64,000 nucleotides of DNA from Selaginella moellendorffii (GCF_000143415.4 NW_003314296.1:1024930-1088929); one strand, 5' to 3'. Numbered from the stretch's first letter, positions 1 to 64,000 are shown. The notes: a model not told the origin generated them from the sequence alone. Numbers and translations: made by a program.

Positions 1-309
1 GATCAAGTCTTGTGGTACCAAAGGATGTTAGGAACCTGGAAGCTTGGTGTGCTTGGCTGCTTGTGCTTGCAGGGAGTGTAGCCGAACCTTAAGTCCAATC
101 TAACCCGGGGAGGGGGATTGGGAGTGATTTGGGAATCTGTGGATGGAAGGCTAACACTCCGTTGCTTGTGCAGTGCGTAGCTGAGACCAAGTAGGAGCTG
201 GTACCATAGGCGAGAACCTTGGCAAGGGAACTTAGCAAAAGTCAAGGCGGTGTTGGACGGATAGACGAGGTAAGCTGGCAAATTGGAAAGGAAAAATTTG
301 TGGCTTACA
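1..309 (+). mobile_element. LTR end fragment (family A, same as solo LTR 43469-44766), truncated by window start
   Basis: Near reverse complement of about 43469-43787; ends in CTTACA at 304-309. Confidence 0.8.
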
Positions 310-929
310 CTCAGTCCCTTGAGCTTTATCTAATGCCTTTGCAACACTAAACACCACTTCCTAGTGTTTTAGAGTGTTTGGGTGTATTAATGATGGCCTT
401 CTTTAGCAATGAGCTTTCCCTTTACAACATTGACTTACTATTTCGCAACATAAACAGTTTCTGCCCCATAAGGGTATATTTAACTTCCTTATCCCCATAA
501 GAAGTCTTAGGTAGTTACCTTCAACCAATTTAACCAATTATCTTGCACCTCTTGCTTAATTGCCCCATAGTTGTCAAGTCCTATAACTCATTGCTTAGTG
601 CTTCCACACCTCCATCATTATCTGGGTCACCACACTCCAACCACATGCTTTCTAGCTTAGGCTATGCCATTCCCTTGGCAAGGGGTTCCCATGAACCCAT
701 CAACATAACCTCAAGGTATCTCATTTTGTCACATTTGGTGTCTCCACACAGCTCTACGAGCCTACCTCTATAACACTTCTTACTACACCATAGTGTTTAT
801 ACACAATTCTATGCCAAAGTTGCTTTCTTTTTGGGGAACACCTTTCCCACGACTTTAGCATAGCATATTCTGCTATTGATGAAATACCCTCTGTTTTCAT
901 CCTTGGATCTTATGATCCCCCCCATCCTT

Positions 930-1145
930 TAGTCTCAGTTTCAAACTCCATCTCAGGTCCTTTTCGGACTCCATCTCGGATTCCATCTTGGGTCCATCTC
1001 GAACTCCATCTCGGACTCCGTCTCGGTTCATCTCGGACTCCATCTCGAACTCCATCTTGGGTCCATCTCGGACTCCATCTCGGGTCCATCTCGGACTCCA
1101 TCTCGGATCCATCTCGAACTCCATTTTGGGTCCATCTCGGACACT
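930..1145. repeat. 12-bp tandem repeat (GGACTCCATCTC-like), LTR-associated
   Basis: Visible GGACTCCATCTC/GAACTCCATCTC units; related arrays at about 31630-31900, 35940-36050 and 44260-44690. Confidence 0.85.
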
Positions 1146-3589
1146 TCCATGTGTCATGTGTTGGTCCTTTTGGGTCCTTTTTTAGAGCCTCGTTTATTGC
1201 TCGTTTCGTGCTCAATCCTCAAGCACTTTGTTGGGAGTTCCACTCTCGCTCTCGATCTTTCAAATCAGAGCTTTTAGTCCAAACGTGTTATGCTTGTTTG
1301 GTTTTTGCTTTGGCCACTACCACGAGGTGCCCTTCCGGCTCCACTTTGGGGCCTAGGGATTTTGTGTCTCACACCATCTTTGATGTGTTACCATCTCCAA
1401 CTTCTGTGGGACATAATTACATAGTTTGTTTTGTTCTTGATGTTCTACCATCTCTTATTAATATCGAGCATGATTATAACATTGATTAGTGAGCTATAGA
1501 TGATGCAATTTAGTTCTTGGAGAATGTTTGAAGATTGAGTTTATGGGAAGACAATGTATATAAGCTTGAATGGATTTTAGATTGTGATGATGAGTTTAAT
1601 TATTATAAAGATAACTTTGGAGTCGAAGTGGAGATTTCATAGGGTAGGTGCTAATCCTTCAATTTACCATTTGATTCTTTCTCTTAACCTCTTACTCTTT
1701 CCCAACTTTTTCTTATTTTTCAGCATGAGCCATCTTCTTATGTTTTTAGTATTTTTTCCTTATCTGTAGTGTTTCTTTTTCATAACATGTTAATCATGTG
1801 TGACTCTCATGATTCTCATTCTCAATCCAATGTTAAGTTGAGTGTTTTATGTCCTCCTCATACTAATTTAAATGTTAAGTATATGCATGAAGTTGAGAAT
1901 CTTATTTTTATTTCATTGGTAGAGTCTTTAATTAATTCTAGTGTTAAATATTCCCATATTCTAAAGGCTAAATCATTTTGGCTAGAGTTTTGGGTTAAAT
2001 GTGTGTCCCCATTTGTTAATACTGTTGAAAGTTTTTATTTTACCATTGTTACTAAGGAGTTTATATATTCCCTTGAAAGTATGGATATTAATATTGATTT
2101 TTCCATCTCAAGTGTTGAGGAAGTTGAGCAGTGTAAATCTTTTGCTTATATTATGGTGGTTAAAGTATTTTATGATAAGAAGTCCTTTATTTTCCAAGCT
2201 TAGGCACATGTCCTTTTTTTTATTTCCCTATTTTTGCATTTTTTATCTACTGCAAATTCTTTTTTCAATGCATTTTTATCCACTTTTTCTTCTTCCATAC
2301 TATTTCTTCCTTAATTTTTTTTTGCTTTCTCTTTTTTGCCCCAATGCTTCAAACTTTTTTTTCTTCAAAGGAGGGGTTAAAAGGGATAGACTAGAGTCTG
2401 GTACGAACGACATTCAAACAAATGATACATCCTGCACCCATCAATAATCCTCCACGACTATTGTTAACTTAAACTCATGACCATAAATTATTTTTTATCA
2501 TAAGTTATCTTTATCTAACACTACATATGGGAGATTGGACTCACTCCACTTATCCTCTACATCCTCTTTATCCCCTCCTTGAAGGAATTTTTTTTTTTGA
2601 AGTACCAACTTTATTCAGACTCATTATGTTTATTCTTACTCCACTATTTATATTTAACCTCACTCCACTATTACATTTATTTGGCCTTACTATATAAGGG
2701 TTAGATGTTCCATTTAGATTCCCTATCCTTGTCCTCACTCCACAATTTATGTCATTCGTCTTTGCTCTAGTACCATATTCATTTGTCCTCACTCCATTTT
2801 ATAAATTACATTGGTTCTCAAAATCCTTTGTTTTGGTTCAAAATTATGGTTTCAATGTTGGTTCAAGTATTTGGCAATTGCATATGAAGTTACAACTAGT
2901 TCATTAAGATTCTGTAGTCTACTAATGCTTATACCATGGCTTTGGGTTTTCTTTCAATCATGGTTATTAGCAACTTTATTGCTAGTTTTGTGGGAGCTTT
3001 AGATTCATATAGTAATTTATCATTGCCTAATAGAAGCTCCAGATATTCCACCTAACTTATTGTCATCTTCCAAAGGGGAGGATGGTGTAAAATTTGTAAA
3101 TACATATGTGTACATAAATGTATTACCTTGGCTAGGTAATACACTAATTATAATACTATAGTATATTAATTGTCCATTCAAGACTAAATTTGGTCTATCC
3201 ATTATTATATATGAGCATGGGTTTAAACCCCAATTAATATACCATATCCCAAGCACTCATATAATCAGAATTTCATACATATAAAATGATAATGTAGAAA
3301 TATAATATAATTTCACCATTTTCTTCTAAGTTTTAGTTTTCTTATGCAAAACTATAGAATGTGGTAGTGGATATACTTAGAATATTCTTAAATATTTTAG
3401 GATATTCTACCATCTAATAGTTGTTATTCATTTAGACTAATCTTGTAGTTATAATATATAAACATGTTTATAATTTATAAACTTTTCTCAATAAGATTAA
3501 TCTCGATTATAAACATGTTAATAATTATTGATCAATTGATTTATTCAATAATACTAAACAAAAATGACTCTACTATTAAATAAACTAAG

Positions 3590-4170
3590 TGTTGATGCAT
3601 GCAAAGCACAACAAATTATTTATTTCAAGTTTATATTAATTAAGAAACTAGATAGATTTAAATATAAATGAATCCTAATTCCTTAAAAGCAGTATTTAAA
3701 ATATTCTTTACTTAATGAATCTTGCTATGTTATGGTTATGAAAAAAGTGTTAGAACACTATTGATGCCAGAAAAACTTTTGACAAACTAGAACACAACAA
3801 TGTTGTTTCATGAAACATGATGGTTTTGCATAGCAATCTCTCAAACTAAGCTCTAGTTAAAATATTGTATAGTTCTTATTGAGATTGCTCTAATTCTTTA
3901 TCCAAAAGTTTTTTGTGTAAAGAGTTCTCTCTAATGACCATAAGGCAAAGAGTAGAGGCCAAAGTTTAAGTATAATTGTTGGTCTTCCATTATACAGGAG
4001 TGAGATAAAACTAAAGCTTTAAAACTGTTCACATATCTAAGGCAAATGTTTCTCAGTTGGATGAATTCTTGATAAACTAAATTGTTCTTCAAATTTACTC
4101 ATGGATGGTAAACATGATCTATTTTGATCAAAGAAAATTTTAAGAGGAGAAAACAACCATTAGATTAAAG
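3590..4170 (+). pseudogene. Highly decayed, AT-drifted PLS-class PPR remnant
   Basis: Hand translation near 3763 gives DARKTFDKLEHNNVVS*NMM, a PPR-like motif; possible E-domain-like stretch near 4050; many stops. Confidence 0.4.
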
Positions 4171-4785
4171 AATATTTTAAAATATATCTGGATATTTAGG
4201 TATATTTCTTACACTAAAAAGGTCAGTTTTCTCTTTTTATTTTTTCTTTGCGTAAATTTGGTTCGGCCTAATGCCTCCAGTTGAGTGCTACATGACCCAA
4301 AAACATGTATATATAACAGCAATGTCCTTACTGGTATTAAGGTATTAGTGCTAGCAAGATCTCTCCCTATAGTCACTGCAGAGCATTACTTCTATTACTA
4401 TTTCCTACTCTCCCTCTCCTCCCTCCGAAACGTTGGATTGAACGCATCGATCGATCAAGGTATGGCATAGAAGAATCTCGGTGACTGATTCGAAGGCGAC
4501 TGTTGCATCACAGATCGCATAATTCTTCTGGGAGGCTGGATGTGATGGATTCTTCCTGGAGCCAGGTTGCGAGTGATAAACATTCAGGAGTCCATCACCA
4601 AACCCGAGGTTGCTCGGGGGAAGGTTGGATCGGATGACCCCCCCCCCCCCCCCCCGGGATAGTGAAATTAGCACCCTCATGCACTGGACGACCGTCCCTG
4701 GCCCTGGTAGTTCGTAGGAGATTCGGGGATGAATTGGAACGGAGCTGCAAACTGGACTAGGCAAAGTTCTTGAGCGGTGTAGAGG

Positions 4786-4840
4786 TGGTGCAGGTTTCGA
4801 CCCTGCGACCTTGGCGTTCGCTCTACCAACAACTATCCCC
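4786..4840 (-). pseudogene. tRNA remnant lacking the anticodon arm (tRNA-Ile-like 3' half)
   Basis: Minus strand reads GTTGGTAGAGCG-AACGCCAAGGTCGCAGGGTCGAAACCTGCA; the 3' part matches the tRNA-Ile at 22924 with one mismatch. Confidence 0.65.
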
Positions 4841-5035
4841 AGTCATTTCAAAAAAAGCTGGCCCATACCTGCTAAATTAGCCCGTTCCTCAATCAGTTCT
4901 CGCTAGTTTTCGTGCATTCAAGCAGCTCCAAAGCACCAACACTATGTGATGGTTTTTTTCTTCCCTTATGCTCTTTGAAAATTCCTGTGGCCTCCTGTTA
5001 CTTACTCCTTTCTTTTTTCTGCGCTCTTGCAGCAG

Positions 5036-5880
5036 GGTACAAGAGAAAAAGTAAAAGTATGCTTGTCATTGGCTTGAGTTTCCACACAGCTCCAAGCTGC
5101 ATGAAAACTGGCAATTCCCGAGAGTGATTGATCTCGAGTCATCAAGGAGCTTTGTAGCTTGATCCGCATCGAAGAGGCAACAGTTCTTAGTACGTGTAAT
5201 CGCACAGAAACCTATGTTCTAGCTCTCCATGGATGCCAAAGGTAAATTTCTTTGCTTTCTTACGTTTTCTTAGCTCTTTCTTTTTCTCCCGACAGATCAG
5301 TGGAGCCTCTGTAGAGAGCTGAGACCACATTTGTTTGTCTTCCGGGAAGATGATGCTGTCTTTAAATCGCTCGAGAGGCCGGACCTCTCACTCGGGCCAA
5401 GACAGAAATCTCAACAGGAGCAATGTCGGTCAGTGCCGCTGCTGTGGAATGGCAGCTCTCAAACTCGGTGTAATTGAGCAGCTCCAGCGCTCGAAAGTTT
5501 TGATCGTCAGTGCTGAAACCATGGTGAAGCTGCTCGTGAAGCATTTGGTTTCCAAGGGCTGCTCTAGGATGGTAAAACCTAGACCAAAGGTACAGTCGAG
5601 CACAGGAGCTTGGAGACATTTTAAGTTTGTGCTGGAGAGGCTGACATGATGAGTCTGGCTCCTAGAGTGCAGTTCCTTGAAACGTTGGAGCCTGCCTGGA
5701 GGATGTTCCAAATGCCAGAGTTTTCAATGTGGATGACCTCAAGGAAGTGGTGGCAAGAGGCTGCTCGAGCGGAAATTCTGATCAAGAAAGAGCTTGCTAC
5801 TTCACATGGTGCCAACTATCAAAACGTTGCAAGCTTTTGCGGTGGAGATATGGTAGAGAAAGACCAAGATGCTCCCTAGA
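5036..5880 (+). pseudogene. HEMA: Glutamyl-tRNA reductase pseudogene (frameshifts, stops, large internal deletions)
   Basis: Motifs in order across frames: [105 protein letters not shown]. Confidence 0.88.
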
Positions 5881-8339
5881 TGGGGAAGAACTCTGATTTT
5901 AGTTTCAAGTTGTTGCTTAAGTTTAGAAAAAATAGCTTATTATTTGTTGATATTTCTAAAAAAAAATAGTTTTAGAAATTAAGTTAAAATGTTATTGTGA
6001 GTGCATTGGCCCTCACATTATTAAATATTGGTAGTCATTATTTGTAACTAGGTTTCAAGTGTCAATTAGAAGTTTTCTTAAGTTAATATTTATAGTTTCT
6101 ACTTGCTATATATGACTAATAGTTAAAAACAAAAAAATATATATAGTTGTTATGTTTAGTTATTATTTTTTACTAAAGTTTTTACTAAATGTTATATTAA
6201 ATTTTAAGTCAAAAAATATAGTTATAAAGATGAGAATTTAAGTCATTATATGTAATTATAAACTTGTTTTAAAGACTTTGAATTTTTCAAGAATAAGTTT
6301 CATTCAGATTCTTGACATTTTATTGTGTTGTAACTTACATTAAATTATTTTTTCAACTTACATTTTAATAACTTTAGCTTTTACCACACCTACTTTTGGT
6401 TATAATTTTTTTTTATATTGATTATTCAATATATACGTGATTTTACAAAAGCTTTAAACTATTATTCCAATTTATACCTCCACAAAAATAATTTTATATT
6501 TACCTGAAAAATCTTATTTTTTAAATTACAAAAGTTTGAAATTAAATCTTTGCAAATTTAATTAAGATCTGCTCCTATTGTAGTTTAATTACTTTTTGAT
6601 AGCATATCTTCCTTTGCTATTAACTTCAAGACTCTGTTGCTCACTCAAATTAGCTAAAGAAAAATTAAAAAATTAAATATCTTTATAAAAAAAACTAAAA
6701 CAATAAAATTTTTTTCAATACAAATAATGATTTCTAAAATGGATCATTTATATTTTTAATAGTACAGGTTTCTAAATAATATAGTTTTTATAATGATAAA
6801 AAAACTTTAAATAGCATTAGATAGTGCATGCTTTTTTATTCTTTTTGTTTGATTGTCTTACATACCACTTAAATGAAATAGATAATAAACAATTAAATAT
6901 ATAAGAATGTTACTAGAAAATTTTTAAAATATGAAAGCTCATAAAAGATGAATAATCATTTAATACTATTAGGTAGCAATATCTAATTTGAGTTTTATGA
7001 TTCATACAGATGAATATTAACAATTTTCATGGGCAACATGATGATTCTGTAAGTAATATAAAAAACTTAGCTGCATGTAAAATGAAGCAAAATATATGGT
7101 TATGCCATAATGAAAACTTTGATAATAATACTTTAATAAATCATTAGAATATATTGATTATTGATAGTATAAAGGTCTTATTACTATGATTTATTATCAT
7201 TATATAGAAAACTATTACTCAATCAATGTGCCACCAACTTTAGAAATTAAGCCTTTATTTATATTTTGTATTACTTACCTGATATATTAAAACTAAATAA
7301 TACAAATGACTCCAAAATAATGGGCAACATATTATTTGGTTTTTTCATTAATTTTATTAGAGAAATATAGTTAGAACCATATGAAATTGTATATTTCTTG
7401 AATCTTTGCAAAATTTGGATAATCATATTTAAACTTTTTTCAGATTGAACTATCTATAAGCATCTCATTATTCCATTAGTGTATTAATGATTAAAATGGT
7501 GTTATTTCTTTATTGAAATTGTTATTGTAGTCAAGGAATAATAGGAAAATAGCACATAGTAATTTTCTCATATATATTATTATAAAAACTTTATATTTGT
7601 TAATATTATCAATTCAATAAAATAGAAGGTCCTTATTCTCCTGATAAAATAGATAATAAATTTTCTTTATTCCTATGTAACCATTCTGAAAAATAATCAA
7701 ATAAATTACCAATGTTATCATTGCTACCAAATTAATACCACTACTTAAATTAATACCACCATCATCTAGAGCTATAAAACTTCCACAAATTTCAAAATGC
7801 TACTTTTATAGAATAATAAATTTATGTAATAAAATGCCCTGAATATCTTTCATTGGAAACCATGCATCATGTAGTGCTAAAGTATGTCTACCATAAAGAC
7901 AAATACAATTTGTGATAATTTATGAGGTGAATATAATTACCTCCACACATCAAATAACAACATTTATAAATCCTAAACAAAACATATAATATGGATTTGA
8001 GAAGGAAAAATATTACAAAGTTTTGTGTTAAAGAATTATGAGTTGATATAACTATTACTGAAATTTATGACTAAAACTTTTGCAATTAAACTTACAGTTT
8101 AGTTACTAGAAACATATATAAAATGGTCTAGTTTAAAGAATAAGTTTTAAGTAGTGATAAAAATTATGATATATATTTCAGTTGTAAAGTATAAATTTAA
8201 TTTCCAACTAAATGTTTTGTGAATATAAAATTTATCACAAATTACAATATAATTTTGTAACTAAAGCCAATTTGCTACTAATGCTAACTTAAATTAACAA
8301 TAACTTTAAAAAATCATTAAAATAATATATCATTATAAG

Positions 8340-8610
8340 GCATTTGTAATCCAGTAGGCTAGCAGCAACCAATATCATTCCCTCGAGCAATAGGCAATGG
8401 AAGAGATAGATGGCCTTGTGGAAATCTCCTGACTGGACGTTAGCATTGGTGATTGCGGTCCAAACAAGCTTGCCTAGAGCCAATATTATATTAAAGACTC
8501 TAGCTTCAGCGAGGCTGCCACATTTGATATACACTGGTTTCCAAGGTGGTGGTCTCGATCTAGCCCAGGTCTGACGATCTGCAAGTGGATTATTTGAGCA
8601 GTATCTTCCG
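8340..8610 (-). pseudogene. PLS-class PPR fragment
   Basis: YIKCGSLAEARVF...VWTAITNANVQSGDFHKAIYLFHCLLLEG in ORF 8289-8534; truncated into AT-rich DNA. Confidence 0.75.
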
Positions 8611-8741
8611 GGAATGATTGATGTTGATGAACAGGGGGAAGAAGAGTGAATTGCTGCTAAAGGAGGCCTTGAAAAGGAAGAGGAAGTTCTTTGTTAGAGT
8701 GAAAGTTTCCAAGCTTATACCAAACATTTGAAAACTCCTTT

Positions 8742-8842
8742 CTCAGGGCACCACAATATATTGTAAACCTTCGAAATATATTATAAACCTTCGCACGTGA
8801 AGAATAATTTTTCAGGGCACCACAATATATTATAAACCTTCG
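8742..8842. repeat. Short local direct repeat (TCAGGGCACCACAATATATT(G/A)TAAACCTTCG x2 plus a partial copy)
   Basis: Seen directly. Confidence 0.7.
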
Positions 8843-9576
8843 CTAATATAAGATGCAAAGAAAGCAAGCAAAAAACATTCAACAGGGGATCTAGAACAGA
8901 TAGATATAACTATTGGATGGTTAGACAGTTGGAGAACATTGAACATTTTGGAATTCCAGAATGCCCCACTATAGCCTGATTAGACTCTTGTAACTCCACC
9001 ACTGCTAACGATTGTGATCAGATATCCTACCTCTTTATACTGGGGAGCTTCAAATAGCAATCACCATGCCCAAAACTGTGCTTGAAATACTACTCTAGAG
9101 AACCATCTAGATTATTGCCTTTTTTTCTGTGAAGACCCACAATGAGATGTAAACTAACCTCGCTCACCCGCCGAGCTATTCTGTCTATCTCAGCCATCAC
9201 TCTTGAGTTGCAGCTTCCTACAACTTCCTTTCCTCCTTCTCATCTAACTGGTATAGTAAGTAAGGGCGTCATCTTGATGCCGTGCTCCCATTGGATAAAA
9301 TATATTGAAAAAATGGATGAGGATGTCATGGTTGGTTCTCCCGTTCCATTTCTTTAGTAAACTGTTCTCACCCTTCTCTTGGGCCACGGGCTAGACGTGC
9401 TCTTTTGTCTCTTCCAAGCTTCAAGAACTCTGGGGCACATGGACTTTCTGAACATCTGGTCCATCCAGTCCAATTTCAAACAACACTGAGGCATTAGAAA
9501 CTTTGACTCTCTTACTCAAAAAGTTGGAGGATATGCTAAAAAAATTCTGAGCGTCTGGACGAATACTGTGAGTCTG

Positions 9577-9745
9577 GCAAGACGTATGCAAGCAAAGAGG
9601 AGGAGATGTACCGCTTCGGCGTGTTCAAGCAAAACTACTTGTGGTGCAGGATCACAACAGCAACCCACACGCAGCTGGGCTCAACAAGTTCTCAGATATG
9701 GACATGAAAGAGTTCACTAGTATATACTGTGGTTGCAAGTCCCCC
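9577..9745 (+). pseudogene. Cathepsin/papain propeptide inhibitor (I29) domain remnant, frameshifted
   Basis: GKTYASKEEEMYRFGVFKQN, then in a shifted frame HN...GLNKFSDMDMKEF (ERFNIN- and GNFD-like motifs). Confidence 0.75.
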
Positions 9746-10729
9746 ACCAGACCGTATGTAGCGTCTGGGTAAATCAAAGGAAAGACGTTTGAAATTCTTT
9801 GACGAGTCGGAATCGAGAACCTTCCTGGAGAAAGAAGAGCCCGACACGACTGTGCATGTACCGTAGCTTTGAGAACTCTTGGGTTCCATCCAGTCCATGC
9901 ATTCTGGAGCAACACTAGCTCCACAGATCGTTTAGTCTGAATTTCGATAAACTTGAATTCAGATTAAGGAGCAGCCTCAATCAAGGATGATGCTTCCTGG
10001 CCTCAGATCTTTGAGTTTAAGACTGGATTTCTAAGGGCTTGGCGTCGAGTGCGTGTTCTCTTCACTTTGACATTTCGACTAGTTTTTTCTCTAGTTGGCA
10101 CGGGGCGGGAGACAAACATATGCTTCCTGTGCTTCCTGTCGAGGAGATTGGAAAGGAGTTTTCAAAGTGGCTCAAAAGGTGAAAGTATGTCTCCCTGTGC
10201 GAATCTTAAGCCGGCCTGCTCAGGGATCTGGCCTGGAGCTACAGGAGTCGACTTTCTTTCTTGTGATATTTTCTGTAGAACCAAAGCTTGGAGCACGACT
10301 ACTTCAAGGGACAAGAGTGTTTTCAGGAGGAAAGCATGCATATCGCGACTGGTGAGGTTTCTCTCTTTTATGTAACTTAAACCTTGTCTGCTACTTGACT
10401 TGAGCAGCTTCTCGATAAAGATAAACTCTCGCAGGCTCAAAAAGACTATGGTGGTGGAATTAAGGGTATGCAACTCTTGCATCACCGTGCCATGGCGTTT
10501 CAGATAAGCTTCTTCGTGCTCATCTCTGATTTTGCCTGAAAGACCGGGGAGAAGCTGCCTAATTAAACCGACATACAAATCTGAACTTGGGGGTTTATAA
10601 AAAGATATTAAATTCTATTTACATAAACAAGTATCAATCATCAACTAGAATACATTTGTAGTATTTGAAAGAGATCTTTGATCTAGATAATAATACTTAC
10701 ATCAATTCTGCTCTGTTCCATGGGGGCTC

Positions 10730-11030
10730 ATTTGAACACAACTTTTGCTCTTTTAAGAATGGTATTGGTGGCAATATTCCTCAAGTTTGGGCTTCACTCT
10801 GCACTGGAGGAACTTCAAATAGCACATAACACTTTCACTGACCAGCAAATCTTTGTTGAAGTGATGTTCTCAAACTTTGTTCTTTCTCACCACTAGTCAG
10901 GAACAGCTTAAGTGGAAACCTTGGCATCAAGAACAGCAGTAGCCATCTTGTTTTCATAGACTCAAGCAGGAACCAGATCATTAGAGGCAAGTGAGTTTTG
11001 TGGCTCGATCCTTGATAGCCCAGTTTCACA
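10730..11030 (+). pseudogene. Leucine-rich repeat gene remnant
   Basis: Fragments NGIGGNIPQ, LEELQIAHNTFT, RNSLSGNL and LVFIDSSRNQI resemble the plant extracellular LRR consensus. Confidence 0.45.
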
Positions 11031-11748
11031 GCACGCACTTCCCATAATTTTAATTTTAACACGTAAATGATAAATTTTATGTTAATATATGTTCATATGC
11101 ATTACATAACATTTCTTAAGCCACTAGTCCAAATTACATAAAATACTTTACATAAAATTCATATTAAACAGTGGGTGTGAATAAACACTCATTATAATCT
11201 TTTCAAAGTTTCTATTGATCATTAAAAAATAAAAATAAAAAATAAAGAAAAATAATTTAAAATCTAGAAGCTAATCACTAACAATCTTTGAAACTTTCCA
11301 CAGTAGTTTTTCCTTTTCTTATTAATCACTAATATTTGATCATGTAACTTTGAAAAAAAGGATTTTTAGAGTAAAGGTGTCAACAGAATATTTTAAGTAA
11401 TAATTGATTATTCATAGACTAAAATTCTCCATAAAATAATTTGGTTTGGCCTCTGTTTTGCCACTTAAGCTTACACACTTGAAACACTAAAATTCTGCCA
11501 CCCTCTTGATCCGTCAAAGAAACTTGGTGATAAAGAAAAACTCCCTCGTTTGTCTATGCTCTACTACTGAACCTTCTTGCATTTTTTGGCAAATCAATGC
11601 TTGGCTTGTTTGCTGCATGGCTATTGCCGCGTGGAGAGCGCTAGTCTTGCATGGACCTCTTTTTAGCTAGGGCTTCCTTGTCAAGAGTAGCGCCTTGAAT
11701 CCATCCTCTTCGATAATCTCCTGGTTTTTCCTGCAAGAATCGGCGGCA

Positions 11749-13201
11749 ATGGTGATGAGATTCGTGTTCTTGCTGCTCCTGGCACTGGGATTCGCCAGCG
11801 CCAAGGACTCGTCGGATCTCGTGCTTCCCCACCCCAGGAAGGTCGTGAAAGAGAAGGGCGGGAGGATTTTGGGCTGGGATCGCGACGCCACAGCGTTCGA
11901 AGAGATCGGCGTCAAGAGCGAGATCATCCATTTGAAGCCAAATGGTTTGGTGCTGCCAATGTATGTGGATGCCGATAGCTTGTGCTACGTCTTGGAAGGG
12001 AGGGCTACTGCTGGAATCGTTCGCCCTTCTGGAGAAGCCACAAACACGAGGTACTTTGATCGAATGATCTTCTCATGCTCTTTAGATTCATGTTCTCTAT
12101 CAAGTTCTTCTTCAGATTCGTGTTCTTCTTTAGATTCGAATTCTTCTCATGCTCTTTAGATTTTCTCTATTAAGTTCTTGTTTTTAGATTGTTTTCTCAA
12201 AGCCTTGAAATCTTTTCCAGATATGTGAGAGTTGGAGATGTTGTAGCTCTTCCCGCTGGATGGATGGTTTGGCTATGGAACACTGGTGGATTGGGCATGA
12301 AGATGTTTTGCGTGAACAAGCCAGTCCTCCAGGAAGATTGTAAGTCGTGCAAGACTTACTTTCTTGCCGGATCCGAGGAAAGCAAGAAGGGCTCTTTCCT
12401 CCACGGATTCAGCGACGAGGTTCTCAAGAGGACGTTCCAAGTTGATATGAAAGAAGCTCGCAGCATCGTTGAAGCGCAGAAGAGCTCCGTGTTTGCGGAC
12501 GCAAAGGCAAGCTTTTTCTTCTTCCTCTTTCGAAAGATGGTCACTGGATTTTGTTTCCCCGCGTAGGAATTCGACAACGAAGTTAGCAGTGATCAATCTG
12601 ACAATGGAGAGATGCGAGGTGATCTTTCTTTCAACATGGAGATTGCTCACCCGGATGTGATCGAGTCCGGTGGCCGTATGACGCTCCTGGACGATACCAA
12701 GATGAGGATCCTGGAACACTTGAGCTTTGGAGCGGTTCGCGTCAAGCTCAATCCCTCCAGCATGTTTGCTCCACAGTGGCTTCTCGGCTCTGGACAAATC
12801 GTCTACGTGACCAAAGGAAAAGGCCGAGTCGAGGTTGCAACGCAAGAAGGCCAAGCAGCTATCGAGCAGACGGTTGATGCTGGCGACGTTTTCGTTGTTC
12901 CACCATATCATCCTCACGCTGTTGTAAGTCTTTCTAGACGATCTTCGATTGTTTGAGCTCTGGCTGTTTGTCTCAGGTGAATACTGGGAGCTCCCCAATG
13001 GAATGGATTTGCATCCACTTCACGTCGAGCTTCTACCCGAGTTTTCTGTCCGGATCGAGGTCTGTCTACGCGTCCATCCCTCTGGAAGTTCTCAGTGCGT
13101 CTCTCAACACCTCCGACGATGTCGCTGACATGGTTCGCAGCGCTCACGCAAGCGAGAAGATGTTTTTCACGCTCGACCGTGGTTTCTTCAGTATCGTGTA
13201 A
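11749..13201 (+). CDS. Bicupin storage-globulin-like protein (vicilin/legumin-like) with signal peptide; exons about 11749-12050, 12221-12506, 12567-12923, 12977-13201
   Basis: Hydrophobic signal MVMRFVFLLLLALGFASA; cupin motifs LKPNGLVLPMYVDADSLCYVLEG, GDVVALPAG, LNPSSMFAPQW..QIVYVTKGKGRVEV, AGDVFVVPPYHPH; GT-AG introns and one GC-AG intron keep the frame. Confidence 0.9.
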
Positions 13202-13288
13202 GAAGTGTTCCTGTAAATAAAGAGGAAAGATCATCGAGCTCAAGAGCACGAGCAGAGTAACAGGAGAGGGAAATAAAAGAAGAGAGCT

Positions 13289-14267
13289 TTAATCGCTTTC
13301 TTTACGTACGTACTGACCGAATCCCTTGGACCCAGCCCGAGTATTTATCTGCTCGGCAGATTTCTTCTTGCTCGACTTTGATTCTCTCTTCTCCCGTGCC
13401 TCGGCTTGTTTTCTCAAATCTTCGTTCTTCCTGTTCTCTAGAAAATCCGTCACAGCCAAGTAGAGAACCTGCAAGAAAAAGAGTTAGAAGATCGATCACA
13501 GCTGTCAAAAGAGAACGAAGAGATAATCAAAAAGTACTGCCGAAAGGCAATGAAAAGAAAAACTGCGGAAGATTGGTAACGAAGCTAAGAGCACGCAAGC
13601 ATAGCAAACGTTTAATCCACTCTATCCTCCAACTCAAAGATCAAAACTTATGGTCACCGAAAAGCAAAACAAAAATGATAGCAAGAACGAAAAAAGACTT
13701 GCATTTCTATGCGGAACAATGGGAACTATGCCAAGAGCACGCAAGCTAATGAGCTCCAACGAAAAACACTCAAATCCATTCGTCCTCCAACACGAAAATT
13801 AAAATCGATGACCGTAGAATCCACCAGAAATGATAGAAAGAACTTACACTTATATGAGAGCGATGCAAGAGAGGGAGAGTGTGGCTTACCCCGACCGTGA
13901 GAACAACAAGACCCAGCGCGGCAGCTCCAAACAAAACGGTCAAAATGTTATCCGAGAGCGTCGCCTCTGGAGGGGGAGGAGGAGGAAGAACAGCCCCACC
14001 GAGCTTATCCTCCTCTGCCGCGAATGCCTCGCCAGGAGCCAACGCTTCTTCGATCAAGATCGCCTCCACGGCGGCCGGAAGCCCGCTCTTCCCAGCCCAT
14101 AACCTAAAATCCTGGAAGGCATTCCCATCGGAAGGAAAATCTCCCAATCCCGCCCGGCAGCAGCATCGAGACCTGGAATTTCTCCTGGAGATTAGCACCT
14201 TGCGCAGCTCCCGCGCTCCATCCGTGTGGAGGATTGGCCGCGGCGACGAGATCACGCTGTTCCACAT
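13289..14267 (-). CDS. Uncharacterised single-pass membrane protein, probably plastid-targeted; exons 14267-13890 and 13468-13289
   Basis: S/R-rich N-terminus; TM segment ILTVLFGAAALGLVVLTVG|VLYLAVTDFL joined by a phase-0 GT-AG intron; basic C-terminus ending in GSKGFGQ... Confidence 0.75.
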
Positions 14268-14390
14268 TGCCTCTCTCACGGAAACTAGGGCTAGTTCCAA
14301 GAGATGCTGGTGAATATTCTTCCCGCCATTCACAAGGCATATTCTGTGAAATATTCTCCAAGGCGAGGGTTCACGCTAGGGTTTATAGGC

Positions 14391-16375
14391 ATGTCGTTCT
14401 TTGGGACGCCGTCGACGCCCGCGGCTCCCTCCACGGCCCTCGGATCTGGCGCTGGATTGTTCACGCCGCAGACTCCAGCTTCCACCGGGTAAGATCGCTC
14501 GATCTTTCTCTCTTTTCGGGGAAGGATTTCCTAGGATTTCCGGCATTTCTTGCAGCTCGATGTTTGGAGGGGGTAGTCTTTTCGGATCGAGCCCGGCATT
14601 CGGCGGCGCGTCGAGTGGTGGACTGTTTGGAAGCTCCACACCGGCTTTTGGATCCTCAACCCCGGTGTTTGGCTCAACCCCGACCCAGACGCCGACGGCT
14701 CCAGCCTTTGGAGCTTCGACGCCGGCGTTTGGTAGCAGCACTCCAGTTTTTGGAAGCCCGGCATTTGGAGGCTCGACTCCAGTTTTTGGTAGCACGACTC
14801 CATCCACTCCAGCGTTTGGTTTGAGCAGCACACCAGCATTTGGAAGCACGTCCTTGTTCGGCATGCCAAGTATGTATTTTTCCTTCTTCTGTTTGTTCAC
14901 AGTTTGGACTCTCCAGGCTCTTCGTCACTATTTGGACAAACTCAAAGCAGTTCCCTGTTCGGCCAAGCACAGCCTTCTTCGTCCATGTTTGGAACTCCAG
15001 CTCCGCAGTTTGGCCAAACTCCTGGCTTTGGCCAGCCTCCACAGCAGCCGATGTTCCCAGGCCAATTGACGACACAGATGGCTCCTGTTGCACCTTTGGC
15101 AGTACCGCTTCCGGAGAGGGAAATCCAGGCAAGGATTAAACTCGGTTTGGCTACCTTCTTACTCTGTCTAGTGTTTGCTGGTTCTATACAGGCGATTTGT
15201 GACGCCTATAGGGAGGACCCTGCTAATTCTTGTTACGCATTCAAGGTAAGAGAAGTGTATTATGCTGTGAGACTCACCACCATTTTGTATGCAGCATCTT
15301 TTGCTTAGTGTCACGGAGCCTTCTCAGCGATTCAAACCTCCAGGCGTTTCTGATGTAAAGATGAATCATGATTTAGAGTATATGTGTAACTTTTTGCTTC
15401 TCTTTTTTCCTAGATCATGTGGGCCGAAGTGATGAGCAAGCTTGAGACGATGGGAACCGAAGATAGGGAGCGGCTATACCCAGAGCTGCTGTTGGGATTC
15501 AAAGACCTTTCGAAGCGACTTCAGGTGACGTTTCCCTTGAGTTGAAATTTCTGTTACAATCGTTTTTAGGCTGACATGTGTCGGGAGGCAGCTGCAAGAC
15601 GAGGCAATCTCTTCAGATACGAACAGGCTGCAGGCTACTGAAAGCAACGTGAAGCTGGTGAGCTTTGGATGCCACTGTGCCTTGTATCTTAGCTCTCCCG
15701 TTTTTTCGCAGCTGCAAAGACACTTCCAGGTCGTCACATTACCTTGGCTCCAACGGTTAAGACTCAAGGAGCAGCAGCTGCAACGGAAGCTGTTAAAGGT
15801 CTGTTTATTTTTTCAAGGAGCGTGGTGGTTTTCTAGCTTGTTTTCTTTTTCCAGCTTACGAGGATAATCGAAATGCTTGAAGCGAAGGGCTTACGGATGC
15901 CTTTGACAAGGTCCGAAACACTTCTGGGAGAAAAGTTACGAACTCTGGCACGACAAGTAAGTCTTTCTTTGATACGACATAGGAACTTAAGAGTGCCTTT
16001 TACCTTCTCAGCTCCAGCCAACGACAGAGCTTCCAAGGAAAGTTGACTCGGTCTTGTCGATTTCACGCCTGCGCGCAGGCGTAGGAAATGCATCGTTTCT
16101 ACCAGGCCAACTCGACGAGCAAAGCTTGACTGACATTCAAGAGGTGCAGTCTTTTGTTTCCAATGGTAGCTCTCCATTCTTATCGGGGCGTGTTTGTATT
16201 CCAGGTTCTACGCAAGCAAACTGAAGCTATATCACGTCTCGCTGGTGTGCTCAAGAGAGACATGAGAGACATCGAGATTATAACCGAGGACGAAGGTCGG
16301 TTAATGGGCATCGACTTAAGCAGAGCCAAGGCCCGAGCGGCCATGGACTTTGCTTCCTCCAATAGGTATTTTTGA
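14391..16375 (+). CDS. NUP54: Nuclear pore complex protein NUP54, multi-exon
   Basis: N-terminal FG repeats (STPAFG/STPVFG); conserved QMAPVAP..LPEREIQAI.DAY, HLLLSVTEP..KPPGVSD|IMWAE, LGFKDLSKRL; coiled-coil C-terminus VLRKQTEAISRLAGVLKRDMRDIEII. Confidence 0.9.
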
Positions 16376-16485
16376 GAGCTTGTACCGTAATTCCAGAATC
16401 CCGAGCCCGGGTTTTTTGTAGATCAATCTTATCTTTTGCTCTTTGTGTTAACTAAATGAAAATCTAACAAATGGATGACGTATAA

Positions 16486-16558
16486 GCGCTTGTAGCTCAG
16501 TGGATAGAGCGTCTGTTTCCGGAGCAGAAAGTCACAGGTTCGAACCCTGTCCAGCGCG
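16486..16558 (+). tRNA. tRNA-Arg(CCG)
   Basis: 73-nt cloverleaf: GCGCTTG/CCAGCGC acceptor (one mismatch), GCTC..GAGC D arm, TCTGT-TTCCGGA-GCAGA anticodon arm, ACAGG-TTCGAAC-CCTGT T arm. Confidence 0.88.
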
Positions 16559-16566
16559 CTCGCTCA

Positions 16567-16615
16567 TATTAACTCAGCTTGGTCAGAGCGTGGTGCTAAT
16601 AACGCCAAATGGGCC
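16567..16615 (+). pseudogene. tRNA-Ile(AAT) pseudogene, T arm deleted
   Basis: TATTAACTCAGCTTGGTCAGAGCGTGGTGCTAATAACGCCAA|ATGGGCC lacks GGTCGCAGGTTCGAAACCTGC relative to the copy at 20171. Confidence 0.85.
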
Positions 16616-16806
16616 CAAATATTTTTCTCGCAATTCAACCCTAAAGTTAACTGTTGTATGGTAAACATTAGCACCAAACGTTTTTTATTTATTAGTTACA
16701 AGAAAAATAAAATAAAATTGATCAGGTAATACTTATTAATGTATCACTATATTAAGGTAGTTAACAAGCCTTTCAAGAAAAAGGGAGAGAAATAGCTATT
16801 AATGTA

Positions 16807-17544
16807 TCACACTTTAATCTCACTATATTTCACAATTTCACAATCGCTGGTCGACTTAGCAGACCTTTCTGCGTGGAACCACTGGATCTTCCGCCCCTCG
16901 AGTTGGCGCCCTCTCCTGGCGAGCCCGTCCGCTACATTATTCTCATATACCTTGTCGTGAGCCTTGACTTTGCACAGCCGGATCTCCATCCCGCTCTTTG
17001 CAGCCGCACCAACGATGCACTGCAGGAGCGGCTTGAGCTGGATACAGTCGGGGTGCTCAGGCCGGCACTGCGCAAACTGCAACAGCTTCAGCGACTGCAA
17101 ACTGTCCGTGTAGATATTCAGCTTGTTGGACTGCCAGTAACCTCGAGCCTTGTACAGCTGCACCGCCGCAATGGAGTCGTGTATCGCAAGAAGCTCCATG
17201 TTGAGCGAAGACACGATGAGGCTGTCGACGATAGGGTTCCCGTTTTTGCACCAGCCGTTCTCCTGCGGGACTTGCACTGCCATGCCCGTCCCTTTGTGGG
17301 ACTCCTCTGCCGACGGGAAGTAGACGCCGTACCCTGCCGAGAGCGGCTCTTTATCGAAGGATCCATCAGTGAATACATTCCAAGGAGAAGATGCTTTTAT
17401 TTCATCAAGTCCTCGCTCACGAGTACAAATGGTAATGGCCCATTTCTGCCATGGCTTTCCTAATCTGACTCCTACACCACCACACACCTTCTTGTTTGCG
17501 ATGCACGCTTCATCCTCGCCAGCTTTGCGCTTGAGAGACATCAT
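16807..17544 (-). CDS. Stand-alone RNase H (type 1-like) protein, copy 1, about 245 aa
   Basis: VFTDGS, SLNMELLAI, IYTDS, KVKAHD and ENNVADGLARRG give the full D-E-D-D set plus His; N-terminal KRK...KK NLS-like motif; no RT domain; start codon inferred. Confidence 0.88.
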   Translation of the reverse strand: MMSLKRKAGEDEACIANKKVCGGVGVRLGKPWQKWAITICTRERGLDEIKASSPWNVFTDGSFDKEPLSAGYGVYFPSAEESHKGTGMAVQVPQENGWCKNGNPIVDSLIVSSLNMELLAIHDSIAAVQLYKARGYWQSNKLNIYTDSLQSLKLLQFAQCRPEHPDCIQLKPLLQCIVGAAAKSGMEIRLCKVKAHDKVYENNVADGLARRGRQLEGRKIQWFHAERSAKSTSDCEIVKYSEIKV

Positions 17545-17792
17545 CTTGTGTACCCTAAGTTTTGGGGCCCCAATTTCCAAATGTATAGGTGGCTTTGGTC
17601 GTACAAAAACGTTTCGTACTAGGTAGATGCGAACTCGCCACCCTGGAGACAGATGAAATAAAGCAAAAAAATCAAGAGGAAGTGGCCGGATGGCAGCCGT
17701 CCGATTCCTTGCACTTGTCCAGCCAAAGATGGATTGATCGATTAGCAAACTATGACAGCAACAACAATGAAAAAGTGAAAATGGCATTTTCT

Positions 17793-18185
17793 TCACTAGA
17801 TGAAAGCCTTCCACTGTAATGTCCCCTTTCGCAGCCTCTCGGGAACAGCCTGAGACCACTGTGTGAGATTGAGGAGCGGACCCGTGAAAGCCATCTTGTT
17901 AAAAAATGATCTATAGATGAGAGAGATTGCTCACCTGTTTGATCTAGCAGCAGCAATCTAGCTCCCGCTAATTCACTGGGCGAATCCCTGGGCACCTCGA
18001 GAATCGCAATGGCATTGTAGACGCTCATCATCGGGGTCACAACCGTGGGAGCAGCCGCAGTGGCCTCCAAATCCCATTGCTCCACCGAGAAATCTCTCTC
18101 CCTCTTGGACGAGGACGCGGCATCTGGGCGCTACTATCGCAATACAAGTGGATTAGACCTAACGAGAAGATATAACTCGGCATCC
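17793..18185 (-). pseudogene. Internally deleted copy of the methyltransferase gene at 21434-22865
   Basis: Last exon joined at about 17900 to intron 1/exon 1 sequence (roughly 970 bp missing); further small deletions. Confidence 0.88.
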
Positions 18186-18420
18186 AAAAAAATATGCCTC
18201 GACTCAAGTTTGATGACTACCCAAGCTTGAAGATTGTGTTAAGCCAATGGTATTTAAGCTAGAGTGGAGAGTTTTCATCACCATCACGTGTTATTACGCC
18301 AAGTTGCTTGTCTTGTTTAATCACTGATTCGTGCAAAACCGTGACACATCACACTGGGGCATCCAGGAACATGTCTCGACCAATTCCAACCAATGGATAG
18401 TCACTTAAAGTTTAAGGCCT

Positions 18421-18650
18421 CGTCTTGTTTTGCTTCAAGATGTTGGCCGGGCTGCGCGTTTGCCTCGCCTTTTTGTTTACTGAGAGTTTCGAGTGTGAGG
18501 AGCTACCTGACGAGTGCGTCTGCTTGGCATGGATCCCCATTCCAGACCTTGTCTACTGCAAGGTTGTATGCAAGCACTGGAAGTAGGATGCCACTCACTG
18601 GAGAAGCTTGCTGCAGTTGCATGAGTCGTGGTCTGTAGACAATAGTGAGG
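18421..18650 (+). pseudogene. 5' fragment of the F-box gene (copy of about 23030-23270)
   Basis: Near-identical GAGAGTTTCGAGTGTGAGGAGCTACCTGACGAGTGCGTCTGC with deletions. Confidence 0.85.
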
Positions 18651-18651
18651 A

Positions 18652-19715
18652 TCAAAGTGCACCGTGATAGCAGACAGAACAGGAAGTCCTAATGTCTATC
18701 AAACCGAAGCCACTCACCAAACCAAATCTGTTGCATAGGAGCTCAAACTGGTGTGGCCCCAATGGCTTGGTGAGAAGGTCAGCTAGCATGTCCTGTGTCC
18801 CAAGATGTTGGACTGCCAGGGTGCCACCTTCAACCAACTCATGCACATAGTGAAAATGGACTTAATGTGCTTTGAGTGAGCATGGTGGACAGGGTTCTTG
18901 GACATGGCAATGCTGCTTTGGTTGTCACACCAAGAAGTAGTGGAGCCAGCTTGTGCACATCCCAACTCAGCAAGTAACCCCTGGGCTCAGACCATGTCCC
19001 TACTACCAATAGTGAGTGTGATGTACTCCACGTCTGCACTAAAAAGTGCCACCACAAATTGTCGCCTGGAGGCCCATGCGATGGCACCTCCTAAGAAAGA
19101 AAGAAAAATGCCAGAAATCAAGCGATGGCCTTTGTTGATGGCAAAGCTAGCATCCATGTAGCATGTGAATAATGCATCACCCCCAGAATAAACAATGCTG
19201 CAGTCTATAGTGCCTTAGAGGTCAGCTTGCCAATGTATGGTGGTTGGCAATGTGTTATATTGACTCGAGGCAATAGTCACATATGTGATGTCAGGGCAAG
19301 TCATCAGGGCCAAATATGTGAAGCAACCAATGAGATGCCGATAGGGAGTCCTAGTGGGTAGAGGCTCACTGGACTACTCAATTGTGAGGTCGATAGCACC
19401 AACAATCATTGGGGTCTTGATAGGGTGGCAATCACGTATACCAAACCAATCTAACAAAACTTTGACCTTACATCATTAGCTAAGCATGTAGCCACTAGAC
19501 TTAGGATTGTGTGTGATCTCAAAGTCAAGAAAGTAAGAGTCTTGGCCAAGGTCCTTCATTTGGAATTGCTAGCTAAGAGCAGCTTTTAGAGCAGCAATGG
19601 CATTGGTGTCATCACCCATGATGAGCAAATCATCAATGTAGAGGGCCACAATAAGCATGCTCTTAACATGACCATTTACATACACATTGTGATTAGTATG
19701 GTAGCAACAAAAGCT
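18652..19715 (-). mobile_element. Ty1/Copia RT-RNase H fragment, decayed
   Basis: WCDNQSSIAMSKNPVHHAHSKHI, QDMLADLLTKPLG, ALYIDDLLI and YRHLIG..YL..T.PDI.Y motifs on the minus strand. Confidence 0.9.
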
Positions 19716-19717
19716 CT

Positions 19718-20045
19718 AAGCTTGACTGACATTTAAGAGGTGCAGCCTTTTGTTAGCTCTCCATTCTTATCGGGGCATGTTTGTATTCCAGATTCTATGC
19801 AAGCAAACTGAAGCTATATCATGTCTCGCTCGTGTGCTCAAGGAGAGACATCGAGATTATAGCTGAGGACAAAGGTCGCTTAATGGGCATTGACTTAAGC
19901 GGAGCCAAGGCCCCAGCAGCCATGGACTTTGCTTCCTCCAATAGGTATTTTTGAGAGCTACTGTAATTTCTGGATCCCGAGCCCGGGTATTTTTGTAACG
20001 ATATCTTTCGCTCTTCGTGTTAACTAAATGAAAATCTAACAAATA
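19718..20045 (+). pseudogene. Duplicated 3' end of NUP54
   Basis: Aligns to about 16122-16480 with indels. Confidence 0.9.
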
Positions 20046-20058
20046 AATGACGTGTAAA

Positions 20059-20099
20059 GCGATTGTAGCTCAGTGGATAGAGCGTCTGTTTCCGGAGCA
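20059..20099 (+). pseudogene. tRNA-Arg(CCG) 5' half, 3' half deleted
   Basis: GCGATTGTAGCTCAGTGGATAGAGCGTCTGTTTCCGGAGCA, then the similarity stops. Confidence 0.88.
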
Positions 20100-20170
20100 C
20101 GCTGTCCATCAATACTTTGTGCTCTTAAATTCTAAATCTGATTCCATTCCAATCATCATTGATTGTTTAA

Positions 20171-20244
20171 GGCCTATTAGCTCAGCTGGTCAGAGCGTGG
20201 TGCTAATAACGCCAAGGTCGCAGGTTCGAAACCTGCATGGGCCA
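20171..20244 (+). tRNA. tRNA-Ile(AAT)
   Basis: 74-nt canonical sequence GGCCTATTAGCTCAGCTGGTCAGAGCGTGGTGCTAATAACGCCAAGGTCGCAGGTTCGAAACCTGCATGGGCCA followed by a T run. Confidence 0.95.
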
Positions 20245-20479
20245 ACTATTTTTCTTGCAATTTAAAGTTAACTATTGTTTGGTAACCTTTTCACAAAAAA
20301 AGGGAAAGAAATAGTTATTAATTTATAAAACAAAAACTTTGTTATTTATTAACATTTACCTCCTCCTAACACTGCGGGCCAAATATTTTTCTCGCAATTT
20401 AAAATTAACTGTTATTTTATAAACATTGGTAGTTCACAAGCCTTTTCAAGAAGAAGGGAGAGAAATAGCTATTAATGTA

Positions 20480-21217
20480 TCACACTTTAATCTCACTATA
20501 TTTCACAATTTCACAATCGCTAGTCGACTTAGCAGACCTTTCTGCGTGGAACCACTGGATCTTCCGCCCCTCGAGCTGGCGCCCTCTCCTGGCGAGCCCG
20601 TCCGCTACATTATTCTCATATACCTTGTCGTGCGCCTTGACTTTGCACAGCCGGATCTCCATCCCGCTCTTTGATGCCGCACCAACGATGCACTGCAGGA
20701 GCGGCTTGAGCTGGATACAGTCGGGGTGCTCAGGCCGGCACTGCGCAAACTGCAACAGCTTCAGCGACTGCAAACTGTCCGTGTAGATATTCAGCTTGTT
20801 GGACTGCCAGTAACCTCGAGCCTTGTACAGCTGCACTGCCGCAATGGAGTCGTGTATCGCAAGAAGCTCCATGTTGAGCGAAGACACGATGAGGCTGTCG
20901 ACGATAGGGTTCCCGTTTTTGCACCAGCCGTTCTCCTGCGGGACTTGCACCGCCATGCCCGTCCCTTTGTGGGACTCCTCTGCCGACGGGAAGTAGACGC
21001 CGTACCCTGCCGAGAGCGACTCTTTATCGAAGGATCCATCAGTGAATACATTCCAAGGAGAAGATGCTTTTATTTCATCAAGTCCTCGCTCACGAGTACA
21101 GATGGTAATGGCCCATTTCTGCCATGGCTTTCCTAATCTGACTCCTACACCACCACACACCTTCTTGTTCGCGATGCACGCTTCATCCTCGCCAGCTTTG
21201 CGCTTGAGAGACATCAT
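20480..21217 (-). CDS. Stand-alone RNase H protein, copy 2
   Basis: Same catalytic motifs as copy 1; 10 substitutions and no indels versus copy 1 (hand alignment). Confidence 0.88.
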   Translation of the reverse strand: MMSLKRKAGEDEACIANKKVCGGVGVRLGKPWQKWAITICTRERGLDEIKASSPWNVFTDGSFDKESLSAGYGVYFPSAEESHKGTGMAVQVPQENGWCKNGNPIVDSLIVSSLNMELLAIHDSIAAVQLYKARGYWQSNKLNIYTDSLQSLKLLQFAQCRPEHPDCIQLKPLLQCIVGAASKSGMEIRLCKVKAHDKVYENNVADGLARRGRQLEGRKIQWFHAERSAKSTSDCEIVKYSEIKV

Positions 21218-21433
21218 CTTGTGTACCCTAAGTTTTGGGGCCCCAATATCCAAATGTATAGGTGGCTTTGGTCGTACAAAAACGTATCGTACTAGGTAGA
21301 TGCGAACTCGCCACCCTGGAGAAACAGATGAAGTAAAGCAAAAAAACCTTGCACTTGTCCAGCCAAAGATGGATTGATCGATTAGCAAACTATGACAGCA
21401 ACAACAATGAAAAAGTGAAAAGAGGCATTTTCT

Positions 21434-22865
21434 TCACTGGATGAAAGCCTTCCACTGTAGTGTCCCCTTTCGCAGCCTCTCGGGAACAGCCTGAGACCAC
21501 TGTGTGAGATTGGGGAGGGGACCCGTGAAAGCCATCTTGTTATTCACTTGATCAAGCTTCCGCCAGTTCACCTGCGGTTCCTTCAACTCGTAAGCGCTTT
21601 AAGTATTAGGAAATGGAGAAAGAAAAAGTCTTACCTCGCCTGGAAATGCCTTTGACATCGCATAAAGAACATGGTTCTCGCCCGTAATTGTGGACTGTAG
21701 AGTTTCATCATCGTCATGTCCACGTCTTTGCTCTTCCACGCAGTTGATCATGATCCGGCCCCCGGGTCTCAGTCTTTTCCTGAGCTTAAACCATGTCTCT
21801 GCCTGGAAGGAAGAATCAGGAAAAGATATCAGTGATCTGATGCTCCGCAAAGACTAAAACTCGTTTCTCACCTCCTTGAGAACTGGCAGAACATCGCCAT
21901 TTGAGAACAAATCCACGACAATGCCTGTAGAAAAGTGAGGTCGAAAGATTAAAAAAAAAAAAGAGAGGTTGCACCGAGCTACCTGCGAATCCACCCTCGG
22001 GATCATTTGCATCCGAGAGAGCATCGTCGATGTGAATTGTAAGCCCTCCACCGTGTTTGTTTTTGCCTTCTAACTCCGACAAGCCGAGATAATCCCTTGC
22101 CTTGTCAATTAGCTGCAAGCTTCAACGACGTAAGAGTTTGCATTGACGGTAGTTACTCACGATCTCATCAATTTCCCAGCCTATCAATTCTCGCTCTGGC
22201 CACAAGTGGAGCAGCAATCGTGCAGCAGTACCACCGCCCTGATGATCCAACACAGAAAAACCAGGAAAGCTAGGAAGAAATCGAAAAGCTCTTACCAGTC
22301 CTAGAATTGCAATGGGACCTCTGGGAATGATCGGTGGAAGCGAGGAGAACTCGTCCTTCAACCACACAAAGAGTATAAACTTGCTTTTCACTCCTCAAGA
22401 AAGGAAGCTATTTACCCAGTATGAACCGACCCACACAGAATCCTCCTTGTAAATACTATGAACATTTCCTACATTGGGACGTAAAGCTCTCTCAATCACC
22501 ACAAAAAGAACCAAATGATCTATAGATGAGAGAGATTGCTCACCTGTTTGATCCAGCAGCAGCAATCTAGCTCCCGCGAATTCACTGGGCGAATCCCTGG
22601 GCACCTCGAGAATCGCAATGGCGTTGTAGAAGCTCATCATCGAGGTCACGACGGTGGGAGCGGCCGCGGTGGCCTCCAAATCCTCCTCCGTCCATTGCTC
22701 CACCGAGAAATCTCTCTTCCTCTTGGACGAGGACGCGGCATTGGCAGCAAGACGGTCAATGCGGCATCTGGGCGCTGCGACTGGAATCGCCGGCAAGCAT
22801 CGCAATACAAGTGGATTAGACCTAACGAGAAGAAGATCGAGCACGGGCAAGTGAAGCTCGGCCAT
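21434..22865 (-). CDS. SAM-dependent methyltransferase superfamily protein (spermidine-synthase-like fold), probably plastid-targeted, multi-exon
   Basis: RLLLLDQTG|NVHSIY..WVGSYW|DEFSSLPPIIPRGPIAILGL|GGGTAARLLLHLWP..GWEIDEI|LIDKARDYLGL..GIVVDLF..LRPGGRIMINC..|VNWRKL...WKAFIQ*; GT-AG introns. Confidence 0.88.
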
Positions 22866-22923
22866 ATGCTATTACATAATTCCAACCAATAGATAAGCAT
22901 TCCATGAATCGCTTAATGTTTAA

Positions 22924-22997
22924 GGCCTATTAGCTCAGTTGGTCAGAGCGTGGTGCTAATAACGCCAAGGTCGCAGGTTCGAAACCTGCATAGGCCA
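22924..22997 (+). tRNA. tRNA-Ile(AAT)
   Basis: 74-nt canonical cloverleaf with a perfect GGCCTAT/ATAGGCC acceptor stem. Confidence 0.95.
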
Positions 22998-23049
22998 TAT
23001 CGTCCTCTCTATTTAACGAGGAAAGGGAAAAGCCTTGTTTTGCTTCGAG

Positions 23050-24231
23050 ATGTTGGCCGGGCTGCGCGTTTGCCTCACCTTTTTGTTTCCTGAGAGTTTC
23101 GAGTGTGAGGAGCTACCTGACGAGTGCGTCTGCCGGATCTTGGCATGGCTCCCCATTCCAGACCTTGTCCGCTGCAAGCTTGTATGCAAGCGCTGGAAGT
23201 CACTCATTGACGATGCCACTCGCTGGAGAAGCTTGCCGCGGTTGCATGAGTCGTGGTTTGTAGACAATAGTTCCGTTCTCTGTCGTATCTTGGCAACTAG
23301 TAATTCTCCCCACAGCGCTCGCCATCTTAAGTTGCCCTTGCTCTTGAAGAATAGAGGTCCTTGGGGTGAAGGACGCTGCAGGCTTAGGATATTTGCCGAC
23401 TCGTCCTGCGGCCTGGTGTGTGGCTATTTTGTGAATCTCCAGAGACACCACCTTCCCTATTACATGGTTGGGAATCCGATCACCGGGAAGTGGTGTTGCC
23501 TCCCCAAGCTCCCGGTGAACGAGGTCTCGAGGAAAGAGGGGAAACTGCTTGTGGATCCATGCACAGGGTACTTCAAGGTCCTGGTGTTTCTCCTTGCAGA
23601 TTTTGATCACTACTGGCTATTCAATTCGCTCAGTAGGGAGTGGCGGCACTGCCAGTTTACAAGCAAGAAGAGCATTGATGATCTCGCTGCGGATGACAAG
23701 GGACCATGGCTCGGATCCAGTATGTTTGGATTACCTAACAGGCACTCGCTAAAGGTCACTGATGGTCGGGTTGATCTTCTTTACGTGGCTGTGTTTGATC
23801 AGGTTTCAGGTTGCTATGACAGGGTCAAGGTGAAGTTTCCAAGCAATCTTTTCTGTTGTGGGCTGCCTTGTATTGTAGATTACAATGGGAAGTGGATTCT
23901 TGTTTCGTCAGCTATAAGTGGTGGTCATAAGGTGTCTGCTGCTGCATGGGAACTCGACAGGGAGACAACAGATTGGAAACTTTTGAGTGAGGTTTACATG
24001 GGTGACTTGGTGAGGAATGGCGCTCTTGAGTTTGAGTATTTTCTTGTCAAGCATTCCGTTGTTGTGCGACCAAGTATGTTATCAGTCTCTCCACCGATGG
24101 CCTTCTTCTTCAAGAATAATTCATGGAGTATCTGCAGCAAGTATAACTATAAGACGGCCTTCACGCTCACACCAGATTTATTTTCAAAGCCTAGAATTTT
24201 TTATCAGCGTCGTAGAAACATAGAACCATAG
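23050..24231 (+). CDS. F-box protein with FBA/kelch-like C-terminal region, intronless
   Basis: LPDECVCRILAWLPIPDLVRCKLVCKRWKSLI F-box motif; SSCGLVC and VGNPITGKWCCLP typical of plant F-box-associated repeats. Confidence 0.88.
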   Translation: MLAGLRVCLTFLFPESFECEELPDECVCRILAWLPIPDLVRCKLVCKRWKSLIDDATRWRSLPRLHESWFVDNSSVLCRILATSNSPHSARHLKLPLLLKNRGPWGEGRCRLRIFADSSCGLVCGYFVNLQRHHLPYYMVGNPITGKWCCLPKLPVNEVSRKEGKLLVDPCTGYFKVLVFLLADFDHYWLFNSLSREWRHCQFTSKKSIDDLAADDKGPWLGSSMFGLPNRHSLKVTDGRVDLLYVAVFDQVSGCYDRVKVKFPSNLFCCGLPCIVDYNGKWILVSSAISGGHKVSAAAWELDRETTDWKLLSEVYMGDLVRNGALEFEYFLVKHSVVVRPSMLSVSPPMAFFFKNNSWSICSKYNYKTAFTLTPDLFSKPRIFYQRRRNIEP

Positions 24232-24399
24232 AAACATGAGTTTCGGACACGTTATCCAAGCTTGCTGTCAATAAAGAAATGCGATGGCAGGCGGATCCAC
24301 CGTCTCATCGGGCCTCTGATACAATCACTTTGTCTCCAATCTTCTTTACAGATGTACGAGATATCAACGACCTTCGGGTAAGAATCCAGCAGCTTAATT

Positions 24400-24620
24400 G
24401 CCAGCATGGTGTCGAGTTCCGTGTCGAAAACACGGAACTTACAGCCCCACTGGTCGTGTAAGCTGTGCGAATCCTCGAGCGACTTCAGTTGTTCCTTCTC
24501 GGCAAGGTTTTGCTGCGAGGAGAGTGACGTGACCGCCGAAGAGCCTCAGCCTTGGATCATTTGCGAATAAAGCTCGAGTGCCTTCTCGGCTTCTTGCCTT
24601 TGCCATCTCCTTTGCTACCG
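24400..24620 (-). pseudogene. Possible PPR remnant
   Basis: EAEKALELYSQMIQG...LAEKEQLKSLE resembles a PLS-PPR helix; stops and deletions. Confidence 0.4.
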
Positions 24621-25059
24621 AGACTCAATAACAACAACCAAAGTCGCTGCGCTCGGAACTGATGGAGCCGATTCTTCGTCTCCATTCTGTGCATGATAGC
24701 CATCCTACTATGGTGCAAGGACTTTGCACCGAATCCGCCAATCTCCCATAAAAGTCCACCAGCCTGGAAAGCAAAAGCTTGTAAGATCTTATGGTGGCTT
24801 ACATCCTCTGCTTGTTCCGGAGCTCACGTTGACAATCCGAGCTCCGTGAGATGGCAAACTCTGTTAACTTTTGAACTGAGAGGTAGTTCGTGTCAATGAC
24901 GGCTTTGGAGTTCTCCAAGTTTGTAAGAACCCCCGAGATTTCCACCTATACAGTGGATCAAACTAAGCATTGAGCTCATGAGCTTGTTCAGGATCAGGAT
25001 CTTAATCTTGCCAGATGGCCTGCATTGATCGGTCTGTCTGGAAGTATAGACAGGCAAGT

Positions 25060-25490
25060 CATTTTCTCCAGGAAGTTGATCATGATACGAGATTGTAGAT
25101 AGCCTTCACAAAGAATGTGTGGAGCTCTGGCAAAACTTCCGCTTTCGAGAACAAATCCACGACAACACCTGGACAAGAATCGTAGCTTCTGAGAAAAGAT
25201 GATAAAAGAATTTGCATCTCAAGGCACCTGCAAATCCTTCCTCCGGATCGTTAATGGCATCCGAAAAAGCGTTGAGCTCGGGGTGGAGCATTCACGATGG
25301 AGAATTGCAAGAGACTCACGATTTCATGTCATCGATCTCCAATGCTCGCTCGGCAGCAGTGATCGAGCAGCTCACTCTTGAAACAAAGAAGGTTTTCTAA
25401 GAAGAACACGAAAAGTTCTTACCAATCCGATAATTGTCTTCTGGAATGACCGGTGGAAGCGAGGAGAACTCATCCTAAAGAACAAACATG
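25060..25490 (-). pseudogene. Diverged third remnant of the methyltransferase gene
   Basis: DEFSSLPPVIP, AINDPEEGFAG and GVVVDLF-like segments in the same order as in the intact gene. Confidence 0.75.
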
Positions 25491-25817
25491 AGCTTAGACA
25501 AATTTTACCGGCAAGCATCGCACCGGAGTCTGGTTTTAGGGCTCTTGTTCTTTGGGTCTCTTCGATTCGATGTGGAATCCGAGCCGCCGAGGTGCAATCA
25601 CGCGACGCCGTGTATTTCTTGCGAAATCTCTCGTGTTTGTGCCAGGCACCGCTGGAGATTTTGTGGCGATGATCCGGCGGAGCGATCCAACCTCGACACG
25701 CCCCAATCCGTCGCTGACAACTCGAAATCCTCCCCGATCGAAGCTCCCGAGGCCGCATTTCCGCGAGAAATCCCGCACAGAGATGAGAGCTCGTACAGGG
25801 AAGAAAAATTTCTCCCG

Positions 25818-26090
25818 ATGAGGGACGAGCAAGGGTCGATGTTCTTGGTGGAGCGATTCGGGGGCGCCAGATTCCACGTCTGGAAGATGAGGATGCAAAT
25901 GCTGCTGGTGCTACACGATCCGTGGGGCGTGGTGAGCGGATCGGAGGCCCGGCCGGGAGAATCCGCGAGGAAGGAAGAACGCCTGGAGTTTGAGAAGACG
26001 GACGCGAGAGCGCGAGCGAATATGTTGCTCCATCTCGAGGACAGGCAGCTAATGCAGGTGTGGCATGGGATCTGGGATTTAGGGTTCTAG
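25818..26090 (+). CDS. Short ORF encoding only a Copia-type Gag N-terminal region (DUF4219/Retrotran_gag_2-like)
   Basis: ERFGGARFHVWKMRMQMLL..HDPWGVVSG...DARARANMLLHLEDRQL; no flanking LTR or pol. Confidence 0.65.
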   Translation: MRDEQGSMFLVERFGGARFHVWKMRMQMLLVLHDPWGVVSGSEARPGESARKEERLEFEKTDARARANMLLHLEDRQLMQVWHGIWDLGF

Positions 26091-26110
26091 CGGCCGGATA
26101 GATAGAAAGA

Positions 26111-27375
26111 ATGCTAGTGGCGCGTCCACAGCTAGCGCTTTGGCGCAGTGGTAGAGGCTGGAATTCTTCGTCGGTTCCAGCGAGAATTCTGGCCAGGGGA
26201 ACTCACGCATTGGGCGAGTACCATGGCACTATCCCGGAGGAGACCGTGAGCACTAGAATCGACGTGTGGCTCTCGGGTCAGCTCCCGCATACCAGTCGAG
26301 CTCGCGTCCAAGACAGCATTCGTAAGGGGCTTGCTCTTGTCAATGGGAAAACCATCACCAAGGTGCGCTTGGCTTTCTTCTAGCTCATTTGCACTTCACT
26401 TTCATGCTTTTTCTTCCATAGATGTTTTTTTCTTTGAGCTAAGCTTTGGATTTCTGGCAGCCTTCGTTTCCTGTCATTGGTGGTGACGAAGTTGTCTGTA
26501 CGCTCTGCGGTGCTGCTCCTTTGGAAGCTACCCCTGAGAGAATTCAGCTAGACATTGTTCATGAAGATGATCATGTGATTGTTGTCAACAAGGCTGCCGA
26601 TATGGTATGTAGTCGAGAGACTTTCGCTTTGGACCTGGCTAAAAACAAGTTTTCAGGATGAACAGTCCCAGCTGAGTTTGAGCGAGCAATTTAAATCTCG
26701 GAAAGTCCGAAGAACCTATCTGAGTCTTACGTGTGGTACACCTTCAACGACGAGCGGCCGCATTGAGGCTGAAATCCTTCGTGATCCGCGAGATAGGAAA
26801 CGCATGACGACGTCAGATACTGTTCCATCCGCCCGAAATGCGCGTTTTGCTGCAAGCAGGTATGGAGCAACGAGTTTCTTTTGTATCACCATTTCATTAT
26901 CATTTCAGGTACAAGGTTCTAGACGTTCTCGCAAATGGTGGTGTGGCTCTTGTTCAGTGGAAGCTGGAGACAGGGAGAACTCATCAAGTTCGTATTCTTT
27001 AATTTCAGGAGCTCTGATACTAAACTGAACCTTCCAGATAAGAGTTCATGCACGTTACATGGGTTTCCCGCTGCTTGGGGATGATGTGTATGGAGGAACA
27101 GTGGGAAAAGCGAATTCGACTCTATTTTCCGCTCTAAGCGCGACTAAAACGAACAGCCGAAAGAAGATTCACGAGTTCACATCGGACATTCGTCGCCCTT
27201 GTCTGCATGCCTATAGCCTCGGGTGAGGTTTCGTATAAGAAATTTGCGTGAGCTAATAAACGTTGTCAGGTTCGAGCACCCTGCCACAGAAAAGTACGTC
27301 CACTTCACATGTCCTCCTCCAGAAGACTTCGAGGAGGCATGGACAAGGCTCCGAGACATGAAACCGGAAGCATAA
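26111..27375 (+). CDS. RluA/RluD-family RNA pseudouridine synthase (S4 domain), missing the catalytic HRLD region; possibly a pseudogene
   Basis: RIDVWLS..SRARVQDSIRKGLALVNG (S4), DIVHEDDHVIVVNK, KLETGRTHQ|IRVH, GFPLLGDDVYGG, RPCLHAYSLG|FEHP; exons about 26111-26362, 26461-26604, 26657-26859, then three more. Confidence 0.85.
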
Positions 27376-27378
27376 CTT

Positions 27379-29779
27379 TCAGCGTTGGTGGCTTTGGACA
27401 ACACCGAAGCCTCTCTGGACCATATCATCTAGCAGCTCGCAAGCGTCCTCATCGCGATTGGCCTTACGAAACGCATCAATGAGAAGGTTATAAGTCCCGA
27501 TGTTTGGAACACAGCCCTTCTCTATATACCCGCGAGCTCGATCAAGCATACCAGCATTGCAAAGGCCAGTAATCAAATGTGGAATACGTTATAGAGTTTG
27601 GCAAGCACCCAGGCTCCTCCAGCATCTTTCTATACACTCGACAGGCCTCGTCGACTTTCTTCTCTCTGCAAAGGACATCGATAACAGTGGTATACATCAC
27701 CACGTCCGGGTTACAACGTCTTCTTCGGGCTTCTTCGACGAGCTCCATGGCTTCGCTGGACCGGTTAACTTTACACAGTCCCCGGATCATGATATTGAAC
27801 GAGACGACGTTGGGAGGACAGTCCATCTCCTCCAGCATGAACTTTCGGGCCTCCTCCAACTGGTTTACTCTGCAGTAGCCATCGAGGATGGTGTTATACG
27901 TATAGACTGTGGGTGAGCAGCTCTTCCTCCTCATTTCACCGAGGATATGCACAGCGTCACTCAGCCGGTTCTCTCGACAGAGCCCGTCCATCAAGCTCGT
28001 GAAAGTCACCACGTTCGGGGTGAGCCCCTTGCGGGTCATCTGGTTGAGAAGATCGTACGCATCGTCTAGCCTCGCCAGCTTGCAGAAGCCGTTCATGAGA
28101 GTGGTGTAAGTCACCACGTCCGGAGAGCTTCCAGTCTCGGCCATCCTCTCCAGCAGGTTCATCGCCTCGTCCATCTTTCCCATCCGACAGAAGCCGCTGA
28201 TGAGGGAGTTATAAGTCACCGTGTTCGGCATACAGCTGCCGCTCTTGATCATCCGGCCGAAGAGATCGATCGCCTCCTTGAGCCGGCCTTCCTTACAAAG
28301 TCCATCGATCAAGCACGAGTACGTGACAACGTCGGGGCGGAAGCCTCTGGCAACCAGCTGCTCGAAGACTCGGAGAGCATCATCCGACTTCTTTGACTTG
28401 CAGAAGCCGGTGATGAGCGTGGTATACGTGAAGATATCCGGGATGCAGCCGCTGTACACCATCTCCTCCAGGAGGTCGTAGGCCTCGCTCGCCCGCTCGG
28501 CCTTGCAGAGACCGCTTATCAGGCTGTTGTAAGTCACAGCCGTGGGGACTTCTTCCGCATCTTGGACAGCAGCGCCACAGCCTCGTCGACCCGGCCACCT
28601 TTGCAGAGCCCGTCGATGAGAACCGTGTACGTGACAACGTTTCGGTTGGCCATCTCTTCCAGAAACTTTCGAGCTTCGTGGAGCCGGTTCTCGACGCATA
28701 GGGCGTGGATGACGGCAGTGTAGGTGTAAACGTCCGGGTCGAAGCCTTTGGACACCATTTTCCCCAGGAAGATCAAGTCCTGCTCCAGCCGCTTCACCTT
28801 GCAGAGTCCCTGATCAGGCTGGTGTAGGTGACGAAATCCGCCGAGCAAGAGTTCGTTGCTACCATCTTCTCGTACACGGCCACGGCAGCATCCAGCTTCT
28901 TCCCTTTGCAGTACGAGGACACCACCAGATTGTGGAGCGGGACCCGGAACTTCTTCCTCGACTCGGTGACAAGCACCTCGGCGTCCTCGATCATCTTGGC
29001 CTTGCAAAGCGGACGAACGAGGAGATAGTAGCTCGTCACGTCCTCGGCAGCCATCTCTACCATCTTCCGGAACAGCAGCTTGGCATCGTCGAACCGGGCC
29101 TCCTTGCAGAGAGCGATGATCTTGGCATTGCACTCCGCGGTGTTGGGAGCCACACCTTTGCTCTTGAGATCGACGAGCACCTCGCAGGCCATCACGACGT
29201 TGCCAAAGCCGTGCAAGATGACCGCGAAAGTTGACGCGTTTGGGAGCTGCCAGGAGTCGACCATCTCGGACAGGAGCTCTCGGGCGCGATCGTAGAGGCA
29301 AGCCCGGAGGAGAACACGCAGGAAGCAGTTGTAGGTGTAGATGGAGTGGCCGTACCCGGGCCTATGCTGCGCGTACGTGAAGAAGAACACGGCATCGTCG
29401 ACGAACTTGAGAGCCTGGATGACTTTCCGACCATCTCCGGTGTGAGATCCCCGCTCCACGCGTCTAGAGCTTCGGCCTTGGAGGGATTGGGAGCCGTGGA
29501 GCGGAGGATGTGGAGGAGGCTCTCTACTTGGAGCAAGAGGTCGGGGAACTCGTCCGCGCCGGCCATTCGCCAGAGTCGATTTGGAGGCCTGAGCTTGTGC
29601 TTGCTCGAGTCGGGAGATGGAAACTCTTCGTGCGATGATGGCGATGGTGTTGCCGAGGCGACAAGAACTGCAGTGGAAGAATGGAATGTTCTTGCTCGAG
29701 AAGGGCGATGGAGATAAGATGAGACGAGATGAGGACGCGAAGATAAAGATGGATGGAGGGGGGCAGTGATAGCAGCCAT
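27379..29779 (-). pseudogene. P-class PPR gene with at least four frameshifts
   Basis: PPR repeats (PDVVTYSCLIDGLCKEG, PNTVTYNSLISGFC) spread over ORFs 29192-29779, 28794-29459, 28534-29301, 27542-28699 and 27379-27576. Confidence 0.88.
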
Positions 29780-29828
29780 GTACCTATGTCTGCCCGCCTG
29801 GAGCTACATTGAAGGAGTCCAAAATATT

Positions 29829-29892
29829 TGGCCCATGCAGGTCTCGAACCTGCGACCTTGGCGTTATTACTGACCAGCTGAGCTACTAGGCC
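29829..29892 (-). pseudogene. tRNA-Ile(AAT) pseudogene with a 10-nt deletion
   Basis: GGCCTAGTAGCTCAGCTGGTCAG|TAATAACGCCAAGGTCGCAGGTTCGAGACCTGCATGGGCCA lacks AGCGTGGTGC. Confidence 0.9.
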
Positions 29893-29918
29893 TTACAGAT
29901 TAATTAAAAATAATAACA

Positions 29919-30344
29919 TCACCCGTTAATTTTTGGCCTTACGTTGACTTTTAACGAGACGCTCTCGTCTTCTACTTTCCAATTCGTCAAGCTCATCGAG
30001 TTCATCCTCGCCGAGCTCGATTTGGCCATGGCTGGAGCTACATTAAAAGCCCTAGGTTCTTGGCCACAGCCAGCACCAAGGATCGATCCATAACTCCAGA
30101 AGCAGGGTTCTAGCCCGAGCCTAGCAGCCATTCTCTTTGCTCCTAAGGCGTGCAAGCTTTCCAGGGCATCGCCAAAGAATGCCTGCCAGCGCGCTCCGCC
30201 ACCTTCCCCACTGTGGCCGCTGCTGTCGTCCCCTTCCCCTCCGCTCCAGCTGCTCCAGCTGCTCCAGGCGCCGCCGCCCCAGCTGCCGCTGCCACTGCTG
30301 CCGTCGCTCCCGTCGCCCCCGCTGCTGCCGCCATTGCTTGCCAT
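29919..30344 (-). CDS. Hypothetical 141-aa protein with Gly/Ser/Trp-rich N-terminus
   Basis: ATG-initiated GC-rich ORF in a GCCATGG context; no recognised family. Confidence 0.4.
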   Translation of the reverse strand: MASNGGSSGGDGSDGSSGSGSWGGGAWSSWSSWSGGEGDDSSGHSGEGGGARWQAFFGDALESLHALGAKRMAARLGLEPCFWSYGSILGAGCGQEPRAFNVAPAMAKSSSARMNSMSLTNWKVEDESVSLKVNVRPKING

Positions 30345-30559
30345 GGCAAAAAAAAAAAAAAGGCTTTTGGCGGCAATGCACGATTTGAATTAACGACATG
30401 GTTTGTTTATTAACCAAATCATTAGCCACGTTGGATATTGCTGACTCGTACCAAAACAACTTCACGCCACGTGTCCTCTAGCGACGATGGTTTATCCGTC
30501 CGACCGAATTCCCTTAGAGCTCCTCGCGTGCAATCACCAGAAGCAAGCTTACATCTTCT

Positions 30560-30745
30560 TCAGGGGAAGAAAGCTTTCCACTCTGTGAAGTTCAAATAAA
30601 GCTTCCTCCAATTCACCTGACAGACAGGAAATCAAAGTCTTGGAAACGAGAGTTTATCATCGTCCTCGTCATGCCATCCCCAGGAGTTTGTTCTTCCACG
30701 TACTTGATCATGATCCTGGTAAGCCATGTCTCTGCCTGCGGAGAA
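30560..30745 (-). pseudogene. Fourth methyltransferase remnant
   Basis: cag|VNWRKL...EWKAFF and AETW...RIMI..VEEQ segments. Confidence 0.7.
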
Positions 30746-30809
30746 GCCATTGTCCTCAAATGGTGTCATTTCGTGCGGACAGATTTAACGGAGTCAAAGG
30801 CAGCAGCGC

Positions 30810-31150
30810 GGCCTCTTGTTTCCTGAGAGCTGGAATTACCGGATGAGTGCGTTTGCCAGATCTTTGGATCCCAAACCTTGTGCGTTAAGTGACGTTTCCC
30901 GATTCCTGCTACAATAGTTTTAGGCTGACCATCTGTCAAACGCTGCTGAGGCACCTGTGAAGCCGGTGGGGTTTCCTTGTACCGTCATAGCAAACGTCAC
31001 GTAAAGAAGATCAACCTGATCATCGCCTCTCAGTCGATGCAAACATACTAGATCCGACCCACATCTGCGGCGGGATCATCAATGCTCTTCTCGCTTGTAA
31101 ACTCGCAGTGCTGCCACTCCATACTGAGCGAATTGAAAAGCCAGTTGCTT
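30810..31150. pseudogene. Scrambled F-box remnant (5' piece on +, internal piece inverted)
   Basis: 30812-30870 matches about 23083-23150; about 30990-31145 is the reverse complement of about 23610-23800. Confidence 0.72.
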
Positions 31151-31629
31151 GAATTGGAGCATTCCAACTGCCTCGTTGCAACTTGATTGCAAGAGTGATC
31201 CACCCTATGAAAAGAACATTTCTAGGATAAGAAATTCGATGGCAGTTTCCGGAATGCATGATCTGTGCTTTAATACCCAGCAGAAACATTCAAGCTTGTC
31301 AATCCAACTTGACTACCATATTATTATTATAGCCACAAAAGATTTAAATTTGATGTAATTTTACAGTTCCACCATGACCAAATACAAATACTACCTTTAA
31401 GGGATTGGAAATGATCAGAAGAAATTCAAACGATTGGAAGTGAATGTCGTCTAGAGCGAGCTACATCATTTACTCCAGCTTGTCATGTGGAAGAAACTTT
31501 TAGGGACCAAGCAAGGCCTGTCCAAGTCAACAAATAAATATGTTTTTGAGAACTCCTGGCTTTACATTATAAACTTTAAAATATTAAGGTTATAATGAAC
31601 TTAATAATTTCATAACTCTCTATATATCT

Positions 31630-34600
31630 CAAACTCAATCTTGAACCTGACTTTGCACTCAGTTTCGGACTCAATCTCGGACTTGATCTCGAACCCGATC
31701 TCGGACCCAATTTTAGACTTTGTCTTGGACTCAATCTCGGACTCAGTCTTGGACCCGGTCTCGGATCTCGGACTCGTTCTCGAATTTGATCTCAGACTTG
31801 GTCTTGAACTTAGTCTCGGAGTCAGCCTCAGACTCGATCCCGGACTCTATCTCGAACTCAGTCTTAGAGATGGTCTTGGACTCGATCTCAGATGCAGTCT
31901 CATCCAATGAATTCTTTATCATTTTGGTCATGTCTTTGTGGATCCTTTAGCCTACGACACCTTGGGGAGTTGGTTCCTGAAAACTTCACCACCTATAGAA
32001 GAAGTTTGATGCCCACATTAAACATCTCTTTTTAATCTTACAACTTGTTGACCATATCTCCGAGGCCATCCCCCACTTAACAATCTGCCTAAGTTAGCCT
32101 TCTTGGCCAAGAGCCCATGACAATGAAATATAGATGTCTCTATACCCCTCACCTCAACACGTTTTAGTATGGGGTGGGGACTTGAACTCAACTTTGCTCT
32201 ACTAGGGGGTTGGGACTTGAACCCAACCTTTGTAGAATATGTCTACGGATTTGACATCCTTGTGGGGAATTAGGTGTAATTCCCTAGGCTTGGTCAACCT
32301 AGCTAACCCATGCTAATTAACTTATTTTCTACACGCCTTTAGGTCCCAACAAATGCCATTGCTCAATTTCACAAATTGATGCTTTAATTAAACTTTGCAT
32401 AAGTACATAGAGTTTTACCTTGCAAAAATTCCTCCACTAGGTTCTCCTCCAATTCCTATGTTGCCTCGTAGTGTGGAAATTTTTTCCACTTCACATGGAA
32501 CTCCCTCATTTCACATCCTTGTTATTTACTCTTACGCATATTAAGGATGGCCTTGACTTCATATTCCTCTTCCCCTTGGATAACCTCAGGTAAGGGTCTT
32601 ACTTGGTTCTTGCAAAGTGGATCTTCAAAGTACGGCTTGAGTAAATTCACATTGAACATAGAGTGCATTTTCCCCATTTCTCGAGGAAGTCAGAGGCAAT
32701 AAGCCACTTTACCAATTCGTGCCTCAATCTTGTAAGGCCCTACGAACCTACTTAAAGAATTCAAAATCAATTCATTTCCAGGAATACATGCATTTTTACC
32801 TTTGGGTCAATTTTCAGTTGATCCCCCTTGGTAGCTTTAGGTTCTTGGTGTTCAACCACACCTTCTCCCCAGGTTGGAACTCTACATCCTGGCACTTCTA
32901 ATTCGTATACTTGGTTTGCCTTTGTTAAGACTGTTCCAAGGAATCCCTCACTAGATTCCAAATGTTGAGTCTTTCTACCGTGAATGCCTCCACTATGGGT
33001 AACTCTCTATGATACTCGACTATGCTAAGTTCCATAGGATCTTTAATAGCTCGCTCATTGATGACTTCCCATGGACTCACCCCGATACTCAAGTATGGTG
33101 AGGTTTTATAGCACATTTCCACAAGTCCCAAATGACTTACCTAATCGGTCTGGTCTCCAGAAACATAGCATCATAGATAATCCTCTAGCTGCCTATTCAC
33201 CCTTTCCGTTTGTCCATCTGTCAAAAAGTGTTATTGCCATCAAACTTGACTTAATACCCAATACCTGTCTGTGGGTGATAAACTGTGCTGAATTTCAACT
33301 TGGTGCGATACTATTGCAAGAGTTCTTTCCAAGAGTTCTCTAGAACTTACTAGTGAAAATTTTATCTTGATTTGAGATAATCTCTTCTAGCTTTCCTCAC
33401 ACTCAAACCACTTGTTCGAAGAACAACTTCACCACACCTTCCACATCCACTTCTATTGTGGTAGGTATAAAATGTGCCATCTTCGAAAACTGGTCCACCA
33501 TCACGAATATCACATCAAACCCCTCGCTTCGGAGGAGTCCCGTGATGAAGGCCATTGTAAAACATTTCTAGGGACGATCTGGAATTGGAATGCTTTATAA
33601 CAAGCCCCCACTAACCTTAGTTATGGCTTTGACCTGCTAACATATTAAATATGTTTTTACATAGTCTTAGACGTCCTTAGCCATGTTTGGCGAGTGATAC
33701 TTCCTCTTGAGTAAGCCCATCGTCTTGGGCACTCCATTGTATCTCGCAAGAGGTTCATTATGACACTCTTCTAAGGCTCCCTTCCTTAGTTCCCTTTCTA
33801 GAACATACACCCTTGTTTGTTTACAATAGAAGAGTCCATTGTATTTCATATAACCTGTTTTCTCTTCCGTTGGCAACTCACCTCTTTGGTGAGCATCCCA
33901 TGCCTTTTAGTTCCTTAACAAAACTTCTTGTGCTAGACCATCATTCTCATATGCTGTCCGCACATCATCCCAAAAGGTTGTTGTCATGCTAGATATCACC
34001 AACTTCAAGCTTGCCTTTCGACTTAGAGCATCTGCCACGATGTTACTCTTATTAGGTTTATATAGAATCTTGCAATCGAACTCGGCCAAAGCATTGGCCC
34101 ACCAACTTGGTTTTCCTCTTAGGTCAGGCTGTGACAAGAAGTGTTTTGGTGCCATATTATCCGTGTAAGCTTTGAAGTGCCTCCTTGAGCACCTTGACCA
34201 CCACAAATAATTCCTTCTTGTGGGCAAGCCACTTTCATTGAGCCTTGTTCAACTTCTTCAAGAAGAATGCCACTGAATGATTGTATTATTTCAAAACTTC
34301 AACACAAAGTTTAAAGTGTCTATTTCTACTTTGAAGTCTTTACCAAAAGTCTGGTAATGCCAACATGGGAGTCTTTTTCAACTTTCGTTTGAGGTGGACA
34401 AATGCCATCTCATATTTCACTGTCCATACCATCTTCTCTTTTCCCGTTTGGTCCGTTAAGGGTAGGGCCACTCTCAAATAGTGTTTGATAAACTTTCGGT
34501 AATAGTTGCATAGAACCAAGAATGCCCTCAACTCATGTACATTTGACCCATCCTTGCTCACCACATGTCCAAGAAACTTTACCTTTTGTTGAGCAAAGTC

Positions 34601-36055
34601 AAATTTGTTTTCTTTAACATATGACTTGTGTTCCCTTAGTTTCTCAAACACATTCGTCAAGTGTTTGGCATGCTCCTCTAACATCTTGTTATAGATAAAG
34701 ATGTCATCAATATAGATGATCACAAAGTGATCCAGATAGGGTACAAAGATGATGTGGTTCATCAGCACCAAAAACATTGTCGATACATTACACAGCTCAA
34801 AGGGCATCACCAAAAACTCAAAACTCCCATACCTTGTCCAATAGGTTGTCTTATCGACATCTTCCTCTACTATCTTGATCTGGTAGTACCCTGATCTTAG
34901 GTCAATCCTTGAAAAGAGAACGCTTCCTCTTGTTCAACCAAGTCTGTAAACTCTTCGTCAGACTGCAAGATCGGTCCTCACTATGAAGCATGGGCACTTA
35001 ACCGCACCTCCGACCACTTGGAGGAGTTTCATTCACAACTTCCATAAGTCCCAGTTAGGACTCGGGGCTTGCTAGCCCCGAGAATGGCATCCATGCCACT
35101 CCACCTTTGCACTTGCATTCTCAGCTCTAGGGTAAAATGGCTGATATGTTGGTGGTACCTTGGCATGTTTTCTTCGCATTCATGCATTTGGAAATTCCCA
35201 TATGCCGCCACGCATACCCTCCAATAGGGCTAGTTCACTTGGTCCAAGTGCTCCATGTGTCTGATCTCATGACCGACACCCTAAGGTACCACTGACGTGT
35301 CTGATCCATTCCACAGCCTTGATGGAACGCTCAACCTCCTGCAAAGGAGAGTCGTCAATCTCTATCGAGCTTCTACTGAAAGTTCGCCAGCACTGCCACT
35401 AGATCAAGGCCTACAGGCCCAACCTCTAAGTCCCACTAGCCTTTGGGATTTCCTCACCATGTGACCGTATCCTTGGTCACTGCACTAGAGGACTGCTCCT
35501 CTTCCCTTTCACCACTTGGGACTTTGGGGCAACATTTTGGAACACCGTGGCCTTACACAAGCCTCATGGGTACTCTCCTCGCCATTCGCCTTTAGGTGCT
35601 CTAGCCATGGGCTTAGAGCGAGGTTCCGTTGAGCCACGCCAGGTATCCAAGTAGGTAGTGCCACCACACTTGGACTGGGAGCATCGGCCAGTCGATCTCT
35701 CAGGGGAACTAGAGTCGGCTCTTGAACACTTCACCAAGCTACCCCGCTTGTCAGTTCGTGTTCACTCTAGTCATGGACTTCCCAGGGCAACTCATCACCC
35801 AACACTGGGTACAGTCTTCCTGGGCCAAACTGGCCTTTCCTGGCCAAACTGGCTCCACTGCAGTCCTTCCCCTACTATACTTTTGGAGCTCACCAAACCC
35901 CCTAGGGTCTGGGAGATGAACGCTTTGGGCTTTCACCCTCTCAAACTCGAACTCGGACTCGGACTTGGACTTGGACTCAGACTCGAACTCGGACTTGGAC
36001 TCAGACTTGGACTCAGGCTTGGGCTCGGTCTCGGCCTCGGCCTTAGTCTCAATCT
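31630..36055 (-). mobile_element. Decayed Ty3/gypsy chromovirus with family-A LTR remnants at both ends
   Basis: RT (VMPFELCN, IIYIDDIFIY) about 34340-34920; RNase H about 33900-34300; integrase (HNEPLARY, FTSKF) about 32600-33870; chromodomain EEEYEVKAIL...FHVKWK..P..EAT*E.EENL about 32440-32580; PPT-like tract near 31985. Confidence 0.88.
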
Positions 36056-36342
36056 ATGCTTTATTTCGTTAAAGTGGAACTTTTCATTATCCCACTTATG
36101 GTGTGTGGCCACATGCCATTTTTATAACAACAATAAAAAATTAAAGTTTTAGCTTTATAATTTATAAATTAAAAACTTTTCATATGATTTTGTGTTATAA
36201 TATTGTGAAATATAAAAAATAAATTAAAAAACTGATAGAAATATTAATAAATATTAATTAAGTACTAGGAAATGGCATGTGGACACATGCTAATTAATGT
36301 CCCACTTTACTGAATAAGTTCCACTTTAACGAAATAAAGCAT
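36056..36342. mobile_element. MITE-like element, 287 bp
   Basis: Perfect 27-bp TIR ATGCTTTATTTCGTTAAAGTGGAACTT, subterminal inverted CCACATGCCATT, AT-rich core, 2-3 bp duplicated flank (TC/TCT). Confidence 0.85.
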
Positions 36343-36349
36343 GTCTCGG

Positions 36350-36566
36350 TGAGTCGTTCCGTGCTCCAGTGCTAATGCTCCTTAGCTCCATGCTTGGGAG
36401 TTTGGCATCGTTCCTTTGTTCAGTGGCCCAAGGCCCTGAACCTCGGGGTTGTCAATTGGACACGTGGCATGTGTCACATGGCATAAAGAGGGTTTAAGTT
36501 CTGCTTCGTGGTGTTATCCTGTGGTAAATCACTATAGGATAAAGGGTCAAAACCACATGCGCTACA
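36350..36566 (+). mobile_element. 3' part of a family-B LTR (5' LTR position)
   Basis: Matches about 43138-43366; ends CACATGCGCTACA. Confidence 0.8.
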
Positions 36567-36568
36567 TT

Positions 36569-36579
36569 TGGTATCAGAG
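36569..36579 (+). promoter_or_regulatory. Primer-binding site complementary to initiator tRNA-Met
   Basis: TGGTATCAGAG two nt after the LTR-terminal CA. Confidence 0.85.
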
Positions 36580-39500
36580 GGATGAGTCTTGGCGAGTACT
36601 ATCCAATGAGATTGGGCAACTAGTCTCGTTGCATACGCAGAGATGAAAACAATGATCCAAGTGGGTACATGTTTGGGTGCAAAAGGCTTCGCAATTGTCC
36701 CTTGGGAATGGATTTAGTTACCTTGTTGTACCTTATGATGTGAGCTTGCGTTTGGGCTCATAGGATGGATTGGAGATGTTCCGTTTGCACGAGTTTGAGC
36801 TTGGGCTTGTGAGTGAGGCACATTAGTAACTCAAGGTTACACTTTGAGTTAGCAAAATTAATGATAGCCTATCGGTGGTTCCATGAGTTGTTCCAGTGGT
36901 TTTGTGAGTTGTTCCATGTACCATGGGTGAAAGTAAACCTTCCTTGAGTTTGCTATGAGTGGCAAATAGGCTGGTCCGTAACTCTTTAGCATGACACTAG
37001 TGGATCCTTCCTAGGCATGATTACAAGTGGATCAATCAAGACTGTAAAGATTAGTCTATTGGTTCAAGTAGTCATTGCCGTACTCTCTCATAAACTTTTC
37101 TTGGATTGGACTGAAGGCAGTGTGAAAGCAAGCTTAAGGTTTAGTAAAAAATGAGACCAAAAAGAAAGTCGTCAGGGATGAAGGATCAAACACATAAATC
37201 ATTTTCTCTCCTTAGAAATATAAATTTGCAATGAGGTGTGACTCATTGCTCATGTTTATATCATGCAATCAAGAGTCCCTATCTTGATGCATATTGGAGA
37301 TGATAGTCTTACAAATGGTGAGTTGTGGGATGAATAGCGGTGAAGCACTAAAACATTTTGTTTAGGTTTGCTATTGGAAGACTTAAGTTACAATGCTCAA
37401 TTCTTTTCTGAGGAATCTTGCTATTGCTCATTGAGTAGTTTGGTGTTGGATTAGTTTTGAGTTTGGTCGAAAAGAGAGTGGCATGAGCTTATCCGTGTTG
37501 TGAACAAAAGTTAGTGGTATTTAGTGTTATAAAATTTTATCGGTAGAGTGTGGCATTTATGTTATGTTTTATCGAATTGAGTTGGCACTTGATATTCACA
37601 TAATGCTTGTGATGTTACTCAATTGATGATCAAGTTATTGTGATACTTATATCATATCCATGTGATAGTGAGCAATGTGTTTACAAAGTTGCTTAGTTAA
37701 AAGATGATCAACCCCAAAGTGGTTGATGGAGAAGCTAGTCTACTTGCACGAAGTAGCATTGTAATAGCTTTAACTGGATTCTTGATGGTGATCCATTATG
37801 CTAAGCTTAAGTTAGTACCTTGTTTCCTAGGGAGTTTGCCCATTAAGGTGTTGGAAAAGGGTTATAGCATCCATTTGCTATAGCTCATTGGTTTATCCGT
37901 TAGCACTTGGAGTAAATTATTGAATGGAAAAAATGTGTAGTTAAAGCATTGACATCGCTAACACTTGTGTTAGTGGAAGTGGCATTAATGTTCGAGTGAT
38001 GAGGAATTTCCCTTAGAGCTTAATTTTCCATGTCATTTTTCTTGTTAGTGTTTTGGTCATATTGGATATTAAAGGTGATTGAAGAAAAGTGTTAGTGTAA
38101 TATGGATATCCGAAAATATAGTTTTTGTGATCAAGCCTTGGATGTTCATTCTGCATTTTGTGGATGTCGGTGTTGGATATTAAAAATATGGGCATGATGT
38201 TCAATGCTTAAGCATATTATTGGATCATGAGAATTTGTGTTGAAGTGAACCTATGTGAAATAGTAAGTAGGAGGAAGTTGGTTGAGCCTTGAAAGTTTGT
38301 ATTCTTGGACTAAGAGTCATTATTTCTCTTAGATGGAAAATTTTCCACAAATTTTCTTAGGCTTTGCAATGGCTGATTTGTTGATCATTTTGTTCGAAAA
38401 TCATTCCGTTTTTGTAAGCCAATACAAACTAGTGAAGGGGTTGGAGTTGACTTTGGTTGGCTTAAACCTTAGTAGGTAGTTTGTATGATGCAACCCGAAA
38501 GGGATGTTGACTTTTGAAGCTAAGACAATTGAGTTAGATATAGTCTAGAGTTGGTATAAAAAAGTGGCTGTTGCGATTTTCTAGAAAGGTGACCCTTGTG
38601 CCTTTCTTTTAGCATTGTGCTTGGTGGTAGGTTACACCTTGCATTTTGTTAAGACTCTATGACAGTAGTGAGCTCTCATTGATCTTGATTTGGTCTTGGT
38701 GGCCTTGCACCTTAGCTAAAGATGGTGATGTCTAACTTAGTTGTTTGTAGTTGAGATGTTGGTACCCATACTATAGCTTTGTCTAAGTGGAGGTTGTGTA
38801 CTAATATAAGTCCATCTCGTGGTCTTCACTTTAGTTTCGACTAAGTGTTGATTATGCATAGCTAACCTTTTCAAGGCATGCTTAGAGCTGTTGGCTAAAC
38901 GCATTGGTGAGTTTATTGCAATTGAGTTAGATTCATGTGGTCATTTAGTTCGTGCTTGTCCATAAACCTTTATCTCATACTTGGGGTATTACGTTCATGT
39001 TGGACAAGTGTGTGACTCGATAGCATGAGTTTAGTGTTGAGTCTTGTGAAGGCAAGTTGAAAGAGTGATTGTTAGTTGCTTTGCGACTAGTGATTACTTG
39101 TAAACTTTGTCGAAGACTATTGACACTTGCTTCACTCGATGAAGATTTAGTAGTGATGGGCTCGCTTTACCGGATGGTGTTGCAGAGGATCATGTTATTA
39201 GACTTATATGGTTTCTTTTCCATGTTGGTATGTCAATTCCTTTGTCGATATCATTTGGTTATGTTTAGTTTGTAGTGTTGGATTTCATTAAGTCTTGGAC
39301 GTGGTGAATCAATCCTTAACGACATGTTATATGTAACTGAGTATTGTTGGAGAATTAGTCTCTGATACTGAGTAAAAGTATCTTCGACTTTGGTTAGCTT
39401 GGTTGCTATAAAGCTTTGAGTGGTGATTCATTCTCGCTTTCTTTTAGCTTTGTTCTGGTGTTGATGGCATTGAAGTGATGCTTTGTTGTTGACATTATTG

Positions 39501-41319
39501 ATGTTGAGATTCAAGTGAGATGAGATGTTTTTCCTTAGGATTGACATTAAGTTTTATTAGTCTTGATGAAGATAGTGTTGATGATTTGGCCACGGCTTTG
39601 TGTTATTAACATTCATGCATGTGCTAGTTAGCAATTGTTTTGACGTTCAAACGAACTGAGTGGCAAGTTTGAGTTAGTTGTGTTCTAGACGAGATTATTT
39701 AGTAGGGGTTGAGTTTTAGCTTTTCCTTGAATAATGATTTAGTCGTGGACAACACTAACTTTACGAGATGAGGAGTTAGTGATTGATATTGAAGATGTTT
39801 GAATCTTTGTTGGACTTGAGTTGGAATATATTAATTATGGATGATTCTTCTTGTGCTTATTATGAAGTGAGTTACGTCTTGCTATAGATGGATTCATGGA
39901 GGATCATTTAGTGATTACTTGTTGAGCATAGCTCCATTATGCTTAACTTTTGGATTGATGCAAACATGCTCTTCATTAGCTTTGGCATTATGAATTTTAG
40001 TTTATAAATGTGTTGAGGAGGATATTGTGGGTTGTACCATGATTTCTTCTTTAGCATTGAAATTAGTTCATGTGAGACTTGTGATCATTGTTAAGTAAGA
40101 CTTGGTTATAGACTTTTTTGAACTTTTGGTTCCTTGAGTTTTTATGCTCATTATTCCATTTGTTAGAAGTTGTTGGGGAAGGCATTTTGACTCATAGCTT
40201 CGATGATGACGTTAGTATTTGCATGTAGCAATCATTGGTGATGATTAACTATCATCTAGGATAGTTGATTATCCTTGTCAAAAGGTTTTGTTTGATTATT
40301 GTTGGTATAGAATGATTTGTTATTCTTCGGGATGGTGGATTTCTTCTTTGATGATGATTATGCATATCTCTTTTTTAAGGATGATTGATGATCTTTTATG
40401 ATGGTTAGTTTTTTTTTTTATGGCTTTTGGCTTTTCACAATGCCACATGTTCTTTGTGGATTGCTTTGGATTGGTCTCTTGGGTTTGAGACATCAGTAGA
40501 ATGTTGATAACACTTGCTCCTGCAATTTTGGTTCTTTGGTATTGTTGATTGGGATCTATTTAAATTAGCTAGTGTGATATTTGGCATGGGTGTTTGTTAG
40601 TCTTACCACAATCATTCTGTTCTATTGATTATTGTTCGAATTAGTTTTGATAGGTTGGGATCTTATTTCTTTTGGGTGATACATTCGTGAGCATTGTGCT
40701 TGTTAGTCAATAATACTTTGTGTTCTTTAAGTTATCTTTAGTAAGTTGTTTGGCATACTATCTACCATCTTCAGTAGTTAAATTTCATCATTGAGTTTCC
40801 TTGATGATATACTTGCTATTGAATTTTGTTAGATGGTGACTTCTATGTTTTCTAAACATGATGATCTTGGTGGTTCCTATACACTAATACTAGTTTATCG
40901 GATGATAACTTACATGGAATACTTTTGTGTTCTAATCTAAGATATATTCACTGATAATTAAGTCTCTAAGATATCATTGTCTATGACTTTGATATTATCC
41001 ATCTATTAATCTTTGAAGTTGGGCCAATATAGGCAGACTGGCTTCGGCACTTCGTGTGTATGGTGAAATCTCTAGTCATGGGGTAGCTACTGTCGACTGG
41101 TCACATCACCTGCCTCTCTGTCGATGTTCCTTATTCCGTTGAAAGGGCATGACCGTGTAAACAACTCTAACTTCCTGTTTACAGTAGTCTATCTAAACCT
41201 TACTGACGGGTTTGGTTTCTTTGCTCAGGAGGGTTGGAGCCCCTAGCTCCTCTCTCTATGTCTCTGCAGGCAGGGGTATATCACACTTTTGTAAGTTAGA
41301 TGACAACCAGAGCAGCAAG

Positions 41320-41993
41320 TGTAGCGCACCCTATCTCTCTCCCCTTAAGCCAACTGGAAAAGGGGCAATTGCTTGATGAGAGAGCCCTTAGTGGCTATTT
41401 TATCCCCATTTATCCCCCAAGGTTCCAAGGATCCACGGTGACAGTATATCTAAATCTCATCCCATGATCACATGCGCTACACTCACCCGCCCTTTAGAGA
41501 TGTCAATGTCCTCATTGACTATTGACTAGCAACCCCTACTGAGCCAAGGGGAACCAGCACCTCCATTTCTGCACTCAATCTACCAATCCTTCCATTGTGT
41601 AGATCAGTTATTCCATGTGAGGCAACTAGTCATCCACCCGTACCGCAGTCCCACGGTGGATACCTTCATCCGTGGATACTCCACACAAGAAGAAGGACGT
41701 ATGCATGGATGCCCAATACGTACGATTTCAAATTTAGGGGTAAGAATATACCTTGCTCAAGGGTATATTATACTTTTAAGTAGCCACTAATCAATGGGAA
41801 TCGAACCCGTGCCATTTGCTCTGATACCAACTATAGCGCACCCTATCTCTCTCCCCTTAAGCCAACTGGAAAAGGGGCAATTGCTTGATGAGAGAGCCCT
41901 TAGTGGCTATTTTATCCCCATTTATCCCCCAAGGTTCCAAGGATCCACGGTGACAGTATATCTAAATCTCATCCCATGATCACATGCGCTACA
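41320..41993 (-). mobile_element. Complete TRIM (terminal-repeat retrotransposon in miniature), 674 bp
   Basis: 162-bp LTRs at 41320-41481 and 41832-41993 differing at one site; 5-bp TSD GCAAG; PBS TGGTATCAGAGC (minus, 41818-41829); PPT AAAGGGCGGGTGAG (minus, about 41482-41495). Confidence 0.95.
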
Positions 41994-42222
41994 GCAAGGG
42001 TGGCTAACTCTGTTGGTCATTTCCTTGTCGGCAATGGCCGGAAGGTGTCTAAGTGGGTAGCGCATCCATGTTAGACAAAGAGGTTACTCCTAACTCATTT
42101 AAGTTGGTGCATTTCTCATATACTGTGAATACCGTGAACTTTTTCTGGAGTTGTTTCCTTGGCGGTATTCTAGACTTGAGTATGCATCGACGAGGATGTC
42201 GATCTTCCCTAGGGGGGGAGAG

Positions 42223-43366
42223 TGTCGCGAATGTGACTTCGAGTATCGAAAGTTACCTGTCGGCTAGTCCTTTCAGATATTCTTTCCTTACTGCCACGAC
42301 GGCAGGAGGTCAGTATTGCTCGGCATATTATCAATCCCACTTGGGATAGTTGAGAAACTAGTCAATGACCGTGTACTTAAATCAGATGAACATAAAGTAG
42401 GAACCCTATGTGTTTCTTGCTGAGCATACTCGACTTGGTTTGAGAAACTCCTATCATTGGCTTGCACTTGCTAGTATCAAGAACCCCCGTGATATTGAGA
42501 TTGGTCCCTTAATATTTAGTAATTGATAGCTTACCGTGTCTGCCAAACACCCTCGCTATCATGCCCTTTGTGTTAGTCTCAATTAGGTCCCAAATACTAT
42601 TTATGGAAAGTGTCTAGATTCGCTCCTTTGGCACATCTACAGAATGTAGAGATTGACCTGAACACAATGGTGTTTATCCCGTGTCCAAATTTGCACTCTA
42701 GCGCCATTCCATATTTAGTAAGTTTCTAGCTTGTCCTAGACACTAACTTCTGATACTAAGGGAGGCTTGGGGTAAAAGCCCAAACCATGTGTTCCTCAAA
42801 GGGGGGGAAGGGGGGGGGGCTATGGGGGGTTCCAAATGTATAGTAGGGATAGTGGGTGGGTCAGGCATGGCTGACTAACTTGAGGCATAGTTTAGCTCCT
42901 GCTTGCGTGCTTATCCTTGTTCTGTGTCCGGCTTGGGTCTAAGCCCAAGTTACATTCTATGCTCGCTGGTGGAGTACCTATGTCCTTGCGTTAGGCCATT
43001 GGTATGCCGAAATAGCGCCAGACTCCATTTGGCTCCGTTTTGCGTGCTAGTCCTGGTATTGGGATGCTGGTTACTCTAGGACTGTTCCAAGTCGCTCCGG
43101 GCTCCTGTCCCTTCGCTCCTTGGGCTATATGCTCAAGAGTCGTTCCGTGCTCCAGTGCTAATGCTCCTTGGCTCCATGCTTGGGAGTTTGGCACTGTTCT
43201 TTTGTTCAGTGGCCCAAGGCTCTGAACCTCGGGGTTGTCAATTGGACACGTGGCATATGACATGTGGCATGTGTCACATGGCATAGAGAGGGTTTAGGTT
43301 CCGCTTCGTGGTGTTATCCTATGGTAAATTACCATAGGATAAAGGGTCAAAACCACGTGTGCTATA
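42223..43366 (+). mobile_element. Family-B 3' LTR preceded by a PPT
   Basis: AGGGGGGGAGAG then TGTCGCG...GCTATA; colinear with 57311-58401. Confidence 0.8.
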
Positions 43367-43468
43367 ACCGTAGACTTTGGGAAGGAAGTTTTTGTTTGTC
43401 TTGTGGTGGTTTTGTTTGATCTTAGGAATGTTGCATAGGTCTGGAGCTCCCTTTTCAAGCAAGGTATG

Positions 43469-44766
43469 TGTAAGCCACAAATTTTTCCTTTCCAATTTGC
43501 GAGCTTACCTCGTCTATCCGTCCAAGACTGCCTTGGCTTTTGCTAAGTTCCCTCTCCAAGGTTCCCGCCTATGGTACCAACTCCTATTTGGTTCTACTTG
43601 GTTTCAGCTACTCACTCCACGAGCAACGGAGTGTTAGCCATCCATCCACGGATTCCCAAATCGCTCCCAATCCCCCTCCCCGGGTTAGACTGGACTTAAG
43701 GTTCGGCTACACTCCCCACAAGCACAAGCAGCCAAGCACACCAAGCTTCCAGGTTCCTAACATCCCTTGGTACCACAAGACTTGATCATGGGACCCTCTA
43801 AATCCCAAGTCTTGTGTGCAACACTTACTTCGGGACGCCAGGGTGAAACACCATGGCTTAACGGCCCGGTATGAGTACCTCTACCCCCCCAGTTCCATCC
43901 CGAAGGGAAGGTCCAAGCCCCTAGGAAGGACGAGGACCAATGAGCCGCATGGTACTCAAGTGGGGCACCACTCCACATGAGCCAGGAGCACCGCAGTCAG
44001 TTTCCCTTTCGGGAGTGGGAGTTGCTTTTGAGCACTTCCTTGGATGGCCCCTCTGGCACCAACCAAGTCCATGCTCACTCCCACCCAAGGCCCTTTGGTC
44101 CTAGTCTCAACCTCAAGTCAGTTTGAAAGCCCCACTGGAGAGTTCCTTCAAAACTGGTTCCTGGACCTCACTATCCCTACTATACTTTTGGAACCCCCTG
44201 CAGCCCCCCCCCTGCCTGGGAGACGCATGCTTTGGGCTTTCACCCCTTGACCCGTATTAGTACTCAGACTCGGTCTCGTACTCGATCTCAGACTCAATCT
44301 CGGACCCAACTTTGGACTCGATTTCAGACTCGGTCTCGAACTCGATCTCGGACCCGATCTCGGACTTGACTTCGGACTCAACCTCGGACTCGGTCTTGGA
44401 CCTGATTTGGATCTCGGACTCTGTCTCGAACTTGGTCTCGAACTCGGTCTCCGATTCGGTCTCGAACTCGGTCTCGGACTCGATCTCGGACCCAATCCCG
44501 GACTCGACTTTGGACTCAACCTCGGACTTGGTCTCGGACCCGATTTGGATCTCGGACTCTGTCTCGAACTCGGTCTCGAACTCGGTCTCGAACTCGGTCT
44601 CCGATTCGGTCTTGGACTCGATCCTGGACTCCATCTCGAACTCGGTCTCAGAGTCGGTCTTGGACTCGATCTTCGACTCGGTCCCATCCGATGAACTCTT
44701 TGTCATTTTGGTCATGCTTTCGGGGATCCTTTAGCCTACGACACCTTGGCGAGTTGGTTCCTTACA
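43469..44766 (-). mobile_element. Solo LTR (family A), 1298 bp, containing a 12-bp tandem array
   Basis: TGTAAG...CTTACA termini flanked by an identical 5-bp TSD GTATG (43464-43468 and 44767-44771). Confidence 0.9.
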
Positions 44767-45344
44767 GTATGGTGGTCATCAAGCCGTGTAGTATTTGAAG
44801 AGATGCATTTCTTGGATTGGTTTGATAAACATTTTAGGGTTTTCACTTTCTCGCCTAGATTCTCGGCCCAATTTTTCAAAGTAGTGCATTTGGGCTTGTA
44901 GATCTGGCCTAGATCTATGAGTAGTGGTGATTATTGGCGCTAGATTTGGGCAAATTGATGGCATGCAAAAGGATTTTCTCCTTTGGCTAGATTGGGTCAT
45001 CTTTGTAGCAAGAATTCGTGCTTCTTTAGACTTTGTTTTGGATGTTGTTTATTTCTAGAGGTTCTCTGGGGCCTAGGCTTTCCAAAAATACCAACAGAAC
45101 CTTAGTATCAATTTACATTAGTGACATGCACATGTTTTTCCACAATATTGGTGTTCTGGGTTACCTCTTCTTGGATTTTGGGGAATATTGAGGCAACTTC
45201 TTCACAAATTCTTTCGATAGAGGGTAGACAAGGCTGAGCCCTTTCCAACGAGCCCACCAACAGTCAAAATGGGGAAAGATCAAGACCAGAGAATTCATTT
45301 TTCTCTTTTGGGCTAAACTTTGTTAGGAGTTCCCTGGGAACGAA

Positions 45345-45445
45345 GCAATCTTCAGGGAGCAAGAGTAGGCATAGGAACAGGGACAGGAGTAGGAACAGGA
45401 GTTGGTGCTGGAGTAGGCACAGGAGTAGGAGCAAGAGTAGGGGGT
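45345..45445. repeat. Degenerate 12-bp purine-rich tandem repeat (AGGAGTAGG(C/A)AC)
   Basis: Seen directly. Confidence 0.65.
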
Positions 45446-45859
45446 TACCGGTTACAGGTTATAGGTCAACAGTTACTGGTTACCATTACTGGCTACTGCA
45501 AGAGGTCAACGGTTACTCTATGGGTCAATGGTTATGTGTGCTTGAGGTTTACATCTCCTTCCATTTTCACCCTTATTTCTTCGTTACAGGCATTTGGGCA
45601 ACTTTGAGCAACTTGAGCACCAGTCTACAGTCTTCTTGCTCCTGTCAACCTAGTTGCCTTGACCAGGCATTTGCAGTGTTCAAGGTATTTGATGCCAGTA
45701 CAAATTAGACGTGCGACAAATTGGCACCCTTTTACTATACCTCAAGGCCCTAAAGTACAAAGTAAGCTTTTAACATCCAAAAGCAGCTTAGGTATGACAC
45801 AACACCCTCTCGAGCCGAGTCCTCTTCATCCTCGGTAGATTCTAGTGACTTAGATCTAC

Positions 45860-48460
45860 GAGCTATGGCACAGCCACCTTTAGCTCAACCTCAGCTCCAT
45901 AGGGGAGTGATTTTCTGACCTTCTCAAGTGTTGGAACAGTCTCTCCAACATTGCATATCAGTCGCTTTGATTACTATTGCATGATCGTCGACGATGATCG
46001 TATGTGCCGTGACTTCTTGTAGTCTCTCGAAGGCAAAGCAACAACTTGGGCAGATTCTCTCCTCCCAGAGGACTGGACAGACTTCTAGACACTACTTGGT
46101 TTTTTCAGAGAACGTTTCATTGAAGAAAAACCCACAAATCGGTTACTCGTTGACCTCCTTTCGTTCCGGCAAGGTGCTCATGAGTCTGTTCCTGACTATG
46201 TCACCCGATTTTGAACATACTGGAAGTAGTGTTGGGATCGTAGAGTGGTCCAAGATGAGCAATAGGGGATCACAGCATTCATAGCGGGTCTGCATGGGAA
46301 CTTGCAATGGAAACTTCTTAAGAAGACATTCAGGTCTTGTCACAAGGCCTTTTCATTTGCCACAAAGTTGGAAAGAGAGCTTCTTGTCAACAAGGGGGTT
46401 GCTAGAGTTGATTTCAACCAAGCCATCACCCGGTTAGAGTCACCTTGTGAAGCTGTTCGCCCGTCCACACCAAAGCCCGTCACTATTGAGTATACACCTC
46501 CGGCTATTAAGAACTTTACCAACGAGATGCAGCAGCTGAAGGAGAACATTCTTCAGCAACAATCACACCATAACAAACTACTCCAAGAGCTGGTGGAGTC
46601 CAGGAAAGAGGCTGCTACAGCTCGAGAACGCAAATTTAAGTTTTGTTGGTGCACTCACTACGAGATGAACACACACAATACACAGCACTGCTTCAAGCTT
46701 CACCCAGAGCTTTGGCCTCCACCTTCTCAACATGTCCAACAATGTCCCTTTACTGACAATCCCACATCGTCTTAGAGTCCAAAGACATATCAGGAGCAGT
46801 TGGAGCAACAAGCAATTGAGGCAACCCCTTTGTCAAACAAAGGCAAGGCACCAGCCTCATCGGTCAACATGATTTTGGTAGCTGAGGAACTCTATAGACA
46901 ACAATAGCAAACAGCAGCCACTCGAGCCCAAGCAAAGAAGAAGGCAGCCGCTCAGCCTAGCATAGATTCCTCGGTGTCGGTTGAGAGTGAATCTTTGTCA
47001 GCACTAAATCCAATGACACAAAGGGTGGCTTGTAAGCTCTCCTTCAAGTCACTACTCTCTTCTCCTCCTAAGATCTTACCAACAGGTATTCTTGTTCTGG
47101 AGCTGATTCTTCAATAGCTGGTTGACACTCCCGTCAGCTTTTCGCTCCGAGACATGTTGTGTCTTGTCTTGGGATTCAGCCAGCGTTTAGAGGAGTTTGC
47201 ACGGTCAGGAACACCAAAGAGCACTCTCAAGAGGACTCCTCAAAAGGTGCAAATTGTCGACATGACAAGATATGGTGGAGATCTTGGTCCATTCTTTGTC
47301 CCAGTTCAGATTGGTACTTCCTCTTATAGGGTGGATGCTTTGGTCAACTCTAGTTCTGGAAGTAACATTATCTCTCTCGAAGCTGCCCTTTCAGCACAGT
47401 TACAAATCACTGAGAGCTCCTCCATCGTGCTCAAGACCTTTGCAAACCACACCATTCCTCCAGCGGGCATTTGCTGTGGTGTCAAGGTCTCAATGTAGGG
47501 TGTTATTTCTGAGGTATATTTCTTCGTGGTTGACTACCAATGTCTTGGAACATCCTCGTTGAAAGACTCTATCATCCTTGGCCACTCATGGCAAGTCACA
47601 GCCCATTGCACCATTGACAGCGCACAAGGCAAGATGGAAATTAGTGATGGAACCCATAATGCCACCTTTCAATAACCACGGCAGAGCTCTTTCTCAGCAA
47701 GCCCAACAAGCTCAGACTAAAATGGCCTCCACACCACACTTTCCTCTTGAGCTCACAGAGGTTTTTCCTGAGTTGGCGGTGGAGTCGACCATCTGTATGA
47801 CGGATGCTTTCTCATGCAATGCGATTAACATTGTTGGAGGTGAGTCAAATAGCTCGAGACATCTCTCAACTCCACTCTCTTTATTTGAGAGTAAGGCCGA
47901 GCCTCTAGCCACGCCCTTTTTATTTGATGGCAAGGCTTATAGGGTATGGGCTCCCATATCTAAATTTTTGGAGTGTTTCTTGATAGAGCTTTGAAGGGCT
48001 TCTCGATTCGTTCCTTGCATGGGAACAACTCTTTCTTATGGAGCTTGATGACACAATCACTCTAGACCAGGTCCATCTTTCACAAGACACAGCCGAACTC
48101 AATCCTCCTCAACAACTATTTGAAGTGTCATACAGCCTGCATCTTCCTACTAAAATCATGGTAGCTGACAACTCTGAGTGTATTTTGTCATGTCTTTTTT
48201 TAGAGACGGAGGATGACATCCAGCCACACAACTGGTAAAAAGAATCAAGCCAATTGAACATGCTGTATGTGAGTTATAGCTTTTTGAGTTCAGAATTTCC
48301 TACCGTGGAGCCCCCGGTACTCCAACCACTAGAACGACAACTTCCTTTCAAAATTTACATCACAATGGGTATAGAGGCCTTTGGAGTATACCTTTGCCAA
48401 TATTCACAGCCTAGCAAGCCACCACATGTAGAGAGGTACATGCATTTTGCATCGTGATTT
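45860..48460 (+). mobile_element. Decayed gypsy-type gag-protease region
   Basis: Knuckle-like WCTHYEMNTHNTQHCFKLHP; protease-like RVDALVNSSSGSNII; many stops and frameshifts. Confidence 0.6.
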
Positions 48461-49084
48461 TCACACAAAGGTATTTCCTAAGTCAGGAATTGAGATCAGG
48501 ATTTCTCCCAGTCTAAATTCCTGACTTGGATGACTGGGCATGTAGTGGTTATATAGGCTGGTGATAGCACGCTAGACCTATCCCTTTTCTGTCTTTTATA
48601 TCCTTGGCCATAATAACATACACTCCACTTGCTCAACATCTACTCTTCTCTTTCATGCCTATCTTACTCACTGCTTTTTGGGGATCAAGGCTATGAGATG
48701 TGCATCAATCTCAGCATCAACATCTTTGCAATAGCACATGGCTAAGTATTTCTTTCCTTTTTATGTTTGGATCTAGTTTAGATTAGAGAGGATTATCAAG
48801 ATCATTGTAAAGGTGATTTTGTAGTTCTCCACTTTGGCGACCATGGTGGGATAGGCAAAGTGAAGAGCACCCAAAGAACAAATACTGGAAGCCTTAGCCA
48901 CAACTAAAAGAAGAAGCCGAAGTCAAGAATCAAGGGAAAAGTCAAAAAGAAACAAAAAGAAGAAAACTGACAAAAATCTACAGCAAGAAGCATGGCAATC
49001 ATGCTAGAGACCAAGTGCTTGAAGACTACAATCATTTAGTGATTGCCCACTTCTTAGAAAGTCCAAGCTTCTTCCATAACCGCC

Positions 49085-49438
49085 TTTTAGCAAGAGGTTG
49101 AAGACAAAGAATATTCTACACATCAAAATATTTGAAGAATCTCCAACAAGAAATCAAAGCAAGCAAGTGTTAACGAGCATGAAAACATGAAGAACACTTG
49201 AAGATTGAAGCCACCCAAGTTGTGGAAAACTTGGAGTGTGAGCGTAATCATTTTTAGCGAGAGGTTAAAGATGAAGAATATTTTGCACATCAGAATATTT
49301 GAAGAATCTCTGACAAGAAATCAAAGCAAGCAAGTGTTAACGAGCATGAAAACATGAAGAACACTTGAAGATTGAAGCCACCCAAGCCATGGAAAACTTG
49401 GAGTGTGAGTGTAATCATTTTTAGCGAGAGGTTGAAGA
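49085..49438 (+). repeat. 167-bp tandem repeat (2 copies plus the start of a third) in the retroelement 5' region
   Basis: Units start at 49085, 49252 and 49419 (TTTTAGC(A/G)AGAGGTT). Confidence 0.85.
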
Positions 49439-50699
49439 AAATGAATATTTCAAGAATTTACGACAAGGAAACGACCAAAGAAAATTTTTAGCAGCTGGCG
49501 ATGGAGGAAGAATGAAAAAGCACAACTGCCTATTTGGAGATACAAACTGTACAAGATACAAGGATTGCCTTTTGTGTGGTTTCAGAAATTGTGCAAAACA
49601 ATACAAGCAATGCTATCCAAAATGGCGATGCAACACTTGCAAGCAAGCGAAAGCAAGACTCAGCATCAGGGAAATGCACCATCATGAAATTAACCATAGG
49701 GAAAAGCGCACTGGATAGATTTGTGCACACATAGCTTAAAGCAACAAGAATCTGTTAGAATCCATACTTTGACGTGTGGATGTCACTTGAGACAAGAAAC
49801 ATACAAGAATTAGGACATTAAAAATACAATCATTGCTGTATTCAGCATTTTCAAATCTTACCAATGATTGGGAAACACAAAAGCTCATAGTGAGAGCTCG
49901 CATTCCAAAACAACCAACACATTGTAAGAGATTAAAACAATTGTTCAAGATTGGACTACTAAAGAGAATTGCAATCGTTTGCATACCTGCTCGATCCCAA
50001 AGTTGGCAAGCAATATCCAAATTTACTAGCTAATAGCTAAATCGATCAATTTATGATAATACAGACCTCCTTTCAACAAACAAAATCATGTTTACTTACA
50101 CCATCAGATTTTTCAAATACAAGACCTTACCTAAGCTAGACTCAGGAAAGCGACCTCGAGACAAAACTCGGGAAGAATCGAGTAAGAAAAAAAACTCGAT
50201 TGAAGACTCAAGACACAAGAACTTGACTTCGCATTTATATTACAAAACCAAACTTGCAAAAGACTCAAGACACAAGAGCTTGACTTTGCAATTTATGGAG
50301 AACAACAATTGACTCAAAATAACGTAGGCAAAACACAAATTCAGGAAACTTACCTTAACACTCAAGTTGAGAAGACTTAGCAAATTGAATGTACAAACAG
50401 AAACCAGACTCAATCAAGATTCGGGAAAGAGATCTTTGACAAAAGAATCAAGTAGTGAAAAAGGAAGAAATAGTAAAAGAGAAATTAGAACAACAATAGC
50501 AACAAATTTTCAAGCACGACAAAGAGGATAAACAAATTCAAGTTGCCAAGCCGAGCAACCTAGTCAAAGATAACAAAGAATTGAATATTAAAGATGCCCT
50601 AGAGTTTAAGGCATTTGAAGAAGTAGAATACACAGCACCAGAGTTTTACTCAAATCCGGATTCACCAGAACAACTCAACCAACAAAGTTTATAACCACC

Positions 50700-53600
50700 T
50701 ATGGCAATCATCAACCCAATAAGTACAATCGAAAGCATGATTACATATCCAATTTTCATAGGCAGTAAGACAGAAGATTCAAAATTACATGTAAAACAAT
50801 TCAACTAGATTGTCAAGATGAACAATCAAGAACAGCATCAAGCCATACTTTTCCCATACACACTTAAAAGAAAAGCTCTTGAGTGGTATAATACTCTAGA
50901 GGATTCTATACCACATGATGAGAAATTTGAACAATTCAAGGAACAGTTCCTAGCCGGAGGAACACTAGAGGAGCATTATGAGCAAATTAAGAATATAAAA
51001 CAGCGACCAAAGGAAGGAATTCAAGACTATCCTAGACAATTCAAATTACATGCAAAGAAATGTAAGGATCTCATCACTGACAAATGCAAGAGTTTGTCTT
51101 ATATACAAGGATTACGAGAAGCCTATTGCAGCATGATAGCCTTGGCTGATACACCTGATGAAGAAAGTGTTGATTCATTATCTTAAGGAATCTTAAAACT
51201 TGAGAAACAGTTTAAGCAATTCACTAAAGGTGAATCTTCTCATGTTAATGATGACTCAGATGATGAAGAGGAAGAAATACTAATCAAAACCAAAAAGAAG
51301 GGAAAAGACATTAGACATGTATTGAAGAAGTTAGCTTCAACTGAATTTAAACAAAGGAGTCTTTTGTACAAAATGTAAAAATGAAGGACATTCTGTTTCA
51401 AACTGTAAACTTCATTTACCCAAATGTCAGATTTGTGATAGAGAAGGACATTTAGCCAAGAATTGTCGATATAAAAACACCACCGAAGTTTCAAGAGTGG
51501 AAAATGTTCAACAAGGATCACCACGACAAAATTATCAAGGAAACAATAACCAAGAACAAAAACCACCAAGAAACTATTATTACCAAGATAATCAACAATA
51601 TAATCAAGGATATAATCGTGGATATAATCCCCCACAAAATCAAAACTATAGTCAAGGACAATAGAGGCAATTACAACTAACAACAATACAATGGACAACT
51701 AAACAATTATCAACGTCCACAAGGGAACAACTACAACCAAAACCAACAAAGGCAATATAACAATTACAACAATCAAGCATCGCAACAGAATTATCAACCA
51801 AGACAAAATCAACCACAAGAAAATCAAATTAGACCACAATACAATCCATAAAACCAAAGAGTCAATCAAGCTCCTGCTAGAAGACCACCAGCAGCACAAG
51901 TAGTTCAAGCAGAAGTTGATGTAAAAGATGAAGAACAATTAATAGTTGAAGAACCAGAAGTTTTGGCAATCACAAGGACACAATATGAATGTCAACAACC
52001 TGATAATTATGAAGAACAAGATAAAAGTGATCAAGCATTAGAAATCAAGAATACCGAGTGGAAAAAGAGTAAGAAAATACTTAACACCATTCAACAAGAG
52101 CTTCAAAACAAAGATTCTGAAATTATTAATGATCAAATATACCATCAAAATGACCAAACTCAAATATTAAGCTTTACTCAAGATGAGCATACAACCATTG
52201 CCGAGCACATACTACAGCAGAGAATTACTTTACCCCTACAACAAATACTGCAAATAGCACCATATATGAAAGACCAAATCTTAAAGATATGTAATCGAAG
52301 GATCCCTGAAGCTCACACACAAGAAAAACACCAATCTCAACCAACACAACAAGAACAAGTTGAAAGAATCCAATCTGGTGATTATGATGATAATGTACCA
52401 TGTATCAATGTACATATTGGCAAAAATCATATTAAAAGAGCTATCCTTGATGGAGGTTCTGGGGTTAATATCATCAAATATGCACTATGCAAAGCATTAG
52501 GATTGGGCAATATACAAATTACACCATTCAATGTACGTATGGCTGATCAAAGAGTTGTCAAACCAGCAGGCATCATCCATGATGTCTCTATGACAGTCAA
52601 AGGACATAAATTTAAAGTTAACTTTGTTGTGTTAAAAATGCTAATTGAAGAATCTTCTTACGAAATCTTGTTAGGTATAACAAAGCTGTTTCTGCACAGT
52701 ATTGGATGGAACATGAGATATGTATCCAATCCCAATAAGGACAAACTAAAATATCAATATTGACAAGTAAAAAAATCTCAAAAAGTTTCCGACCAACACA
52801 AGTTCAAGAATACAATTGGCAAGAAGGCTTAGACAATCTTGAAGAAGCTAAATTATTTGAAGTATATTTTGAACTTAAGGCAATTCAAGAAATTGACCTC
52901 AATAGGATACTTTCTATAACCAAGTGTCAAGACTATGAAGATTCAAAACAACCCAATTTAAAGAAGACACATACAACAAAAACCACCATACAAAAAGCAA
53001 GACTAGCGATACAACCAGAATAACTACAAACTACAGAATATCACCTAGATATACAAGACGAACCAACACTCACCACTGAAAATTAAGAATTCAAACTTCG
53101 CATAAATATCAATGAAGATATTGAAGAATTAAATTTAGGGGTTCCCTCAAACCCACAAAACATCTTAATAGCTATACAACTCGACAAACCTTTTAAACTT
53201 GATGCTACTGCGCTCTTTATTAAGTATAAAGATGTCTTTGCTTGGTCATATAAAGACCTCAAAGGTATACCACCTGATTTATGTACACATCAAATCAAAT
53301 TACTTCCAGAAATTCGACCCATTAAACAAACTGCTTACCGGATGAATCCAACATTCATTGAGAAAGTAAAAGCTGAAATCAACAAGCTCCTTGAAGCAGA
53401 ATTCATATATCCAATACAAAATGCCCAATGGCTATCACCTTTACTCATTGTACCCAAAAAATGGGAAATTATGCATTTGTGTGAACTACAAGAAGTTAAA
53501 TGATGCCACTACGAAGGATGCCTTTCCCATCCCATTTTCAGATCAAATACTTGATGCCATTGCCGGTTATGAGATGTACTCATTTCTTGATGGTTCTTTA

Positions 53601-56067
53601 GGCTACAATCAAGTACATATAGCTGTCGAGGATCAACATAAAACAGCTTTTATAAGTCCATGGGGAGCATACGCATACATGCGAATGCCATTTGGATTAA
53701 CTAATGCCCCATTTACATTTCAACGGATCATTACCAATACTTTTCAAGATTATCTCATAGATTTCATGTGAGTTTTTATAGATGACTTTAATGTCTTTGG
53801 ACCTAAAGACAAAAACCTTGAATACCTCGAGAAATGCTTTATCAAATGCAGACAAAACTAAGTTGCTCTGAATTCTGAAAAATGTACTTTTTTTGTTAAA
53901 TCAGGCATACTATTTGGCCACATTGTTTCCACTCAAGGCATTTAAATTGATAAAGCTAAAACCGATGTCATTATGAAAATGCAACCACCTCATGATCTCA
54001 AAAGCTTGCGTAGTTTTCTGGGCAAGATGGGTTACCATAGAAGATTTATCAAGGACTATGCCAAAGTCGCTACACCATTAACTGAATTACTTAAGAAAGA
54101 CAAATTTTATCATTGGACTCAAGACTGTCAGCAAGCATTCTTGGTACTCAAAGAAAAAACTTACACAGGCACCAATTCTGGTCCAACCAAATTGGATGTA
54201 AGCAACCAAAGAGAACGACTCGAGAAACGATTTATGGGGTTAAGGGTCTTGGGATATTTGGGGTTAAGTATCCTTGGGTTTGAATAGTACTGGGCTGGGT
54301 GACCTCCCGATAAGTCCAAACTCAGGATCTTACACTGGACTCAAGAATTTCTTGTACAAGTTGATGCCTCTAACTATGTGTTAGGAGCAATTCTTTACCA
54401 AAGAAAAGATGATCATCATGATCACCCCATCTATTATACAAGTCAACAACTTTCTCCACCTGAAATGAATTATACAACTGCAGAAAAAGAAGCCTTAGGC
54501 ATGATATATGCCTTGACCAAATTCCGACATTATTTACTTTCCAACAAAGTCAAAATATTCGTTGATCATCAAGCATTGATTCATCTACTCAACAAACCCA
54601 TTATAAGTGGCTGAATAGCAAAATGGTTCTTGTTATTACAAGAATTCAATTTTGAAATAGTTCACAAACTTGGCAAATACCACGAACAAGCTGATCATCT
54701 CAGCAAAATTACAACTGGAGAAAATATACAAAACCCCAACGATGTCTTACTTGATTCACATCTTTTTAAGATTACCACCCACGATATATTACAAGAAATC
54801 TTTCATTATTTAACTACTACAAAAGTTTCGACATCATATACCACGCAAGATCAAAGGAAAAAAATTCGTCTTGAGGACATGACGATACTTAATCGTCGGA
54901 GGAAGACTCTATAGAATTGGACATGATAATATATTAAGAAGATGTGTACGTTCACAAGAAGAAATACACGAGTTACTAGAAGAGGCCCATACTAATTGCT
55001 CTGAAGAGCATTTTGCAGAAGAAATTACAGCAAGGAAAATATTGCAAGTAGGCCTATGGTGGCCTACATTATGGAAAGACACTTCACAGTTTTGTCAAAC
55101 TTGTGATATTTGTCAACGTACACAATTTCCACCCAAGAAACAAACACAAGAACTGAATCCGACTATGGCAATGGAACCTTTCCAAAGATGGGGCCTAGAT
55201 TTTGTAGGACCCATACAAAAGAGCAGAAATGGAAATCAATATATTTTGGTGGCAACAGATGATATGACAAAATGGGCAGAAGCCCAACCACTCAAGAAAG
55301 TGACAGTAAAGAATACAGCAAAGTTTCTTTATAAAATGATTATCACAAGATATGGATTACCTCAAGAAATAGTAACGGATAGAGGAACACATTTCCTCAA
55401 TGAAACAATCCAGATTTTACTAGACGAATTCTTCATCAAACATAAGAAATCTACACCATATTATCCACAAGGCAATGGCCAAGCTGAATCCACAAACAAA
55501 ACACTCAAGAATATATTGAAGAAAATAGTGCAAACCAATCTTAAAGATTGGGATAATAGAGTTTATGATGCTCTTTGGGCTTATAGAACAGCATATAAAG
55601 TTTCAACAAATTCAACTCCATTCAAATTAGCTTATGGACTTGAAGCTTTGACACCATTAGAATATACTATACCATCCTTGAGAATGGCAATTCAGTTGCG
55701 AATTAATCAAGAAGAATCAATCAAGAAAAGATTGACTATGCTAGAAAAGTTAGATGAAGAAAGATTATATGCTTTATGGACAATTGAAGCCATACAAGCA
55801 AAGAGAAAAGCTTATCACGATAGAAAACAGACTAAAAAGAAAACTGATAGATTTGAAGTTGGAAATTTTGTTCCATGGTATAGAGGAAATGTTGATAAAA
55901 TCGGAGGCAAATTGGTACATCAATGGGAAGGACCATTCAAGATCACAAGTATGCAAACACCCGGCACAGCTCACTTAGCGACACTTGATGATGAAGAAAT
56001 TCAAATAGTCAATCTCAACAAATTGAGAAAATATCAAGAACCAAGTATAGCATATATACAAGCCTAA
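50700..56067 (+). mobile_element. Decayed Ty3/gypsy gag-pol (no chromodomain seen)
   Basis: Two zinc knuckles CTKCKNEGHSVSNC and CQICDREGHLAKNC; protease ILDGGSGVNII; RT (RMPFGLTNAP, FIDDF); RNase H (VDAS, EKEALG, FVDHQAL); integrase (WGLDFVGP, TDRGTHF, GNGQAES, GPF); in-frame stops. Confidence 0.93.
54197..54334. mobile_element. 138-bp mini solo LTR inserted in pol
   Basis: TGTAAG...CTTACA termini, TSD TTGGA/CTGGA; removal restores ILVQPNWTQEFLVQVDAS. Confidence 0.88.
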
Positions 56068-57310
56068 TGCACCATGCTGGAATTGACTACCAATGAAACC
56101 AATACAACTCATGTTGACCACAAAACAGGTCCACAACAATTACAAACAACTCTACTCAAGCAAAGAGTTAGTGAAAATGCAAGAACACCATATGACCGAA
56201 ACAATAAAACAGAGTTAGCCCTAACCCTGACGGTGAGGAAGCACACGCTGGAACATCACAAGGGTAAGCTTGAGTGGCAAGCAAATCTTGAGATCGCAAG
56301 TGCACTAGAGAGTGATCATCAGCTAGACGCTCTCACCCATCTCAAACGAGTGCATCAAATTCTGAGAAACATACCAATTGAGAGAAACAAGAAGAAAGCA
56401 AGTAGAAAAGAGAGTGCCCACAAAAGAAGCAAGAAGAGTGTGTTCATGAGTATAGAAAGAGTGCTCATATCTTTTCCTCTATTTGCATCATAGGTACAAG
56501 AGCATTCTCAACAGCGCCGAAGAGTCTACACAATGCGAACCAAGCAAACACCCAAGATAGATACCATCATCCTTTCTCAAAATCTCGAGTGGCAATTCAA
56601 TGCCAATGTTAAGCATTGGACTTGCACTCATGGCCTCTTCAACTTTGTAGAACGAATGGCGGGATATCTCATGAACCAAGTGAGCAACAAGAAGGCTCAC
56701 TTGATGGATCTCGCCACCGGCCAGGTTGAACTTGAAGATTCGGAGGTGGCAGCAGCTCTATGTCTCCCAGCCAAAGGCGAGCCAGTCTCTGCTCCATGCA
56801 CATAGGCTTTAAGTCACGACATCATGAAAGATCCCGAGAGTTACAACTCGGCACTTAATTTGCAATTCTCCAACGTCAAGGACGAGCTCTACAAAAATCC
56901 AGAGCAACAAGAGCATCATCATCAGAAGCAGCAGCAACTGAAAGTGATCCGTCCCATGCCTACAAACTTCTTGGAGCAATACCATAACTCCAACACGGCG
57001 GTGTACACACGGGGTGCTTCTTTCGCAACATTTTTGCACGTCCACACGAGGAGAAGATGGCAAACATGGTTCTTTTGTAAACTGGGTGACACCCAGAGCA
57101 ACAAGGGTGGCTAACTTTGTTGGTCATTTCCTTGTCAGCAATGGCCGGAAGGTGTCTGAGTTGGTAGCACATCTGCGTTAGATAAAGAGGTGAGTGCATT
57201 TCTCACATAGTGTGATCACTGTGAACTTTTTCTAAAGTTGTTTCCTTGGTGGTGGTCTAGATTCGAGTATACATCGACGAGGACGTAAATCTTTCCTAAA
57301 GGGGGGAGAA

Positions 57311-58401
57311 TGTTGTGAATGTGACTATGGGTATCAAAAGTTACTTGTTGGCTAGTTCTTACAAACACTCTTTCCTTACTGCTATAACGGTAAGAGGTTG
57401 GTACTGCTAGTTCCCTTCAGTAGCCCCTCTTGTCCAAGTGTTAATTTACTGGGCTTAGCATTTGTACTTAGCCAAATGAACATAAAGTTGGAACTTCTAT
57501 GTGTTTCTAGCTGAACATTCTCAGCTTGGCTCTTAATTCTCTTTTGCTCTATCTTAGACTAGCTTGACAAGATTGCTTATTGAGACTAACACCTTCGCTA
57601 TCATGCCCTTTGTGTTAATCTCATTCTAGTCCTAAATGCTAATTATGGAAAGTGTCTAGATTTATTCATTTGGCATATCTATGGAATGTAGAGATTGTCT
57701 TGAACACAATGGTGTTTGTCCCGTATCCAAACTTGCAATCTAGAGACATTCTATATTTAGTAAGTTTCAAGCTTGTCCCAAAGACTAACTCCTGATACTA
57801 AAGGAGGTTTAGGGTGAAAGCCCAAAGCATGTGTTCCTCATAGAGGGATATAGGGGGTTCCAAATGTATAATAGGGATAGTGGGTAAGTCAGGCATGGTT
57901 AGCCAACCTGAGGCATAGTTTAGCTCTTGCTTGCATACCTGCCCTTGTTCTATGTCCGGCTTGGGTATAAGCCTAAGCTCCACACCATGCTAGCTGGTGG
58001 AGTACCCATGTCCTTGTGTTAAGCTATCAGTATACTGAAATAGTGCCAGACTCTGTTTGGCTCCATTTTGCATGTTAGTCCTAGCATTGGGATGCTAAAT
58101 GCTCTAAGATTGTTTCAAGTCACTCCATGCTCCTATCCCTTTGTTCCTTGGGCTATACGCTCAGGAGTTGCTCCGTGCTCTTGTCCCTTCACTCCTTGGC
58201 TCCATGTTTGGGAGTTTGGTTCCGTTCTTTTGTTTAGTGGCTTAAGGTTTTGAAACTTGGGTTCCGCACCACTATCCTTTGAACACGTGGCATATGGCAT
58301 GTGGTATATGACATATGTTATATGGAGGGTTTAGGTTCCGCTTCATGGTTATCCTATAGTAATTCACCATAGGATAAAAGGTAAAAACCACATATGCTAT
58401 A
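57311..58401 (+). mobile_element. Family-B 3' LTR of the gypsy element, preceded by a PPT
   Basis: AAAGGGGGGAGAA then TGTTGTG...GCTATA; colinear with 42223-43366. Confidence 0.8.
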
Positions 58402-60156
58402 TCTAGGTTGACACTTAGAAAGATGAATGTAAATGGTTTATAGGATTGCACAAATCAGAATGGCATAGCAAAAGTATGGTCTTGAAGCTTGCCATGAAGT
58501 GAGGCTATCAAGGTTAGGGAACAAATTCCCGAATGTTCAAAGGGATGGCTTTGAATGAAAGTCAATAGTTAAGGACTTTCATGCTTATGCATGAAATCAT
58601 ATTACGTTGGTCGAGTGACTTGCTAAGTGAGATTGGCAAGTCGGGGGAACAAAGACCCTAGGTGAAGGTGTTAAATTCAAAAGGTGTGGCATATGGGGCT
58701 AAGTATGGAGGAGTTTATGCATGATCATAAACTTGTTAAGTGAGAGGACTTGGCAATTTGAAAGAATTAAGTTCTTAAGCTGTGATTAATAGCGCACTTT
58801 GGGTATAAGTCGGTGCACCGACATAAGGAGTCACAACAGGCATCTTGAGTGATGCCGCCTATAGATGCATATACGGAGGTTGAGTTTGAGTCCCAACCCT
58901 TTAGTGTTTAGGTTTGAGTCCCAACTCACTAGGGCATGGTGATGGTTTAGAATATAAGGTCACACTCATTTTTCAGTGATCATGGACTCTTAATAAGGAG
59001 ACTGATTTGGGCACACCACCAAGTGGGGGATGCCCCAGAGTTGTGATGTTTTCCCATAATCTATTAGCATATAATATATAAGTGTTCCTTACTTAATTTT
59101 GCTATTTGGATTCCTTTCAATGATTTCCATGACCCAATCTTGGCCACTAGTCTTTCGATCCTATTCTTTAATTGTTGCACCAAGTAATATATAATCACTA
59201 TTTCCATCCTCAAGGTATCGTTTTAGTTCCATAGCAAAGGCTTTGCTTTGCCAAGTTTAGAGGGTGTTCATCCTTAGTAGGTCTCTTTAGCATTTTTTGT
59301 TGTGGGCTCTATCTATGGCCCAACTTCGCAACCCTCCTATGGGTGTTTCCTAGAAACTACCTTTTTGGATTCGCTATGCCATCACATTGACACAGTTCAT
59401 TTCCCTTAAATGTCTTTTGTGGCTTGGTCATTTTGACCAAGCCACACTATTACCAATAGTTAAAATCAACACTTTAAACTAAGAATCTTATTCTTTAACC
59501 TCACAAGGTCCTTATCCTTGTTTAATCATAAGATCATTTAGTGATTTAACCTTAACACTTTAACAAGTTTGCTAATAAATACTAAGTTTTCCAAACTTTT
59601 AAGTTGTTAACCATGACCCCAAGGGCATCCCCCACATTTTGCGGTACGCCCAAGTCAACCCTTCTAGCCAAGGGTCTATAACAATTAAGACTGGGTGTCC
59701 CCATCTTATTTACCACGTCCTTGGAGCTACTTGTACCGAAGTGTTTAAATTAGATATGCCGAGCTTTCACACTAAGCAATCTAAAGGTGTTAGGTCTCTG
59801 GACACCCTAAAGATACTAAGGTGTGGTCAAGGGATGACCACTCATTGATGGATGGCCAGTCTTTGAGAGACAGGACTGTGATGTGACAAAGGTGAATGGA
59901 CATAGCCTTAGTGTAATAAATTAATATATCGATAGTACCTTTGGAGTGTCAATCATGGGATTAGACACTTTGAGCACTTTGACCAAATGCAAAGGCTAAG
60001 TGGTATGGATGCCTTTCACGGGGCTAGCAAGTCCCTAAATTAGGAATAGGAATTATGAAAGTTATGAAAGAGACTCCTCCAAGTGGTTGGAGGTCTAGTT
60101 AAGATTAAAGTAGCATGGAAAATTTAGTCGCTTACACTATATATTTAAGAGTTTAT

Positions 60157-60690
60157 GTACTGCACATGATGTTCACCCTTTATCCTATGGTGACATAATC
60201 ATGAAATAAAACTTAAACCCTCCATATGCCATATGTCACATGCCATATGCCATATGCCACATGTCCAAGGACAGTGGAGCGAAACCCAAATTTTAAAGCC
60301 TTAGGCCACTGAATGAAGGAATGGAGCCAAACTCCCAAGCTTGCAGCCAGGGAGTAAAGGGACTGGAGCACAGAGAAACTCTTGAGCGTTCAGCCCAATG
60401 AACAAAAGGATAGGAGCATAGAGTGACGTTAGAATAATTCTAGAGCTTCTAGCATCCCAATGCTAAGACTAGTATGCAAAATGAAGTCAAATAGAGTTTA
60501 GCATTATTTCAACATACTAATGGCCTAACACAAGGATATGGGGACTCCATTAATTAATATGGTGTAGAACTTAGGTTTACACCCAAGCCAGACGCAAAAT
60601 AAGGACAAGCACTCAAAACTATGCCTCAAATTAGTCAACAATGCCTAATCTACCCATTATCTCTATTATACATTTAAAGCCCCCAAAGCT
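60157..60690 (-). mobile_element. Inverted partial family-B LTR
   Basis: Reverse complement of about 57860-58400. Confidence 0.75.
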
Positions 60691-61406
60691 CCAAAGCATC
60701 AAGAAATGTGCAATTGCCCCCCAATTGCCCCACTATCACATACCTTTATAGGAAAGAAAGCAAGAACACTCCTCTATTTGATTAAATTTGCTTAGGGCCA
60801 CTGTGTTGCCAATAGTAGGCTGTGAAGCCATCTCCCTTGCTCTAGAATTCTCCCTCAAACCCTTTCAATCTTCTCAGGAGAACACTAACCCTCAAGAACA
60901 CTCTCAAATTTAAGATTAATATTTAAGGGTTATTGTGTTGCCATTAACAAGCTGTGGAATGCTCCACTGATAACCCCACCCTCTTGACTGACACAATCCT
61001 CTCTGGTTGGAGCTCACACACAAACTCAAGGCAGCTGTGTTGCCATTGAAATCCCTTTGGACTTTTCAATCTAAGTTTTATAAGATCATTGTTAAACATT
61101 ATTAAACATTATTAAACACTTTTCAATGCTTTACAAAAGGGGTGAGAAAAAGTAAAGCCTAGCCTAATCCTCCACCTTATATCTCTTATTTTCCTAAAAC
61201 TATCTTTATCCACACTTTGTCTTGTAGCAAAGATTTTAAGCACAAATCACAAAAAAAATATCCTAATGGATTTCCACCTTCTGACTAAGTCTAAGCCTTC
61301 TCAAGATGCAACCTATTTTGTTCTAGAGTGGACTAGATAAATTCCTCTTGCCCCACTAGGCCATGATCTATTTGTGTTTCTTCTCAATTCACGAACTCAC
61401 AAACCA

Positions 61407-64000
61407 ATGGCAGCATCACCGCCCCAAGTGAATCACGAATGGTCGAGCGCTCAAGAGATTTCACTCTCTTTGGATGTTGTAGCGGCTGCAAGAACTCACC
61501 TGGAGTTTCTATCAGTGGTACACGCAAATTACAGGCTTTTCGAGGAGCCTGCTTTAAACAGAGCGATTGAGAGGTTTATCTTCTACACTTTCTAACCTTG
61601 TGATTAATTTTCTTTGTCTCTCCCAAAACTAGATATCAGTACTGTTGTCTTCCATTGCTAGCCAGTTCTTCGTCAAGACTCCTTCCACCACTTGACTGCG
61701 AATGGATTTGGCACTGCCATCGCTTGAATCCAGTGAGTCTTAAAAGGATAATTCCATATTTTTCTAGATTGCTGATACTTGTACGCTGGAGTAGATCCAA
61801 TATGCCGAGGATTGCAAAAGACTTTTTGGAAAAATAGTGGACACACCTTGCCTGGAGAAGTCCAAGAATGCTCTCCAACAAAGTATTGTTGCTTGGACTT
61901 CCAGCTTTCCAGACGAACCGTATGAACTCGAAGAGAAAATCTCTTTGACGAGACCATTGTACTCCGGAAGATCGAGTGGCATCTCCTACAACTTGGCTGA
62001 TGCGGTTCTCAGGCAGCAAAAGTTTTACTATCAGGTACGTGATGGTTTGCTTTTAGACCTATGAAACTTGGAACTCATTGCAGTAGCTATAACAGGTTTC
62101 CGGGCCGCACTACGTTGACAAGAACTTCTTACGCGCTGCCGCTGCTCGATACAAGGCCTTTCTCCATCTGGTCGCCCGACACACATCTGCAGCATCGGTG
62201 TTCTTAGTTCCCACTTACGACATTGATTTGATATGGCACACGCATCAACTTCATCCTGTGAGTTACAGAAGCGACCTCACACGGTTATTTGGAAGGATCT
62301 TCGAACATGATGATACAGACAGTAACAGAGATCCTGGAGGAAAATTGGACAAAGGATTCGCAAAAACTCTGTATCTGTGGGAATCTTTATATGATTTGCC
62401 ATACGAGAAGGCAGGGTGCATGTATAGAGGGGAGCCGCCAGCAGCGATTTCGGGAACGATTGCTTATGATCCCACCAAGCTCGCGAGTCTCTCTTGCAGA
62501 AACAAGGTTTCACTGAAAGCCAGGAACACTATCCAGGTATATGGTCAGAACTTTTGCAAGTTCGGTATGAATCACTCTGGTCGTTCAAACGCAGGTTCGT
62601 CTCTCCGTGCGAGGTTCCAAAGGTTTGCCGCAGGATGGCATGGTCTCTTTCGTTTTCAGCATGTTAAAGAAAACAAGTTTTGAGCTCCATAGCCAAAATC
62701 GCATAGGCTCATCGCCGAGGAATATAGTTTCGTCCATGACACCCGAGCTATCCACCGAGGGGCTGGTGATCACAGCTTGGAAGAAGGGAATGTTCACGTC
62801 CAAAACGCTGGGACGACTCGTCATTCCGTGGAAAAACCTCAGCGCTTCCGAGACGCAGTCGCTTGGCGGCTGGTTTCCAATGCAAGACACAAAGAAGGAC
62901 CGAGAAGTGTTGGTGCTGGTTTACATCTCCGCTACTCCTCCGGTCACTGCGAATTATCTCTTGAGAAGCGTGAGAGTGGGAGACACTGGAGAAGATGGAG
63001 TCACTCGCAGCAGTTTTAGTTCTCAAGGCGTGTGGATAACAAGGACTGTCTTCGATCATGCCAACAAGGAATGTTTCGTCATTCGTTGCCGGTAAGTTTG
63101 CCATGTTTTTCTTTTTTGTGGATGACATGAATCGCTCGATCTCTCCTTTGCTGTCTAGATACAAACGTGAAGGAGGTAAACGTCTCCCAGACACTGATAA
63201 AGTTGTGAATGTTCATCGGACATACAAAGGCTCCAGCTCCATTGATGGTAATACAACAATCACAAAGTTTTCACTCTTCTGTTTTTCTCAATTCTTCCTA
63301 GGTGAGGTTCTTGGATCTGCAAGACAGCTCGAGAGACCATCCAAGGACTCACGAAGGTGGTCTCTTCTGGACGATGCCATTGTTTTAGTCATGGAAAAGG
63401 ACGCGAGTGACAAGCAGTGGAACATGAGACCAGGAATGAGCTTGAATGTGGAGTTTAAGTCCGAGGACTGTCCAGTAAGTTGTCATATTCGAAGAACATG
63501 ATCATTAACCGAGTTATCTCTTTTTTTCATATTAATAAGATCGCGCTTCTTCCCGGTCGCCACTTGGAGTTTTCTGTGCCTGGATCATCAGACCAAATGG
63601 AAGCATGCTTTGTGACAATGGTGAGATTCACAAGCGACGCACCTCAAGGGAAAGCAACAGCGCTCATCAACTGGCGCTCCGGTGGCATGGAGGTGAACAT
63701 TTTTTTCTTTCCATTCTGGATCCAGGAAGCAAACTAAGCGTATAGATTGATCCCAACGAGGATGTGCTACTTGTGCTCCTTTTTTCCGCAACCATAAGCA
63801 TGTCCGTGTCTGATATGCTTGGCAAAGGAATTCCTCCGTGGGCAAAACCAAGAGCTTTGGAAGAAGAAGATCAAGTTCACTGGGGTGAGTAGAGTATGCT
63901 TGTCGAGTCTAAATTCTAAGTGCATTGTTTAACAGGTGCCGTGAAGATCGACCATGATGGTCTTGGTGGTGAAATCTATTCTTGGTACAATGCTGGTTTA
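61407..64000 (+). CDS. Glycine-rich domain-containing protein (GRDP1/2-like, DUF1399), multi-exon, truncated by the window end
   Basis: SLDVVAAARTHLEFL, RAIER|Y..CCLPLLA, LLPPLDCEWIWHCHRLNP, FLVPTYDIDLIWHTHQLHP, EHDDTDSNR.PGGKLDKGF, YEKAGCMYRG, GKATALINW. Confidence 0.9.

What the first reader, a model, noticed from the sequence alone, without database searches (positions are those of the whole stretch)
16807..21217. Duplicated RT-less RNase H gene, apparently under purifying selection while its neighbours decay
Seen: two intronless 738-bp ORFs with all type-1 RNase H catalytic residues (TDGS, E, TDS, AH, AD) and a bipartite-NLS-like N-terminus. No RT, hybrid-binding domain, LTR or poly(A) tail is recognisable. 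A hand alignment gives 10 substitutions: 8 synonymous, 2 non-synonymous (P/S, A/S) and no indels. In the same duplicated block the methyltransferase, F-box, NUP54 tail and tRNAs all carry deletions. Inference: this is a functional, possibly retroelement-derived (domesticated) nuclear RNase H family kept in both copies. Each copy points toward a tRNA pair about 200-250 bp away, and Pol III genes are known R-loop sites. It could resolve R-loops or restrict retrotransposons in this TE-rich region.
Basis: partly seen in the sequence, partly recalled or inferred. Interest (0 to 1): 0.78.

Follow-up and report, generated by a model that had tools for sequence, protein, structure and literature searches.

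The report
Duplicated stand-alone RNase H gene, spikemoss
The spikemoss Selaginella moellendorffii carries two unannotated tandem copies of a small RNase H gene with no reverse transcriptase attached; selection has kept both intact while the genes copied with them decayed, but their link to the nearby tRNA genes is an accident of the duplication.

Summary
Two 245-codon ORFs (16807-17544 and 20480-21217, minus strand) both match Pfam RNase_H above threshold. They differ by 10 substitutions, 8 synonymous and 2 not, with no indels.

The window is Selaginella moellendorffii scaffold GL377600.1. Neither ORF is annotated or present in the protein collection.

Formal tests support purifying selection since the duplication:
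- dN/dS is 0.07 (P 2e-4 to 5e-3 under different mutation models).
- Synonymous divergence (5%) equals the divergence of the co-duplicated non-coding DNA (about 5%).
- No indels occur where 8-10 are expected (P about 5e-5).

Only three relatives exist among 1.84 billion representative proteins. All are S. moellendorffii proteins at other gene-rich loci, with no reverse transcriptase beside them. All keep the D-E-D-H-D active site at 31-39% identity.

The domain is a His-type RNase H1 fold (Z 15 to human RNase H1). It lacks the hybrid-binding domain and the basic protrusion.

The nearest outside relatives are RNase H domains of a multi-copy element on eukaryote-like metagenome contigs. I read that element as a decayed LINE, but no tool confirmed this.

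The tRNA/R-loop idea is not supported: the tRNA neighbours were copied once with the block, and the three paralog loci examined have none adjacent.

Expression and activity remain untested. The scan had already noted a six-copy array of such genes elsewhere in this genome (s1-420293).

The parts
16807..17544 (-). RNase H gene copy A: 245 codons plus stop, intronless. RNase H core at about residues 56-214, family-specific N-terminal strand and helix at 37-51, low-confidence N-terminal 35 residues.
   Evidence: ORF and translation; PF00075 at 39.4 bits; AF2 model; Z 15.2 to human RNase H1 catalytic domain
20480..21217 (-). RNase H gene copy B: 245 codons plus stop. Ten substitutions from copy A (8 synonymous; P67S, A182S).
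   Evidence: no gene model here in the public annotation of GL377600.1
17545..17901 (-). 5' flank of copy A, homologous to 21218-21542: 2.5-3.4% substitutions and 3-4 indels. It includes a 75-nt block (17707-17781 = 21347-21421) identical in both copies. Probably promoter or 5' UTR, and the 3' end of the upstream gene.
16486..16608 (+). tRNA pair downstream of copy A: intact tRNA-Arg(CCG) 16486-16559 and a truncated tRNA-Ile 16567-16608
20060..20244 (+). tRNA pair downstream of copy B: truncated tRNA-Arg at about 20060-20099 and intact tRNA-Ile(AAT) 20171-20244
16122..18646 (.). Duplication unit 1: nucleoporin gene tail, tRNA pair, RNase H A, remnant of the upstream minus-strand gene (17750-18123), 5' fragment of the F-box gene (18424-18646)
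   Evidence: self-BLAST and repeat families; block divergences
19718..23271 (.). Duplication unit 2: nucleoporin-tail fragment, tRNA pair, RNase H B, complete upstream gene (public model at 21434-22640, minus strand), third tRNA-Ile 22924-22997, start of the intact F-box gene (23050-24231)

Best explanation
These are two tandem paralogs of a Selaginella-restricted family of stand-alone type-1 RNase H genes.

Shown:
- A ~3.6-kb host segment (nucleoporin tail, tRNA-Arg/tRNA-Ile pair, RNase H, an upstream gene, start of an F-box gene) was duplicated in tandem.
- Since then the redundant neighbours lost large pieces, and each tRNA pair lost one member.
- Both RNase H reading frames accumulated almost only synonymous changes and no indels.
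- The protein has the full D-E-D-H-D active site and a predicted RNase H1 fold.
- It lacks the hybrid-binding domain and the basic protrusion.
- It has a family-specific N-terminal strand and helix.

Inferred:
- The protein is an active, metal-dependent endonuclease that cuts the RNA strand of RNA:DNA hybrids.
- It probably acts in the nucleus.
- It probably needs its own extensions or a partner for substrate binding.
- The family probably descends from the RNase H domain of a non-LTR retroelement that lost its RT.
- It now serves a host function, such as removing hybrids or opposing reverse-transcribing elements.

The position next to tRNA genes is incidental.
For: Identity of the sequence:
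- The window is identical to S. moellendorffii GL377600.1 over 21,158 bases.

The protein is a type-1 RNase H:
- PF00075 above threshold in both copies.
- A family profile hits human RNase H1 (E 3e-6) and E. coli RNase HI in the PDB.
- The AF2 model has pLDDT 75 and pTM 0.78.
- It aligns to the human RNase H1 catalytic domain at Z 15.2, rmsd 2.2 A, 138 residues.

Selection since the duplication:
- NG86 gives dN 0.0035, dS 0.051, ratio 0.069.
- P(8 or more synonymous of 10) is 1.6e-4 to 5e-3 over kappa 1-8 and CpG bias 1-10.
- Non-synonymous-site divergence is below the near flanks (Fisher P 2e-4); synonymous-site divergence is not (P 0.47).
- Co-duplicated non-ORF blocks diverge 2.5-9.1%.
- No indels in 738 bp where about 10 are expected from the near flanks (P 5e-5).
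- Both replacements fall in columns that vary across the family.

The family:
- Only 3 relatives at E<=1e-3 among 1.84e9 representatives of any length, all S. moellendorffii.
- Their loci are gene-rich, with no RT called or found by tblastn.
- Five catalytic residues are invariant at 31-39% identity.
- The family is monophyletic at 95/89 support.
- In alleles P0001/P0004, the RNase H domain has 1 synonymous difference in 603 nt, against 8 substitutions and 2 indels in the 507-nt N-terminal part.

Retroelement affinity:
- The family is sister, at 100/98 support, to P0006-P0009/P0011.
- That group shares the absence of the basic-protrusion block.
- It is multi-copy, with RNase H embedded in longer reading frames.
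Against: - No expression evidence. Neither protein, nor the forms starting at the second Met or at the upstream in-frame ATG, is in the 15-billion-protein collection, which includes assemblies of sequencing runs. The public annotation has no model here.
- The selection test rests on only 10 substitutions and cannot say that both copies are constrained today.
- The allelic pair P0003/P0005 shows 5 synonymous against 6 non-synonymous codons, which is weak constraint.
- RNase H domains without a basic protrusion or hybrid-binding domain can be inactive alone. The isolated HIV-1 domain is an example (established knowledge).
- In the window copies the usual G-N-E before the last Asp reads E-N-N.
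- The LINE nature of the sister group was not confirmed by any tool.
Confidence: 0.68

Rival explanations
1. The ORFs are neutral relics of a retroelement's RNase H domain that happened to lie in a recently duplicated segment. Their intactness and similarity are chance.
For: Unannotated and no record of the protein anywhere. TE-rich surroundings, with copia gag at 25488-26090 and gypsy protease and integrase at 51963-56067. The RNase H type resembles retroelement domains.
Against: An 8:2 synonymous to non-synonymous split has P 2e-4 to 5e-3 under neutrality. There are no indels against about 10 expected. Non-synonymous sites are about 10-15 times less diverged than the co-duplicated non-coding DNA. 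The substitutions arose in place after a segmental duplication, so selection during transposition cannot explain them.
Confidence: 0.08
2. Gene conversion between the two copies keeps the ORFs alike, without selection on the protein.
For: Divergence varies along the block: 9.1% in the nucleoporin tail against 2.5-3.9% next to the ORF. A 75-nt stretch is identical in both copies.
Against: Conversion lowers divergence but does not favour synonymous changes. Synonymous divergence in the ORF (5.1%) is as high as the mean of the non-coding blocks (about 5%). Indels are present right up to both ORF borders and absent inside.
Confidence: 0.05
3. One reading: the enzyme is placed beside tRNA genes to resolve Pol III R-loops there.
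For: Both copies end 200-250 bp from a tRNA pair and point toward it.
Against: Both arrangements come from one duplication, so this is a single observation. The paralog loci have no tRNA within 10 kb (L001, L002) or one 3 kb away (L003). A diffusible enzyme gains nothing from where its gene lies. One tRNA of each pair has itself decayed.
Confidence: 0.03
4. The family is a host RNase H of cellular or bacterial descent that lost its hybrid-binding domain and basic protrusion, with no retroelement ancestor.
For: The best PDB sequence and fold matches are human RNase H1 and bacterial RNase HI. No RT is linked to any family member. No long RT-bearing protein was found with the P0002 domain or by the full-library search.
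Against: The family is sister, at 100/98 support, to a multi-copy element-like group, not to the proteins that carry the hybrid-binding domain. Structural alignments to retroviral RNase H start at model residue 30-35 and cover the extra N-terminal strand, while those to cellular enzymes start at 49-54. No ortholog outside Selaginella is detectable.
Confidence: 0.15

Closest known systems
Eukaryotic RNase H1 (human RNASEH1; Arabidopsis AtRNH1A/B/C)
   Same: Same fold and the same D-E-D-H-D active site. Best PDB matches by profile (E 3e-6) and by structure (Z 15.2, rmsd 2.2 A). His, not Arg, at the position that separates this subtype from the archaeal-like one (criterion from PMC4408406).
   Different: No hybrid-binding domain (PF01693 absent). 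No basic protrusion. No organelle-type presequence is evident. Not orthologous: only Selaginella paralogs are detectable by sequence.
RNase H domain of non-LTR (LINE) retrotransposon ORF2 proteins
   Same: His-type PF00075 domain of short form without a basic protrusion. The nearest outside clade is a multi-copy RNase H embedded in longer decayed reading frames on eukaryote-like contigs.
   Different: No RT, endonuclease or zinc-knuckle region in the same ORF or locus at any of the five Selaginella loci seen. Copied by segmental duplication together with host genes, not by retroposition. Under selection in place.
Plant archaeal-like RNase H (aRNH; Pfam RVT_3) of L1 and Tat elements and of many plant stand-alone genes
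   Same: Stand-alone, short RNase H without a basic protrusion in a plant genome.
   Different: No RVT_3 match. Catalytic His instead of the Arg that defines aRNH (PMC4408406; alignment).
Annotated S. moellendorffii paralogs D8RNB2/D8RLT1 (411 aa), D8T173 (911 aa), D8RCZ1/D8RSR9 (195 aa)
   Same: Same family: 31-39% identity over the domain, the shared N-terminal motif before the first catalytic Asp, and the same missing basic protrusion.
   Different: Different loci and different N- and C-terminal extensions. These paralogs are annotated; the window copies are not.

Membership tests
Type-1 RNase H (Pfam PF00075, RNase H-like fold) | Profile match above the curated threshold | tested here: met
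   39.4 and 38.0 bits against a gathering score of 25.8
Type-1 RNase H (Pfam PF00075, RNase H-like fold) | Four catalytic carboxylates (D, E, D, D) plus the His of the His-type subgroup | tested here: met
   D60, E117, D147, H196 and D206 are invariant in the family and aligned with those of 17 other RNase H proteins
Type-1 RNase H (Pfam PF00075, RNase H-like fold) | Five-stranded mixed sheet with flanking helices | tested here: met
   AF2 model; Z 15.2, rmsd 2.2 A over 138 residues to human RNase H1 catalytic domain 8swc. This is a prediction, not a solved structure.
Type-1 RNase H (Pfam PF00075, RNase H-like fold) | Cleaves the RNA strand of RNA:DNA hybrids | not testable with these tools
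   Needs an enzyme assay
Canonical eukaryotic RNase H1 | N-terminal hybrid-binding domain (PF01693) | tested here: not met
   No hit even at E<=1; present in P0013, P0014, P0016 and P0023 from the same search
Canonical eukaryotic RNase H1 | Basic protrusion (helix C and loop) between the third catalytic Asp and the His | tested here: not met
   The block is absent in the alignment. The model has only a 4-residue helix there.
Non-LTR retrotransposon RNase H domain | Lies in one reading frame or element with a reverse transcriptase | tested here: not met
   No RT ORF or Pfam hit near either copy or at L001-L003
Non-LTR retrotransposon RNase H domain | Groups with LINE RNase H domains in a phylogeny | tested here: inconclusive
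   Sister at 100/98 to P0006-9/P0011, but the LINE identity of that group is my motif reading only. No curated LINE sequences were available.
Archaeal-like plant RNase H (RVT_3 / aRNH) | RVT_3 profile match, and Arg in place of the active-site His | tested here: not met
   No PF13456 hit; His196 is conserved; criterion from PMC4408406

The most novel reading that the evidence does not exclude
A LINE-derived RNase H domain was domesticated in the Selaginella lineage and expanded by tandem duplication into a family of nuclear stand-alone enzymes. The known members are this pair, a reported six-copy array and three further loci. The family might degrade the RNA:DNA intermediates of reverse-transcribing elements or viruses, as a restriction factor, using its own N- and C-terminal extensions in place of the hybrid-binding domain and basic protrusion.
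Probability: 0.2. Interest if true: 0.6.

Novelty: new member of a known kind. Interest (0 to 1): 0.4.

Why it matters
Plants are known for HBD-bearing RNase H1 enzymes and for the archaeal-like RVT_3 type. A His-type RNase H without an RT or a hybrid-binding domain, confined to a lycophyte and kept by selection in several copies, would be a clean case of a retroelement enzyme domain recruited by a host. It would also give a natural test of how a minimal RNase H core binds its substrate.

The practical gain is small but real: two protein-coding genes are missing from the reference annotation. So far, though, this is a sequence-level inference, with no evidence of expression or activity.

Tried and rejected
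Protein searches
- The word-index search with the window protein gave one hit only.
- The same search with the RNase H region of the 911-aa paralog, meant to reach long RT-bearing proteins, found nothing but the query itself.
- A single-sequence PDB search found no RNase H. The family profile was needed.
- The ESM Atlas gave only generic RNase H clusters from bacteria, archaea and phages, and nothing for the L006 linker ORF.

Attempts to confirm that the sister group is a LINE (all negative)
- Pfam on ORF pieces of L005 and L006.
- tblastn with the RT of L009.
- PDB phmmer with two RT-like pieces.
- A metagenome scan with P0007, which returned only two distant loci.

Other dead ends
- I tried to reach the other haplotype of this locus through the PPR neighbour, but its sequence is not in the cluster tables. 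The F-box ORF is not on record either.
- Pfam on the exon-sized pieces of the upstream 'methyltransferase' gave nothing.
- Literature searches found no description of this family.
- I considered a bipartite NLS in the window protein. Only KRK plus KK are present, so it stays a weak inference.
Full report
**What is there**

The window is Selaginella moellendorffii. A PPR protein encoded at 27545-28699 is on record on scaffold GL377600.1 of GCA_000143415.2. The 21,158 bases fetched around it are identical to window 17542-38699.

At the reported place there are two minus-strand ORFs, 16807-17544 and 20480-21217, each 245 codons plus a stop. Both match Pfam RNase_H (PF00075) at 39.4 and 38.0 bits, against a gathering score of 25.8. 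Neither hits the hybrid-binding domain, RVT_1 or RVT_3. They differ at exactly ten sites, eight synonymous and two not (P67S, A182S), without indels.

**The duplication**

Self-comparison shows a tandem segmental duplication, 16122-18646 against 19718-23271. The ancestral unit ran as follows:
- the tail of an FG-nucleoporin gene;
- tRNA-Arg(CCG);
- tRNA-Ile(AAT);
- the RNase H gene (minus strand);
- another minus-strand gene, which has a public model at 21434-22640;
- a further tRNA-Ile;
- the start of an F-box gene (F-box domain).

Copy 1 has lost about 970 bp of the upstream gene and all but the first ~220 bp of the F-box gene. Copy 2 has only the nucleoporin tail.

The tRNA pair decayed reciprocally:
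- In copy 1, tRNA-Arg is intact and tRNA-Ile is truncated.
- In copy 2, tRNA-Arg is truncated and tRNA-Ile is intact.

I could not confirm that the upstream gene is a methyltransferase.

**Selection**

| Measure | Result |
|---|---|
| Nei-Gojobori dN | 0.0035 |
| Nei-Gojobori dS | 0.051 |
| dN/dS | 0.069 |
| P(8 or more of 10 neutral changes synonymous) | 1.6e-4 with equal rates; 5e-3 with kappa 8 and tenfold CpG bias |
| Divergence of co-duplicated non-ORF blocks | 2.5-9.1%, about 5% overall |
| Non-synonymous sites vs near flanks | P 2e-4 |
| Synonymous sites vs near flanks | P 0.47 |
| Indel events in the 411 bp next to the ORF | 5, so about 10 expected in 738 bp |
| Indels observed in the ORF | 0 (P 5e-5) |

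Synonymous sites have therefore diverged as fast as the surrounding DNA. Non-synonymous sites are 10-15 times slower.

Gene conversion cannot produce a synonymous excess, and dS is not depressed. Because the flanks were copied too, the changes arose in place. Selection during transposition is therefore not an explanation. Both replacements lie in columns that vary across the family.

The test rests on ten changes. It averages over both lineages.

**The family**

A phmmer scan of 1.84 billion representative proteins of any length found three relatives at E<=1e-3. All are S. moellendorffii hypothetical proteins, automatically named ribonuclease H:
- P0001, 411 aa (allele P0004);
- P0002, 911 aa;
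- P0003, 195 aa (allele P0005).

The window proteins themselves are not in the 15-billion-protein collection in any of four start variants. There is no gene model at copy B.

The paralog loci are gene-rich. Their neighbours are PPR, aspartyl protease, terpene synthase, DUF716, glycosyl hydrolase and pseudouridine synthase genes. No RT is called or found by tblastn. No tRNA lies within 10 kb in two of the loci, and one lies 3 kb away in the third.

Across 31-39% identity the five catalytic residues are invariant: D60, E117, D147, H196 and D206. A motif on the strand before the first Asp is also shared.

Allelic comparisons give mixed support:
- In P0001/P0004, the RNase H domain shows one synonymous difference in 603 nt. 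The N-terminal 507 nt show eight substitutions and two in-frame indels.
- In P0003/P0005, there are 5 synonymous against 6 non-synonymous codons, which is weak constraint.

**What kind of RNase H**

- The family profile hits human RNase H1 (E 3e-6), E. coli RNase HI (about 1e-4) and, weakly, HIV RNase H in the PDB.
- An AlphaFold2 model has mean pLDDT 75 and pTM 0.78. It gives the canonical core: strands 56-64, 69-76, 85-92, 141-146 and 187-193, and helices 113-133, 149-160, 171-184 and 200-214.
- The model adds a confident extra strand 37-44 and helix 46-51. It has no basic-protrusion helix.
- VIA-align gives Z 15.2 (rmsd 2.2 A, 138 residues) to the human RNase H1 catalytic domain. It gives Z 13.3-14 to HIV, foamy-virus and MLV RNase H, Halobacterium/Sulfolobus-type RNase HI and E. 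coli RNase HI.
- Alignments to the retroviral domains begin at model residue 30-35 and so include the extra strand. Those to cellular enzymes begin at 49-54.
- The active-site His places the family in the His-type subgroup (non-LTR, retroviral, bacterial, fungal/metazoan). It is not in the Arg-type archaeal-like subgroup common in plants (PMC4408406).

**Origin**

A profile search limited to proteins of 103-327 aa found, next after the Selaginella proteins, P0006-P0009 (E 3e-16 to 1e-12). RNase HI proteins with or without the hybrid-binding domain followed.

In the alignment, only the Selaginella family and P0006-P0009 lack the basic-protrusion block.

A maximum-likelihood tree makes the Selaginella family monophyletic (95/89). 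It is sister to P0006-P0009 plus P0011 with 100/98 support. Long branches and composition bias are flagged.

The features of that sister group fit a repeated element:
- It is multi-copy; P0007 is on 26 contigs.
- It sits on eukaryote-like contigs, with a split Pex16 gene nearby.
- Its RNase H is embedded in longer reading frames that are conserved on both sides.
- Upstream in L006 I read decayed pieces that resemble the N-terminal motifs and thumb of a non-LTR reverse transcriptase. Downstream I read a piece that resembles the cysteine-motif tail.

This last point is my reading only. Pfam, tblastn with an RT from L009, PDB phmmer and the ESM Atlas did not confirm it. A retroelement origin is therefore the more likely reading, but it is not shown.

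**Function**

Shown: an intact active site, the fold, and constraint on the protein.

Inferred: hydrolysis of the RNA strand of RNA:DNA hybrids.

Cellular RNase H1 uses the hybrid-binding domain and basic protrusion to hold its substrate, and both are absent here. The isolated HIV-1 domain, which also lacks the protrusion, is nearly inactive alone, whereas archaeal RNase HI without it is active (established knowledge). Activity probably depends on the family-specific extensions or on a partner.

A nuclear location is suggested by the lysine-rich N-termini of P0001 and P0002. The KRK...KK cluster of the window proteins supports this only weakly.

The proposed link with tRNA genes fails for two reasons. 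It is one ancestral arrangement counted twice, and it is absent at the other loci.

**Earlier notes of the scan**

Note s1-420293 reports six intact, unannotated tandem copies of a small LINE-like RNase H elsewhere in this genome. Its unit of about 3.8 kb (22,752 letters for six copies) is close to the spacing here.

I could not read that sequence, so I cannot say whether it is the same subfamily or a related block. My results on annotation status, selection and LINE resemblance agree with it. They were obtained independently on this window.

**Verdict**

This is a real, well-observed pair of unannotated genes. They belong to a Selaginella-restricted family of stand-alone RNase H proteins, and the protein has been under selection since the duplication. 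Retroelement ancestry is probable. The tRNA/R-loop mechanism is not supported. Expression and activity are open.

Noticed in passing
window 16486-16608 and 20060-20244: The duplicated tRNA-Arg/tRNA-Ile pair decayed reciprocally. Copy 1 keeps Arg(CCG) and has a truncated Ile. Copy 2 keeps Ile(AAT) and has a truncated Arg. One intact gene of each kind therefore survives, a small example of complementary loss after duplication.
   Followed up: partly
window 17750-18123 versus 21419-22741: In copy 1 an internal deletion of about 970 bp joins the 5' part of the upstream minus-strand gene (promoter side) to its last ~125 bp. That gene's 5' region now lies only about 350-550 bp upstream of RNase H copy A. 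It could now drive copy A.
   Followed up: no
window 17707-17781 = 21347-21421: A 75-nt block about 160-240 nt upstream of each RNase H start codon is identical in the two copies, while its surroundings carry substitutions and indels. About 3 differences would be expected, so this is not significant on its own.
   Followed up: no
L005, L006, L007 (metagenome contigs carrying P0006/P0007): This is the multi-copy RNase H-bearing element that is sister to the Selaginella family. It sits on eukaryote-like contigs (a split Pex16 gene is nearby) and its protein composition is rich in H, P, T, N and Y. Around the RNase H are decayed, frame-shifted pieces that I read as a non-LTR RT and a C-terminal cysteine-motif region. 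No tool confirmed this.
   Followed up: partly
L009:1183-3660: An 825-aa metagenome ORF has an RNase_H domain (residues 193-328) upstream of an RVT_1 domain (611-786). This is the reverse of the usual RT-then-RNase H order.
   Followed up: no
L001:10001-11389 and L010:3001-4377: The public models for P0001 and P0004 (411 aa) splice out a proline-rich stretch, yet both loci read through as one open frame (462 and 458 codons). The 'intron' may be an annotation artefact. The two alleles also end differently at the C-terminus.
   Followed up: partly
L002:10001-12736 (P0002): The 911-aa paralog carries an internal repeat of about 80 residues (76% identical copies at residues 341-419 and about 468-545) and a long acidic C-terminal region after the RNase H domain. 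Neither matches any Pfam family.
   Followed up: no
window 18647-19717: About 1.07 kb between the two duplication units matches nothing else in the window. It is junction filler or an insertion of unknown origin.
   Followed up: no
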